A stretch of DNA of 64,000 nt, taken from sequence record NC_055712.1; one strand, 5' to 3'. Of this stretch, positions 1 through 64,000 are shown piece after piece. The notes under the pieces are model-generated. The model was not told where the DNA came from. It saw only the letters and a program-made list of their open reading frames with translations, and ran no database searches. The position numbers and the translations under genes are program-made. This stretch comes from Escherichia phage phT4A. Within the stretch, counting starts at the first letter, position 1, and the number at the start of each line of letters is the position of its first letter.

Positions 1-203
1 ACAAGTTTGTTGTTTCCTGGGTACATCTTGACTAATAACAGATGCGCAATATAATGTTGACGCGCTGTAAGATTAACCAAATTATCATCAGAATCTGTTC
101 CACCTATGCACTTAGGTATGATATGGTGTGATTCTGTATATCCATCATACTGCGTTTGTTTAGCATGTTCTATGATAGAGTTATAAATTTTGTTATAGTT
201 CAT
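1..203 (-). CDS. HNH homing endonuclease (N-terminal part; 3' end runs off window)
   Basis: Manual reverse translation from ATG at 203: MNYNKIYNSIIEHAKQTQYDGYTESHHIIPKCIGGTDSDDNLVNLTARQHYIAHLLL, the HH..N..H core typical of phage/intron HNH endonucleases. Confidence 0.7.
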   Translation of the reverse strand, partial: MNYNKIYNSIIEHAKQTQYDGYTESHHIIPKCIGGTDSDDNLVNLTARQHYIAHLLLVKMYPGNNKL

Positions 204-259
204 AAACATATCTCTTGTTTGATGGGCCGTTAGATACCCCTATTTAAGAGGATGAAATT

Positions 260-454
260 ATGTTATTAGAAAAATCTTTTGAATTAGAAACCGCTCCGGA
301 AATAGAGCGGTTTTATCTCCACAACAATTTTCTTGAAGAAAAACATATAGTTACTATGAAAGATGTTGAAGAAGCATTCAAAGATAACCCTATAGAGTTG
401 ACGCGAATCAAGAACAACAAAAGTTCTGTTTGGTTCCTCGAAAAAATCTATTGA
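260..454 (+). CDS. hypothetical protein (64 aa)
   Basis: ORF track; AAGAGG Shine-Dalgarno upstream; followed by hairpin terminator. Confidence 0.5.
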   Translation: MLLEKSFELETAPEIERFYLHNNFLEEKHIVTMKDVEEAFKDNPIELTRIKNNKSSVWFLEKIY

Positions 455-479
455 CCGAAATCCATAAATACAGTAAAGT

Positions 480-516
480 AGCCCATGTAACGAAACGTGG
501 GCTTTGTTTTTATTTG
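480..516 (+). terminator. rho-independent terminator
   Basis: AGCCCATG-N8-CGTGGGCT stem followed by TTGTTTTTATTT. Confidence 0.6.
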
Positions 517-527
517 AGGAACAATAA

Positions 528-2237
528 ATGATCACCGAATCCAAAATGACTTATCAGGAAGCACTGAAAGTTTTGGGCGCAACTGGTAGCGAAACCAGCG
601 CTGAAATGTCCAGACTCTTCAAACGTGCATCCTTACGCAATCACCCCGACCGTGGTGGTAGCAATGAATTAATGCAGAAAATCAACCAGGCTTACGATGT
701 CGTTACAAAAACTGGGCCTAGTGGCGCACGTTCTGAGACTGCTGGTGATGTTCGAGCACGTTATGCCCGTCAAAAGAAAGAATGGGAAGAAAAAGTTGAT
801 GCTTACTTTGTAGTGGCGAAAAACTATTTCAGCACCAAATTTAACGCACAGGAATTTGCGGATTACTTCACCAAATACACTGGATTGCCTACCACTTTCA
901 AACAGGAAGTAACAAAAGGTAGTCACGGTGTTTATGCTTCGTTCCGTTTCACTTCTGGTGATGCTTACTTTGATTTCGGTTTCAACTGCACCCCTCCGAA
1001 TGGACAAGGGTTAGCCGCTCCGGATTCATCTGCACTGGGTAGCGTTTCTGTTAGTACCTTTGTACTGGTTGGAACTAAAAAACACAAAATGGCAAGCCGT
1101 GATTATCAATGGGGCAAAAACCCGGATAAGATCACTCCGGAAAGCCTGTTCCCGTCTAAAAAACTGGAAAGCATTTTCAGCCCTGTACAGAAAAATATCA
1201 AATACAAACGTGCTGACTACCTGGCATCATTCCGTAAGCTGTTAGGCGCTGACGTTAGCGGAAACGATATCTTTGTTGAAGTTGGTACACTGAAAGTTCG
1301 TTTCTATCGTCACGTATTCATGCGCAAAGGTGCTTATGTGTTTAGCGCGGTGTATGATCCTGCTGTATCGAAGTATCGTCCGGCTGCACAACTTCGCGGA
1401 ACCATGTTCGAAGACGAGGACGGCGCTTGCCTGGATATGATCGTTGATACGTTCAAAGAGTTGCAGAAACTGAAACCGAGTGTTCAAGGCGTTGTGAACG
1501 CGATCGATAAGATGAACGCAGAGTTTGCGGCGGGGCATCGTTCAGCATCTTTTGTTAAACGTGTAGCTGCTCAGGAAGCCGCACCGAAGCCAGAAGAGAA
1601 GCCAAAACGCACTGTTAATCGTATCGGTAAAGAGGAATATTTCGCAGCACTAAAAGATATTGGTGCTCGTGTAATGCCTACCAGCGGTTATGTTGAATTT
1701 GATAACGGCGCTGGTGTTACTATCAACTTCAAGCGTATTGTTGTAAACCGTAAAGCATACTACTCATTCAGTAGCTTTGATTTCACGTACTCTGGTCAGA
1801 AACACATTGAGTGGTTGAAAGGAATCGATATCGCAGAAGATACCAAAGGCGCAAGCATTAGCCTACTCACTGATACTCTGAAATCTTTACGTGGGATCTC
1901 TGACTGGAACACTGTTAAGAGCGCTTTAGATCAAATGAATTCTAACTTCAAGGCGGGTAAATTCTCCGCACCTCATGTGAAGAAGGAAGCAGAGCAAAAA
2001 GCACCGAAACAGAAAGACGAAATCGGCGCACAGCCTACCAAACCACAGGCGGCTAAGAAAGATACACCAGAAGTGGAAAAATCACAGGCTGTTCATGCAG
2101 CACGTGAGAAAGCGAATATGAACAACACTATTCGTAAAATGATGACTATGTTAGTCAAAGCACAGCGCAAAGACACTCCGGAAGATATCAAGAAGGAAGT
2201 TGATGCAGCAATTCAATTGTGGCGCTTGACTTATTAA
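528..2237 (+). CDS. J-domain (DnaJ-like) protein with internally duplicated C-terminal domain
   Basis: N-terminus YQEALKVLG..FKRASLRNHPDRGG..QKINQAYDVV carries the HPD J-domain signature; two later segments are recognisable repeats (DTFKELQKL..AIDKMNAEFAAG vs DTLKSLRGI..ALDQMNSNFKAG). Confidence 0.85.
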   Translation: MITESKMTYQEALKVLGATGSETSAEMSRLFKRASLRNHPDRGGSNELMQKINQAYDVVTKTGPSGARSETAGDVRARYARQKKEWEEKVDAYFVVAKNYFSTKFNAQEFADYFTKYTGLPTTFKQEVTKGSHGVYASFRFTSGDAYFDFGFNCTPPNGQGLAAPDSSALGSVSVSTFVLVGTKKHKMASRDYQWGKNPDKITPESLFPSKKLESIFSPVQKNIKYKRADYLASFRKLLGADVSGNDIFVEVGTLKVRFYRHVFMRKGAYVFSAVYDPAVSKYRPAAQLRGTMFEDEDGACLDMIVDTFKELQKLKPSVQGVVNAIDKMNAEFAAGHRSASFVKRVAAQEAAPKPEEKPKRTVNRIGKEEYFAALKDIGARVMPTSGYVEFDNGAGVTINFKRIVVNRKAYYSFSSFDFTYSGQKHIEWLKGIDIAEDTKGASISLLTDTLKSLRGISDWNTVKSALDQMNSNFKAGKFSAPHVKKEAEQKAPKQKDEIGAQPTKPQAAKKDTPEVEKSQAVHAAREKANMNNTIRKMMTMLVKAQRKDTPEDIKKEVDAAIQLWRLTY

Positions 2238-2253
2238 TCAAATGAACTATAAT

Positions 2254-2284
2254 GGGAACTGTTAACGCAGTTCCCTTTTTATTT
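2254..2284 (+). terminator. rho-independent terminator
   Basis: GGGAACTG-TTAACG-CAGTTCCC stem then TTTTTATTT. Confidence 0.7.
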
Positions 2285-2296
2285 GAGGAAAATATT

Positions 2297-2587
2297 ATGA
2301 GTTGTCCAACATGGTTACGTTTGGAAAATCTGAAAGAAGGTACACAAAAACGGATTTATATTAATCTTGGTTGGGTTCCTCCTACCGATTTTCAAATGGC
2401 TGAGATTTTAATCAATGCTGTTAAAGAAGTAAGCGACACTTACGAATGGGAAAGGCTCTATTTTCCTTTGATTGGTTTGTATATGACGCGAAATAAATTT
2501 GAAGAAATGAAACTTGCTGTTATTCGCGCTACGATTATTAATTCCCAACAAAGATTTACTTTGAAAAATGCATGGAGTTCTGAATGA
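2297..2587 (+). CDS. hypothetical protein (96 aa)
   Basis: Start moved from track 2252 to ATG 2297 (downstream of terminator, SD GAGGA); stop overlaps next start (ATGA). Confidence 0.6.
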   Translation: MSCPTWLRLENLKEGTQKRIYINLGWVPPTDFQMAEILINAVKEVSDTYEWERLYFPLIGLYMTRNKFEEMKLAVIRATIINSQQRFTLKNAWSSE

Positions 2588-2814
2588 TTATTCAAGTATC
2601 TGTACAGGGTGACACTCTGACTGTCACCGAATCCATCAATACCGCTCTTGCTGTATGTCGTGACCATATCTCACAAAATCCTCCAGTGACTGAGATCCTG
2701 GAAATTGATGTTTGGGATCAGATTGGGATGATCGACGCATCATATGGATTTACCCCGCGAGATGAAGAACTATCTCGTATCGAATCATGGCTGAATGAAC
2801 AGGAAACGGAATGA
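2584..2814 (+). CDS. hypothetical protein (76 aa)
   Basis: ORF track; ATGA start/stop coupling on both sides. Confidence 0.6.
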   Translation: MIIQVSVQGDTLTVTESINTALAVCRDHISQNPPVTEILEIDVWDQIGMIDASYGFTPRDEELSRIESWLNEQETE

Positions 2815-3068
2815 AACTCCCTAAGAACACAACACTACTAACCCGCGAAAAACTTCACTCTGTTGATTGGTGTCCTCTGGATATCATGATTTTTGATATT
2901 GAATCTCGCGTGATCAATGCAAAATATCAGGGGTGTAGTATTTTCTCTGTTGAATTCGAGAAGATTCGCGGGTATGATGAGAAGTACAAAGAAAAACTGA
3001 AAGTTATGATTGAAGCATTGGGCTATATTGTAACTGTTGAAGACAATAAAATGTGGATCGCAATATGA
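2811..3068 (+). CDS. hypothetical protein (85 aa)
   Basis: ORF track; ATGA coupling to neighbours. Confidence 0.6.
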   Translation: MKLPKNTTLLTREKLHSVDWCPLDIMIFDIESRVINAKYQGCSIFSVEFEKIRGYDEKYKEKLKVMIEALGYIVTVEDNKMWIAI

Positions 3069-3643
3069 GCATAGTAAAAGCGGTGTTTGCATTGGGGCAC
3101 GATATCTACCACGATGATTTCGCTTTTGGATATCAGCAAGGCTTGCCGTGGGGCCACTGTAAAGAAGATTTACAGAACTTCAAAGAAGAAACCGCCGATA
3201 GCGTTCTGATTATGGGTGCAAATACGTTTACCTCTCTTCCGGGTAAATTGCCTGGTAGAATTCATTGCGTTCTGTCTGGTTCCGGTAGTTTTTTGAAAAC
3301 CAAAAAAGGCGAGGTTGCTGATTACGTGATCCACGGTGGCGGGTTGTCTGCTGCTATTGGTACAATGCAAGCAACACACCCAGATAAAAATGTGTGTGTC
3401 ATTGGTGGTAAGGGGTTGCTTTTAGATTCAATCAATAATAAAATGGTTGATGAAGTAGTTTTGACACACATTTACGGACATCATGTATATAATGCCCCCG
3501 CATTTAAACGCGATGTTTCGTTTACTGCTTCTGAATTGGGTGATGCATTGTTAAAATATGAATTTTCTGATTTCGAAACTCAGTACATCAAAGAACATGA
3601 ACGCATTGAAAAAATCATAGTCGATCGATATAAAAAGGTATAA
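3065..3643 (+). CDS. frd: dihydrofolate reductase
   Basis: DHFR-like segments LPWGHCKEDLQNFKEET, IMGANTFTSLPGKLPGR, VIGGKGLL; ATGA overlap with upstream ORF sets start at 3065; T4 order frd-td-nrdA. Confidence 0.85.
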   Translation: MSIVKAVFALGHDIYHDDFAFGYQQGLPWGHCKEDLQNFKEETADSVLIMGANTFTSLPGKLPGRIHCVLSGSGSFLKTKKGEVADYVIHGGGLSAAIGTMQATHPDKNVCVIGGKGLLLDSINNKMVDEVVLTHIYGHHVYNAPAFKRDVSFTASELGDALLKYEFSDFETQYIKEHERIEKIIVDRYKKV

Positions 3644-3644
3644 A

Positions 3645-4520
3645 ATGAAACAATATCTGGATATTATTAAACTTGTACTTGATAACGGTGTTGAATCAAC
3701 TGATCGCACTGGTGTAGGTACTATTCGTATTTTCGGCGCACAAGCCCGATGGGATCTAAACAGAGGTTTCCCAGCAACTACCTGTAAAAAACTATTCTTC
3801 AAACCGTGCAAGCATGAATTGCAATGGTTCCTGTCCGGTTCAACCAACGTTGAAGAACTTCGCCGGATGACCTGGGGTGAAAATAGCGATAAGCGCACAA
3901 TCTGGGATGATAACTATGAAAAACAAGCTATTGATTTAGGATATGATTCTGGTTATCTGGGGCCAATCTACGGTCATCAATGGCGTTCGTTTGGTTCTCT
4001 TTATGGGGATGATGATAGTTATTATGGCGGTTGTGGTGTTGATCAGATTGCAAAAGTCATCGAACAACTGAAATCAACTCCAGACGATCGCGGGATCATC
4101 GTTTCTGCCTGGAACCCTGTTGATCTTGATGATATGGCTCTGCGTCCGTGTCACTGTTTCTTCCAGTTCGTTGTAATCAACGGTAAACTGTCTCTACAGT
4201 GGTATCAGCGTTCAGTTGATGTCTTCTTAGGGTTGCCGTTCAATATCGCCTCCTATGCTCTCCTGACGCATATTATCGCTGATATTTGCGGGTACGAAGT
4301 GGGCGATCTGGTTTGGACTGGTGGTGATGTCCATATCTATAAAAATGCGGTTGAACAGGCAAAAGAACTTTTACAGCCTAACCGTTCACCAATGCCATTA
4401 CCGATTCTAAAAATGCCGAAGGTAAATAGCTTACTTGATTTAGATCAAGAATTCTTTGACTCGATAACCTTAGAAGGGTATCATAATCACGGCTCTCTAA
4501 AAGCTGAAATGGCAGTATGA
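3645..4520 (+). CDS. td: thymidylate synthase (ThyA type), uninterrupted
   Basis: ThyA signatures RTGVGT, YGHQWR, IVSAWNP, LRPCHCFFQF, QRSVDVFLGLPFNIASY. Confidence 0.95.
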   Translation: MKQYLDIIKLVLDNGVESTDRTGVGTIRIFGAQARWDLNRGFPATTCKKLFFKPCKHELQWFLSGSTNVEELRRMTWGENSDKRTIWDDNYEKQAIDLGYDSGYLGPIYGHQWRSFGSLYGDDDSYYGGCGVDQIAKVIEQLKSTPDDRGIIVSAWNPVDLDDMALRPCHCFFQFVVINGKLSLQWYQRSVDVFLGLPFNIASYALLTHIIADICGYEVGDLVWTGGDVHIYKNAVEQAKELLQPNRSPMPLPILKMPKVNSLLDLDQEFFDSITLEGYHNHGSLKAEMAV

Positions 4521-4525
4521 AAAAT

Positions 4526-4545
4526 GGGGCTTCGGCCCCTTTCTT
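4526..4545 (+). terminator. hairpin terminator/attenuator between td and nrdA
   Basis: GGGGC-TTCG-GCCCC then TTTCTT. Confidence 0.55.
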
Positions 4546-4559
4546 AACAAGGTAAGAGA

Positions 4560-6054
4560 ATGAATGACATTAAAGTAGTAGTAAAATCCTCTGGTGTACG
4601 CCAGCCGTTTGACAAAGAAAAAATATACAAAGTGCTCAAGTGGGCCTGTGATGGTCATAATATCGATGTTCGTGCATTCCTTGAAAATGTATTAGAACTG
4701 ATCCGCGATGGTATGACTACCAAACAAATTCAACGTATCGCTATCAAGTATGCAGCAGATCATATTTCTGTTAAAGAACCGGATTGGCAATACGTAGCAT
4801 CGAATCTTGAAATGTTTGCATTGCGTAAAGACGTTTACGGTCAGTTCGATCCTATCCCGTTCTACGATCACATCGTTAAAATGGTTGAAGCGGGGAAATA
4901 CGATAAAGAGATCCTGGAAAAATACAGCAAGCAAGATATTCAAGTTTTCGAACGTGCAATTGATCATGATAAGGATTTTGAATTTTCGTATGCTGGTTCC
5001 CAACAGTTAATCGGGAAATATCTGGTTCAGGATCGCGATACTGGCGAAATCTTTGAAACCCCTCAGTATGCGTTTATGCTTATTGCGATGTGTCTGCATC
5101 AGGAAGAAACTGGGTTAGCACAGGTTACGCATATCGTTGATTTTTATAACGCAATTTCCGATCGCAAACTGTCTCTACCGACTCCAATTATGGCGGGTGT
5201 ACGTACTCCTACGCGCCAGTTCTCCAGTTGTGTAGTAATTGAATCGGGTGATTCTCTTGGTTCTCTTAACGCTGTAACCTCTGCGATCGTGAAGTATATT
5301 TCACAACGTGCTGGTATTGGGGTTAACGCGGGACATATTCGCGCAATGGGTTCTAAAATCCGTGGTGGTGAAGCTGTTCATACTGGTGTGATTCCTTTCT
5401 GGAAACATATTCAAACCGCTGTTAAATCCTGTTCACAGGGTGGCGTTCGTGGTGGTGCTGCAACACTGTATTATCCTTTCTGGCATCTGGAAGTTGAAAA
5501 CCTTCTGGTGTTGAAGAACAACAAAGGCGTAGAAGAAAACCGCGTTCGTCATCTTGATTATGGTGTACAGCTTAACCAGTTGATGTATAAACGCTTAATG
5601 AATCGTGATTACATTACGCTGTTTAGTCCGGATGTTGCTAACGATCGTCTGTATGATCTGTTCTATGAAGCTGATCAGACTGCATTTGAAGAACTGTATG
5701 AAAGCCTGGAAAAAGATCCAACTGTTCGTAAGAAACGCATCAAAGCGGTTGACCTGTTCCAACTTTTAGCACAGGAACGCGCACAGACAGGACGCAAATA
5801 CATTTTCAACACTCATCACGTCAACCAACAGGGTAGTTTTACGGTTCCTGTCCGTATGTCTAACCTGTGTTGTGAGATTGCGATCCCAACGTCGCCGCTG
5901 GATGACGATGATAAAATGGCTGGTGAAATCGGATTGTGTACGCTAATGGCTATCGTTCTGGATAACGCTGATATCAGCGAATTCCCGAAACTCACGCGTA
6001 TTGCAGTACGTGCGCTTGTATAACCTGTTGGATTACCGTAACTACCCTGTAAAA
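4560..6054 (+). CDS. nrdA: ribonucleotide reductase large subunit, 5' part only (frameshifted near 6019, then lost in gap)
   Basis: ATP-cone N-terminus, catalytic NLCCEIAIPT; frame stops at 6023 but the next frame reads DNLLDYRNYPVK, the expected NrdA continuation; C-terminal ~250 aa missing. Confidence 0.9.
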
Positions 6055-6154
6055 NNNNNNNNNNNNNNNNNNNNNNNNNNNNNNNNNNNNNNNNNNNNNN
6101 NNNNNNNNNNNNNNNNNNNNNNNNNNNNNNNNNNNNNNNNNNNNNNNNNNNNNN
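6055..6154. other. assembly gap (100 N)
   Basis: Run of exactly 100 n; flanking sequence is not collinear (nrdA interior on left, non-nrdA sequence on right), so true length is unknown. Confidence 0.99.
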
Positions 6155-6284
6155 GCATGTGGTTAATGTTTTGTGTGGTAAGAAAAGATCACTTGACTTT
6201 TTGGATATATAAATGTATGAAAATCTGAATTCAACTTAACCCTTGATAAATGTGGTCGCATCGATCGAAGTTTTTGTTTAAAGT

Positions 6285-6591
6285 GTGGGTGAACTTAGGC
6301 ATTGTGTTTATTTTTATTGCAAATTAAACGATGAAATAGTATATGTTGGTAAATGTCGGGGATATGTGGAAGCGTTTAGACACATATCGCAATGCAAAGT
6401 ATTGGAGAGAAGCCAACCCCAGCAACATCTTAAAAACGTGTCGATTGGAAATGGCTATCAAAAAACGAAAAACTGTGAAACTTATCGTGACTACTCACGA
6501 TGAAAATACATATCATGATTATGAAATCAACATGATACGAAAATACAACCCTGAATGGAATAAACAGCACTATGACAAAGGCACAAACTAA
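6285..6591 (+). pseudogene. small GIY-YIG endonuclease-like gene split by a frameshift
   Basis: Frame 0: CVYFYCKLNDEIVYVGK (GIY-YIG); continuation DMWKRLDTYRNAKYW..IRKYNPEWN is in +1 frame after the G4 run at 6358-6361. Confidence 0.5.
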
Positions 6592-7729
6592 AATTATCAA
6601 TACCCTTTACAAACAACTCATGCAGTTGTGTGGTGAATCCGAAACATTTTTCTTCGTTGATCAAGTAACCGTGATGGGTACACCTGTTCGAATCTTTAAC
6701 TATCGCATGGCCTCATATACAGACTGGCTAAAGCCTGGTGCTCTGGAATGTCGCGGTATCATGTTTGAAATGGATGGAGATACCCCCGTATCAATCATCA
6801 GCCGCCCTATGGAGAAGTTTTTTAACTATGCCGAGGTAAAGGCATGGGAAGCGCTTAACGAGTCTCCTATTGAATTAGGCGAAGTTTTAGACGTGATGAT
6901 TAAAGAAGATGGTTCCTTGATCTCAACTTTCCTTGACGGTGGATTTCTGGCGGTCAAGTCTAAAGGTTCGGTTAAATCAGAACAAGCTATGGATGCGCAC
7001 AGCGTGTTAATGGCAAATCGTGAATTGCTGACCCGCTTAACTGAGATCGCTAAAGAAAACTATACGGTGAACATGGAATACGTTTCCCCGAAAAACCGTA
7101 TTGTCGTTGGTTATGATTCTCCTGATCTGCGTATCCTGAACGTTCGTCACAACATCACGGGTGAATACATCCCTTATGATGAACTCTTTGCTGACGCGCT
7201 GTTACGTGCGTATCTGGTTAAGCGTGAGAATATCGAAGTACTGGATCTGGATGCATTCGCAAAAGAAGCATATCAGAATGAAGGATTCGAAGGCTATGTT
7301 GTTCTGACAACGAAAGGGTTTGTAAAAATCAAAACAAACTGGTATGTCAATCTGCATCGCACAAAAGATAGCATCACCAACAATAAGGATCTTTTCCTAA
7401 ATATTGTTGAGAATACGGTCGATGACCTGAAACAGCTATTCAGTTCGGATCTGGTCTCTCTGAAAAAGATTGACGATTTCGAAAAACTTTTCCTTGATAG
7501 TCTCAATCGTTTGAGTGCAAAAGCGTTCAAAGCTATTGAAGATAATAAAGGGAAATCGCGTAAAGATTTTGCTATCAGTCTAAGCGCGGATTTGTCAAAC
7601 GACGGTCGGATCATCTTCGGGCCTCTTATGAAGTACTTCGAAGAAACCGATCCACAAAAACTGGTCGATCGCATCATTGAAATGATGGTTAAAAATTACG
7701 ATCAGTTCATTCCTGGAGAGTACAAGTGA
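6572..7729 (+). CDS. rnlA: RNA ligase 1
   Basis: Collinear with T4 Rnl1 as recalled (RIFNYRMASYTDWLKPGALECRGIMFEMDG..SRPMEKFFN); adenylation motif KEDGSL. Confidence 0.9.
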   Translation: MTKAQTKIINTLYKQLMQLCGESETFFFVDQVTVMGTPVRIFNYRMASYTDWLKPGALECRGIMFEMDGDTPVSIISRPMEKFFNYAEVKAWEALNESPIELGEVLDVMIKEDGSLISTFLDGGFLAVKSKGSVKSEQAMDAHSVLMANRELLTRLTEIAKENYTVNMEYVSPKNRIVVGYDSPDLRILNVRHNITGEYIPYDELFADALLRAYLVKRENIEVLDLDAFAKEAYQNEGFEGYVVLTTKGFVKIKTNWYVNLHRTKDSITNNKDLFLNIVENTVDDLKQLFSSDLVSLKKIDDFEKLFLDSLNRLSAKAFKAIEDNKGKSRKDFAISLSADLSNDGRIIFGPLMKYFEETDPQKLVDRIIEMMVKNYDQFIPGEYK

Positions 7730-8262
7730 AATCATTTGGCGCATATAGCCGAACGATAGAACAAGAAAAAGCAGGGATTGATTCCCTGCTTTCTTTCGTT
7801 GATGTTTTCCCCGAAACTGGAAAAATTTACTGGAATGATAAAGCATATCATAAAAGTAAGAGAGGAAAAGAAGCGGGTTCTATTGTTTGTGAAGAATACC
7901 CTTATACGAAAATAAAGTATGCTGGGAAAAATTACATGAGGCATAGAATAATATTTTACTATGTTCATGGTTACTTACCAATCATAGTTGATCATAAAAA
8001 TGGTCTTGATTTTGGTGATTGTATTGATAATCTTCAAGAATCCGATCCCGTTCATAATATATTGAAGAAAAACAAAACCAGAAAATCTAAAACTACCACA
8101 TCAAAAGGGGTTGACTATCGTTCTTCTCGTGGAAAATATAGAGCACAAATACGGATTAATGGTAAAACGAAACATATAGGATATTATGATACAGAAGAAC
8201 AGGCGTCTATCGCATATGAGGAAACTTTGAATGAATATCAAAAGCATCTTGGGTATGATTAA
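7726..8262 (+). CDS. free-standing HNH-AP2 homing endonuclease (paralog 1 of 4; mobile)
   Basis: RHRIIFYYVHGYLPIIVDHKNG..CIDNLQ (HNH) plus KGVDYRSSRGKYRAQIRINGKTKHIGYYDTEEQA (AP2 DNA-binding); GTG start overlaps rnlA stop. Confidence 0.85.
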   Translation: MKSFGAYSRTIEQEKAGIDSLLSFVDVFPETGKIYWNDKAYHKSKRGKEAGSIVCEEYPYTKIKYAGKNYMRHRIIFYYVHGYLPIIVDHKNGLDFGDCIDNLQESDPVHNILKKNKTRKSKTTTSKGVDYRSSRGKYRAQIRINGKTKHIGYYDTEEQASIAYEETLNEYQKHLGYD

Positions 8263-8566
8263 TATAAAATCGTGGATATGGCCTATTATTGTTGCTTGCT
8301 CCCTAATAGCCCTTTTTTACATTGCAGTCGATACCAAAATTGAAAATGCATCATTACGCAAGGATATAAAATCTTTGCAAGACGATGTGAAGAAAGTAAA
8401 AGAGACAAATACAAGCAATACTGTGATCTATGTCGAACAAAAAGGTAAGGATCAGCAGTTGGTCAAGGATGCCGGACGTAAAGATCTGCTGTTTAAAAAA
8501 CCAGGACTGATCGAAATCAAGATCAACAAATCCTTCGAAGAGTATATGGCGGAATACGACAAATGA
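8231..8566 (+). CDS. i-spanin (T4 PseT.3-like); alternative start 8255
   Basis: N-terminal TM WIWPIIVACSLIALFYIAV then coiled-coil; overlaps a lipoprotein gene; sits next to pseT as in T4. Confidence 0.6.
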   Translation: MNIKSILGMINIKSWIWPIIVACSLIALFYIAVDTKIENASLRKDIKSLQDDVKKVKETNTSNTVIYVEQKGKDQQLVKDAGRKDLLFKKPGLIEIKINKSFEEYMAEYDK

Positions 8567-8880
8567 AAATTGCAACGTTAGCCCTTGTTCTGGGCGTTCT
8601 GTTGGTCGGGTGTGCTGAGAAGCCCCCAGAAAAGATTTTGCCTACGCTCCCCGCTAAGGTGAATCCGGTGAATGTGAAATGGAAAGTGGTTGCAGAAGTC
8701 CGAGAGATTGACGGTAAAAAATACCTTGTAATGCCCTATGACGGAAATCCTTATGTTGCATTATCATATCCAGATTCATTGATTTTTCGTAGCTGGATGA
8801 ACGACGTTAAAAGACAAAAGGATCAGACCGATAATGTTCTGTGTACTTTGGGATACCCTGAGAAATGCAAATCAAAATAA
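8563..8880 (+). CDS. o-spanin lipoprotein (T4 PseT.2-like)
   Basis: Lipobox MKIATLALVLGVLLVGC; ATGA overlap with i-spanin. Confidence 0.7.
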   Translation: MKIATLALVLGVLLVGCAEKPPEKILPTLPAKVNPVNVKWKVVAEVREIDGKKYLVMPYDGNPYVALSYPDSLIFRSWMNDVKRQKDQTDNVLCTLGYPEKCKSK

Positions 8881-9038
8881 CCAAAACATTTTTTCGTGAC
8901 ATAACAGAAGGAAAAGTTTATACTGCGAAAAAGGATAAAGAAGGTCTATGGATAGAAAACGATTGGAATCGTGATATATGGCTCAATCTGACGAATGAGT
9001 ATAACAAAGAACTAATTGAATATGAGATAGTGAAATGA
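8865..9038 (+). CDS. hypothetical small protein (57 aa; pseT.1 position)
   Basis: Manual: MQIKITKTFFRDITEGKVYTAKKDKEGLWIENDW..; stop overlaps pseT start (ATGA); below ORF-track size cutoff. Confidence 0.4.
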   Translation: MQIKITKTFFRDITEGKVYTAKKDKEGLWIENDWNRDIWLNLTNEYNKELIEYEIVK

Positions 9039-9421
9039 ATCTGTTTATGACTATTGGCGTTCCGGGTAGTGGAAAAACTACCTGGGCGCATGAGAAAGCC
9101 CGTGAATTGGGTAATACTGTTACGATCTCTCGCGATGATCTGCGTAGCTCTTTGTATAATGCNNNNNNNNNNNNNNNNNNNNNNNNNNNNNNNNNNNNNN
9201 NNNNNNNNNNNNNNNNNNNNNNNNNNNNNNNNNNNNNNNNNNNNNNNNNNNNNNNNNNNNNNGATACCAGGACAGATTTTGAAGTAAAAGAAGAAATTTT
9301 GTTTGACAAGATTTTAGATAAGTATTATCCTGTTATTGCAGTGGACGATAGAGACACTCCGGTCGGGATGTGGCGAGCAAACGGGATTCCGTGCTTACAA
9401 GTCGATTATGGTGATTTCTGA
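9035..9421 (+). CDS. pseT: polynucleotide 5'-kinase/3'-phosphatase, interior lost in gap
   Basis: N-term kinase P-loop MTIGVPGSGKTTWA; C-term phosphatase VIAVDDRDTPVGMWRANGIPCLQVDYGDF matches T4 Pnk C-terminus as recalled; about 200 aa missing. Confidence 0.85.
   Translation: MNLFMTIGVPGSGKTTWAHEKARELGNTVTISRDDLRSSLYNXXXXXXXXXXXXXXXXXXXXXXXXXXXXXXXXXXDTRTDFEVKEEILFDKILDKYYPVIAVDDRDTPVGMWRANGIPCLQVDYGDF
9163..9262. other. assembly gap (100 N)
   Basis: Run of 100 n inside pseT. Confidence 0.99.
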
Positions 9422-9449
9422 TTGACATCTAATGTGGGTATGTTAAAGT
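9422..9449 (+). promoter_or_regulatory. sigma70-type early promoter with embedded hairpin
   Basis: TTGACA-16 nt-TAAAGT; GTGGGTA..TACCCAC inverted repeat spans spacer and -10. Confidence 0.45.
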
Positions 9450-9473
9450 ACCCACACAAAAGAGGATTACATT

Positions 9474-9761
9474 ATGAACGTTATTCGTGAAGATAAAGGC
9501 ATCATGGTTGAACTTGGCGATCGCATTCGCGTAGAAAATTTGGGCGATTTTAATCAAAAAGTTCGTTTGTTGTGCCAAAAAATTGCTAACAAAATCCAGG
9601 AACAGAGAAAAGCACCAGGCGGGTTTGAAGTTAGCGCCACTCCGGTTTCTCAGTACTCGTACATTGTGTATATTCATGACGTGGATACTAACAGCACCCA
9701 ATCTTTCGGGCTGGTGTTAAATCCTATTACTGGCTACGTTACATGGGCGGTTGTATTATGA
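9474..9761 (+). CDS. hypothetical protein (95 aa)
   Basis: ORF track; SD AGAGGA upstream. Confidence 0.6.
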   Translation: MNVIREDKGIMVELGDRIRVENLGDFNQKVRLLCQKIANKIQEQRKAPGGFEVSATPVSQYSYIVYIHDVDTNSTQSFGLVLNPITGYVTWAVVL

Positions 9762-10009
9762 ACGTAAAAATTATTGATAGAGCGATGATCACGGACGAAT
9801 CTGTATACCCGGATCCTCGTTATTATGGCGGCGTTTTCGGATACATCAAAGGAACTGATATTGATGTAGTAACAAGTCCGATCGCTGAATATGATATCAA
9901 CAAAAATCAAACAGAAGTTCGCGTTACTACAATCAACGGTTCAGAATATATCGTTGAAGCGACTCCTGATTTTATCAAACAGTTACTAAAGGTGATGAAA
10001 GATGCTTGA
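9758..10009 (+). CDS. hypothetical protein (83 aa)
   Basis: Start moved to ATG 9758 (ATGA overlap with upstream stop). Confidence 0.6.
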   Translation: MNVKIIDRAMITDESVYPDPRYYGGVFGYIKGTDIDVVTSPIAEYDINKNQTEVRVTTINGSEYIVEATPDFIKQLLKVMKDA

Positions 10010-10286
10010 TCATCCTGGCTCTATGAGCATGGTTCTCCTGGAAGCATTAAAGGCATATGATATCCCTTGTCATTTCGGTGAAGTAAATGTTAATACTATT
10101 GTTGACGAAATCGACAACCCAAATACTTTCATTGCTTGTCTTGTTCGAAAATTCACAAGTTGTTTTCGTCCGAGTCCAGAAAAAGTAGTGATTAGTTCTG
10201 TTTCTGCACATCATCGAGTGTTGGATGATAGAAAGATTCAAGTTTACTGGAAAGTTCTTTATCACGTGGTGTATCATGAAGATTGA
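10002..10286 (+). CDS. hypothetical protein (94 aa)
   Basis: ORF track; 8-nt overlap with upstream gene. Confidence 0.55.
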   Translation: MLDHPGSMSMVLLEALKAYDIPCHFGEVNVNTIVDEIDNPNTFIACLVRKFTSCFRPSPEKVVISSVSAHHRVLDDRKIQVYWKVLYHVVYHED

Positions 10287-10782
10287 TGATATTATGTTTA
10301 TGCTTAGAGCGGTAAGCGCTTCTAAGTTCTCTCAATGTGTCTCTGTTAATGTCGGTGCTGCGTTGAGAAATGGTAACGGGCGTGTGTTTGTAGGCGCAAA
10401 TAATACGGTTGATCCTAGTCATCGTTGTACAGATCAGTGCAATCACTTATTAGATGATAACGGGAAACTGAGTGAAGAAAAGCGCCCTGAACATTCACAA
10501 TGGTCAGATCGCAACGAAGTACACGCAGAAATGCGCGTTATTATGCTGGCGGCGTCTCATGAACAAATCAAAGACGCAACTTTGTATACAACTCATTCCC
10601 CTTGCTCACAATGTGCGAAAAATATCGAATTTTGTGTTGCAACAGGTATGATTAAGCGTGTAGTATATCTACATAAATACGATCGTGGTGGCATCGAGTG
10701 GATATGGCGTCTACAGCAATACGGTGCCGAAGTAGTACAACTTGACCCCGAAGAAATGAATAAACATTTCCGGATCAAATAA
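10276..10782 (+). CDS. cd: dCMP deaminase
   Basis: Zinc motifs HAEMRVI and PCSQCAKNI; start at ATG 10276 gives MKIDD.. in line with T4 Cd length. Confidence 0.9.
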   Translation: MKIDDIMFMLRAVSASKFSQCVSVNVGAALRNGNGRVFVGANNTVDPSHRCTDQCNHLLDDNGKLSEEKRPEHSQWSDRNEVHAEMRVIMLAASHEQIKDATLYTTHSPCSQCAKNIEFCVATGMIKRVVYLHKYDRGGIEWIWRLQQYGAEVVQLDPEEMNKHFRIK

Positions 10783-10785
10783 CAA

Positions 10786-11139
10786 ATGAGTAAATGTATG
10801 TCTGAACTGAGTGTAAAAGCATCCTTTGAATATGTTTTGATTGAAACCAACGCTAAAGCGGCTGGAACTGAAATTGTATCACCTTCTGGTATTGTGACTG
10901 GTGTTCGTCAACACGGCGAGGAACCGATCTACGGCACAGTGTTATCATGTGGGCCGGATGTACCGGAAGAATATAAAACCCTGCTTATGGGTAAGCGAGT
11001 ACCGCTTCCTCATGCACAAATGGCAAACGTGCCGGATCCTGAACTGATTGCAGGAAAGGCAACAAAAGAAGAAGCTCGCAAGTATCCGGTTAAATATGTA
11101 ACCGCACACTATAAAGCGATTCAAGCAATTTACGAATAA
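10786..11139 (+). CDS. 31: GroES-like co-chaperonin gp31 (alternative start 10798)
   Basis: Collinear with T4 gp31 as recalled: FEYVLIE..SGIVTG..VLSCGPDVPE..VTAHYKAIQAIYE (T4 VTCHYKAIPCLYK). Confidence 0.8.
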   Translation: MSKCMSELSVKASFEYVLIETNAKAAGTEIVSPSGIVTGVRQHGEEPIYGTVLSCGPDVPEEYKTLLMGKRVPLPHAQMANVPDPELIAGKATKEEARKYPVKYVTAHYKAIQAIYE

Positions 11140-11149
11140 GAGATCCAAC

Positions 11150-11401
11150 ATGGCTAAACAAATTCAAGCAATCATCGCCGATACCGTCGCAAAATCCAAA
11201 AAACTTTTCGACAAAGGCGACATCCTCGAAGCACCGACCCGCATCGATGTAATGACTTCAATGATCATTGATGCTCACCAGGGAAAACTGAATTCCCGTG
11301 CTTCGGAAGTAATGGAATACATCGTACAGTTCGAGGATGTATGCAAATACGCCAAAGCTGTTGATCCGGCTGTTCGCGAAATCTACCGCAAACAGTTCTA
11401 A
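11150..11401 (+). CDS. hypothetical protein (83 aa) at the T4 rIII position
   Basis: ORF track; directly follows gene 31; size equals T4 RIII (82 aa); positional inference only. Confidence 0.6.
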   Translation: MAKQIQAIIADTVAKSKKLFDKGDILEAPTRIDVMTSMIIDAHQGKLNSRASEVMEYIVQFEDVCKYAKAVDPAVREIYRKQF

Positions 11402-11408
11402 AAATATT

Positions 11409-11485
11409 GGCCCCTTAGCTCAATAGGTAGAGCTAATCACTCATAATGGTTAGGTTCCCGGTTCAAGTCACGGGAGGGGCCACCA
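11409..11485 (+). tRNA. tRNA-Met (or Ile2) anticodon CAU, CCA encoded
   Basis: Acceptor GGCCCCT/AGGGGCC, D arm GCTC/GAGC, anticodon loop CTCATAA; T arm CCCGG-TTCAAGT-C(A)CGGG has a 1-nt bulge. Confidence 0.7.
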
Positions 11486-11490
11486 AACAA

Positions 11491-11567
11491 GGCAAGGCAC
11501 TTAGAGAAGCGGGAGGAACAGAATCTGATTCTGTTGGTTGTAGGTGCAAATCCTACCCTTGCCACCA
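11491..11567 (+). tRNA. tRNA-Gln anticodon CUG, CCA encoded
   Basis: Acceptor GGCAAGG/CCTTGCC, anticodon arm ACAGA-ATCTGAT-TCTGT, T arm GTAGG-TGCAAAT-CCTAC; D stem weak. Confidence 0.8.
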
Positions 11568-11716
11568 AATTTGGGTGCGTAGCGCAATGCCGTTAAATGG
11601 TTCGGAATATGCAACCTTATCCACAGGAAAGGCTCTGTTGGTATCCGGTAATAGGTTCCCCGGAATGCGGGGTGAAGTAAAGAAACTTCCAGCCCACTAA
11701 TTTTAATGAGGTTTAT

Positions 11717-11998
11717 ATGAAATTTCGTGAAACTGTGAAATACCATAACGCGGTCGAATATACGCAGATTTTTGTTGATATGTCTCCTGCAAAATTCAAA
11801 GAACGCTATGGCATGACATTTAATGAATGGAAAGATGGATTGTCCGATGGGGATTACCGAAAAAACTTCAAATTCAGTGAATGTTATGTGGATGATGACC
11901 CTTACGATCTGGATGTTTGTAGTAAAACAACACCTCTCATTGAGAATTCACCAGAACAGCTTTACGAATCTTGTATTGATTCTGCATACGAAATTTAA
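11717..11998 (+). CDS. hypothetical protein (93 aa)
   Basis: ORF track; SD GAGG upstream. Confidence 0.6.
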   Translation: MKFRETVKYHNAVEYTQIFVDMSPAKFKERYGMTFNEWKDGLSDGDYRKNFKFSECYVDDDPYDLDVCSKTTPLIENSPEQLYESCIDSAYEI

Positions 11999-12007
11999 AG
12001 AGATAAC

Positions 12008-12427
12008 ATGAAAAATTTACAAAAACTGTTTAAAATGTCTCCGGCAATTAGAAAAATCATCGGAGAAAGCAATCCAACGAATCGCAATAAAAAGTTGATG
12101 GAACTTTTTGTAAAAGAGTTCGATGATTTTGATTCTGAACTTCGTAAAGCGCTTGAGGCATATTCCAAACAAGGGTTCTTTGCATCGCCGCAAGTGAATA
12201 GTAAGAAAGAGTATAGCGAACGATTCTTTGATTGGGAGATTGTCAACCTCGTTCGTAGAACAAATATATCTCCGAGCAATCACCAATTGATTTCTCTTGA
12301 TACTTCGGTATTCTTCATCCAGTATCTTATTAGTGGTGGTTTCAAAAATCCTGAAATTCCGTTTACAAATGAAGCGGTTAGCAGTGAATTTGATGAATCA
12401 TTTGTATACATCAACACAAACAAATAA
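12008..12427 (+). CDS. hypothetical protein (139 aa)
   Basis: ORF track; followed by strong terminator. Confidence 0.6.
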   Translation: MKNLQKLFKMSPAIRKIIGESNPTNRNKKLMELFVKEFDDFDSELRKALEAYSKQGFFASPQVNSKKEYSERFFDWEIVNLVRRTNISPSNHQLISLDTSVFFIQYLISGGFKNPEIPFTNEAVSSEFDESFVYINTNK

Positions 12428-12433
12428 TCAAAT

Positions 12434-12459
12434 GGCTATCTTCGGATAGCCTTATTTTT
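12434..12459 (+). terminator. rho-independent terminator
   Basis: GGCTATC-TTCG-GATAGCC then TTATTTTT. Confidence 0.75.
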
Positions 12460-12462
12460 GGG

Positions 12463-13035
12463 GTGTCTATGCGCTTTTTAAAGTATGCAAGTTGGATCGT
12501 ACTCGTCCCTCTTGACATTATTACTGGAGTATTAGCAATTCTGTTTGCCCCGTTTGTTGTACCATTCTACAACGAGAAAACAGGGCATCTTCCTAAAGGC
12601 TTCCGGTGGATGGAAACCTTCGATAACCCTATTGATGGTGATGGTGGACATATCCGCCGTTGGGCGTCCATACGCTATCATCTGGGGGATTTTGGGGTGT
12701 ACATGCAACGTGTTGGCTGGTTGTGGAGAAACAAGGCTTATAACTTCGCATATCACGTTTTAGGACGTGAAGCGACAAGCAAATTCAACTGGAAAGGCAA
12801 CCCAAAAACAGAAGGTGGGCCGAACCCTGTAAATCATGGGTATCTGCTCATGTGGAACGAATCAGCATGGGGTTTGTACGTTTACAAACCGTGGCTACGG
12901 ATCCACAAAGTGCAATTCTGTTTGCGCGTTTATGCTGGATGGAAACTGAAACAAGAAGTTAGCGACCCAGTTAACCTGGATCGTGCAATGCTGGCGTTTC
13001 ATTTCAACCCGTTCAGGTATTATGTAATCAAGTAA
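12463..13035 (+). CDS. membrane protein, unknown function (190 aa)
   Basis: GTG 12463 or ATG 12469; TM segment [23 protein letters not shown]; Trp-rich C-terminal domain. Confidence 0.65.
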
Positions 13036-13045
13036 AGGTAATACA

Positions 13046-13408
13046 ATGAAAGCATTTCAAATTTTAGAAGGTTTGCATACTGGTACGATCTATCTGGAAG
13101 AAGGTAACGACGTTCGGATCGTAGTATCAAAAACATTAACTATGGATTCTGTGATCGGTAAAGCTCGCGTTACTCCGTTTGAAAAGCGAGAGATTGAGAT
13201 CGAATATCAACCAACTGTTAAGGTGGAAGGTGGACAGCATTTAAACGTAAACGTGTTGCGCCGCGAAACTCTCCTGGATGCGGTTGAACATCCTGAAAAA
13301 TATCCACAATTGACGATCCGTGTATCTGGTTATGCAGTGCGTTTTAACTCACTGACCCCTGAACAGCAACGCGACGTTATCGCCCGAACCTTTACAGAGA
13401 GTCTATAA
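13046..13408 (+). CDS. grcA: autonomous glycyl-radical cofactor (GrcA/YfiD-like)
   Basis: C-terminal [56 protein letters not shown] is almost identical to E. coli GrcA as recalled; N-terminal ~55 aa diverged. Confidence 0.85.
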
Positions 13409-13677
13409 TGGCAATTGATGATATCAAGGGTTATAAACCCCATACTGATAAAAAAGTAGAAACGGTAAACCGTATCAAAGATGCTGAAAATGCATTAGGT
13501 GCAATCCTGGAAGATATCGAACAGCGACTATCAAATTCAGATATTGATTCACTGATAGAGGAAGAATTAGATGAGGTGCTTGAACGTATCCATCAAATTC
13601 AACTAGCGAAAGACCGACTGAAAGAAGCCTCTATGTGGGCGTGTCGTGCGGTGTTTCAGCCTGACGAAAAATATTAA
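13408..13677 (+). CDS. hypothetical acidic protein (89 aa)
   Basis: ORF track; TAATG overlap with grcA stop. Confidence 0.6.
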   Translation: MAIDDIKGYKPHTDKKVETVNRIKDAENALGAILEDIEQRLSNSDIDSLIEEELDEVLERIHQIQLAKDRLKEASMWACRAVFQPDEKY

Positions 13678-13684
13678 AAATCAA

Positions 13685-13718
13685 GCCGTTGCCGAAAGGT
13701 AGCGGCTTTTTCTTTTTT
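13685..13718 (+). terminator. rho-independent terminator
   Basis: GCCGTTGCC-GAAA-GGTAGCGGC then TTTTTCTTTTTT. Confidence 0.7.
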
Positions 13719-13732
13719 GGTGTAAAAAGTTG

Positions 13733-13761
13733 TTGACTCCCTTCTCACATTCCCTTATAGT
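13733..13761 (+). promoter_or_regulatory. strong sigma70-type early promoter
   Basis: TTGACT-17 nt-TATAGT. Confidence 0.7.
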
Positions 13762-13802
13762 TAATCCCGTAGACAAGAAAACACTTTTATGAGGATGACA
13801 TT

Positions 13803-14096
13803 ATGAAACGCTCTTACAACATGAATGAACTGGTTTTCTTCAAAACTCGTCGTGAAGCACGTGCTTACGTTCTGGCGGCTGGTAAAAATACTTCTGCTGC
13901 TATCGATATGGGTACTGATAAAGCTGTTGGTGCTCGTTGGGCCGCTGTTATCGTTATCGCTGCTCCGGTTACTCCGGTTAAAACTCTGGTACTTGGTGCG
14001 CGTCACGCCGAAACTCTTAACACTGCTGCAAGCGGTAGGGGCCACGAAGTTAAAGTGTTCAAGAAGCGTTCTTATCTTTCATGTGCAAGGGGTTAA
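13803..14096 (+). CDS. hypothetical basic, Ala-rich early protein (97 aa)
   Basis: First ORF after strong promoter; codon usage dominated by GCT/GGT/CGT/ACT/CTG; FKTRREARAY..RWAAV. Confidence 0.6.
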   Translation: MKRSYNMNELVFFKTRREARAYVLAAGKNTSAAIDMGTDKAVGARWAAVIVIAAPVTPVKTLVLGARHAETLNTAASGRGHEVKVFKKRSYLSCARG

Positions 14097-14098
14097 CT

Positions 14099-14338
14099 AT
14101 GGCACGATTCATATATAAAGTGGAATACGAAAATACTGAGTTATCTGATACCTTTTTGAAGATGATTCGTGACCACGGGCAACGTCTGGAAAGAGTAACG
14201 ATTGATACTGCGTTTGATTGTCCTGTTGGGTTGGTTCTAACATTATCTTGCAGCCCTGCAAAAGAATCAGCCCGTGTTGAAATGTTACATAAACTAAATG
14301 CATTTTATGAAGGTGGTAGTGTATGGCGAGTATTGTAA
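14099..14338 (+). CDS. hypothetical protein (79 aa)
   Basis: Start moved to ATG 14099, 2 nt after upstream stop. Confidence 0.55.
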   Translation: MARFIYKVEYENTELSDTFLKMIRDHGQRLERVTIDTAFDCPVGLVLTLSCSPAKESARVEMLHKLNAFYEGGSVWRVL

Positions 14339-14493
14339 AATTTTTCACCGACTCAGTGAAAGAAATTAACAGCGCTCTGGAACAATGGAACACTCGCTGT
14401 GATGTATCCATTAAATCAGAGTACGAAACAACTTATGATCGTTATGATCAGGCCCGTGGTTTGCACAATAACCCCCATGAGGTGGAAGTGTGA
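14323..14493 (+). CDS. hypothetical small protein (56 aa)
   Basis: Manual: MASIVKFFTDSVKEINSALEQWNTRCD..; fills otherwise empty coding space. Confidence 0.4.
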   Translation: MASIVKFFTDSVKEINSALEQWNTRCDVSIKSEYETTYDRYDQARGLHNNPHEVEV

Positions 14494-14642
14494 AATACTA
14501 CGGATTCAAAACGAGTCATTTTGGTAAAGCGTATCGTACAGAAAACATCGATCGCAAACGTCCGTACTATGATTCTTTAGTACGCGCGGGACGCAAACGC
14601 GCTCGCCAGGAAGGGAAGAAGGAAGCAGAAAATGAACTTTGA
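14490..14642 (+). CDS. hypothetical basic small protein (50 aa, GTG start)
   Basis: Manual: (M)KYYGFKTSHFGKAYRTENIDRKRPYYDSLVRAGRKRARQEGKKEAENEL; GTGTGA overlap. Confidence 0.35.
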   Translation: MKYYGFKTSHFGKAYRTENIDRKRPYYDSLVRAGRKRARQEGKKEAENEL

Positions 14643-14736
14643 TCAACCCATTGCAATGATAATCGGTGCTGTCCTGGGAATGCTTCTTTTGTTTGGCGGA
14701 ATCCCATTAACTGCATATATCATGAGGTTATTCTAA
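14632..14736 (+). CDS. hypothetical single-TM micro-protein (34 aa)
   Basis: Manual: MNFDQPIAMIIGAVLGMLLLFGGIPLTAYIMRLF. Confidence 0.4.
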   Translation: MNFDQPIAMIIGAVLGMLLLFGGIPLTAYIMRLF

Positions 14737-14737
14737 A

Positions 14738-15178
14738 ATGGACATCGGATCAGGTAGTCAGTATCCCTCATGCGCTTTAAGCAACTTTGCCCCGCATCCG
14801 TTTACGTTCGACGGGGTAGAATGCGCATCGATGGAGGGGCTTTTACAAAGCCTGAAATTCAGCAATCCAGACATGCAAGCGCATGTATGTACGCTGGTTG
14901 GTAAAGCCGCCAAGTTCAAAGGCAAGAAAAAGAAATGGTATCGCGATCAGACCTTGTACTGGAAAGGTACACCGATCCATCGCGAATCCGAAGCGTACCA
15001 GATTCTTATTGAAAATGCGTACAATGCTCTTTTCCTGAATGACGGGTTCCGCCGTGCGCTGGCAGCAACCGGAAAAAGTACCTTGACACATTCAATGGGG
15101 AAATCTCGTATGAACGAAACTATTCTGACAGAACGAGAATTTATTAGAAATTTGAACAGGTTGAGAAATTTGTTATGA
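14738..15178 (+). CDS. NADAR (YbiA/DUF1768) domain protein
   Basis: CALSNFAPHPFTFDGVECASMEGLLQSLKF matches the NADAR signature (SNF.P.PF..DG....S.E...Q..KF). Confidence 0.75.
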   Translation: MDIGSGSQYPSCALSNFAPHPFTFDGVECASMEGLLQSLKFSNPDMQAHVCTLVGKAAKFKGKKKKWYRDQTLYWKGTPIHRESEAYQILIENAYNALFLNDGFRRALAATGKSTLTHSMGKSRMNETILTEREFIRNLNRLRNLL

Positions 15179-15693
15179 AAAGCGCTGATAACCTAAAAAA
15201 AGAAATTGAAGGAATCAAGAAATTATTGCATTATATCGATGTTGATATAGAGACTGGAATATGTACTTGGAAAAGACCCAGAAAATCTATAAATGTTGGT
15301 GATGTTGCTGGATGTAAGAAAGAAAAATATCATGTTATTTGTTTCGATTATAGGTTGTATAGACGACACAGGATTGTGTTCTATTTTGCTAAAGGTTACT
15401 TACCTCAAGTAGTAGACCACATTCATGGTGTTGAACATGGCGACGGTATTGATAATTTACAAGAGGCATCGCAAAGACAAAACGTTATTAAAAAGAAAGG
15501 ACAGAAAAACAACAAAAGTGGTTATCGAGGGGTGTGTTGGTCGTCTCGTGCTGAAAAGTATCGAGCAACTATAGGTATTGATGGAAAACAAATACATTTA
15601 GGATATTTCGATACTCCAGAAGAAGCAAGTAAAGCATATCATCAAAAAGCGAAAGAAACTTTTGGTGATTTTTATAATCCATTGGTTAAATGA
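15175..15693 (+). CDS. free-standing HNH-AP2 homing endonuclease (paralog 2; mobile)
   Basis: RHRIVFYFAKGYLPQVVDHIHG..GIDNLQ plus YRGVCWSSRAEKYRATIGIDGKQIHLGYFDTPEEA; ATGA overlap with NADAR stop. Confidence 0.85.
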   Translation: MKSADNLKKEIEGIKKLLHYIDVDIETGICTWKRPRKSINVGDVAGCKKEKYHVICFDYRLYRRHRIVFYFAKGYLPQVVDHIHGVEHGDGIDNLQEASQRQNVIKKKGQKNNKSGYRGVCWSSRAEKYRATIGIDGKQIHLGYFDTPEEASKAYHQKAKETFGDFYNPLVK

Positions 15694-15965
15694 GATCTGT
15701 TATGAGTGAAAAAGAAAGAGTAGAATGCGTGTTCCTGTTCAAAGGCGCGATTAATCCATTAGCGTTACTGTATGCGCAACATGCATTACGTTCAACGTTG
15801 ATTCAGAGTGTTATCTATAAAGCAGGTGTGTATTATGTTACCATCGGCGCAAATAACATGGTTGTTATTGAATCCTATGTTAAGGAATGTGCATCAAACG
15901 GCGTTGTCTTTGATAAAGTCGATTTTGATGCAGGGGTAGATGCTGTTTATATGTATAAGGGTTGA
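15690..15965 (+). CDS. hypothetical protein (91 aa)
   Basis: ORF track; ATGA coupling. Confidence 0.55.
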   Translation: MRSVMSEKERVECVFLFKGAINPLALLYAQHALRSTLIQSVIYKAGVYYVTIGANNMVVIESYVKECASNGVVFDKVDFDAGVDAVYMYKG

Positions 15966-15966
15966 T

Positions 15967-16188
15967 ATGAGTTACGTAGTTTATTTCGATTGTTCGGATC
16001 TCGATCCGTTCGTGCTTCAACAGGCAAAGAAATATCATCAAGATGTCGTTGGCATTGGTGTAACAAATGATGATATGTTGTGCATCGAATTTGAATATTA
16101 TCGGACATTTGAGCGTGAACAATTCCTGGGTGAATTGAATGCATTCAAAAGTACCCTTTTCTTTGATCGTTATGAGGTTATATCTTGA
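15967..16188 (+). CDS. hypothetical protein (73 aa)
   Basis: Start moved to ATG 15967, just after upstream stop. Confidence 0.55.
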   Translation: MSYVVYFDCSDLDPFVLQQAKKYHQDVVGIGVTNDDMLCIEFEYYRTFEREQFLGELNAFKSTLFFDRYEVIS

Positions 16189-16799
16189 AACCTGTTATTC
16201 TTACCGATATTGACGGGATCGCCGTAAAATGGCAGTCGGGGTTGCCTTTCTTTTTGTCTAAGCACAACATGCCTACTGATATTGCATTGGAAATGGTTAC
16301 GGATGAAAAATTTCGTGATATGACCGAAATCTTCGGATGTGATCAGCAGTTGGCTAAAATCCTTATGGAAGAATACAATAACAGTTCTTTCATTCGTTAT
16401 CTGAATGCGTATGATGATGCATTGATTGTGATCAACCGTCTGAAAACGCAGTATGATTTCGTTGCCGTTACCGCTCTGGGAACAACACCAACGGCAAGCC
16501 TTAACCGAATTGCTAACCTGAATACTCTTTTCCCGTCTGCGTTTAAAGAGGTGATGGTCGTGGGCCACGGTGAAACAAAAACTCATCGTTACCTGGAAGC
16601 AAAAGCAAAGTATGGTAATCGTCTGGTTTGCTTTGTTGATGATCTCGCGATAAACTTAAACGAATGTCATAACGTCATTAGTCAGTTGCCGTTATTCCAT
16701 ATGTTACGTGGTGAACGTGAAGAAACAAATGCACCTCACCAGTTAGTAAAATCGTGGTTTGAAATTGAAGAGAAACTAAATGATCTTGTCAATCCTTAA
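16185..16799 (+). CDS. HAD-superfamily phosphatase
   Basis: Motif I ILTDIDGIAV, motif IV CFVDDLAINL; TTG start overlapping upstream stop. Confidence 0.65.
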   Translation: MKPVILTDIDGIAVKWQSGLPFFLSKHNMPTDIALEMVTDEKFRDMTEIFGCDQQLAKILMEEYNNSSFIRYLNAYDDALIVINRLKTQYDFVAVTALGTTPTASLNRIANLNTLFPSAFKEVMVVGHGETKTHRYLEAKAKYGNRLVCFVDDLAINLNECHNVISQLPLFHMLRGEREETNAPHQLVKSWFEIEEKLNDLVNP

Positions 16800-18309
16800 T
16801 GAACTTGCGTCTACTCTGAAAACCAAAGAGAAAGAAGCAATTTTAAAACGTAATGCCGATAATGAATTATTGAAAGAAGTTTTCCGCATTACGTATACAA
16901 AACAGATTATGTTTTATGTGCGTCAATTTCCTCTGGTAGAAGGGAAACCAGGCACAACACCGCTTTCCGATGCAATCAAAGCATTGCTGGAAGATTTAGC
17001 AAGCCGGAAATATACAGGCAATGCAGCGCGTGATCGTTTACTGGATATTGTATCATCAGTGAACATTAACGATCGTGAAGTGCTACGCCGTATCATTAAC
17101 CGCGATCTGGAATGTGGTGCTGGCACAACCTTACCAAACAGGGTATGGAAGAAACTCATTCCTGAACAGCCTCAATGCCTCGCTACGCCGTTTAGTGAAA
17201 AGGCTTTACGTCGCATCATTTTCCCTGCTTACTCGCAGCTTAAAGCCGATGGTGCGCGTTGTATGGCTGATTTGTTGGAAGCATTAAACCGTAAAGTATC
17301 GAGGGCGGGTAACGAGTACGAAGGGTTAACCCAACTTGATATCGATCTGAAAAAGATTCGCGATTATCTGGGATATGATGTAGTTCTGGATGGAGAATTG
17401 ATTTATGTTCCTTCCGGAACCGTACCAACATTACCTGAACCTGAAACAGACATGCCTTTTTCTTTATCTGCTTTCATGGACGATGATGATAACGACATTG
17501 CGTTATTTGCGGAAGAAGTTCGCAAAGTATCGACCCCAGAAGAAGAACAGGCCGAAGCAAAACGCGAAGAAGGGAACGGGATCGTAAACAAATCTCTGAA
17601 AGGGACGATCACCGAAGAAGAACAGCGAAACATTGTTTATGTTGTTTGGGATATTATTCCATATGAGGTGTATTACGGCGAAGCTGAAAGTGTTCAGACT
17701 TATGATGAACGGTTTAGCCTGTTGCGTGATATCCTCCTGGATCTTTCTCTGCCTTCTGTTCGTTTGATTCAGTCTAAGCTGGTTAATAACATTGCAGAAG
17801 CGAAACAGGACTATAACAATTACCGCAATGACGGTAAAGAAGGTTCTATTCTCAAAAACAGAAACTTCAAATGGAAAGATTCGCGAGTAGCCGATCAGGT
17901 TAAGCTGAAAAACAAAACCCCGATTGAACTACGGATCATTGATATCTACGCGCACACTAAAGAAGACCATAAGGTCGGCGGGTTTGTGGTGGAAGATTTA
18001 TCCGGAATGGCTCGAACGAATACCGGATCTGGGTTAACTGATACCGATTATCGTTACGATGATGATGGTATTACCCGTGTATACATTCCATTAGATGAAC
18101 GTGGTGAACTGGATCGCGAATACATCATGGCGCATAAAGATGAATACATTGGGGCCATTGTAGAAATGGAAGTTGACGGCCTCCAGAAGTCGAAAACGCG
18201 TAAGAAAGGGGAACCGGAATACAGTTTCTTCCTTCCTATTATCAAGAAGATAAGACGCGATAAGACCGAACCCGACGATATTCATGTTGTCTTTGCAGAT
18301 CTATTTTGA
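16780..18309 (+). CDS. 30: ATP-dependent DNA ligase
   Basis: Collinear with T4 gp30 as recalled (MILSILNELAS..AILKRNADNELLKEVF..AQLKADGARC..NGIVNKSLKGTI). Confidence 0.9.
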   Translation: MILSILNELASTLKTKEKEAILKRNADNELLKEVFRITYTKQIMFYVRQFPLVEGKPGTTPLSDAIKALLEDLASRKYTGNAARDRLLDIVSSVNINDREVLRRIINRDLECGAGTTLPNRVWKKLIPEQPQCLATPFSEKALRRIIFPAYSQLKADGARCMADLLEALNRKVSRAGNEYEGLTQLDIDLKKIRDYLGYDVVLDGELIYVPSGTVPTLPEPETDMPFSLSAFMDDDDNDIALFAEEVRKVSTPEEEQAEAKREEGNGIVNKSLKGTITEEEQRNIVYVVWDIIPYEVYYGEAESVQTYDERFSLLRDILLDLSLPSVRLIQSKLVNNIAEAKQDYNNYRNDGKEGSILKNRNFKWKDSRVADQVKLKNKTPIELRIIDIYAHTKEDHKVGGFVVEDLSGMARTNTGSGLTDTDYRYDDDGITRVYIPLDERGELDREYIMAHKDEYIGAIVEMEVDGLQKSKTRKKGEPEYSFFLPIIKKIRRDKTEPDDIHVVFADLF

Positions 18310-18310
18310 T

Positions 18311-18348
18311 AAAAAGCCCTTGACTCCGGTCGGGGGCTTTGTTATATT
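18311..18348 (+). promoter_or_regulatory. hairpin-embedded early promoter cassette (PeSL-like)
   Basis: AAAAAGCCC-TTGACT-CCGGTCGGGGGCTTTGT-TATATT: -35 in hairpin loop, 17-nt spacer. Confidence 0.65.
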
Positions 18349-18385
18349 GGGCCTATCGAAACGTAAATCACTAAGAGAATATATT

Positions 18386-18955
18386 ATGACTAGTAGTTAT
18401 CAGAAACACAAAACCCTTATGGCAAACCTGTCCGGTAAACATATCGACGAAGTAAAATCTCTGCTGACAGTAACCGAAGGTTCCCGTTTTGACACAAATC
18501 ACATTATCAAACCTTCTGTGAAGAAAGTACTGAAAGTGATTTACCGACATCCGGTGTATCAGTGCGTTCATATCATGAACAGCAACGCATTTATTTTCGT
18601 ATATAACGAATCCGATGATAAGTGTGTTGGTATTTTCCGAAAACCTAACTTTGAATGCATGAGCGAAGCGGCTGTTGCAACCCCGATCGTTGAAGAATAT
18701 CCGGATTATGTTCAACGCAACATGCGTTATGTGCAATCCCGACTTGATTATGCATACGATTTCAATTCTGACGCGGTAGAAGCGCTGGCGGATATCCTTT
18801 GCAAAAACCAGAAAGATCGTCAAATGACAAAATATCTGACTGACCCAACACCGTCAACAATCCGAATTTCTGTCGAAGTTCCGTTTGAAAATCATTTCAT
18901 GGCGGTTGAAGCACTTGCTAAACTTGGTTTAGAAGTGAAAACAGAAGCCGTTTAA
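18386..18955 (+). CDS. hypothetical protein (189 aa)
   Basis: Start moved to ATG 18386, downstream of the promoter cassette. Confidence 0.65.
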   Translation: MTSSYQKHKTLMANLSGKHIDEVKSLLTVTEGSRFDTNHIIKPSVKKVLKVIYRHPVYQCVHIMNSNAFIFVYNESDDKCVGIFRKPNFECMSEAAVATPIVEEYPDYVQRNMRYVQSRLDYAYDFNSDAVEALADILCKNQKDRQMTKYLTDPTPSTIRISVEVPFENHFMAVEALAKLGLEVKTEAV

Positions 18956-18970
18956 TAGCACTTTTTGTTA

Positions 18971-19009
18971 AAGAAGCCTCTTGCAATGCAGGGGGCTTTT
19001 TTGTATAGT
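18971..19009 (+). promoter_or_regulatory. hairpin-embedded early promoter cassette (PeSL-like)
   Basis: AAGAAGCCTC-TTGCAA-17 nt-TATAGT, followed by leader CATCGAAACGAAACAGACAAAAGGAA. Confidence 0.65.
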
Positions 19010-19046
19010 GTGTTCATCGAAACGAAACAGACAAAAGGAACATCAC

Positions 19047-19337
19047 ATGAACTTCATCGATATCAACAAAGATTTGGAAGGTAAAAACATCAAACTCGTT
19101 AACCGTGAAATGTTAGAGAGTCTTGGTAACGGTGGCGAAAAATTCAGTGAAGAATTCTATAACAATTTATCGTTGATGACGGTCAAGCGCGTTGATGTTC
19201 AGGGTGGTTCTGGTTGGGTTTCTGCAATTCCGGTTTCCCTTGTAGATCAAGCAACATATGACCCAGTTGCGGATTCATGGGATCTGGAAATGCCGTTGGT
19301 ATTCGAAGAAGTCATGAAGTGTTACGAAATCGCATAA
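19047..19337 (+). CDS. hypothetical protein (96 aa)
   Basis: Start moved to ATG 19047 after promoter and leader. Confidence 0.65.
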   Translation: MNFIDINKDLEGKNIKLVNREMLESLGNGGEKFSEEFYNNLSLMTVKRVDVQGGSGWVSAIPVSLVDQATYDPVADSWDLEMPLVFEEVMKCYEIA

Positions 19338-19347
19338 GGGTATTATT

Positions 19348-19659
19348 ATGAATAGCGGAAAATTACAAATGAAAGTTAGCGAAGAAGAAGTTAAAGAGCG
19401 GTTATCGGTAGCAAGAAGATTCCTTGAATCTATCGACCCTGATAAACTTGGAAAATGCCCTGATACGATTTGCCTTAATTGTGGGCGTTCTGTTCTTGTT
19501 GGTAAGTGTTGCGATAATCCAAATATAGTTGTGATGGAAAAGGAACAAGTATCCCCCGAAACATGGGATCAGATCCAGGAAATCATTAAAAACCCTCCAG
19601 CGCCAACTAAGAAATTACGTGAATTGATGACAAGGAAAATGAAATATGAGCAAATTTAA
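19348..19659 (+). CDS. hypothetical Cys-rich protein (103 aa)
   Basis: ORF track; CPDTICLNCG..GKCCDNP possible zinc site. Confidence 0.6.
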   Translation: MNSGKLQMKVSEEEVKERLSVARRFLESIDPDKLGKCPDTICLNCGRSVLVGKCCDNPNIVVMEKEQVSPETWDQIQEIIKNPPAPTKKLRELMTRKMKYEQI

Positions 19660-20023
19660 ATTGAGTGCAACCGTTCGCCTTATTCGTTGGAATGGTGAAG
19701 AGATCCGTTATGATGACCCCGAATTCGCCCATGAAATTCTTTCGCATCGTTTGGGATTGAAAAACGCGTCATTGGTTCAAACTGTTAAAACATCAGCAGA
19801 GCCGGAAATTTGGCGTTGTGTTATTCTGGATCTCGATAACAACATTGATTATGATGATCCTAAGAACTATCCTCTTCTGGAAGCACAAGTTGAGAATGCT
19901 CCAGAAGACAGACAGTGTTTTTTGGTTGAGTTACCACGCGAACATTACGAAAACATCATAAAGGCCCGTAAAAAGGTCAATAACAATGTTTTCGATCTCC
20001 ACCTCGGATTGTTTGAGGATTAA
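19646..20023 (+). CDS. hypothetical protein (125 aa)
   Basis: ORF track; stop overlaps stop of convergent gene (TTAA). Confidence 0.6.
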   Translation: MSKFKLSATVRLIRWNGEEIRYDDPEFAHEILSHRLGLKNASLVQTVKTSAEPEIWRCVILDLDNNIDYDDPKNYPLLEAQVENAPEDRQCFLVELPREHYENIIKARKKVNNNVFDLHLGLFED

Positions 20024-21129
20024 GTACTGCTAGTTGTGTTCGTAGTAGCGGCGCTGGTAGGTTCCCCCACCTGTATACATTCAAGTGTTTGCAGGTGGAA
20101 ATCTTTTGATACGTCTCGAACACATTCAACGATCAGATATTTTCCTGCATACTCTTCCCCAAATACCTCAATGATTGCCCCTACCTTAACATCTAAACGA
20201 CCCTGCTTTATATCGAATCGGATCCGGCGTTCATAGCTGGATAACAATTGCATTTTAGACGCCTGGAAAGGTTTACCTTCTGAATCTGGGTTCTGAAAGT
20301 TGGTATCATAGATTGCATTACGGTTTGTGAAGATCCATGTATTTTCTGTGTCTGTATCAGCCAGTATGTCACCGTACATCTTTTTATCAGTCAATGACAG
20401 ACTAAAGAAACTGGCATCTTTAAACAGCGTTGTGTTATCCTTATGGGTAATATACTGGGCTTCTGTGAATATGACAGTATCACCAACAAACACGTTATCA
20501 ACGTTAAATTTGTATGCTGGGATCGGTGTCTGGGCCAGAATGTCAGTTGAACTTTTAAGGAAAATACCGGAACCATCTTCCCACAGATAACAGAAGTCAG
20601 AAGAAACTACACTTTGCCCGTTGTCCCTGATATAATCAAATATATCCTGATATGTACCATTTAGACATCCAGGAGGGATACGTATGTTACCGCCGTCAAC
20701 TTCGGGGGTAAGTAGTTTCATTTTGCTATACAGTGCCGTCATACACTCTGTAATCGTCTGTACGGCGTTGTTACTAAATGAACGGGCAAACTTACGTCTG
20801 AACGTTTTATGCAGCGGAGAGAGGTTCATACGCAGCACAGAACGGTTCTTATCGTCAGTATCTACGTTAGAGTAAAGCAATCCGTAATAATGTTGTTCCT
20901 GTGTACCGTTATACTGGAAAGATACCTGTATGATCGGCTGGATAAGTTGCTGATAGATTAACTGTGCGTCGTATATCTGCATCAGCGTTTCCGATGAGCC
21001 GTTAATCATCGTCTTTTCACTAAACGAGACAAGAGCGGGTAGCAATTCAGTATATGCGTTATCAATGTATTTTTCGTATGATGTATATAATTTAATCGAT
21101 GTGACTCGATTGACGATTTTTTCAGCCAT
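20020..21129 (-). CDS. 27: baseplate hub subunit, gp27-like (tentative)
   Basis: 369 aa, divergent from the 28-29-48-54 block; C-terminal S/T-rich tail and overall layout resemble T4 gp27 as recalled; strong SD AGGAGGG. Confidence 0.6.
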   Translation of the reverse strand: MAEKIVNRVTSIKLYTSYEKYIDNAYTELLPALVSFSEKTMINGSSETLMQIYDAQLIYQQLIQPIIQVSFQYNGTQEQHYYGLLYSNVDTDDKNRSVLRMNLSPLHKTFRRKFARSFSNNAVQTITECMTALYSKMKLLTPEVDGGNIRIPPGCLNGTYQDIFDYIRDNGQSVVSSDFCYLWEDGSGIFLKSSTDILAQTPIPAYKFNVDNVFVGDTVIFTEAQYITHKDNTTLFKDASFFSLSLTDKKMYGDILADTDTENTWIFTNRNAIYDTNFQNPDSEGKPFQASKMQLLSSYERRIRFDIKQGRLDVKVGAIIEVFGEEYAGKYLIVECVRDVSKDFHLQTLECIQVGEPTSAATTNTTSST

Positions 21130-21151
21130 AAAAATCCCTCCTAATATATCC

Positions 21152-21171
21152 TATTTACTAAATAGTAAATA
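21152..21171. promoter_or_regulatory. inverted repeat TATTTACTA-AA-TAGTAAATA in divergent hub-gene intergenic (late-promoter-like)
   Basis: Each strand presents AGTAAATA, two positions off the T4 late consensus TATAAATA. Confidence 0.35.
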
Positions 21172-21198
21172 ATGACCCAGGTTCAATTTGAGGCAATA

Positions 21199-21774
21199 AT
21201 GAAAAATAAAACTCTTGATAAATTTATGACTACACGGCTTGAAATCAAGAAGACTAACGTTAAAACCGTTCATCTTCCGGATGGAACAGCCATTGAGATC
21301 CCTAAGATGTCGTATCGTCATTTTGTAAAGATTAAGACTCTGAAAGATGACCCAGTTGCGATCATGCGATTCATCATTGATGACATCAAACCGCGTGAAC
21401 TAACAGCAGCGGAAATTGAATTTGTGTTGATCCATATGTATGCACACAATAACGCTGATTATGCCAATACGCTTAAAGAAATTGGGCTAAATCTTGATGA
21501 CCTCAAAATCTCCGAACCTTGCTATGATTTTACGTTTGACAATGTGCGGTTAGTCTTTGACAAACCCAGCCTGTTAAATGCTCACCTTCCGTTCCTCATC
21601 AAAGAGGCATATGTTGACGGTAAGCCAGTAGAATTAACTGAGGATAAACGAGACGAATTAATTAATTGCCTGTACCGATTCGAATATGATCAGGTATCGC
21701 GTGGTGTCCTCCAGGAAGTATACATTATTCATGAGGGGAAAACCATCAAAGGGCTTAACATCATTGGTGAATGA
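21199..21774 (+). CDS. baseplate hub protein, gp28-like (tentative)
   Basis: Start moved to ATG 21199 (SD GAGG); 191 aa; paralogous in layout to 25537 and 26277 products; precedes gp29. Confidence 0.55.
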   Translation: MKNKTLDKFMTTRLEIKKTNVKTVHLPDGTAIEIPKMSYRHFVKIKTLKDDPVAIMRFIIDDIKPRELTAAEIEFVLIHMYAHNNADYANTLKEIGLNLDDLKISEPCYDFTFDNVRLVFDKPSLLNAHLPFLIKEAYVDGKPVELTEDKRDELINCLYRFEYDQVSRGVLQEVYIIHEGKTIKGLNIIGE

Positions 21775-21776
21775 TA

Positions 21777-23551
21777 ATGGCTAACTCTTATTTCAACGAA
21801 GAACAAAAGAAAAAGTTCTGAACAGAAACAGCAACAAACAACCAGCGGTCACCAAAGTAACAGCCTCCCTTGATGCTGAAAGCGCCCGTGACCTAAAGGA
21901 AATCAACGATAACACCCTTGAAAGTGCAATCAATACTCTTGATATCAAAGAAGGGTTGAAATCGTTCGAAGAAAAATTCCGTGACAAATTCGCGGGGTTC
22001 AAAGAACAATACGAAGAGGATAAAAAGGAATCATTAGCCGAACAACTACCTGATTTCGTCGGCCCGATCCGTCCTATATCCTTAACCGATGATAACTCAA
22101 AAACTGTTGACAATACAGTAAACGTTAACCAAAATGGTCAGTTCGGTAAACTGGAAGAAAACACCGAATCTATTTTTCATGCTATTAACAAACTTGTTGA
22201 TTTATATGAAAATACTGATAAGCATAAGCCGCTTCCTGAACCAGTGGAAGAACCTGATCCGTATGTAGACACTAAGAAAAAACGCATCAATGATGATGAT
22301 GACAAAAGAAGCAAAACTCTGGATAGTATTGCTAAAAGTCTGGTTTCTATTAAAGGTTTTACATCGCAGATCCTTAGCCGTTTCATTGGTTACTCTCTGG
22401 AAGCAATGGCAAAGTTTGCTAAATGGACGCTCCTTATTGGTTCGTTAATCTTTACATTCGATGTGTTGCGCGTCACAATACGCAAATGGTTCGAAGATAT
22501 CCTGAAAGAAGGGGAATCCTCAAAGAAACTATTTGGTACATATCTGGGTAACGTAAAGGCTATCGTAACAAAGATCGAAGAAGGTTTGAACAACTTCAAT
22601 ATGAACAACTTAGGCGAATCACTTCGTGATTTGTTCGTTGAGCCTATGAAGTTGTTGGGGCAAACTGTACAAACGGCAATCACTGAGGGTATCGGTCGTC
22701 TTATTCAATCATTGGGTGAATCAACTGGCATAGACAGCATTACCAATGCCGGACGCGGAATGCAGATCACCGCTTTACGTGATAAACAGAAATTTGGTCT
22801 TGAATTGACTAAAGAAGATATTCTTATGATCAAGAAACAGGAACTAGAAGACCAAAAAGCGGCATTAGAAAAAGAAGATAAAGCTATTGCAGCACGTCAT
22901 GCATTAACAATAACTCCTTCTCAAATTCCTAATGGTTCTATCTATAAAGTTGCTCCTACTGATTATCAAGAAAGAAATCAGAAAACCGTAGATGCTGATA
23001 AAGAACGGCTTGATAATATGAAGAAAGCAACGGAAGAAATGCAGAAACAATACGATTTAGCTAAAAGCAGCGAAGAGGAAGCACAAAAATTAGCCGATGA
23101 GGAAAACAAACGCAACCGCGCACGTATAGAAGAAGCAAAAAGGTTAGAACAAGCGAGGAAGGAAGGAAAACAGCCGCCAGAAGGTGAAGAGAAAAAGGGT
23201 GATGATCTGTTGGGTAAAGCAACCAACTATGCTAACTCTGAAAATCTGGATGCAGCCGATATCAAATACATTAACGATGAACTGTTGGATCAGCTTGAAA
23301 AACGTCGTAATGAAGGCAATCTGGACGATGTACAGAAGGATAGAATCTCTGACCTTATCGAGAAATTGCAAAACAAGATTGCAGCCCGTACAGAATCCAG
23401 CGCCCCGATCGACGCACAGCCACCGTTAGCAGCAAATAAACCGGATGCTGATAAAGCAAGCAACATTCAGGTTAACAACAAAACTGTTAACAACAACGTA
23501 ACTCATTCAGTACAACGCACAGAGCATAAACCGCTCGTAGCGCTGGCATAA
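21777..23551 (+). CDS. 29: tail length determinator/baseplate hub gp29-like, needs -1 shift at A5 run 21810-21814
   Basis: ATG 21777 frame (MANSYFNEEQKKKF*) stops at 21821; the -1 frame is open from 21785 to 23551; joined length ~591 aa vs T4 gp29 590 aa; coiled-coil rich. Confidence 0.75.
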
Positions 23552-23561
23552 GGAACATATA

Positions 23562-24635
23562 ATGAAGTTTTCTATTATTGATGACAGTATAAACACTCTC
23601 AAAAATATTAAAAATCGCGGTATCCCCTCTGGGGGTGCCGCAATCACAGAATCAGTATTAAAGCAAACTATCGTTACCGCCGAATTTCCGGCCCAACGTG
23701 CAGCAGGTATCGATAACGCTTATAATGCTTCGAGTCTGTATAATAACGGCCTTCTGTTCACTGCATATGATTTTAATGGTGTTGGTAGTAAAGACAACTA
23801 TCGTTCATTACGTCAGGCAGCACAGAACCCAAAACAAATACTATCATCTGCGACGGGTAATGTTAAGTACAAACAAGTGTTGAATAGTTCTATTGGTACT
23901 ATGGAACCTGTTTGCCAGATCCTGCTACCGCGAAGCCTGAACGATAACGAAGTAAACAGCCACCGCTATCAAGATGCAAACGATAGTTTCTTAACCAAAG
24001 GGTTGAGCCGTGTTGTTTCAAACATGGTATGGGGCGCTGTAGAATCCGTTTCAGGCGGTATTATGGCAGACCGAAGAGAAGCCCTTGATGTTGGTACTAA
24101 AGCCGCTTTCCAGGGTTCTGACAAGCGAACAAAGATGTATTACAATACATTCGTGATTGAAAGCCGTAATGATTTGCTGGAACTGATTAAAATCTACTAT
24201 CTGTTTACTGTTCTGGGATATGGCACAACTTCTGGCGGTACTGCTAAAGAGGTTGCTGCATTGGTTAAACAGTATTACGGTGTTCTGGGTGCTAAAACCG
24301 CTAACGCAATTAGCCCTTCCAGTAACCCAGTAACAGCGTCAGATTTTGATAATAGTCTGGGTAATGACGTGGTTGATTTCATTTCAAACGTAGAGGTTAT
24401 TAAATCGCCTCCTGTCTGGTTTATTCGTGATTTCCAGTCTGGGGATTCCTTGCGTTTACCTCATTCAACCTTTGGGCCAGCAGGTATTACCAGTGTTCGC
24501 TTTGGTCGTTCTATTGATAATATTGTAAATACATTAAGAGAATCACCAAATACCCCGATCTCACTTGAGGTCGAAATTCAATTTATGGAACTGATCGATA
24601 TGCGTCAGGATTCTATTTTTGATACAAATTACTAA
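23562..24635 (+). CDS. 48: baseplate/tail-tube junction protein gp48-like
   Basis: 357 aa directly after gp29 (T4 gp48 is 364 aa); synteny-based. Confidence 0.6.
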   Translation: MKFSIIDDSINTLKNIKNRGIPSGGAAITESVLKQTIVTAEFPAQRAAGIDNAYNASSLYNNGLLFTAYDFNGVGSKDNYRSLRQAAQNPKQILSSATGNVKYKQVLNSSIGTMEPVCQILLPRSLNDNEVNSHRYQDANDSFLTKGLSRVVSNMVWGAVESVSGGIMADRREALDVGTKAAFQGSDKRTKMYYNTFVIESRNDLLELIKIYYLFTVLGYGTTSGGTAKEVAALVKQYYGVLGAKTANAISPSSNPVTASDFDNSLGNDVVDFISNVEVIKSPPVWFIRDFQSGDSLRLPHSTFGPAGITSVRFGRSIDNIVNTLRESPNTPISLEVEIQFMELIDMRQDSIFDTNY

Positions 24636-24641
24636 GGAGAT

Positions 24642-25508
24642 ATGATGTTTTACAACGTAGATGAATTTTTATCAGGTATGGCTAATCGCGATTTTCAGCG
24701 TAGCAACCTGTTTAGCGTTGTATTTGCAACCAGCCCTGCATCACGTATCCTTGACAACACGATCGGTAGTATTCGAGATACTTTGATTGATGGATCTATT
24801 AGTTCTATCAACGCGAACAACCCGAACGAATTCATTAATGCTATCACTGGCGGTGTGAGTAAATTGTTTAGTTACACCGTTGATAAGGCGATTATGTCGC
24901 TGAACAAAACAGGATTTAGCAAAATCATCGGGGCAATTAGCCCCCGTTTGATTACTTCCCTGTTTGGTGATAGCATGTATGGACAACTGCTATCTGAATT
25001 CCGTGATGAAATGATGTATAATATGGGTTTAAGCATTATGGGAGTTAACCTCCCTGGTAAATCCATTGGGTACGAATACGTTTATAATGGTGGCGTACCT
25101 CAAATCAGATTCACTCGCCCTGAGAATGGGGAATTGTCATTGACGTTCCGCACCGATTCAGAAGCCCGTAACCTGAAAATCTTTAACGAATGGATTTCCG
25201 CTATTCGCGATGATGTAACAGGACAATACGCCTTCATTGATGAAGTGACAAGTACTATTCAGGTTAACTTACACGATCGTGATGGTTCACCGCATACAAC
25301 ATACGTATTTCAGAAGTGCTTGCCCGTCAAAATCAGTAACAGTGAATTGAGCTATGAGAACAACAACGAAATCTGGACATTTACTGTTGATTTTGCCTAT
25401 AAAACATCATGGGTTGTCGAGGCTGATAAAGAAGGCTGGGAAGGGTTCAAACAATCCGTAGAGGAAGGTTTAGCCATTGCAGCACGTACCGCAATTACAG
25501 GACAATAA
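24642..25508 (+). CDS. 54: baseplate tail-tube initiator gp54-like
   Basis: 288 aa after gp48-like gene; synteny-based. Confidence 0.6.
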   Translation: MMFYNVDEFLSGMANRDFQRSNLFSVVFATSPASRILDNTIGSIRDTLIDGSISSINANNPNEFINAITGGVSKLFSYTVDKAIMSLNKTGFSKIIGAISPRLITSLFGDSMYGQLLSEFRDEMMYNMGLSIMGVNLPGKSIGYEYVYNGGVPQIRFTRPENGELSLTFRTDSEARNLKIFNEWISAIRDDVTGQYAFIDEVTSTIQVNLHDRDGSPHTTYVFQKCLPVKISNSELSYENNNEIWTFTVDFAYKTSWVVEADKEGWEGFKQSVEEGLAIAARTAITGQ

Positions 25509-25509
25509 A

Positions 25510-25527
25510 GGGGCTACGGCCCCTTTT
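25510..25527 (+). terminator. hairpin GGGGC-TACG-GCCCC plus TTTT (weak terminator/attenuator)
   Basis: Immediately after the gp54-like stop. Confidence 0.4.
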
Positions 25528-25536
25528 GAGGATCTT

Positions 25537-26280
25537 ATGTTTGATATTATTCGAGTAACATTACCATCAGGGATCAAACGATTCCCTATGTTTACAGTTA
25601 AAGACCAGTTTAAATTAATGCTGACCCGTATTGATATGGAAGGTCGGCCCCTTAAAGAGCAACAGGAAATACTGGATGAAGTGTTGGATCTGCTTTACCC
25701 TGGGTATTCCAAAACAGAACAGGAATACATTTTCAGCCGGGTGTATTGTGGTTCGTTCGGTAAAAACGTTATCAAGGTTGTGATAGGTGGTAAAGGTGGG
25801 GGCCACTCCGAAGCCTTCATGGTGATTAATGATATTCAACTGGAAAATGAATACAAGCTGAATGATGAAATCACATTAGGGTTTAACTTCCCCCGTACAC
25901 GCAATACAAGCGAAGAGTTGTTTCTTGAATGTATTAGTTATGTAATATACAACGAACAGCGCTATGAATGGACATCACTAACCGAAGAAACGAAAGAAAA
26001 TATTCTTGATATCGTCGAACTTGATGATGTCGAAAAAATCGTTACTATGCTAACGAAATCGGTTGATGTGTCTATGCGCGGTAAATCATTTAGTGGTATG
26101 TTAACCCTGTTCAAGATCCTGTTTAGTCGTGGGGATCTGGATGAATTTGTGAAGACCAACTATCTGCTAAATAAAAACGGCCTGAACCTGGAACCTATCA
26201 TGAATAGTAGCCCGATGGAAAGGCAAATTTATACTGCATTGCTTGCAGAAGACTTGAAAAAACAAGGTGCTGTTAAATGA
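25537..26280 (+). CDS. baseplate hub-associated protein (gp51/gp26 family-like, tentative)
   Basis: Start moved to ATG 25537 (SD GAGGA); 247 aa (T4 gp51 is 249 aa); layout paralogous to 21199 and 26277 products. Confidence 0.55.
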   Translation: MFDIIRVTLPSGIKRFPMFTVKDQFKLMLTRIDMEGRPLKEQQEILDEVLDLLYPGYSKTEQEYIFSRVYCGSFGKNVIKVVIGGKGGGHSEAFMVINDIQLENEYKLNDEITLGFNFPRTRNTSEELFLECISYVIYNEQRYEWTSLTEETKENILDIVELDDVEKIVTMLTKSVDVSMRGKSFSGMLTLFKILFSRGDLDEFVKTNYLLNKNGLNLEPIMNSSPMERQIYTALLAEDLKKQGAVK

Positions 26281-26831
26281 GAAAGCATGAATATAAACAC
26301 GTTGAGAAATATAATGTTGATTATCGTCCTCTGACACATACAGAGTTTACCCCCGACGCAGATTTTATCAAAGGGGATGTTTACCTGTATCAAAGAGAAT
26401 ATCTTTTCATTCTGGCACTTCTGGAAAGTAAAAATATTGATACCCGTCAACTGTTCATCAACTGTGAAGAATGTCAGGAAAGAATTGAATTCCAGCTTAA
26501 ACGCAATCAAATAATGGTTGAAGATTTCGACGATAAGCTATACGGCAATGACGGGATCGCGTTATCTGTTCACCCTCGTAAGACTGGTGATGAAGAAATC
26601 CCCGATCTTATCGATTACGTAATGATAGACGGCGAACAGATCATGTGGAGTGATTGCAGCGACAAAGATAAAGAAATGGTGTTGGATGCAATCGACTATG
26701 CAACCTATAAATCGATTTCTACCGCCCTGGATAAGCCAGCAGTGGTCGCAAACATTCCGGTAAGGTGTTCGTGTGGACATAGCCATATCGTCTCTCTGAG
26801 AGGCTTACAGCAATTTTTAAAGGTGGTCTAA
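26277..26831 (+). CDS. baseplate hub-associated protein (gp26-like, tentative)
   Basis: 184 aa; ATGA coupling; central DG..D.DK...L segment shared with the two paralogs. Confidence 0.55.
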   Translation: MRKHEYKHVEKYNVDYRPLTHTEFTPDADFIKGDVYLYQREYLFILALLESKNIDTRQLFINCEECQERIEFQLKRNQIMVEDFDDKLYGNDGIALSVHPRKTGDEEIPDLIDYVMIDGEQIMWSDCSDKDKEMVLDAIDYATYKSISTALDKPAVVANIPVRCSCGHSHIVSLRGLQQFLKVV

Positions 26832-27224
26832 ATGGGTGTAAATCTGAGGTTGCTATATAGCGATATAGAACCTAACATGCAACGAGATTGGAATAATGAC
26901 GTAGCGGCCTCAAAAGGGGCCGCAGCAGTAAGAAATAGTTTGATTGGTATCGTAACCACGATCAAGGGTACACGTCCATTTGATAGTAACTTTGGTTGTG
27001 CAATTAGTGATATGCTGTTTGAGAACATGAACCCTCTGACAGCGGAATCAATTAGAACTTCTATCGTATCTGCGATCCGGACATATGAGCCTAGAGTATA
27101 TAATCTTTCTGTTGAAGTCATTCCACAGTATGATGATAACTCAGTAACAGTAACTATCTATTACAGCATCATTGATGACCCGGATGACGTAGAGCAAATC
27201 AAACTACAGCTTTCCGCATCATAA
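26832..27224 (+). CDS. 25: baseplate wedge protein gp25 (GPW/lysozyme-like)
   Basis: SLIGIVTTIKGTRPFDSNFGCAISDMLFE..ESIRTSIVSAIRTYEPRV; 130 aa vs T4 gp25 132 aa. Confidence 0.8.
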   Translation: MGVNLRLLYSDIEPNMQRDWNNDVAASKGAAAVRNSLIGIVTTIKGTRPFDSNFGCAISDMLFENMNPLTAESIRTSIVSAIRTYEPRVYNLSVEVIPQYDDNSVTVTIYYSIIDDPDDVEQIKLQLSAS

Positions 27225-27226
27225 CA

Positions 27227-27258
27227 AAAAGCCCCTTCCTTTCGGTTGGGGCTTTCTT
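27227..27258. terminator. bidirectional terminator between convergent arms
   Basis: AAAAGCCCC-N12-GGGGCTTT with U-tracts on both strands; marks the + to - strand switch. Confidence 0.7.
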
Positions 27259-27714
27259 TTAGAATTCAATGAATCCCATTAGTGTTTGATATCGCAATTC
27301 AAACGGGGAGATATAACTTTGCATCTGGTTTTGATCGGATACGATGTAATAATACACCTCATCATTATCATCGTATAGTGCTTCTTTGATGATGCAATAT
27401 CGATCGGTTTCCACGTTCACATAAAGAGTATCCATGTACTTTGTAACTTTGGAACCCTGTGAACTGATTTCACGAATAGCGTTATCTATGAAAAGCGACA
27501 ATGCTTGCATGAAGTTATCAAACTCACCATATTCACAGCCCATAATAGAAATTGCAGTGTATTGGTGCCAGCCTTTGATTGTGTCTCCACGGCGGATCCA
27601 TCCAATTTGTCTACCCCCGATAGATACACACCACACTTTACCAACGGGACTATAGAACCGCACAACTTCTTTTAATAACAGGGACATGATCCCACATTTT
27701 GTATAAGGATTCAT
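27259..27714 (-). CDS. hypothetical protein (151 aa)
   Basis: ORF track. Confidence 0.6.
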   Translation of the reverse strand: MNPYTKCGIMSLLLKEVVRFYSPVGKVWCVSIGGRQIGWIRRGDTIKGWHQYTAISIMGCEYGEFDNFMQALSLFIDNAIREISSQGSKVTKYMDTLYVNVETDRYCIIKEALYDDNDEVYYYIVSDQNQMQSYISPFELRYQTLMGFIEF

Positions 27715-27721
27715 TTCAACC

Positions 27722-27946
27722 TCATTTCATATCAAGTAGCCAGGAAGGGCTAGTTTCAAGCGAAATTGCAGTATATTCGTATTTTACAGTATAACCTTTG
27801 AAACCGAAAGGAATGACTGCATTTTCATTGAGATATTTTACTTTATGCTTTGCTTCTTCTTCATTCAGAGCAGCACAGACTGTTGTTTGTTCAACGTTAC
27901 CAGCAGGAGAAGTAAATTTTTCAATGATAATGTATACGCAGTTCAT
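27722..27946 (-). CDS. hypothetical protein (74 aa)
   Basis: Start moved to ATG 27946, adjacent to upstream stop. Confidence 0.55.
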   Translation of the reverse strand: MNCVYIIIEKFTSPAGNVEQTTVCAALNEEEAKHKVKYLNENAVIPFGFKGYTVKYEYTAISLETSPSWLLDMK

Positions 27947-27947
27947 C

Positions 27948-28232
27948 CTATTGCCCTCTTTCCATTTTTTCAAGTTTCAGTGTATCCACTTGTAGTTGAA
28001 GTTTAAGAATACAACCTTTCGATATGTTATACAAGTAGTCACTAACGATTTTTGACTTTACCTGATCGTAATCAGAAGATAACGTAATCCAATCATACAT
28101 CGTTTGGTATGATGGAAGATACGTACATTGTTCTTCTTTTGATAACGCTTTAAATGATTGGTAATCGGTTGGAGGTTCCGAAGCAATTGCGGTTGTGGTC
28201 ATAAGACTAAGTGCAAGTAGTAGATATTTCAT
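27948..28232 (-). CDS. exported small protein (94 aa)
   Basis: Start moved to ATG 28232, giving signal peptide MKYLLLALSLMTTTAIA; promoter cassette just upstream. Confidence 0.6.
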   Translation of the reverse strand: MKYLLLALSLMTTTAIASEPPTDYQSFKALSKEEQCTYLPSYQTMYDWITLSSDYDQVKSKIVSDYLYNISKGCILKLQLQVDTLKLEKMERGQ

Positions 28233-28262
28233 AATGTATTCCTCATTGTTTTCGATAGAACC

Positions 28263-28300
28263 AATATAGCAAAAAGCCCCGACCGAAGTCAAGGGCTTTT
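28263..28300 (-). promoter_or_regulatory. hairpin-embedded early promoter cassette (PeSL-like)
   Basis: Minus strand: AAAAAGCCC-TTGACT-18 nt-TATATT. Confidence 0.6.
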
Positions 28301-28303
28301 TCA

Positions 28304-28588
28304 TCAATGCAAGAAAGATTTCACGTACTGTTCGATCTTTTCACGACATGTATCAACTGAGGTGCTTTCCGCAATTACGGCATGACATAACGCCTCGCCT
28401 CCGACCCAGAAACTCATCATGTACTGAATATCACGACCTTCCATTTCTTTTTGATGCGCTTTGATTCGATCGAAAGCGTTTTCGATTGTTTCAGTAGCAG
28501 TAAGCATTTCGGATTCCCCGTCAACCTCCGCCAGTTCCCCATCGATCATTTCGCTTTCGACTTCTTCCCAGTATACTATCGTTATCAT
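28304..28588 (-). CDS. hypothetical acidic protein (94 aa)
   Basis: ORF track; last gene of the vWA operon. Confidence 0.6.
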   Translation of the reverse strand: MITIVYWEEVESEMIDGELAEVDGESEMLTATETIENAFDRIKAHQKEMEGRDIQYMMSFWVGGEALCHAVIAESTSVDTCREKIEQYVKSFLH

Positions 28589-28603
28589 GCATTACCCCAG
28601 TGG

Positions 28604-29074
28604 TTAACCGTCGTAATCCCCGCCACAATTCACATCGCCTTCAATGAACAGTTCGCGGTTATCACGTAATAAATTATACTTTCTTTCGAGTTCAGGCCCG
28701 AACGCGTCGGCGTCTTCATACCAGCTATAATTGTATCTTCCGCATTCATCATCATATTCTGGTTCATCACCGCGCTCGTTGAAGTGAACAATTTTAATAT
28801 CGTCCATCCCCAGTTCTTTCAGCTTATCCCAGATATACGAAATCTCAACGCTATGGGAACCGAACGCTTCCAGTGAGATCGTACCGTCGCTATCGACTTG
28901 AGGAACACCCCACTTCGAACGAGTATCATCGGTGATCATATCTATTAATGACTCAATATTATTCTCACCGTAGATATCAGCAACTTCCTTTTCTTTACCA
29001 GGGCGAACAAGTCCGATCCCGATAATAAAGCTACTGCTTGAGCTATTGCTCACAAACCCAGAACGAATTTTCAT
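28604..29074 (-). CDS. unknown-family protein, paralog B (MKIRSGFVSNSSSSSF..DDECG)
   Basis: First 17 aa identical to the 32457..32972 product; shared C-terminal [DS]DECG motif; acidic. Confidence 0.7.
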   Translation of the reverse strand: MKIRSGFVSNSSSSSFIIGIGLVRPGKEKEVADIYGENNIESLIDMITDDTRSKWGVPQVDSDGTISLEAFGSHSVEISYIWDKLKELGMDDIKIVHFNERGDEPEYDDECGRYNYSWYEDADAFGPELERKYNLLRDNRELFIEGDVNCGGDYDG

Positions 29075-29229
29075 CGCATCACCATATTACCAATCATGAA
29101 TAGAGGGATTAGCGCGAAGACGATACCCCATAGAATGACCTTATCTTCACGACGGTCACACCCATAATAGATAACACCTCCAGCGAAAATCAATACAACA
29201 ACTGAAACGAACGCGAATAAATAAATCAT
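29071..29229 (-). CDS. two-TM micro-protein (52 aa)
   Basis: Manual: MIYLFAFVSVVVLIFAGGVIYYGCDRREDKVILWGIVFALIPLFMIGNMVMR; ATGA overlaps at both ends. Confidence 0.45.
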   Translation of the reverse strand: MIYLFAFVSVVVLIFAGGVIYYGCDRREDKVILWGIVFALIPLFMIGNMVMR

Positions 29230-29876
29230 TTGCAGGTATCCATTCTCATAGAAACTTCTTTCAGGATCTTATTCAGATCGTGAAGCGCATCTTTTACGTT
29301 ACCTTCGTTATAGGTAAGCATATCCTGGTACAGCCCTTTCAAGCAACGATTGATTACATATGCTTTTTCAGAAGGTAACATTGTACCAGAGCGATTATAA
29401 TCTCTGAAAATGTCCATCATCGTGCCGTTGTTACCAGGTAATGACGGGTTGAAGTTAACCATACCGGACATCAAACTATCAACATACACAACTGTTGTGT
29501 TATCAGAACGATACGCGCCACCAACTTTAAACCAGTTGCTGAACACATACGGAGATTCCCGCACTTCGCTCAAATCGGTTCCGATTTCATCGATGTTTAC
29601 ACGAATGTTGTTAAAATACACCGATTCATCAATAGAACCATGACGCCATAAGATAGCACCATTGTTATTTTTGAATCCGACTACATCAACCTGCCAGCCG
29701 TTATCTGTTAACCGGACATCATCAACGACAATGAAATCAGGTAGCTGTGAATGAAAGCCGATGTTTTCAGGACGGGAATTACGAAACCCATCACGATTGG
29801 AGAAATAAAGGATGTCGCCTTGATTCAGTTCGCATATATTCATAAGATTTTTAAAGTCCAATTCAAGTAATTCCAC
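29226..29876 (-). CDS. hypothetical protein (216 aa, GTG start)
   Basis: ORF track; SD GAGG after the hairpin. Confidence 0.6.
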   Translation of the reverse strand: MELLELDFKNLMNICELNQGDILYFSNRDGFRNSRPENIGFHSQLPDFIVVDDVRLTDNGWQVDVVGFKNNNGAILWRHGSIDESVYFNNIRVNIDEIGTDLSEVRESPYVFSNWFKVGGAYRSDNTTVVYVDSLMSGMVNFNPSLPGNNGTMMDIFRDYNRSGTMLPSEKAYVINRCLKGLYQDMLTYNEGNVKDALHDLNKILKEVSMRMDTCK

Positions 29877-29886
29877 AAGTCACCTC

Positions 29887-29905
29887 AAAGCCCCCTTTCG
29901 GGGGC
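29887..29905 (-). terminator. intra-operon hairpin (attenuator) after the vWA gene
   Basis: Minus strand: GCCCCC-GAAA-GGGGGC then TTTGAGG (the U-tract merges into the next SD). Confidence 0.4.
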
Positions 29906-29912
29906 AAATTCA

Positions 29913-32129
29913 TTAGAGTTTGACTTCTTTTTCTTCCAGAACGATTGTGCAATCAAATTTCACATCTTTCCAGAATTCCGCTGCAACGATATCTGTTGCG
30001 GTAACGCTTACGCTGGTTTCTTCGAAATCCAGATCCGCAAACCATGCGTGTCCGACGACAATACCGTACATTACACGACTCAGGCGATTATTAAGGGCGC
30101 GAACCTCTTTAATAGTTTCCTTTGTCTGTTTATCAAGATACTCGATCAGGTCATTCTTGTCAAGCGCTTCGATCTCTTTAGATACGGTATCGTAAGCCCA
30201 CAGAATGATCAGGTCACCATTGTTGAGTTTCTTCTTACCTTCGGCGCGTTTTGCAACGGTAGCCGCAACAGCCGGAAGTGATGAAACGCCTTTGATTTTC
30301 ACGTTCAGTTCTTTCGACATGTAAACATCAGTCGATTCTGTGCGCTCAACCTTCGGAGAGAAGCCGTAATCACGGATCCCTTGCTCAGACAACCATTCAC
30401 CAGCCGCCTCGCCAAAACGCTGTTTAAGCCCTTCTGCGTTGCGTAAACCAATCGCGTTATCACGGAAGAACTTCATTACCTTCTGACGGCCTTTCAGGAT
30501 TTCCAGACGGACGTTATCAGCAACAAATTCCTTACCAGAAATACCGCGAGTCATCGAACGGTTAACCAGAGGCAGAGAGGTAAAGTCAACCAGTACAGAC
30601 ATACGGTCTTCACCAATTTTAGCCAGCGGTTTGATAGTCAGACCAGAAGCACGTAAGTTTTTCAGAGTCGGAATATCGGTTTCCAGCGGAAGTACCTTAA
30701 CGTTCACGATACCATCTTTAACAATGGTAAAGTTACGCACTTGTTTGGTTTCTACTTTTTCCGGTAATCCAAACTCTTTTTGTTTGCTTTCCGGAATGGT
30801 TACATAACCTTGCAGATCCGTATTGATGGAAATGTTCGGACGGGAACTGTTACCCACCAGGTGTTTCACTGCAACTTTCGTTGTGGTTTGGGTAAATTCC
30901 GGTTTCCATACTTCATGCGCTACCAGTTGCGCCGCCAGTGCTTTACGTTCTTCCGGAGTAGAAGCGTTTGCAATCTGTTCTGACAGTTTATCCAGAGTAT
31001 CATCATCTTTCTGGACAGTCTGACGGCCTGTACGATTGTACGCCCAGTGTTCAGAAGACAGGTCGATCACTGTGTCGGTTTCTGCCAGCAGTTCGAGAGC
31101 ATCAACCAGAGTAAACGCGTTTTCATCAGGAACCATGTTGTAATCAACACCATCCATCAGACGTTTAGCCGGATCAACAACCGCTTCGGAGATCATATCT
31201 TTAGCGTTGGAATAATCCTGTTTGGTAAAGCAGTTATCGTATGCTTTAATCAGACGCACATCACCCAGCTTTTTCAGAACTTTCCATGCCAGATCTGGAT
31301 TCATGGTATGAAGCGCATGATACAGAACCACATACAGAACCTGTTCACCTTCTGCTGTTGCCGGATCGAAGCCGTCAACGTCATTGATCGCGTTTTCACC
31401 CAGCGCCCAAATGTTTTTGATATGTTCCGGAACCAGAACAACACCATTTGCAGCATTCAGGACATACACACGGCCTTCATCCAGGTAGATCGCATGGGTT
31501 GCATCGCCAACTTTGACTTCAACACGTGCGGAGGTTTGCGCGGTAATGATTTCATCAAATGCAGGTACATACGCATCAAACCCTTCAACGAATTTGTGTA
31601 ATGCGTTGGTTGCTTCCGCCATTTTTTCCAGCAGAGGACGGTTTACATAATAACCATATTCCAGGAAAGCAATGTTGTTAAACGTCAACGGCAGAGTAGA
31701 ACACGCTTTCAGGATATCATCAGTACGCCAGCAGTTATCATAACCATCAGTCAGGAAGATCAGACTGTTCAGATTGCCATTATCCGCTTGCAGATCGGTA
31801 GCGACTTCAACCGCCAGTTGCAGAGGTTCAACGAAGCCAGTACATCCGGTCGGACGCAGATAACGATCGATAGCATCATTGATTTTGCTCAGGTCGGATA
31901 CAGAGCTAACCTTTTCGCCAACGAATACAGAACCGAACTGACCACGGCTGGAGAAATACAGAATAGATACGGTATCATCCTGTTTAACCAGCGTTGCCAG
32001 GTTGTTTTTCAGGTGCTGACGAATGCGCGGGAGTTCGTTATACATCGATCCGGATACGTCACAAACAAAAACGTGGTTAGTCGGGGTTGGTTTGGCTACG
32101 GCGTTTTTGAATTCAATGTTAGTGATCAT
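29913..32129 (-). CDS. von Willebrand factor A (vWA) domain protein, 738 aa, C-terminal ~530 aa unassigned
   Basis: MIDAS elements VFVCDVSGSM .. RPTGCTGF .. LIFLTDGYDN in the first ~190 aa. Confidence 0.85.
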   Translation of the reverse strand: MITNIEFKNAVAKPTPTNHVFVCDVSGSMYNELPRIRQHLKNNLATLVKQDDTVSILYFSSRGQFGSVFVGEKVSSVSDLSKINDAIDRYLRPTGCTGFVEPLQLAVEVATDLQADNGNLNSLIFLTDGYDNCWRTDDILKACSTLPLTFNNIAFLEYGYYVNRPLLEKMAEATNALHKFVEGFDAYVPAFDEIITAQTSARVEVKVGDATHAIYLDEGRVYVLNAANGVVLVPEHIKNIWALGENAINDVDGFDPATAEGEQVLYVVLYHALHTMNPDLAWKVLKKLGDVRLIKAYDNCFTKQDYSNAKDMISEAVVDPAKRLMDGVDYNMVPDENAFTLVDALELLAETDTVIDLSSEHWAYNRTGRQTVQKDDDTLDKLSEQIANASTPEERKALAAQLVAHEVWKPEFTQTTTKVAVKHLVGNSSRPNISINTDLQGYVTIPESKQKEFGLPEKVETKQVRNFTIVKDGIVNVKVLPLETDIPTLKNLRASGLTIKPLAKIGEDRMSVLVDFTSLPLVNRSMTRGISGKEFVADNVRLEILKGRQKVMKFFRDNAIGLRNAEGLKQRFGEAAGEWLSEQGIRDYGFSPKVERTESTDVYMSKELNVKIKGVSSLPAVAATVAKRAEGKKKLNNGDLIILWAYDTVSKEIEALDKNDLIEYLDKQTKETIKEVRALNNRLSRVMYGIVVGHAWFADLDFEETSVSVTATDIVAAEFWKDVKFDCTIVLEEKEVKL

Positions 32130-32136
32130 AATTTTC

Positions 32137-32457
32137 TCATTTATAGGTAAATTTGATTAAAATTTCGTTTACTTTTTTGCTAATTATATCTAATGCATCA
32201 TCGCATCCAAACTTACTACTCAACAATGAAACAAAATCATCCATCGTTGTTGTTTGAGACTCGCCAACGTCAAAAGACAGAGCGTAGGCAACAGGATTTT
32301 TAATCCTTACGATTTGAATAGTATACTCATTCAGGTCAAACCGTTCAAGATATTTTCGCAAAGAAAATAAATCAATCGGTACTGGTAGAGTTTGACTAAA
32401 CGTTATTTCTTCCCCCAGTTGATAGGGGGGCATTTTTACACAGATTTCGTATTCCAT
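32137..32457 (-). CDS. hypothetical protein (106 aa)
   Basis: ORF track; 1-nt overlap with upstream stop. Confidence 0.6.
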   Translation of the reverse strand: MEYEICVKMPPYQLGEEITFSQTLPVPIDLFSLRKYLERFDLNEYTIQIVRIKNPVAYALSFDVGESQTTTMDDFVSLLSSKFGCDDALDIISKKVNEILIKFTYK

Positions 32458-32972
32458 CAGTGATGACTCTTCATAGTGTGTTCCAGATTACGGAAAATTT
32501 GCCCGTGTTCAAGCTGGGATTGGAATTCTCCGCATTCATCAGAGTAAGTAAATTCATAAATGAATACACCGTCCTGATTGCCAAATTTAGAGTTGTACTC
32601 TTCATACAACCACATCTTGATCAGAGCGTCTTTCTCTTCTGTTTCCAGATCATACCAGTCACGCCCATCATAAGCAAGCGCAATTTGAGGATTAGACCGA
32701 TATCGAGTTTCGGCGCTATCTTCGGTTTCCCATTCATAACGCTTATCATCATAGTATGATTCGAAGCTATTTCCCATATGACCGCCCAGGTCGCGGTGTA
32801 CCTGCTGTACAACTTCTTCCGCTGTCGGGCAAGTCATCCAGCTATAACCACAGTTAGGAACACAGTCACCCATCATTTCGCGGAGATTGTTGATATCAGT
32901 CGGATCCTTCGGGAACCGTACAATAAAGCTACTTGATGAACTATTGCTCACAAAACCAGAACGGATTTTCAT
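32457..32972 (-). CDS. unknown-family protein, paralog A (MKIRSGFVSNSSSSSF..SDECG)
   Basis: Start set to ATG 32972 by analogy with paralog B (TAATG overlap). Confidence 0.7.
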   Translation of the reverse strand: MKIRSGFVSNSSSSSFIVRFPKDPTDINNLREMMGDCVPNCGYSWMTCPTAEEVVQQVHRDLGGHMGNSFESYYDDKRYEWETEDSAETRYRSNPQIALAYDGRDWYDLETEEKDALIKMWLYEEYNSKFGNQDGVFIYEFTYSDECGEFQSQLEHGQIFRNLEHTMKSHH

Positions 32973-33211
32973 TATAATTTCTCCCACTCAAACGTTGTGA
33001 AATGTTTTCTTTCGTCATACCCAACAGTACAACAATGTGTTGGCTTTCCTGTGAATCCATCAAACACAGTTATACAATAGTAATGCAAAGATGGAAGCGG
33101 TGTATGCTTAATGTAGTTGATCGCGACGTTCAGGTCAACAGTAGAACATACACAATCAGACGTTTGATCAAAACGGCCATCAAAAATCAACTCAATGCTA
33201 TAGATGTTCAT
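32972..33211 (-). CDS. hypothetical protein (79 aa)
   Basis: ORF track. Confidence 0.55.
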   Translation of the reverse strand: MNIYSIELIFDGRFDQTSDCVCSTVDLNVAINYIKHTPLPSLHYYCITVFDGFTGKPTHCCTVGYDERKHFTTFEWEKL

Positions 33212-33494
33212 CTTTCACTTCCTTCATATTTTTCATAACTTCTTCAAAAGTTATAGGGTAAGGAGAAAACGTTATTTGATTAATATTTCTCGATTCCCAC
33301 CGAGTTCTATCTAGTTCTGAGTAGGATATTAACTTACTATTATCCCATACGCTAAAACGAATATTATCTATAGAACCAAGATATGAAAAACAATCATGGT
33401 TGTTTACTGCATCAATACAAACCTGTAGAGATTCAGATACACATATAATTTCGCCCGGTTCATAATCAAGCAATCTTTCTCCGACAAAAATCAT
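33198..33494 (-). CDS. hypothetical protein (98 aa)
   Basis: ATG 33494 (ATGA overlap) preferred over track GTG 33500. Confidence 0.55.
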   Translation of the reverse strand: MIFVGERLLDYEPGEIICVSESLQVCIDAVNNHDCFSYLGSIDNIRFSVWDNSKLISYSELDRTRWESRNINQITFSPYPITFEEVMKNMKEVKDEHL

Positions 33495-33661
33495 AACCAC
33501 CCCCTAACAATGCTAACCAGCAGTAAACCCAGGATCCAGAACACGGCAACCGCACAAATACGGGCCATTACTACATTTCCGCGACTAGTCCACTCCGCAC
33601 TAAGAAACAAGAGGACAAACGTTAACGCGTATAAAACCATTTCAATAACTTCGGTAATCAT
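33491..33661 (-). CDS. two-TM micro-protein (56 aa)
   Basis: Manual: MITEVIEMVLYALTFVLLFLSAEWTSRGNVVMARICAVAVFWILGLLLVSIVRGWL. Confidence 0.45.
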   Translation of the reverse strand: MITEVIEMVLYALTFVLLFLSAEWTSRGNVVMARICAVAVFWILGLLLVSIVRGWL

Positions 33662-33673
33662 ATAAACCCCACG

Positions 33674-33694
33674 AAAAAGCCCCTTTCGGGGCTT
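33674..33694 (-). terminator. rho-independent terminator
   Basis: Minus strand: AAGCCCC-GAAA-GGGGCTTTTT. Confidence 0.7.
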
Positions 33695-33700
33695 GATTAA

Positions 33701-33979
33701 TCAATGTCCGAACACACCACGAATAGACTCTGCGAATGCATACAGTTCAGGATTTTTAGCTTTCACTGTTTCGATTTGTTCCAGAATGTAATCTGGCTTG
33801 TATTTCGCACCGAACCAGCAGTAAGAGAAAGAGCGATCCCACATGAACACGTTATAGTATTCACCGTTGCGAACTTCAACCATCACATAACCAGGATTAG
33901 AACCCAGCGGATAATCTTTCAGAAGATTGAATTTCGCGCCAGCACCAGTACATCCGTTAAACAGGTCATTAAAAGTCAT
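33701..33979 (-). CDS. hypothetical protein (92 aa)
   Basis: ORF track. Confidence 0.6.
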   Translation of the reverse strand: MTFNDLFNGCTGAGAKFNLLKDYPLGSNPGYVMVEVRNGEYYNVFMWDRSFSYCWFGAKYKPDYILEQIETVKAKNPELYAFAESIRGVFGH

Positions 33980-34037
33980 GGTATGTTCCTTTTGTCAGTT
34001 TCGTTTCAACAAGGTCACTATACTATTCTTCGTTAGC

Positions 34038-34571
34038 CTATGCAAGATTTAATTTAGCAAATTCTCCAAAATGTTTTATCGCTTCCTGGTCGTATGCTTT
34101 TGCAGCCTCTAACTCATCACTATAAGAACCGATATGCTTAACCTTACCATCAACCATTATCTGTGCAATGTAACGTATTCCGGTTGGTTGATTGCGTACA
34201 CATACACCCTTGAATATGCTGGTTCCTTCCTTTCGCCGTTTCCTGTTCTGAGAGTTGCGGGATTGGTTCGCTTCGCGCAAGTTATCAATCCCGTCACCAG
34301 CCTCAACACCATTTTTGTGATCAATCACATCAGGTAGTTTTCCGGTCGCAACGTAGTAGATGATTCGATGGCGTAGATACCCTTTGCTTTTGAAATAAAC
34401 GCGTGTATATCCTCCTTTGATCTTCGAACCAACTTCCTTTCCGATCAAGTCGGAACGTTTATGCGATGTTCGTATAATCTTTCCTGTGTGGACATCAACA
34501 GAAACAGTTTTGAGGAATTCATCAATTCCTCTCTGTTCTTCTTCAACTGTTCTTAATCCATTATGTGACAT
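34038..34571 (-). CDS. free-standing HNH-AP2 homing endonuclease (paralog 3; mobile)
   Basis: RHRIIYYVATGKLPDVIDHKNG..GIDNLR plus FKGVCVRNQPTGIRYIAQIMVDGKVKHIGSYSDELEA; 19-nt overlap with the dcm 3' end. Confidence 0.85.
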   Translation of the reverse strand: MSHNGLRTVEEEQRGIDEFLKTVSVDVHTGKIIRTSHKRSDLIGKEVGSKIKGGYTRVYFKSKGYLRHRIIYYVATGKLPDVIDHKNGVEAGDGIDNLREANQSRNSQNRKRRKEGTSIFKGVCVRNQPTGIRYIAQIMVDGKVKHIGSYSDELEAAKAYDQEAIKHFGEFAKLNLA

Positions 34572-35476
34572 AACGCCTTCTTAATTTGTTTTGCTATGGC
34601 TTCAATCACTGGGATGGAAACTGAATTCCCAGCCTGTTTGTAAGCCTGTATTTTGCTTTCAGGGATGATAAACGAATCCGGAAACCCTTGTAACCTAAAA
34701 CATTCTCGCGGGCTTAATCTTCTAGGGTTCTTACCTTCCTGTAATACCAGACATTGAACACCGTCCTTTCCATATTGGGCTGTTATCGTCCCAGTACACA
34801 CAGAATCCACCATAACGGCCTGATAACCAAACCCCTTGCCGTTTGCCTTGTTTCGTTCTTTACGCTCTCTAAAGCCCTTCCAGGCACGATCTGATATGGT
34901 GTATTGATCATTATCCGGTTCGAGAATGTCACCGACCCTTGTTGGGGTACGTGGAGGAACAGGAAAACTAAAGAACACTGGATCGCGAAAGCAGACAATA
35001 AACACACGCTCTCTTCGTTGAGGCAATCCAAAATCTTTTGTATTCATTACCTGATAATGGATATCGTATCCTTCGTCCTGTAACAGCCTGTAGATGGTTT
35101 TAAACGTGTTTCCCTTGTCATGGGTTAATAGCTGGGGAACATTCTCAAAGAACAGCACAGAGGGCTTTTTAGCCCGTATAATGCGGAGTATTTCAAAGAT
35201 GATAGTACCGCGAGGATCTAACATGCCCTGTTTTAAACCTGCTTTACTGAACGCCTGACAAGGAAACCCAGCTAACAGGATATCATGATCAGGCACATCA
35301 TTTTCATCAATGGCGAATATATCACCCTGAATATTTTCATCGCCCCAGTTATCAGCATATGTTTGTTGTGCATGTTTATCGATTTCAGACGTTAAAAGGC
35401 ATTCGACCCCGCCGAATGCCTTATCGAAACCGAGCCTCACGCCACCAACACCAGCGCAAAGGTCAATTATTTTCAT
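34553..35476 (-). CDS. dcm: DNA (cytosine-5) methyltransferase
   Basis: Motif I DLCAGVGG, IV GFPCQAFS, VI FENVPQL, VIII QRRERVFIV, X GNSVSIPV. Confidence 0.9.
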   Translation of the reverse strand: MKIIDLCAGVGGVRLGFDKAFGGVECLLTSEIDKHAQQTYADNWGDENIQGDIFAIDENDVPDHDILLAGFPCQAFSKAGLKQGMLDPRGTIIFEILRIIRAKKPSVLFFENVPQLLTHDKGNTFKTIYRLLQDEGYDIHYQVMNTKDFGLPQRRERVFIVCFRDPVFFSFPVPPRTPTRVGDILEPDNDQYTISDRAWKGFRERKERNKANGKGFGYQAVMVDSVCTGTITAQYGKDGVQCLVLQEGKNPRRLSPRECFRLQGFPDSFIIPESKIQAYKQAGNSVSIPVIEAIAKQIKKALCHIMD

Positions 35477-35739
35477 ACGTCGAAATCAACCTCATCGATT
35501 TTGTATGATTCTTCGCCAATATCAGCCCATAGCTGAATATTCACGCTTTTCGCATCACGATAAAGAGATTGACCACAAAGCCCACCTGTATAACAAGTTT
35601 CTGTAATCTCGTTAACTTCCAGGCGGAGGCTATTGCGCATAATTTTAACAACAGCCTTTTCCATTGCAGAATCCAGGGTTTTAGTATCACCCAATACTAC
35701 ATCTTTAACGTTCAAAATAACATCACTCATTATCGCCAC
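35473..35739 (-). CDS. hypothetical protein (88 aa)
   Basis: ORF track; ATGA coupling to dcm. Confidence 0.6.
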   Translation of the reverse strand: MAIMSDVILNVKDVVLGDTKTLDSAMEKAVVKIMRNSLRLEVNEITETCYTGGLCGQSLYRDAKSVNIQLWADIGEESYKIDEVDFDV

Positions 35740-35975
35740 TCCGTTTCAATTCCGTGTTTGTATGCGTCAACGCCCAGAGGGGTGATCACTAAACACATAT
35801 CAGTATTTTTCGTTGGTGAACTAAACGCCATAGATGCATAACCTTTTTGAATCAGGGCATCACGCCCCGATTTACTGGGAACATCGTTGAAATCTAAATC
35901 CAACATTTTTGACGAGTATCTGTAAAGTTTACACAGAACATCAATTTCAGCGCCGGATAATTTCGGGTATGTCAT
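35730..35975 (-). CDS. hypothetical protein (81 aa)
   Basis: ORF track. Confidence 0.6.
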   Translation of the reverse strand: MTYPKLSGAEIDVLCKLYRYSSKMLDLDFNDVPSKSGRDALIQKGYASMAFSSPTKNTDMCLVITPLGVDAYKHGIETEWR

Positions 35976-36940
35976 TTGTAGTACCTCACAACATGTTCAG
36001 AATACACACGTTCAATGAAATCATTCCAGAAATCGCGATCAACTTCTTTCGGATAACCAGATACAGCCGCCAGCTTTTCAACTTCACACATCGTTGATTC
36101 TAGCGCCTCTTGTACGGTTGCGAAAGGAACACCGCCAGCTTTAACCATTTTCAAAAATGCGCTATCCGGAAGAGGATACACAATATCACCTTCTTTGAAA
36201 ATCTGGATCAATTGCATACCACCGCGCAACGCATGAGAAAGAGCTTTCCAGTCGATCCCGTTGTTGGCTTCTGCTTGCCGTGCGCGTTCCCCGTATTCAT
36301 CCCAGAGTTTATACACGGATTTCTTCATTTCCGCTACAGTGATCGTAGACTGGAATTTACGCCCCAGAACTTCATAAAATTCCTGACAACCTGATTTCAG
36401 TGTTTTGTCTGTAACGAATCGACAAAACTCATTGGTCGGGAATCGGTTAGAAATCTCACCAACTTTGATGCGCTTGCCGTAATTAGATTCATCCACGTTA
36501 CCCAGCAATGATGTACCATACCAGTAATCGGGAATCATTTGTAACACATCAACAACTTCACGCAGTGCCGCCAGGCGAGAACCTTTAACACCATACTTCG
36601 CCGCTTGCTTACGAACATAACCAAACAGGCCAGTTAATTCCGTAGTGTAGAAGCGCGAACGGTTAGCGCGGAGATATTGCCAGATATCAGAGTTAGCGAT
36701 CAGCTTGCTATCATCTGCATGAAGCATATCAATCGCCACGGTATCACCATCACATGCGAGGCTAATAAACTTTTGCAGACTGTAAATCTGACGATCTACG
36801 TCATTAACATCGTTCTTTGAGTTTTTATCACCAGTTGATGTATCGATAGACTTCTTCGCAGTGCCTAACAGGATTTCGCGAGGATGAGGGAGATAGATCC
36901 CTTTGTAGTCTTTATCGCTTGTTGGTGTTTCCAGTCCGTA
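35972..36940 (-). CDS. RlaP-type nucleotidyltransferase, N-terminus lost in gap
   Basis: Frame stays open upstream of the track start as far as the gap and reads YGLETPTSDKDYKGIYLPHPREILLG, the YG..SD.D..GIY motif of PF10127-type NTases. Confidence 0.7.
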   Translation of the reverse strand, partial: YGLETPTSDKDYKGIYLPHPREILLGTAKKSIDTSTGDKNSKNDVNDVDRQIYSLQKFISLACDGDTVAIDMLHADDSKLIANSDIWQYLRANRSRFYTTELTGLFGYVRKQAAKYGVKGSRLAALREVVDVLQMIPDYWYGTSLLGNVDESNYGKRIKVGEISNRFPTNEFCRFVTDKTLKSGCQEFYEVLGRKFQSTITVAEMKKSVYKLWDEYGERARQAEANNGIDWKALSHALRGGMQLIQIFKEGDIVYPLPDSAFLKMVKAGGVPFATVQEALESTMCEVEKLAAVSGYPKEVDRDFWNDFIERVYSEHVVRYYK

Positions 36941-37040
36941 NNNNNNNNNNNNNNNNNNNNNNNNNNNNNNNNNNNNNNNNNNNNNNNNNNNNNNNNNNNN
37001 NNNNNNNNNNNNNNNNNNNNNNNNNNNNNNNNNNNNNNNN
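36941..37040. other. assembly gap (100 N)
   Basis: Run of 100 n joining two unrelated coding frames. Confidence 0.99.
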
Positions 37041-37410
37041 CTACATGGGTAACAATACCATCAACAGCAGAACGAGAATTAACATAAATTTTGCTAATCT
37101 CCGCCATGAAAACACTATCTCTCAGATATCGAGCAGTCACTTTATCTAAACACTGAGAAGATACTTTATCTCCGCCAGGATATACTGAGATAATCATTAC
37201 ATGACCCTGAACACGAGCGGTTCCTACTTTATGCAGAATGTAAACCATCGAACCATCAGAATCTTTAGATACAAGGATCACACTGAAAGATTCTTTGTGT
37301 TGCTTCCGAGTTTCTCCACAAGTAAAAGATACTTCCAGAAAATCACCAACTTTAACACCACGGGGTTTTGCTACTTGTTCACGAACACTAATAACAGGGA
37401 TCATAATCAT
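37041..37410 (-). CDS. hypothetical protein, C-terminus lost in gap
   Basis: N-terminal 123 aa of track ORF 36865..37410; the post-gap residues belong to the NTase gene region. Confidence 0.55.
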
Positions 37411-37679
37411 TTCCTCACAGTTTCAAATTCTTCATCAGATTTCCAATATACGTTAAAATTACGACAATCGTGTTCGGATGTCAACGTGTATTTTTCATTT
37501 GTTTTTTCGTCAGTGATAACCATAGTTTCATTCTCGATCGAGTTAACACCGTAAACGAAAACATTCTCACCACGTTTGTTTAAAAACGCATCACCCTTTT
37601 CAATCAACTGCCAACAGGTAACAGGCAAACCACCCGGACTAACCGGGCGGGTAACAAGACAATAGGGATGTTTAATCAT
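37407..37679 (-). CDS. hypothetical protein (90 aa)
   Basis: ORF track; ATGA coupling both sides. Confidence 0.6.
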   Translation of the reverse strand: MIKHPYCLVTRPVSPGGLPVTCWQLIEKGDAFLNKRGENVFVYGVNSIENETMVITDEKTNEKYTLTSEHDCRNFNVYWKSDEEFETVRK

Positions 37680-37870
37680 TTAAATTCTTCCATTGCATAG
37701 GAAGTAAGATCTTTGAAATACCTTGCGGTGTTGCCTTCTGGGTTGTTTGTAATCTCCATCAGGATAACAGCACTATCAACTCCTGCTTTCTTAGCCATGA
37801 ATGAAAGGGCTTCGGTAGCAATAATCGTTGCTTTCATAACATCAGCTTTAGAAACGTTGATTGTATTCAT
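37676..37870 (-). CDS. hypothetical protein (64 aa)
   Basis: ORF track; first gene after promoter cassette. Confidence 0.6.
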   Translation of the reverse strand: MNTINVSKADVMKATIIATEALSFMAKKAGVDSAVILMEITNNPEGNTARYFKDLTSYAMEEFK

Positions 37871-37906
37871 TTTTCTTCCTTTTCATTAATCACTTGGTAT
37901 GTGTGT

Positions 37907-37945
37907 ATAATACAAAAGCCCTCACGAGAACGCAAGGGCTTTTTA
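37907..37945 (-). promoter_or_regulatory. hairpin-embedded early promoter cassette (PeSL-like)
   Basis: Minus strand: AAAAAGCCC-TTGCGT-17 nt-TATTAT-ACACACAT. Confidence 0.6.
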
Positions 37946-37977
37946 TTAAATTTCGTATAAATCTGGATTCACAATAA

Positions 37978-38007
37978 CCGCACATAAAAGATCATCTATA
38001 TGTGCGG
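37978..38007 (-). terminator. hairpin terminator after the Nudix gene
   Basis: CCGCACATA-N12-TATGTGCGG, weak U-tract. Confidence 0.45.
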
Positions 38008-38043
38008 CTTCTTGTTCTAAGGTTTGCTTAGATGAATGTGCTT

Positions 38044-38622
38044 TCAAGCAACCCCCGTAAAGGCGTTTACTATCTGGAAATGATCATCGAAGAATTCCCC
38101 TTGTCGTTGCACGACCTCATGCATAGGTAGCCAGAACGCGTCTGCTGCATCATCAGCACCGCCCATGATACGAGGCAATGAACCATCGTTATTAGGTTCG
38201 AGCTTGATATACTGTGCTACAGTCGGTTTTGAGAAGTACACCGAACGTTTCGGATGATCGAACAGCATCGAATTACGGATAGAACCACGAATAACCTTTT
38301 CAGGTACTTTAATTCGTACTTCTTCCAGTAATTCACGGATCGCACAATCAAGGAACGTTTCGTTACCGTTTTTGTGTCCACCCGGAAGCGCTAACGCATC
38401 TTTACCAGGCGCAAACTTACGACGGATTACTAACACGTGGTTATTACATACGACCACTGAATCAGCCGTGCAACAGTTCAGAGAATCCGGATACGGATAT
38501 TTTTTGAACTTGTCAATCTCTCGTTGCCAGTGCGCATCTTCATGGGACAAACGCTGGAATTCTTTTGTTTGTGTCCATTCATCGATAAAGGAAACCGTAG
38601 TGCTAGGCGCATATTTTAACAA
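38044..38622 (-). CDS. Nudix hydrolase (ADP-ribose pyrophosphatase-like), TTG start or C-terminal half of a NadM-Nudix fusion
   Basis: Nudix box GGHKNGNETFLDCAIRELLEEVRI; no ATG start; frame is -1 relative to the NMNAT gene and overlaps its stop. Confidence 0.8.
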   Translation of the reverse strand: MLKYAPSTTVSFIDEWTQTKEFQRLSHEDAHWQREIDKFKKYPYPDSLNCCTADSVVVCNNHVLVIRRKFAPGKDALALPGGHKNGNETFLDCAIRELLEEVRIKVPEKVIRGSIRNSMLFDHPKRSVYFSKPTVAQYIKLEPNNDGSLPRIMGGADDAADAFWLPMHEVVQRQGEFFDDHFQIVNAFTGVA

Positions 38623-39104
38623 ATCTTCGTCCCAGCTTCATGGTGTTCCCAGATAATTTTGCGTAAATTGGTCGAGGACAGATCCTGGTCTCCAACCTTC
38701 ACAGATTCAACCGGAATATGATTCCATCCGAATGCTTTAAGCCAGTAAGAATCTTTGTCTTTTTCGTACCCGACGATCGCAATTCGGTCATTTCGAGTTT
38801 CATCGATTGCCATACGAACACGGGATTTCCATTTTTCCTCGTTATAGAGATAATCCGGAATGTGAGCGAATTTGATTCTGGCTGCATCTTCAACATCAAG
38901 TTTGCAGATAGACCAGCGAGTGATCATTGCTTGACGCTGTTTAGCGGTCAATGGGTTTAATGTGTTCGGATATGCATAAGCAGAACCGATCAGAATGTAA
39001 ACCGTATCAGCAACAGCAAGGGCTTCCCTTACCATTTTCTCATGACCATAGTGAAAAGGTTGAAAACGTCCAATTACTACAGCTTTATCATATTTGTGTT
39101 TCAT
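38616..39104 (-). CDS. NadM-type nicotinamide-nucleotide adenylyltransferase
   Basis: GRFQPFHYGH and SSTNLRK motifs; ATG 39104 with SD GGAG preferred over track GTG 39116. Confidence 0.85.
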   Translation of the reverse strand: MKHKYDKAVVIGRFQPFHYGHEKMVREALAVADTVYILIGSAYAYPNTLNPLTAKQRQAMITRWSICKLDVEDAARIKFAHIPDYLYNEEKWKSRVRMAIDETRNDRIAIVGYEKDKDSYWLKAFGWNHIPVESVKVGDQDLSSTNLRKIIWEHHEAGTKIC

Positions 39105-39129
39105 AACGTGCTCCACGTTTAAAGGTTAA

Positions 39130-39228
39130 TCATAAAACAGACGCAATTATTAAAACACCAAACAATCCACCAATGAAACCAAAGAATAGTGAAATGAGTA
39201 TTGTCAATACGATCTGTTTTATGTTCAT
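39130..39228 (-). CDS. single-TM micro-protein (32 aa)
   Basis: Manual: MNIKQIVLTILISLFFGFIGGLFGVLIIASVL; weak SD. Confidence 0.35.
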   Translation of the reverse strand: MNIKQIVLTILISLFFGFIGGLFGVLIIASVL

Positions 39229-39280
39229 TATAGTATTCTCGTTTTAGATGTCAAGCCCCCAAAGAGGGGGCTTTAAAACA

Positions 39281-40207
39281 TTATTTACGAGAATCGAAAA
39301 TCACTTTACCCGCATAATCCGAACCCATTACAGTTTGAGGTACGCCACCTTTATAGCGGGTAGAGTAGTTCATCTGTACATCCAGTTCTTTCCAGCGGAT
39401 CATTTCCGGTGTAATGGTGCGTTGCAGGGCGGCGTTGGCTTCTGCTTCTTTCTTCGCTGCATACAGACGGGCATCAGCATCACGTTCGTTAGCGATTGCA
39501 GCGTTTTCACGCGCCTGGCGATCGGCTTCCGCTTGTTTTACTGCTTGTAATGAAGTCTGTTCTACTTTTTGCAGTTCAGCTTTAGCAGCGTTAACCTGTT
39601 CTTCGCGGATCTTCGTGTTAGTTACCTGTTCCATGATAACTTCCGGCAGGGTGATATCCTGCAAGAATACCTGTTTCACAGTGTAACCGTAAGGCCGTGC
39701 ATAATCTTCTACTTCCTGCTGAATTGCGATTTGCAGTTGGTTTTGGATCTTCGCATCAAACAGGTCTTGCGCTTTTGGTACGGATTTACCAAATTCGCGA
39801 ACAGTGGAAAGCAGTTTTTCAGTTACATACTTATCCAGTGCCTGATCCTGATTACCCGCGTTGATACGGTTGATCGGTGCTTTGCTACCGTCGAATTGCA
39901 GCATTACGGTCATATCCACAGTGGATTTAAATTTATCCTGGGACGGAACCTGTAATTTGTCGAACTTCATCGCGATGTCTTTGGTGCTGAACGTATCAAA
40001 CGTTGCCAGCGGGTTTACAATGTGGAAACCAGGCAGTACGGGTTTCGGTGATACTTTACCCATGAAGGTTTCAGTTTTAACCGTACCGTCTTGCACAATG
40101 GTATACATGTTAGGCACTAACCACAGTGCTGCGACTACGCCCAGAGCGATCAGAGAGGTTTTCTTCGGGTTGTTCACGATAGTGTTTAAGTTCATCATAA
40201 TTTCCAT
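39281..40207 (-). CDS. SPFH/band-7 (prohibitin/HflC-like) membrane protein
   Basis: N-terminal TM LIALGVVAALWLV, SPFH core, Ala/Glu-rich coiled-coil tail (AKAELQKVEQTSLQAVKQAEADRQARENAA). Confidence 0.85.
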   Translation of the reverse strand: MEIMMNLNTIVNNPKKTSLIALGVVAALWLVPNMYTIVQDGTVKTETFMGKVSPKPVLPGFHIVNPLATFDTFSTKDIAMKFDKLQVPSQDKFKSTVDMTVMLQFDGSKAPINRINAGNQDQALDKYVTEKLLSTVREFGKSVPKAQDLFDAKIQNQLQIAIQQEVEDYARPYGYTVKQVFLQDITLPEVIMEQVTNTKIREEQVNAAKAELQKVEQTSLQAVKQAEADRQARENAAIANERDADARLYAAKKEAEANAALQRTITPEMIRWKELDVQMNYSTRYKGGVPQTVMGSDYAGKVIFDSRK

Positions 40208-40266
40208 AAGTTGTTGTTCAATTCGATAGTTATTCTATCATCACATTTCACGCTGTCAAACTATTT

Positions 40267-40650
40267 TTAAGAAAGTTTTGTCAGCTTGTAGATTGTTTGA
40301 TAGCACAAGCCCTTAATCTCGTCCAGGATGTTCTTCAAAGAACTATCTACTGATTCGTAGATCTCGTTTGCTTCGTTGGCTATTTTACGGAGATACGCCA
40401 CCGTGTCAAGCACATTTTCGGTTTTTAGCACAGGTTTGTATCTTCCCGTGATTCCTATGTGGATTTCGGTGAATTTATCAACCAAATCCTGCATATCTTC
40501 GTAAAAACCCTCATATGCTTTATGTTGTGAGTATGAACCTGTTGCAAAATGTGCGCTATGCATATAGGTAACGGACATAAGGCACATGCCAATAAAGGCA
40601 TCTATCTTGCTTGAGTTCTCAGATTCTGTAATTTGTTTAAATGATTGCAT
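40267..40650 (-). CDS. Dps/mini-ferritin-like four-helix-bundle protein (tentative)
   Basis: YMHSAHFATGSYSQHKAYEGFYEDMQDLVDKFTE reproduces the Dps ferroxidase spacing H-x11-H-x14-D-x3-E as recalled for E. coli Dps. Confidence 0.5.
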   Translation of the reverse strand: MQSFKQITESENSSKIDAFIGMCLMSVTYMHSAHFATGSYSQHKAYEGFYEDMQDLVDKFTEIHIGITGRYKPVLKTENVLDTVAYLRKIANEANEIYESVDSSLKNILDEIKGLCYQTIYKLTKLS

Positions 40651-40660
40651 GATGATCCCT

Positions 40661-40942
40661 TTATGAACGATGGATACTTGCAAACTCATACGCGACCCTG
40701 ATTCCTAGCTTTGCGCATTCGGATTCAGATCGGCATTGTTTTTGGTGCCATTTTCGTTCCATGTAGTTGTAGAATAGTTCGCTTGTATTTACGCTGGGAG
40801 GGATCGTTGTGATGTATACTTGAAGGGCCGCATTAATATAATCGTCAAATTCTTTCTGAACCGGACGGTCGGCGGCGTGTGTTGTGGGTGTCATCATCAA
40901 CAATCCGAACAGCACAGCCATTGATATGCGTTTAATGTTCAT
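40661..40942 (-). CDS. exported small protein (93 aa)
   Basis: Start moved to ATG 40942: signal peptide MNIKRISMAVLFGLLMMTPTTHA; late promoter upstream. Confidence 0.6.
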   Translation of the reverse strand: MNIKRISMAVLFGLLMMTPTTHAADRPVQKEFDDYINAALQVYITTIPPSVNTSELFYNYMERKWHQKQCRSESECAKLGIRVAYEFASIHRS

Positions 40943-40991
40943 AACAATTACTCTTTTACTCATAGACCCACTATAGGTCTACTCCTGTATA

Positions 40992-40999
40992 TATTTATA
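40992..40999 (-). promoter_or_regulatory. T4-type late promoter TATAAATA
   Basis: Exact TATAAATA on the minus strand, immediately after a terminator and ~50 nt upstream of the 40942 start. Confidence 0.5.
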
Positions 41000-41000
41000 G

Positions 41001-41022
41001 CAAAAACGAGGCCAAGCCTCGT
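41001..41022 (-). terminator. rho-independent terminator
   Basis: Minus strand: ACGAGGC-TTG-GCCTCGT then TTTTT. Confidence 0.65.
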
Positions 41023-41047
41023 TATAATATTTTTGCTGTAAAGTCAA

Positions 41048-41440
41048 TCAAGTAATGTCATACCAACACAAACTTCTTTCGAAAGCGCGTATTTTGTTCA
41101 CGTTTTCTACGTTTTCGTCCCAACCGATCACACCAGCTTTCATACGTTTCAGTTCCTGACGTAAACGGGTACGTACTTTTGAATCAATTTTCTTTACTGC
41201 AATAGAAAGCATTGCATTCAGATCGCCATGAGCTTTGTTACCGTCGCGACACAGATTATTATCAAATCGAATGTATGCACATCCTGATTTGTGTTTCCAG
41301 TTGGTTGAGTACCAACGCAACCCATCCGGATCAATACCATGTTGAGCATAATAACGAGAATACTCTTTTACTTCTTCGATCTTTTCGTTAGATGAACGGT
41401 CACGAAGAGGATTGTATTTCTTACGGTAAGTGCGACTCAT
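41048..41440 (-). CDS. hypothetical basic protein (130 aa)
   Basis: ORF track. Confidence 0.6.
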   Translation of the reverse strand: MSRTYRKKYNPLRDRSSNEKIEEVKEYSRYYAQHGIDPDGLRWYSTNWKHKSGCAYIRFDNNLCRDGNKAHGDLNAMLSIAVKKIDSKVRTRLRQELKRMKAGVIGWDENVENVNKIRAFERSLCWYDIT

Positions 41441-41456
41441 AATGATCTCCTTTTGT

Positions 41457-42065
41457 TTATTCTTCCACTGTATCAGGGTTGTTCTTTAGTTGCAAGTAAT
41501 GTTTTCGACAAAGTGAAACATATTTGTCTTCGGCCCCGATCTCAATCTGGTCGCCATTAGCAACAAATTTGCCATTTGCATCAATACGGGCAACGGTAGT
41601 TGCTTTCTTTCCACAATGACAAACCCCCCGCAACTCCCTGATCTCATCAGCAAGTGCCAGCAACATATAAGAACCTTCAAACAGGTTCAACTGAAAATCG
41701 GTTCTTAGTCCATATGTCATTACGGGTATATCTAATTCGTCAACAACCCGACACAGATCCATGACATTTTTCCTGGAAAGGAATTGTGCTTCGTCCACAA
41801 ACACACAAGAAACTAGTTTCTGGCTGTCGCTATAAAAATGATTGTTGTGAACATCATAATATAAGTCCATATCAGGTGTGATCATGGTACATGTTGCTTC
41901 CAACCCAATACGCGAAGAGATACTCTGTTTACCTTCTCGCGTATCAATTGCTGGTTTGTACATCAGGATCCGCATACCGCGTTCCTGGTAGTTGTATGCA
42001 TCGGTGAGTAAACGAGCACTCTTGCCAGCATTCATTGATGCATAATGAAAATATAGTTTAGCCAT
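41457..42065 (-). CDS. tk: thymidine kinase
   Basis: P-loop SMNAGKS, VFVDEAQF, zinc knuckle CHCGKKAT..RKHY. Confidence 0.9.
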   Translation of the reverse strand: MAKLYFHYASMNAGKSARLLTDAYNYQERGMRILMYKPAIDTREGKQSISSRIGLEATCTMITPDMDLYYDVHNNHFYSDSQKLVSCVFVDEAQFLSRKNVMDLCRVVDELDIPVMTYGLRTDFQLNLFEGSYMLLALADEIRELRGVCHCGKKATTVARIDANGKFVANGDQIEIGAEDKYVSLCRKHYLQLKNNPDTVEE

Positions 42066-42288
42066 TTATCCTCTCAACAAAATCTGGGGTATTTTGGAAT
42101 TTCCCTTCCCCTTCATGGTTTTTGCATGTTTTATTTGAACAGTAGATCCACCAATCCCACTCATCATAAGGGGGTTTGGTAATGTTCATTACGCAAATTA
42201 AAGGGAAATGACAATCCCGACAACGAACTTTTTCTATAATGTGTGCGTTAGCCAATTGAAAACCATCCTTTACCCATGAGTTTTTCAT
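42058..42288 (-). CDS. hypothetical Cys-rich protein (76 aa from ATG 42288)
   Basis: CRDCHFPLIC..YCSNKTCKNH; track start 42339 overlaps the upstream ORF by 92 nt. Confidence 0.5.
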   Translation of the reverse strand: MKNSWVKDGFQLANAHIIEKVRCRDCHFPLICVMNITKPPYDEWDWWIYCSNKTCKNHEGEGKFQNTPDFVERING

Positions 42289-42463
42289 TATGTCGCGCAA
42301 GATACTCTTTGATTTCTGGCATCCGGATCGCAGTGTCATACTCTTCTTTCGTCATGGTATGATTTGCGCAACCCATACACCCGCACACCTGCGCGTTACA
42401 CCAACGGAGTGTTCCATATGTCGCAATCACCTTCATTGCTTTAGCTTTGATTTTGTCAGTCAT
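42248..42463 (-). CDS. hypothetical Cys-rich protein (71 aa)
   Basis: WCNAQVCGCMGCANH; start moved to ATG 42463. Confidence 0.5.
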   Translation of the reverse strand: MTDKIKAKAMKVIATYGTLRWCNAQVCGCMGCANHTMTKEEYDTAIRMPEIKEYLARHNEKLMGKGWFSIG

Positions 42464-42743
42464 GATTATAACCACTCATTTCGTTATCTTGTGCTTGATG
42501 TATATCAAGATACCACATATTGATTTTGCTTTTCAGTTCGTCCATTTCCTTACTCAGACAATTGTCAACGATACATAGAACATTAACAGTTTCTTTACGC
42601 TGCATAATGTTGATGTTATTCGCTTTCATCGCTTGCGCCAATGCATTATAGGTTTTAACCAGTGCGGCGCGTTGTCCTTTGATTACGGCGATCCGCTTGT
42701 TTGCTTTCTTAATCTCCCGACCTGCTTTGATAGGATCCATCAT
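42456..42743 (-). CDS. hypothetical coiled-coil protein (95 aa)
   Basis: ORF track. Confidence 0.6.
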   Translation of the reverse strand: MMDPIKAGREIKKANKRIAVIKGQRAALVKTYNALAQAMKANNINIMQRKETVNVLCIVDNCLSKEMDELKSKINMWYLDIHQAQDNEMSGYNHD

Positions 42744-42745
42744 GA

Positions 42746-43219
42746 TTAATTCGCCTTACGAGGATCGAAATGAACGACAATGATCGGGTAATCACCAGTC
42801 ACCTCATTAATAATGCGCTTAATGAGTTCCCAGTCGCCCCCAGCGAGGCCAGCACCGATTAAAGGTGTGATGATAGGCTTTCCAGTCTTAACGGCGTCAG
42901 CAAGCCCTACAGCCTGTTTAAAAGCATTGCCGATTGCGTCATAATCGACACGCGGCCCAGGTGTCCAGAAATCATATTGAGTATATGCATTGAAAACAAT
43001 GTTGCCTTTTTCGCCAATGTAAACAGAACAAGTTCCGAGCTTATCACGGGAACCTTTTAACGTATTGGCATCAACTTGAAATGCACCAGGAATACGATCG
43101 CGGATTTCGCGAGCAATACCAGCGCCCATATTGCAATAGCAGTTGCATCCGTGGATCAAATGGCCTTCACCGTTCAGATACATATTGACAGCATTACCTT
43201 TCACTTCTTTAATGATCAT
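42746..43219 (-). CDS. macro-domain protein (ADP-ribose binding/hydrolase)
   Basis: HGCNCYCNMGAGIAREI and ITPLIGAGLAGGDW loops typical of macro domains; start moved to ATG 43219. Confidence 0.8.
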   Translation of the reverse strand: MIIKEVKGNAVNMYLNGEGHLIHGCNCYCNMGAGIAREIRDRIPGAFQVDANTLKGSRDKLGTCSVYIGEKGNIVFNAYTQYDFWTPGPRVDYDAIGNAFKQAVGLADAVKTGKPIITPLIGAGLAGGDWELIKRIINEVTGDYPIIVVHFDPRKAN

Positions 43220-43307
43220 TTTTATTTTTCCGATATAGTAGGGCCACAACAAGGCCCATCAAAATCACAAGGATCCACAATACAGTGAATTGAACCCCTA
43301 CGCTCAT
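43209..43307 (-). CDS. single-TM micro-protein (32 aa)
   Basis: Manual: MSVGVQFTVLWILVILMGLVVALLYRKNKNDH; ATGA overlap upstream. Confidence 0.35.
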   Translation of the reverse strand: MSVGVQFTVLWILVILMGLVVALLYRKNKNDH

Positions 43308-43471
43308 TTTCTCGCTTTCCGTTCACGGCGGCGATCTTCTTGATGACACATATATAAAACACCACCAAAAATTATAAAACCGATAACAACGCCTATAAAG
43401 TATCCAGCACTAAACATAGTCATCATCCCCGCAATAGTAACAAGGCCCAGTGCTCTCATGCTTACCAGCAT
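43304..43471 (-). CDS. small membrane protein with basic tail (55 aa from ATG 43471)
   Basis: ..ALGLVTIAGMMTMFSAGYFIGVVIGFIIFGGVLYMCHQEDRRRERKARK. Confidence 0.45.
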   Translation of the reverse strand: MLVSMRALGLVTIAGMMTMFSAGYFIGVVIGFIIFGGVLYMCHQEDRRRERKARK

Positions 43472-43526
43472 TGTACGCCAAGAACACCACAACCGCCGCC
43501 ATAATAATAAAAATCCAGATAGCCAT
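43410..43526 (-). CDS. single-TM micro-protein (38 aa), possibly the N-terminus of the 43304 product
   Basis: Manual: MAIWIFIIMAAVVVFLAYNAGKHESTGPCYYCGDDDYV; TAATG overlap upstream; overlaps the next ORF in another frame. Confidence 0.35.
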   Translation of the reverse strand: MAIWIFIIMAAVVVFLAYNAGKHESTGPCYYCGDDDYV

Positions 43527-43849
43527 TAGTAAAGTCCTATGCCAGCATTGAATTCGTCAACCAAATAAGTACGGAACTTTTCGCACCGTTCCTTATTTGG
43601 CGCTTGTTTGCATAGATTCATCATTGGTTCAGACTGCAAAAACTCTTTTTGTTTCAGCAACTTACCGCGTTTATACAGGTGAGCATTTTCCTCTCCCCAC
43701 ATATAAGCAACATCTAACTGTTCTGCGATCACTTGCTTACATACTGCGACATCTTTGATATCACGATTGTTGCATAACTCATCCAGGCGAGCATCACCCG
43801 CGTGAGCAAATCCAGCAACCAGAGTTAAAAGCAGTGCTAACTTTTTCAT
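43526..43849 (-). CDS. exported small protein (107 aa)
   Basis: Signal peptide MKKLALLLTLVAGFAHA. Confidence 0.6.
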   Translation of the reverse strand: MKKLALLLTLVAGFAHAGDARLDELCNNRDIKDVAVCKQVIAEQLDVAYMWGEENAHLYKRGKLLKQKEFLQSEPMMNLCKQAPNKERCEKFRTYLVDEFNAGIGLY

Positions 43850-43858
43850 GATGATTCC

Positions 43859-44458
43859 TTATTCATCCTCTTCGATAGGAGTATAATAATGCGCATTACA
43901 GATATACGCAAGAACTTTTTTCAGAGACATATCCGAGAATGTCGGATCCTGGTTTCGTCTCATCCCACTACCAGTTTCAACAGCCCAACGTTTGTTAGCT
44001 GGATTGTATGTCAGCCAGTAACAATCCCATTCAGACAGAGTATGTTCGAACAGATCGAAACGCTTACGCCCATTTGCTTGCGGCCTGACAAAAGGTTCAA
44101 CCATTTCTAAAGCGGTTAAAACTCGATTAAGGTTTGAACCGTCTTCATCCATCGCGATCCGCAAACAGTATTGGTTAATGTCCGGATCCATACCATCGAT
44201 ACCCAGACCGATAGATTCGAAAAATTTTGTTGCCGCGTGATAAGACACACTGGAAGAACGATATTCCAACATCACGGGGATCTTTTCCCCGTCCTTGACG
44301 TTGTTAATGATATCCTGATCGATGAGTTCAATCAGGTCTCTTTTCTCTTTAATCAACGTGGAAATTTCTTCTTGCAGTGGGGCTATCTGTGCATGAAGTT
44401 CTTTTATCCGTTGATCAATTACGGTCACTTCGAAAGCTAAATTTCTCATTGTACCCAT
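43859..44458 (-). CDS. hypothetical protein (199 aa)
   Basis: ORF track. Confidence 0.6.
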   Translation of the reverse strand: MGTMRNLAFEVTVIDQRIKELHAQIAPLQEEISTLIKEKRDLIELIDQDIINNVKDGEKIPVMLEYRSSSVSYHAATKFFESIGLGIDGMDPDINQYCLRIAMDEDGSNLNRVLTALEMVEPFVRPQANGRKRFDLFEHTLSEWDCYWLTYNPANKRWAVETGSGMRRNQDPTFSDMSLKKVLAYICNAHYYTPIEEDE

Positions 44459-44592
44459 TCCCCGTTTTTGTCAATATACATGATCCAATCAGCAACCGAC
44501 CAATGGGAAGTATTGCCTTTCGGAGTCGCTACGATGTAGGAACCAGCTTTAAACAGTACGCGTTTAGTTTCGTTCAGGATCAGGTCGCTCAT
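44446..44592 (-). CDS. hypothetical small protein (48 aa)
   Basis: Manual: MSDLILNETKRVLFKAGSYIVATPKGNTSHWSVADWIMYIDKNGEWVQ; SD GAGAGGAA; first ORF after promoter cassette. Confidence 0.4.
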   Translation of the reverse strand: MSDLILNETKRVLFKAGSYIVATPKGNTSHWSVADWIMYIDKNGEWVQ

Positions 44593-44620
44593 AATGTATT
44601 CCTCTCAATTAGATGCATCC

Positions 44621-44658
44621 ATAATAAAAAAGCCCCCGACCGAAGTCAAGGGCTTTTT
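44621..44658 (-). promoter_or_regulatory. hairpin-embedded early promoter cassette (PeSL-like)
   Basis: Minus strand: AAAAAGCCC-TTGACT-17 nt-TATTAT; near-duplicate of the 28263 cassette. Confidence 0.6.
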
Positions 44659-44659
44659 G

Positions 44660-45301
44660 TCAAATGATTTGTTTTTCTTCTAACAGCTTCGCGGTTGTAT
44701 TAACCATACGAGCATAATCACGGGCTTCTTTCTTTGTATACTTGAAACCAGCGTTATAGCTCGCCAGCGCCTTTTTCAAGTCGCCTTTGTGGTAATCAAG
44801 CCAATACTCCAGTTCATAGATCGCATACTTCGATCCACCTTGAAGAGTTTCGAGCTTTTTGATTACTACGCGTTTAGGATATGACTTATCCATTCGTGCG
44901 CTGGCGCTCCTTGCGGTAACTTGCCAGCATCCATAAGCGTGATGGCCTTTTTTACCTTTACCGACATTCTCACATGCGCGAGACTCGATCCAGGCAATAG
45001 CCGCTAAATGATAGCCTAAACGTTTAGCCTTATCTTTTTCTACAGGTTTTGCAGTCTTCAAATCATAGTTGTGTCCAACTCGATAAGCATACTCCAAAAC
45101 CTCTTTCTGCTTCGGTGTAATGTTATCCAAATCCTTGATGTAGGATGGAGAATTTTTGTTTGCCGGAGGCTTCACAGTAGCCTTTTGTAAAGGCAATTGA
45201 TGAGTAGGCAAATCCGCAATGAAATCCCCTAGCGGATCCGTCGCAGCGTTGCCAGAAAAAGAGCACAAGAAAATGCTGGCAGCAATAATAATTTTCTTCA
45301 T
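44660..45301 (-). CDS. secreted lytic transglycosylase (SLT-domain) protein
   Basis: Signal peptide MKKIIIAASIFLCSFSGNA; AAIAWIESRA (catalytic Glu-Ser) .. YGCWQV. Confidence 0.7.
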   Translation of the reverse strand: MKKIIIAASIFLCSFSGNAATDPLGDFIADLPTHQLPLQKATVKPPANKNSPSYIKDLDNITPKQKEVLEYAYRVGHNYDLKTAKPVEKDKAKRLGYHLAAIAWIESRACENVGKGKKGHHAYGCWQVTARSASARMDKSYPKRVVIKKLETLQGGSKYAIYELEYWLDYHKGDLKKALASYNAGFKYTKKEARDYARMVNTTAKLLEEKQII

Positions 45302-45365
45302 TTTAATACCTATGTTGCAAAAAGAGGGGCAATAATACACCCCACTTTATATTTATGCAACTATT

Positions 45366-45920
45366 TTAGATAGTTTTCGCGTCACGTAGTTTATCGGCGA
45401 TAAACTCAGCAATGTTATAATTTGAAATAGCCTTGTTAGGATCGTATAGCGCAATGATTTCATCTAACGATACCATAACGGCATGTTTAAAGTAGACGCT
45501 CCAGCTAGTAGTAAGGATCTCACTGTTGTCAAATCCACAATCAGGGCTGAACAATGCGCGGTATTTGTACCCACTGTATTTCGTCAGACGATTTGTGCTG
45601 TGCGCATCACTGGTGATCAGAAAAGTCCCCTGGTGAGTTTCAACAACGAAAAAGTATCCGAGGCGTTCTTTGTTGTCCAGCATCTTTTCAAACTTGCGAT
45701 CGGTTTCTTCGCGAACAATACGAGAAGTCAGCATTTCCAACACTTTATCGTATTCAGGCCAATCATTCTCGATCACGATTGCATCAAATGGTTTCTTACC
45801 ATTAATCCCGCGCCCGATTTCGATTTTCGTGCAAATTTCGTTGAACGTTTTCAAATCTTCTGGCGTCAGTTCTTTAAGATCGCTCAACTTTGCTACATAA
45901 TAACGTTTTTCTAGTTTCAT
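45366..45920 (-). CDS. hypothetical protein (184 aa)
   Basis: Start moved to ATG 45920. Confidence 0.6.
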   Translation of the reverse strand: MKLEKRYYVAKLSDLKELTPEDLKTFNEICTKIEIGRGINGKKPFDAIVIENDWPEYDKVLEMLTSRIVREETDRKFEKMLDNKERLGYFFVVETHQGTFLITSDAHSTNRLTKYSGYKYRALFSPDCGFDNSEILTTSWSVYFKHAVMVSLDEIIALYDPNKAISNYNIAEFIADKLRDAKTI

Positions 45921-45921
45921 T

Positions 45922-46104
45922 TTACAATTCAACCTCGTTTTTACAGTATATACATTCAATAAAATCAACTTTTCGCATGTTGAAGAAATATGAACCCTCA
46001 GAAGATTTTTCCTTGTGTTTTACATCTTCCGCGTCATATTTCATAGTAGTATCACAACAATTGCACGTAACAATACGAGATTTTGCATTTATGATCTCAA
46101 TCAT
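45922..46104 (-). CDS. zinc-ribbon micro-protein (60 aa), tandem paralog 2
   Basis: CNCC..CIYC; SD TGAGGTG identical to its neighbour. Confidence 0.55.
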   Translation of the reverse strand: MIEIINAKSRIVTCNCCDTTMKYDAEDVKHKEKSSEGSYFFNMRKVDFIECIYCKNEVEL

Positions 46105-46112
46105 GATACACC

Positions 46113-46310
46113 TCAATTCAAAAATAATTTCACAGAGTTACCACATTTAGGGCATGTGATAAATTTTTTCACGACATAATCAGCAGCAGAGAAAAATCCA
46201 TTGTAAATCGATTCTCTCTTTTGCTGTATATCAGATAGTTCGTATTCTAACCCACTTTTACAGCAACTGCAAACAGTAATTAGTTTTTGGCTATGGATGA
46301 CAGTAATCAT
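46113..46310 (-). CDS. zinc-ribbon micro-protein (65 aa), tandem paralog 1
   Basis: CSCC..CPKC; MITVIHSQKLITVCSCC parallels MIEIINAKSRIVTCNCC. Confidence 0.55.
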   Translation of the reverse strand: MITVIHSQKLITVCSCCKSGLEYELSDIQQKRESIYNGFFSAADYVVKKFITCPKCGNSVKLFLN

Positions 46311-46321
46311 ATACACCTCAC

Positions 46322-46342
46322 AAAAAGGGGGCTTTCGCCCCC
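46322..46342 (-). terminator. rho-independent terminator after phoH
   Basis: Minus strand: GGGGGC-GAAA-GCCCCC then TTTTT. Confidence 0.65.
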
Positions 46343-46346
46343 ATCA

Positions 46347-47693
46347 TTAGAAATTGTCTTCGACAAACGCCGCGAGACGGGAACGATACACTGTATCAAG
46401 AATGATATGGCTTGAGTGTTCGTATTCTTTCAGCTTTTCAACAGCCCATACAAACCCGTTGTTTACGGCAGTGTTTCGAGGGTTGTCGATCTGCTTAATG
46501 TTCCCGCATAGTATCAGAAGTGTGTTCTCTCCGCAACGAGAAATGATAGATTTAATTTCGTGGTTGCTAAGGTTTTGACATTCATCAACAATTAGCACAG
46601 AACCTTTGCCCGGATCCGGATGTCCGATACTGCGACCACGGAAGTAATACAGGCTAGGGAATTGCACCACCCCTTTTTCAATCAAACCTTCAATGTATTT
46701 TTCAGATTCCGGATTATCCTTAAACAGAATATTCAGGCTAGTAATACAAGGTTCAATAGAAGGCCGGAGTTTTTCGCCCAATGTACCAGGAAGGAAGCCG
46801 ATTTCACTTGATAACGGGCTATCTGACTTCACATACATCAAGTTAGCGTAATGTCCACTATTAACCAGGTGCATAGCACCGGAAACAGCAAGCATTGTTT
46901 TACCAGAACCAGCGCCGCCCATAATGGTAGCAACATCGATTTCATTGCTCATAATGGATTCAACGAAAGCCGCTTGCAGAGAATCACGGGGCTGGATAGC
47001 TTTCATGAGTTTGCGTTTCATCGCCTGTTCATGCTTAACAGGTAAGACATTCAAGCAAATCTCATCAGCAGTCACTACACGCCCGACTAACTCACCATTA
47101 GAGGTAATGTACTGGTTAGGATAAAAATCTTCGTCAGGAAGCGAACTGTAAGTGATTTGGGCTACATTATCCGTATATCCCAACACTTCCACGGTATCCC
47201 AGAAATCAGGGATCTCTACGTAACCGGAATACAACACATCGCTATCTTTTAACGTATCGTCGCCAGTATACTGTTCTACCTTACACCCACGGGACATTGC
47301 GATCAGCAACATCATAATATCGCGAGTAACTAAGGTTGCATCCTGCTGCATACAAGTTTCAATGATTCGTTCGTCTTGCTTGTCAAGAGCAAACGTTTTG
47401 TTTCCGACATAATCAACCACTTTAAGGGTGATAGTGTCAGACAGTGCTGGGTTTGTCAGGTTTAAAGGAATACCTGATTTCGTAATCGCATCATATGACT
47501 GACCGAAAATAACTTTTGACAGAAGCCGGATCGCCAATCGTGCTTCGTGCGCTGTTCGTTCTTTCGTTTTCAGGTGATCTAATTCACCCATAGTAGCAGA
47601 GGTAATAATGATTTCTGTACCAGGTTGAGTGAATGAATAGATTGAATAGGGGTTACTAATCAAAACATTGGTGTCTAATACGTATTTTGACAT
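46347..47693 (-). CDS. phoH: PhoH-family ATPase with N-terminal PIN domain
   Basis: PIN YVLDTNVLISNP, Walker A GGAGSGKT, Walker B LIVDECQN. Confidence 0.85.
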   Translation of the reverse strand: MSKYVLDTNVLISNPYSIYSFTQPGTEIIITSATMGELDHLKTKERTAHEARLAIRLLSKVIFGQSYDAITKSGIPLNLTNPALSDTITLKVVDYVGNKTFALDKQDERIIETCMQQDATLVTRDIMMLLIAMSRGCKVEQYTGDDTLKDSDVLYSGYVEIPDFWDTVEVLGYTDNVAQITYSSLPDEDFYPNQYITSNGELVGRVVTADEICLNVLPVKHEQAMKRKLMKAIQPRDSLQAAFVESIMSNEIDVATIMGGAGSGKTMLAVSGAMHLVNSGHYANLMYVKSDSPLSSEIGFLPGTLGEKLRPSIEPCITSLNILFKDNPESEKYIEGLIEKGVVQFPSLYYFRGRSIGHPDPGKGSVLIVDECQNLSNHEIKSIISRCGENTLLILCGNIKQIDNPRNTAVNNGFVWAVEKLKEYEHSSHIILDTVYRSRLAAFVEDNF

Positions 47694-47702
47694 ACATTAA
47701 CC

Positions 47703-48227
47703 TTATGTGGTTTCGTTAAAAAATGCACCGAAAACCTCTTTTGCTTTCCGGTTATAAACGGATTTTGCTTCTTCTGGAGTGTTATAGTACCCCAAAAATT
47801 TTCTTTTTCCATCTATGTTTATCTGCGCTTTGTACTTCCCATTGGCTTTATGATAAGAAACACCTTTCAACCCTGTACTACTGTTTGAGTTACATTTCTT
47901 TTTCATCGCATTTTGCTGGTTCGTCGCTTTCTGTAAATTTCTTGCTGTATCTCCATTCTCAACACCATATACATGATCTACGATAGGAGGAAGATAACCA
48001 TTCTCAACGTAAAACACTATTCGGTGTCGCAAATACATAGAACCTTTAAAATGAATTTGGGAATACTCGTTTTTGCTTCCGGCTTCACTTCCAGGAAACA
48101 TAGGGCCGCGCTGAACTTTCCAATACACTTTACCTGTAGATGTATCAACATCTACAAAATTCAGAAGAGATTCGATCCCTTGAATCTCTTCATGTATGGT
48201 TCTTGATGAATAGCCATGACTTTTCAT
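47703..48227 (-). CDS. free-standing HNH-AP2 homing endonuclease (paralog 4; mobile)
   Basis: RHRIVFYVENGYLPPIVDHVYG plus LKGVSYHKANGKYKAQINIDGKRKFLGYYNTPEEA; ATG 48227 overlaps upstream stop. Confidence 0.85.
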   Translation of the reverse strand: MKSHGYSSRTIHEEIQGIESLLNFVDVDTSTGKVYWKVQRGPMFPGSEAGSKNEYSQIHFKGSMYLRHRIVFYVENGYLPPIVDHVYGVENGDTARNLQKATNQQNAMKKKCNSNSSTGLKGVSYHKANGKYKAQINIDGKRKFLGYYNTPEEAKSVYNRKAKEVFGAFFNETT

Positions 48228-48685
48228 TACATACCCAGCGAAATTACGTGAATATATGCTAATGGATGTTTCTTTTGTACACAATGCATGAGTGTATTAT
48301 ACACAATGTCCATGCGTTCATTGCGCGTAAGATCACACTCATCAAAAATAAGGTTTATTGCCTGGTGCTCTATTCGACGTCCACGGAAATGATTAAGAAT
48401 TGCCCCTTTACTGGTCAATACATCACATCCGGTAGCACCATTTAGCTGTTTGGCGTCTTGTGCTGCATTTAACGTATGCGCTACGTAAATGTTAAGGGAA
48501 CTATGGGAACGTTTCATAAAATCAAACGCGCCTTTAGTCTTTTGCGTTTCTCTGCCCAGATCCAGCCTGGTTTCGAATACCATAAAATCGTTAGGGCCGT
48601 AATTATGCGTTGGTTCTTCCAACTCTCGCATAAGATGCATCTTACGACATTCTTCAATTGTCTTTACATAAAATTCACTATTCAT
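48227..48685 (-). CDS. hypothetical protein (152 aa)
   Basis: ORF track. Confidence 0.6.
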   Translation of the reverse strand: MNSEFYVKTIEECRKMHLMRELEEPTHNYGPNDFMVFETRLDLGRETQKTKGAFDFMKRSHSSLNIYVAHTLNAAQDAKQLNGATGCDVLTSKGAILNHFRGRRIEHQAINLIFDECDLTRNERMDIVYNTLMHCVQKKHPLAYIHVISLGM

Positions 48686-48716
48686 GTTTTACCTTTAAGG
48701 GGCCAAAGCCCCTTTG

Positions 48717-49112
48717 TTACGCTAATTCCACATGCGGGGCATCAATGAATTTTGTTTCGATCGGAAGGTTCGGATCATTTTTCCAGTTGATACCAAAACG
48801 CAGTTTAACACCCAGTTCATCACCTGCTTGTTTAACAGCATTCAGGACAGGCAACCACACTTTAGGGTTTGTTTGCCAGCCTTGAGGCAACACGCTAGGA
48901 TACAGATCCACCGCATCACCCGTGATGTGTTTTGAGTTCATTGTTTGAGATACACCCTTACGGACATTCTCGCGCTGTTGTTCTACAGTACGCAGACCTT
49001 CACGTACACCAAAATCAACAGGAGACAGTTGCAGAGCACGTTCTACGACTTTCACCAGTTGAGGTTTAACGCCTTTAAGGTTGTTAAGGCTTTTTTGACT
49101 GAATTTAAACAT
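48717..49112 (-). CDS. endolysin, L-alanyl-D-glutamate peptidase (T5 type, peptidase M15)
   Basis: Collinear with T5 endolysin as recalled: MFKFSQKSLNNLKGVKPQL..LSPVDFGVREGLRTVEQQ..SKHITGDAVDLYP..C-terminal DAPHVELA. Confidence 0.85.
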   Translation of the reverse strand: MFKFSQKSLNNLKGVKPQLVKVVERALQLSPVDFGVREGLRTVEQQRENVRKGVSQTMNSKHITGDAVDLYPSVLPQGWQTNPKVWLPVLNAVKQAGDELGVKLRFGINWKNDPNLPIETKFIDAPHVELA

Positions 49113-49179
49113 AAATCACCTCTTGTAAAAATACCCTGTTTGGGTACACAGGGTATTTATGGTTTAAGAGGTTCGATAC

Positions 49180-49590
49180 TTAATAATCGTAAAGATCACC
49201 GAAACATTCGTCATACTCGCGTTTACGTTCAATTTGCTCGTTTCTACGATCTTCCATATATGGAGGAAGACGGTTTTCATTGACTTCATCAATGTAAGCC
49301 TGTGCATCCTCTTTTGTTAGAAAGAATGCATGGAAATTGTACCCGTTGTACCCGTTGTACCCGTTCATACTACGATCTTCAAGAGAGAATTCTGTGTGAC
49401 AGTCCCAGTCTTTGTACAGGGTGATACATTTAGCAAACAGCCCAATACCGCGATGAATGTATGGGAATCCAGTAACAATCATCTTGCTACCCATTTCCGC
49501 ATTTTCTCCGTTCACACAGAATACTTCATACATGATCGCGCCTGGTTTAACATCTTTCTTAACAGCACGTTTTTCAAAAGCACTTTTCAT
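49180..49590 (-). CDS. hypothetical protein (136 aa) with an (NGY)3 repeat
   Basis: ORF track. Confidence 0.6.
   Translation of the reverse strand: MKSAFEKRAVKKDVKPGAIMYEVFCVNGENAEMGSKMIVTGFPYIHRGIGLFAKCITLYKDWDCHTEFSLEDRSMNGYNGYNGYNFHAFFLTKEDAQAYIDEVNENRLPPYMEDRRNEQIERKREYDECFGDLYDY
49339..49365. repeat. perfect 9-nt tandem repeat (GTACCCGTT)x3
   Basis: Read directly; in frame, encodes NGYNGYNGY on the minus strand. Confidence 0.9.
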
Positions 49591-49644
49591 AATATATTCC
49601 TCTCAATTGGTGTAACTACAGATTACTAGTTTAGTTTCTGAATG

Positions 49645-49968
49645 TCAACAAGGTTTATCGTTTTTTGACGGAAAAGTTAGAGTGAACAAACGATCATGAA
49701 GGTTGTCGATCCGTTCACAAGCCTGTTTCAGTATGGTTTTATCACCATCATTTGTTGTTTCAATGCATCCAAGTTCATCGGCGTCAATGTTCACTACATC
49801 GCTCATCAATGAAGCAAACACGTTAACATCAGGATGTAACAGTTCTTCGATTTCGGCCTTCATGCCGTCGTGTTCAGAAAGGATATCAATAATATCACGG
49901 GTTAAATCTCCCTGGTACGGGAACCCTGTTTCTAAATGATTGATGATCCTTTGTGCTTTCGTAATCAT
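49645..49968 (-). CDS. hypothetical protein (107 aa)
   Basis: ORF track. Confidence 0.6.
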   Translation of the reverse strand: MITKAQRIINHLETGFPYQGDLTRDIIDILSEHDGMKAEIEELLHPDVNVFASLMSDVVNIDADELGCIETTNDGDKTILKQACERIDNLHDRLFTLTFPSKNDKPC

Positions 49969-49980
49969 AATTTTACCTAC

Positions 49981-50000
49981 AAAAAAGCCCCTTTCGGGGC
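49981..50000 (-). terminator. rho-independent terminator
   Basis: Minus strand: GCCCC-GAAA-GGGGC then TTTTTT. Confidence 0.7.
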
Positions 50001-50007
50001 TAGTTAA

Positions 50008-50271
50008 TTAAAGTTCACAGCAACGGCACACACCGTATTTTGTAAATGGAGCATCACCGCTAACGTAGGCCCAGAAATCACATGCTTCTTCGGCAGTATC
50101 GAAGATTGCGGCATCATAGAACCCGTGGGCTTCGTTACCGTTCTCATCGATGAAAACCGGAGTCCAGATATTAGGATTGAAGCAATCGTCAACAACAACC
50201 CAACCTTCTTTATCTTTCATTGCTTCTTTGTTGGCTTCGATGTGAGCTAAGATTTCGTTCATGATGTCCAT
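50008..50271 (-). CDS. hypothetical acidic protein (87 aa)
   Basis: ORF track; leader with GAAACGAAAC motif upstream. Confidence 0.6.
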   Translation of the reverse strand: MDIMNEILAHIEANKEAMKDKEGWVVVDDCFNPNIWTPVFIDENGNEAHGFYDAAIFDTAEEACDFWAYVSGDAPFTKYGVCRCCEL

Positions 50272-50340
50272 TTTTCTCTCCTAAAGTGTGTTTCGTTTCT
50301 ACAGGGCTATAGTCTCATAACCCCGTATCTACGTCAACAC

Positions 50341-50601
50341 TTATTTGAAGCGAATTGTGCTATTTTTGAAAAATAGTCCAGAGCACACAGCACCTTCAAT
50401 TTTCACCCCTGTAGGGCTTTTAGCAACGAACCCTGTTGCGTAGGTGTCTTTCTCATCACATGCGAACCAGGCGTGGCCTGTGTACGTGATATCGCTAAAC
50501 CCGTTAGCAGTCAGAATACGTTCGGCTTCTTTCTCATCGGTGCATCCGGATTGTGCTAAAACGACAATAACGACTAACACCAAAGCAATAATATATTTCA
50601 T
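50341..50601 (-). CDS. lipoprotein (86 aa)
   Basis: MKYIIALVLVVIVVLAQSGC lipobox. Confidence 0.65.
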   Translation of the reverse strand: MKYIIALVLVVIVVLAQSGCTDEKEAERILTANGFSDITYTGHAWFACDEKDTYATGFVAKSPTGVKIEGAVCSGLFFKNSTIRFK

Positions 50602-50602
50602 G

Positions 50603-51034
50603 TTAAACTCTTTTTAAGTTGGTTTTACTGGCTTCAATCCAGTACACGGGATCAGAATAGTTACCGCACATACCCAGTAACACAGTTGTACATCCTAAAT
50701 GATCGGAAGGTCTCAATCCATCAGGATGAAAAGGCAATTCGTTAACACCGATACTGGTAGCAAAAAGAGCACCTCCAGTACTGTAAAATGTTTTGATATG
50801 ATCGTATGCATCATCAGGCCACTGAAAACGATAAGTTTTATTGTCAATGGTTACTGTATACATATCATATTCCGTAAACAACGGATCTTTTCCTTGTGTT
50901 GCCCCATACAGAGCGCCGCGCCATTCAACCAGATTTGCTTCAATGTCGCTTACACAAATTTCGTTACCCATACGCAAATCATGAAGGATCCCTTCAATGG
51001 TACGAATAGCCCCACTAAGTTCATTAGTTAACAT
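50603..51034 (-). CDS. hypothetical protein (143 aa)
   Basis: ORF track. Confidence 0.6.
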   Translation of the reverse strand: MLTNELSGAIRTIEGILHDLRMGNEICVSDIEANLVEWRGALYGATQGKDPLFTEYDMYTVTIDNKTYRFQWPDDAYDHIKTFYSTGGALFATSIGVNELPFHPDGLRPSDHLGCTTVLLGMCGNYSDPVYWIEASKTNLKRV

Positions 51035-51044
51035 AGAGTTTCCT

Positions 51045-51218
51045 TTAAATCGGTTTAATGGTTTTCAGGTGTAGTTTAGCATAAGAAGAACCAAATGAGT
51101 TACCATTATGATCAAACTTATGTTCTTCACTCTTCCAGTATTTCCCCGATTTCATCAAGGGTATACGCTTCTTACCTGCTGTTATCGTTTCAACCATTCC
51201 GGTATGAGTGAATGTCAT
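51045..51218 (-). CDS. hypothetical small protein (57 aa)
   Basis: Manual: MTFTHTGMVETITAGKKRIPLMKSGKYWKSEEHKFDHNGNSFGSSYAKLHLKTIKPI; ATGA overlap. Confidence 0.4.
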   Translation of the reverse strand: MTFTHTGMVETITAGKKRIPLMKSGKYWKSEEHKFDHNGNSFGSSYAKLHLKTIKPI

Positions 51219-51562
51219 GATATACCCTCTTCTTTCAGCACTTCCCAGATCAGTTTATCAAGGTGCATCAGGTTCCACATAACCGAATCATAAGAACCCA
51301 GTGAGCGGGAGTAAATCACTCCCCATGAACGATAACTTTTCTGGAATGCTTCTGCACTATCTACATCATACGGCATATCATCACCGGATGCAATCAAAAG
51401 TTTAAGGATCATCAGACTGTTCAGAAGTTTTGAACTAGCGTCTTGTGCTTGTACTTTTGCACAATAATTTTCAATAATCGCTTTTGCCTTTGGTTCGGTG
51501 ATGCGTCCATTTTTGCATCGCTCTTTGTACACATACATAAGTTCATCGATTATTTCTTGCAT
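51215..51562 (-). CDS. hypothetical protein (115 aa)
   Basis: ORF track; SD AGGAAAG. Confidence 0.6.
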   Translation of the reverse strand: MQEIIDELMYVYKERCKNGRITEPKAKAIIENYCAKVQAQDASSKLLNSLMILKLLIASGDDMPYDVDSAEAFQKSYRSWGVIYSRSLGSYDSVMWNLMHLDKLIWEVLKEEGIS

Positions 51563-51884
51563 ACATTCTTTCCTTCTGTTCTGTGCTCATGCCATACAAC
51601 TGAGAGCGTATACGGTCTTGTATACGACGCGTTTCGTTTTGCATCAGTTGGTTTGAAAGAATCAAATCGACCACCGCGCCGCGAACTTTCCATAGATAAT
51701 CAATCATCGCCATATCTTCATCAGTATGGAAACCCTTCGCATCACATTCATAGATAATGCTTTGCCTTTCCGCCATTGCCATTTCTGCTGTCGCCGGAGT
51801 AGCCAGAGAATATTCATACTTCTCGATCAATGATTCCAGTGTACGTGGTTTTACGGGAATGTCAACAGTTATTGGACGAATCAT
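51543..51884 (-). CDS. hypothetical protein (113 aa)
   Basis: Start moved to ATG 51884 (ATGA overlap). Confidence 0.55.
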   Translation of the reverse strand: MIRPITVDIPVKPRTLESLIEKYEYSLATPATAEMAMAERQSIIYECDAKGFHTDEDMAMIDYLWKVRGAVVDLILSNQLMQNETRRIQDRIRSQLYGMSTEQKERMYARNNR

Positions 51885-60098: not shown

Positions 60099-60344
60099 TT
60101 ATTCACCTTCAAAAGCGTTATCAAATGCTTCAAGTGCTTTGTTAGCGCGAGCACTGGCTTTTGTCACACCAGCAGAAAGGTTTTCGAAGAAAGTATGTTT
60201 CCACACTTCGCGGCGACTGGATTCATGTTCCAGACTGTTTTTGTGATCACCGCGAATCTGTTCTTCCATGTCATAACGGTACAGATCGAGTTCTGCGTTT
60301 AATTTCTGTTCTAATGCCTGTGCAAATACATGTTCAATATTCAT
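60099..60344 (-). CDS. hypothetical protein (81 aa)
   Basis: ORF track; abuts the Nudix start. Confidence 0.55.
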   Translation of the reverse strand: MNIEHVFAQALEQKLNAELDLYRYDMEEQIRGDHKNSLEHESSRREVWKHTFFENLSAGVTKASARANKALEAFDNAFEGE

Positions 60345-60592
60345 TTTGTATAGCCTATTTCAGATTTAAGGTTTTCGAGGGTGGAGTGATAAACAACATT
60401 CCCTTCGTGTCGAGTATACCATACTTTTCCGTTCTGGTTACACTCATTCATTACATTTTCATCTAAACCAGGGATCGGCTTCATGCTGGGAGAAAACGCG
60501 ATAGACATCATTTGTTCCGCACTATCAGCAAACCCACAAGGGAAAACAGATCCAGTTGGTTTATCAAGATACATCAACTCTACTTTAGCCAT
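60341..60592 (-). CDS. hypothetical protein (83 aa)
   Basis: Start moved to ATG 60592. Confidence 0.5.
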   Translation of the reverse strand: MAKVELMYLDKPTGSVFPCGFADSAEQMMSIAFSPSMKPIPGLDENVMNECNQNGKVWYTRHEGNVVYHSTLENLKSEIGYTK

Positions 60593-60878
60593 AGATTTCT
60601 TCGAAATCCTCACAATCAGGCAAATACGTTTCACAGAAGGTGCAAAGCGTAAAGAATGCAGGTTGACGAATACCAGGATTATCCGGTAGATACATCCAGA
60701 AGGTGTTAGCAAACACGATGAATGTTTTCAGGTTTTCGGTGGTAATTTCGCTAACACCATCATACCCGGATTGATTGATCGCGCGTTGCAGTGGCACCTC
60801 GTACTGTTCGCAATAGTCGGCATAATGATCGCTTGTTACAAGGCCATTAGCCATTTTAATCAAATCGACGATTTTCAT
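60585..60878 (-). CDS. hypothetical protein (97 aa)
   Basis: ORF track. Confidence 0.55.
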   Translation of the reverse strand: MKIVDLIKMANGLVTSDHYADYCEQYEVPLQRAINQSGYDGVSEITTENLKTFIVFANTFWMYLPDNPGIRQPAFFTLCTFCETYLPDCEDFEEIYG

Positions 60879-61210
60879 GATTTTACATATTCCACTTTAA
60901 CAGGTTTTGCAACAAATTTATCTTTGGTGCGCCCATGACCATTACACAGGTCACATTCTTTGTTGAAATCTTTCATATCTTCGACCCATCCAGAATCTGG
61001 CAACCCAGACGGATATGCGTTATAACGAATGGTTTCATAACCTTTTCCGTTGCATTTCGGGCAAACATGAGGACGTTCTTTTTTAGCAGACTCTGCCAGT
61101 TCGCGAAGGGTGGTAGAACTACCATAAGCCCGACACATGTTTTCAAAGTCTTTTAAAGTCATTCTATAAACATCAATGACGTTATATTTTTTGCCGGATG
61201 GTTTAGCCAT
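60875..61210 (-). CDS. protein with DnaJ-type CxxCxGxG zinc-finger pair (111 aa)
   Basis: CPKCNGKGY and CDLCNGHGR; start moved to ATG 61210. Confidence 0.55.
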   Translation of the reverse strand: MAKPSGKKYNVIDVYRMTLKDFENMCRAYGSSTTLRELAESAKKERPHVCPKCNGKGYETIRYNAYPSGLPDSGWVEDMKDFNKECDLCNGHGRTKDKFVAKPVKVEYVKS

Positions 61211-61220
61211 AATATATTTC

Positions 61221-61361
61221 TCACTTAAAGAATTTTTTGATGAAAGAGATAGCAAGGCCGATACCAAAGAAAATTAAGTAACCTTTTCCGTCACCGTGCG
61301 CCAAAACATAGAGTGAGCTGCCGTATGCGATGAGTTCTGCGATGTTCATTAAGTTTCTCAT
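61221..61361 (-). CDS. small membrane protein (46 aa)
   Basis: Manual: MRNLMNIAELIAYGSSLYVLAHGDGKGYLIFFGIGLAISFIKKFFK; strong SD AAGGAGG. Confidence 0.45.
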   Translation of the reverse strand: MRNLMNIAELIAYGSSLYVLAHGDGKGYLIFFGIGLAISFIKKFFK

Positions 61362-61450
61362 GATATCCTCCTTTTTCTATATTAAGTATCTTACCATAAT
61401 ATAAACCAAAGTCAACAACAAAGTTTTATCAACCCACTTATCACCAGTCA

Positions 61451-61591
61451 TTAGTAATCCCCTACAGGTTGAGACGCCGCAACACTCAGGATCTTGAAAG
61501 TGCAATTGTTCCATTCACAATAAGTTTTTGCGCAATGAACACTTCCTTTCATAACAAACCCGTTTGAGAAAATTAACCAGTAAAGTTTCAT
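61451..61591 (-). CDS. hypothetical small protein (46 aa)
   Basis: Start moved to ATG 61591 (SD AAGGAGG) after the promoter cassette. Confidence 0.4.
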   Translation of the reverse strand: MKLYWLIFSNGFVMKGSVHCAKTYCEWNNCTFKILSVAASQPVGDY

Positions 61592-61618
61592 GATAGCCTC
61601 CTTTGTTTCGACAAGGCC

Positions 61619-61657
61619 AATATAACAAAGCCCCTGCACGAATGCAAGGGCTTTTTT
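61619..61657 (-). promoter_or_regulatory. hairpin-embedded early promoter cassette (PeSL-like)
   Basis: Minus strand: AAAAAAGCCC-TTGCAT-17 nt-TATATT; near-duplicate of the 57208 cassette. Confidence 0.6.
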
Positions 61658-62196
61658 CAGTTTTTCAACATCCAAAGTTGCGGAGGACAATCTTTAGAAG
61701 CGATTAGACGATCCAGGCGGGACATAACCCGACGATAACCGTCGTATTCAAAATTAATTTTTGGTGGAACGTAGTTGACCTGGATTGTTTTTCTGTTAGC
61801 TAAAGAAACATACTCAGGGATCACCGTTCGCAACCGTATAGCGATCACTGGCTTCTCTTCGCCTTCGTTAAAGAACATTTGAACAGTTATAGGACAAGCA
61901 AAGATTTTACCATTTACCCGACGATAAACAATAACTTCCTGTGTCCCTTCTGTTTTGGCCTTCACCGCGTAGGTTAGAACATAACACGAATAATGATTTG
62001 CTAGACTCATCATGATATCGCGATAAGTTTCAATATCTTTTTTAATCGATACTGAACGGTCTTTAAAGCGATCTGCAATGTGGTCAGCAGTAGCCGCTAC
62101 CTTGATTGTATACCAGTCACCTAACGCGCTAGTAAACGCCTCGCTAACTTCTTTTCGTACACTGTTAACAAGATACATTAAACGTGTTCTGTTCAT
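61657..62196 (-). CDS. hypothetical protein (179 aa)
   Basis: Start moved to ATG 62196 (SD GAGGA). Confidence 0.6.
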   Translation of the reverse strand: MNRTRLMYLVNSVRKEVSEAFTSALGDWYTIKVAATADHIADRFKDRSVSIKKDIETYRDIMMSLANHYSCYVLTYAVKAKTEGTQEVIVYRRVNGKIFACPITVQMFFNEGEEKPVIAIRLRTVIPEYVSLANRKTIQVNYVPPKINFEYDGYRRVMSRLDRLIASKDCPPQLWMLKN

Positions 62197-62203
62197 ATAA
62201 TCC

Positions 62204-62827
62204 TCACTGATTTTTGAAGTATTCGATCTGACGCAAACGCTTTTCAGCGGCGGCTTTCGAATCGTATTCACCAAGTTCTTTTGTGTGATCGTGATTCAAA
62301 ACAACCCACTTATCGCCACGCTGTTCAATGTGTTCTGTAATATCTTTTAACGACTTATCCAGATCCAGTGATTCAGCCTCTTCACAGATAATAGTCAAAT
62401 CCACGGGCAGTGTCAACAACCTTTTTACTCCGCTGATATCATCAAGCATCGAATCGTATGCAAGGGTTACGTGCGGTTTGTAATCCGGATAATCGTATGT
62501 TGCGCCAGCATCAATAGAATCTTTGAAACGGCTATGCAGGTATTCAGATTCCAGGATCCCTACGATAGTGCTACCGTATTTTGTGTCCCACTTTTCAACA
62601 TCAACCAGTTTAGCAGGTTCTGTGATGTCCTGTTGCGGGAACAAATCAACCGTTTTCCGGCTGTATACGATCGTTGTATGCATCTTTTCGGCTGAAACAG
62701 CATTCTTTGTGATACCTAATGTCTTTTGAACATTTTTCAAAGCCTCACATGAAGCCTGATCGAATTTAGCACACATGTAGATACCAGGATCTACAACAGG
62801 TTTTGTGATTTCAAGAAATGATTTCAT
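62204..62827 (-). CDS. 2H phosphoesterase (LigT/cyclic phosphodiesterase fold) with a short C-terminal extension
   Basis: Two H-x-T motifs, MHTTIVYS and PHVTLAYD, about 72 aa apart; start moved to ATG 62827. Confidence 0.75.
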   Translation of the reverse strand: MKSFLEITKPVVDPGIYMCAKFDQASCEALKNVQKTLGITKNAVSAEKMHTTIVYSRKTVDLFPQQDITEPAKLVDVEKWDTKYGSTIVGILESEYLHSRFKDSIDAGATYDYPDYKPHVTLAYDSMLDDISGVKRLLTLPVDLTIICEEAESLDLDKSLKDITEHIEQRGDKWVVLNHDHTKELGEYDSKAAAEKRLRQIEYFKNQ

Positions 62828-62840
62828 AAAACACCCCAAT

Positions 62841-62860
62841 AAAAAAGGGGCCGAAGCCCC
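62841..62860 (-). terminator. rho-independent terminator
   Basis: Minus strand: GGGGC-TTCG-GCCCC then TTTTTT. Confidence 0.7.
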
Positions 62861-62878
62861 TTTGTAATAAATTTGTTT

Positions 62879-63151
62879 TTACGCTTCTTCGCCAAAGTCG
62901 GCTTCATCTTCCGCGCCTTTTTCGACTTCAACGGAAGGGATCAGAGCGGATACCGCGCCAATCACTGCTTCTGGGGTTACTGGCTGGCTTGCGTCAATAC
63001 CCAGTACCGAACACAGGTCGGACAGAAGTTGACGATGAACAGAGAGTTCACTTTCTTTTTGCGCGATTACTTCGTTCAGATCGAATGCGCGGCCTTTCAG
63101 TACCAGTACTTCATTTTGCAGTTTTTGAATATCAGACATTTTATTACCCAT
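62879..63151 (-). CDS. hypothetical coiled-coil/acidic protein (90 aa)
   Basis: ORF track. Confidence 0.6.
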   Translation of the reverse strand: MGNKMSDIQKLQNEVLVLKGRAFDLNEVIAQKESELSVHRQLLSDLCSVLGIDASQPVTPEAVIGAVSALIPSVEVEKGAEDEADFGEEA

Positions 63152-63153
63152 TG

Positions 63154-63849
63154 TTAAAATTTAAAAGTATCGAGCACTTTGCTCTTTAGTTGTTTCAAAG
63201 TACCTTCGTTAGTGATGATACTATCTCCCGGTTGAGGTGTCAAACCTTTTTCCGTGGAATGTTCATCAACAATTCCGGTATCTTTTACAATAAACACAAA
63301 CTTAGCACCCAAGCGTTTCAGGTATTTATATTCGTGTTCCTGACGACAGTCAGTTACCAGAAGATGATTGTATTCGTCACCAGCATATTTATTGACGAAT
63401 CTTTCCAGTGTGTAACGAACCCAAACCGTGTTATCATACTTGCATACGATATCAGTTCCAAACACTTGCATCAAGCGTCTGATACTCCAGGGAGTATCGT
63501 TACTCATAATCAGATTATCAATATCATCAGGACTATAAACAATATTGTATCCACGTTCTTTGAGGATTTCAAGCCCGATTTTGAAAATATTTAGAACATC
63601 TTCATTAGACATCACAAGAGGTTTCTCTCGATCACCTTCGTAAAAAATAGCATCCGGATCAGAATATTTTCCTTCAACCAGACTACGAATGTATGGTTTA
63701 GCGTAACCATATCGCTGCATTGCTACTCTTAGCGTTCTTTTGATACCAAATGCCAGTGCTTCACACTGAACATCATTGTACGCCTCTTGAATAAATTTAG
63801 CAACCGTATCTTTACCAGTTCGCTTTTTTCCACTAATCACATAAATCAT
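63154..63849 (-). CDS. 1: deoxynucleoside monophosphate kinase
   Basis: MIYVISGKKRTGKDTVAKFI parallels the T4 gp1 N-terminus (..SGVKRSGKDT..) as recalled; 231 aa vs 241 aa. Confidence 0.8.
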   Translation of the reverse strand: MIYVISGKKRTGKDTVAKFIQEAYNDVQCEALAFGIKRTLRVAMQRYGYAKPYIRSLVEGKYSDPDAIFYEGDREKPLVMSNEDVLNIFKIGLEILKERGYNIVYSPDDIDNLIMSNDTPWSIRRLMQVFGTDIVCKYDNTVWVRYTLERFVNKYAGDEYNHLLVTDCRQEHEYKYLKRLGAKFVFIVKDTGIVDEHSTEKGLTPQPGDSIITNEGTLKQLKSKVLDTFKF

Positions 63850-64000
63850 TAGCTCATTCTCTTTTGAGAAGTGACTACTTTTCCGTCAATTTCAACTTCC
63901 ATATGAAGGAAGCCAAAAGTTGCCATACACGTAACCGCTTCATCACTATCGTTAGTATAACCCAATTCAACCTCACCCAAGTTTGTTGGGAAGGCACCAT
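63849..64000 (-). CDS. hypothetical protein, C-terminal part only (5' end beyond window)
   Basis: Manual: ..LGEVELGYTNDSDEAVTCMATFGFLHMEVEIDGKVVTSQKRMS; TAATG overlap with the gene 1 start. Confidence 0.5.
   Translation of the reverse strand, partial: GAFPTNLGEVELGYTNDSDEAVTCMATFGFLHMEVEIDGKVVTSQKRMS

Follow-up and report, generated by a model that had tools for sequence, protein, structure and literature searches.

Introduction

The functional residues of Acb1 from bacteriophage T4, the 152-residue product of gene 57B (NP_049750.1), had their roles identified by Hobbs et al. (PMC9117128). Y12, W74, and F107 stack on the nucleobases, E141 is adenine-specific, and W147, located in a lid at the C-terminus, closes over the ligand and stacks on it (PMC9117128). 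The position of the lid is not fixed in the Acb1 structural group, since it is N-terminal in the 2H PDE-9 of Burkholderia phage BCSR5, and Acb1 triggers Panoptes (bioRxiv 10.1101/2025.08.21.671373). 2H domains fused to portal or MuF proteins were proposed to be injected and to degrade defence nucleotides (Iyer et al. 2017, PMC5512222). A gp57B homologue was detected in the particles of Morganella phage MP1 (PMC5384007), and in CsCl-purified virions of the Jiaodavirus ValerieMcCarty03 an 'RNA ligase' was reported as a virion 'DNA-associated protein' with 18 and 17 spectra, more than the cut-off set by the authors (PMC13119998).

The window, that is, the whole stretch of 64,000 nucleotides that was analysed, carries a gene that is very probably the T4 57B (acb1) orthologue of a Slopekvirus-type Klebsiella phage, with a 2H anti-CBASS core to which a small C-terminal module is fused. 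Acb1 is an expected gene of T4-like phages, and its identification here adds little; it was already known, since UniProt names the identical sequence Acb1, and at least one paper on a Slopekvirus genome makes the same identification (PMC13577281). In the literature searched, neither the fused module nor the Trp to Lys change in the lid was described and no test of a Slopekvirus or RB43-type Acb1 was found, and the supplements of the 2H phosphodiesterase survey contain no mention of these phages. The gene is an ordinary Acb1 orthologue and an undescribed architectural variant of modest interest.

The acb1 Reading Frame

The region 62204-62827 of the minus strand, a strand that the first-pass annotation had left unstated, is a single, real ORF of 207 codons followed by a TGA stop. 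The coding sequence, called from the ORF, the Pfam PF23474 and 7t26 matches, and the homologues, starts with the ATG at 62825-62827 and stops at 62204-62206. A GGGGTG ribosome-binding site can be read 4 nt 5' of the ATG (62832-62837, minus strand). A TTG at 62839, four codons 5' of the ATG, was ruled out as the start because the homologues all open with an identical MKSF. The region is 99.9% identical over the stretch to Klebsiella phage Roth22 and at least 95% identical to about 120 further phage records, most of which are from Klebsiella phages of around 175 kb. A full-length homologue, with at least 80% of the protein covered, is found in 219 phage records. The identical protein is present in public records of Escherichia phage phT4A, KP15, and KP27, where it is called "RNA ligase" or "hypothetical protein" at NCBI and "Anti-CBASS protein Acb1" at UniProt.

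The N-terminal residues 1-14 (MKSFLEITKPVVDP; 62786-62827, minus strand) were delimited with the homologue alignment and an AlphaFold2 model. M1, K2, F4, E6, K9, P10, and D13 are kept in the subfamily, and residues 1-11 are predicted to be flexible (pLDDT below 50).

Sequence, Fold, and Ligand-Contact Residues of the Core

Residues 15-162 (62342-62785, minus strand) form an Acb1-type 2H phosphodiesterase core, as delimited by the Pfam profile (residues 15-159), the alignment with 7t26 (residues 15-162), and the fold search. The Pfam Acb1 profile (PF23474) was matched with E=2.1e-47 and 160.9 bits, for a gathering cut-off of 27, and residues 15-159 cover positions 2-142 of the 144 of the profile; phrog_755 was matched with E=1.8e-49. 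With such an E-value and homologues in 219 records, the Acb1 match far exceeds what chance would give. The nearest sequence match among solved structures is the Acb1 of Erwinia phage FBB1 (7t26, E=3.6e-20). An AlphaFold2 model of the acb1 product, made with 22 homologues as input (mean pLDDT 79.7), was compared to known structures with Foldseek. The top matches were again to FBB1 Acb1 (7T27, E=7.8e-13, TM 0.79 on the target; 7T26, E=2e-12), followed by the BCSR5 phage phosphodiesterase 9Q2Y/9Q2G and then by LigT. The solved FBB1 chain stops where the C-terminal module starts in the acb1 product. The BCSR5 enzyme belongs to the Acb1 structural group and is the next-best fold match, but its identity to the acb1 product is only about 20%.

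The first-pass annotation had recognised a 2H gene on the basis of two H-x-T motifs, and both are present. The first, H50-T51-T52 (in MHTTIVYS; 62672-62680, minus strand), corresponds to T4 H44/T46, and the second, H119-V120-T121 (in PHVTLAYD; 62465-62473, minus strand), to T4 H113/T115, as seen from the sequence and its alignment. They had been placed about 72 residues apart; the distance between the two histidines is 69. H50, T52, H119, and T121 are invariant across the 22 homologues. Residues were mapped by alignment with T4 57B and FBB1 Acb1, and of the nine residues identified as functional in T4 Acb1 eight are kept, the exception being the lid residue W147. Y12, H44, T46, W74, H113, T115, and E141 of T4 correspond to Y17, H50, T52, W80, H119, T121, and E152, and F107 corresponds to Y113. 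In this alignment the aromatic stacking residues of the acb1 product are thus Y17, W80, and Y113, and its adenine-reading Glu is E152.

T4 Acb1 and the acb1 product share the Pfam family, the HxT/HxT tetrad, the base-stacking Tyr, Trp, and Phe/Tyr, the adenine-reading Glu, and the slot after gene 1 and 57A. They differ in that the identity is around 38%, the protein is 207 residues long instead of 152, its N-terminus is 5 residues longer, Lys replaces the lid W147, and a C-terminal module of 45 residues is added. The similarity goes beyond the generic 2H motifs, since the Acb1-specific features are kept. The suggestion that the gene encodes an Acb1-like anti-CBASS enzyme is therefore borne out by profile, structure matches, ligand-contact residues, and synteny. 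By all the sequence, fold, and synteny criteria examined, the acb1 product is a member of the Acb1 family, bar the lid tryptophan, and its catalytic residues are intact.

Gene Order around acb1

The genes of T4 and RB14 are transcribed in the order 4, 2, 3, 1, 57A, 57B, followed by those of internal proteins. The order in the window is gp3, gene 1, a 57A-like gene, and acb1, the same as in T4 and RB14. Gene 1, encoding the dNMP kinase, is located at 63154-63849 (minus strand; Pfam DNMK, E=9.5e-55), and the gene directly upstream of acb1 (62879-63151, minus strand), with a weak match to GP57, is a 57A-like tail fibre chaperone gene. It had been noted that acb1 lies two genes downstream of gene 1 and that the order would differ from that of T4; this was wrong, because 57A lies between gene 1 and 57B in T4 and RB14, where 57B is also two genes 3' of gene 1. 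The acb1 gene is the positional orthologue of T4 57B. The 3' neighbour differs: in T4 it is ipI, whereas here it is an unrelated gene of 179 codons (61657-62196, minus strand), assigned through PHROG and synteny to phrog_7718, a family with no assigned function. This gene is conserved beside acb1 in relatives, whether they carry the module or lack it.

A GC hairpin that resembles a terminator, with a T run after it, was read in the sequence between 57A and acb1 (62844-62863, minus strand). A second one is located 3' of the 179-aa ORF (61627-61654, minus strand), and the two hairpins bracket the pair formed by acb1 and this ORF. No promoter was recognised for the pair. Other genes of the minus strand were recorded in the same part of the window. 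A NUDIX hydrolase gene (59691-60098, E=1.3e-14) is located a few genes 3' of acb1 and is conserved there in relatives (loci L011 and L012). An ORF of 130 codons (60875-61267) harbors two CxxCxGxG motifs, with a match to the DnaJ central zinc-finger of 24.3 bits, under the cut-off of 32.7. The ORF at 58159-58740 carries a GmrSD_N (DUF262) domain (E=9.4e-19), which in type IV restriction enzymes acting on modified DNA forms the N-terminal domain.

A Lysine at the Lid Position

The equivalent of the C-terminal lid, placed by alignment and from the description of the T4 enzyme (PMC9117128), is formed by residues 149-162 (EEAESLDLDKSLKD; 62342-62383, minus strand). In this segment E152 (T4 E141) is kept, and K158 is found at the position of T4 W147, so that the LEW of the FBB1 lid reads LDK here. 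K158 is nearly invariant in the subfamily, module present or absent, and there is no aromatic residue among residues 149-166. Since short relatives end in a Trp at the alignment column of W170, which is in the module, we considered W170 as a substitute for the lost lid tryptophan. This was rejected because the terminal Trp of the proteins of Yersinia phage JC221 and of the metagenomic protein P0013 comes from translating a frameshifted, stop-containing remnant of the module. The Lys-for-Trp lid may mark a subfamily with another range of signals, which bears on decoy sensing of the Panoptes type.

The C-Terminal Module

The extension of around 45 residues that had been noticed, though not interpreted, after the 2H fold consists of residues 163-207 (ITEHIEQRGDKWVVLNHDHTKELGEYDSKAAAEKRLRQIEYFKNQ; 62207-62341, minus strand), which extend past the end of the characterised Acb1 proteins. 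On the evidence of phrog_3684 and of fold prediction this module is built of three beta strands and a helix. When isolated, it is predicted to fold confidently (pLDDT 92.3), and comparison of the predicted structure suggests a resemblance to AP2 and lambda-integrase N-terminal DNA-binding domains. The module matches phrog_3684 and appears distantly DUF2188-like: DUF2188 itself (PF09954) gave no match with the module of the acb1 product, but was matched weakly, at E≤1, by 27 of 61 homologous modules (best 3.3e-6). The module profile gave only chance-level matches in the PDB sequences, the NCBIfam search gave no match, and a word-indexed homologue search with the module alone as query returned nothing. 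A viral fold library placed the module in small phage proteins, cytidylyltransferase-like proteins, and polyvalent proteins.

Searched exhaustively with HMMER, 1.84 billion cluster representatives yielded 223 module matches at E≤0.001. Among the best 149 of these, 40 proteins are shorter than 100 residues, and in the remaining ones the module is found at either end or internally, at times twice. When the Acb1 core profile was run against the same best 149 proteins, no further Acb1-module fusion was found. The partner domains, identified with Pfam in 102 module proteins, are mostly from the capsid-interior and polyvalent-protein repertoire. A portal is found in 8 of the 102 (Phage_portal_3 in seven, and Portal_Mu), and the other partners include Peptidase_S78_2, S77, S78, XkdF, Mu F, ART-PolyVal, InPase, DUF5661, and DUF5662. 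Four of the ten proteins with an N-terminal module are head maturation proteases according to PHROG, and in Klebsiella phage MK54 the module is at the start of a protease-like gene that adjoins the decoration and major capsid genes. The module is thus an independent mobile unit. We consider it most likely an accessory domain for binding or localisation, to nucleic acid or to a virion component, and not a catalytic part. It is a widespread, selected, and uncharacterised phage domain, and the proteins that carry it elsewhere belong mostly to the capsid interior.

The stand-alone module proteins are phage proteins of 46-96 residues. Those of phrog_3684 or DUF2188-like type (e.g., Shigella phage Ag3 orf00220, 65 aa) share the three strands and helix and 43-57% identity with residues 163-207, but they are encoded by free-standing genes, often in tRNA clusters, instead of being fused to Acb1. 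In Ackermannviridae, such genes encode 65-66 aa and lie among the tRNA genes. Two of the genes in tRNA clusters are those of Ag3 (3019-3216 of locus L003), which opens with MKTFGDFIAE, and of Klebsiella phage T765 (3016-3216 of locus L004), which opens with MMKTFGEFLTE; these starts may be compared with the MKTFKEF of T4 IPI and RB14 Ip5. The genomic context of another stand-alone module protein, P0028, was uninformative.

The fused full-length form is found in Slopekvirus and in the RB43-type Pseudotevenvirus phages, and relatives at 60-79% identity lack the module with an identical synteny. One metagenomic relative lost it by a clean deletion of around 125 nt. In JC221 (874-1040 of locus L018) a module remnant is present, with a 1-nt frameshift after ...ITEH and an in-frame TAG in place of the Gln codon of RLRQIE. 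This is probably true decay and not a sequencing error, because P0013 terminates in the same way. From the module-less relatives, the clean deletion, and the JC221 remnant, the fused form therefore looks ancestral for the clade and lost more than once. The dN/dS ratio, calculated for the window versus RB43 or leE, is around 0.05 in the module compared with 0.10-0.12 in the core, values that are approximate because the synonymous sites are close to saturation. By these ratios, the module is under purifying selection where it is kept.

Proposed Function and Alternative Readings

By homology with the T4 enzyme, we infer that the acb1 product is active and has an anti-CBASS effect. The bases of the cyclic oligonucleotide would stack on Y17, W80, and Y113, E152 would read adenine, and the H50/T52/H119/T121 tetrad would cut the 3'-5' bond, metal-free, via a 2',3'-cyclic phosphate intermediate. 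If the tetrad cleaves the CBASS signal in this way, the effector would never be switched on. The first-pass annotation had kept as an alternative a LigT-like enzyme of RNA end processing (a 2',3'-cyclic phosphodiesterase or 2'-5' ligase) that would be the partner of the phage RNA ligase and polynucleotide kinase, and had proposed an alignment with T4 Acb1 and LigT. The 2H superfamily fold and the two HxT motifs are indeed shared with E. coli LigT, which Foldseek retrieved with E=8e-5, and many GenBank records say 'RNA ligase', a name inherited from phrog_755. When the comparison was run, however, the fold match to LigT was seven to eight orders of magnitude weaker than that to Acb1, and PF13563 (2_5_RNA_ligase2) gave 14.8 bits for a cut-off of 27 (E=0.031, residues 97-131 only), far from the score of the Acb1 profile. 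The base-stacking residues and the adenine-reading Glu, which are specific to Acb1 and absent from LigT, are conserved in the acb1 product; T4 57B, its positional orthologue, is experimentally a cyclic-oligonucleotide nuclease (PMC9117128); and phage 2H domains of such kind are not linked to RNA ligases (Iyer et al., PMC5512222). The acb1 product is not a member of the LigT family, the RNA-repair alternative was left unsupported, and we regard such a role as highly improbable.

For an Acb1 enzyme, the Lys lid and the module could together retune specificity, the module being part of the substrate gate; the retuned enzyme might spare 2'3'-c-di-AMP, the Panoptes decoy, or reach other signals. 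In T4 the lid is C-terminal and its W147 stacks on the ligand, here the residue is Lys and the module begins within 5 residues of it, and group 3 2H phosphodiesterases vary in lid position and in the use of 2'3'-c-di-AMP (bioRxiv 10.1101/2025.08.21.671373). Against such a retuning, the same study found specificity to be set by the core and not by the lid. K158 and the module are not coupled, because K158 is equally kept in close relatives without module, and a module that occurs alone and in dozens of unrelated architectures is a poor fit to the gate of one enzyme. A gating role of the module is therefore unlikely, and joint retuning by K158 and the module seems improbable to us.

The module could also act as a capsid-targeting or DNA-tethering domain, with Acb1 loaded in the head, injected with the genome, and acting before phage gene expression, a reading that we put forward as a long shot. 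The partners of the module are mainly capsid-interior (portal, the prohead proteases S77/S78/XkdF, MuF, ART-PolyVal, InPase), and both its N-terminal place in head maturation proteases and the position of the MK54 gene beside capsid genes agree with this reading, as would a fold like that of AP2/integrase DNA-binding domains, which its predicted structure suggests. The injection proposal of Iyer et al. for portal- and MuF-fused 2H domains (PMC5512222) points in the same direction; those proteins also combine a 2H phosphoesterase with a capsid-interior element, but the partner here is the small module alone, not a portal or MuF. The 'RNA ligase' of ValerieMcCarty03, a Klebsiella phage, is a 57B/Acb1 orthologue (VMC263_165; 7051-7506 of locus L014), so that 57B orthologues were found in purified Jiaodavirus virions as well as in MP1 particles. 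However, neither phage has the module in its Acb1, and carry-over is plausible, since dNMP kinase was also present in the MP1 sample and 153 proteins were seen in the Jiaodavirus sample. In addition, LIMEstone1 has a stand-alone module protein that carries no flag as a confirmed structural protein. That 57B orthologues were detected in these two T4-like phages is a hint that Acb1 may be packaged more generally. In the literature searched, a virion proteome was found neither for a Slopekvirus nor for an RB43-type phage. That the Acb1 of the Slopekvirus and RB43 clade is delivered with the virion and destroys CBASS signals ahead of all phage gene expression thus seems doubtful to us, and virion delivery of Acb1 is offered here as speculation. 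If the module does load or tether its cargo, Acb1 would be a simple two-part model of pre-packaged counter-defence enzymes.

The N-terminus was also considered as a capsid-targeting sequence. The start of the acb1 product, MKSFLEI, weakly resembles the MKTFKEF of T4 IPI and RB14 Ip5, a likeness that would favor head loading. Capsid targeting in T4 uses MKT(F/Y)(K/Q)EF and a prohead-protease site, and the acb1 product has no (L/I)xE site after MKSFLEI. When the whole Roth22 genome was scanned, only one other ORF was seen to start with the motif, an ORF of 77 codons located in the helicase region and annotated 'DNA helicase', and no internal-protein family had it. The N-terminus is thus a weak candidate for capsid targeting.

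A 2H match of Acb1 type was also seen in a portal protein. The portal of cyanophage Pam3 (8HDS; 8hds_A, residues 495-589) gave a weak Acb1-like match (E=0.029) with both HxT motifs at its C-terminus, which fits the portal-2H fusions of polyvalent proteins.

Annotation of Acb1 in Related Phages

Therapeutic Klebsiella phages have many GenBank records in which Acb1 bears the label "RNA ligase". In the Roth22 record the true Acb1 is named 'RNA ligase', and 'anti-CBASS protein acb1' is assigned to an 85-aa ORF at 59038-59295 (minus strand). The only matches of this ORF are DUF7415 and phrog_3954, with no relative in the PDB; without support from Acb1 or Acb2, it was rejected as an Acb1, and the label looks misplaced. 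Counts of anti-defence genes in such phages are unreliable because of these "RNA ligase" labels and of the misplaced label in Roth22. In Klebsiella phage CPRSA the acb1 gene appears to be split, two adjacent products of 145 and 81 aa (UQJ95078.1 and UQJ95079.1) replacing the single protein of 207 aa.
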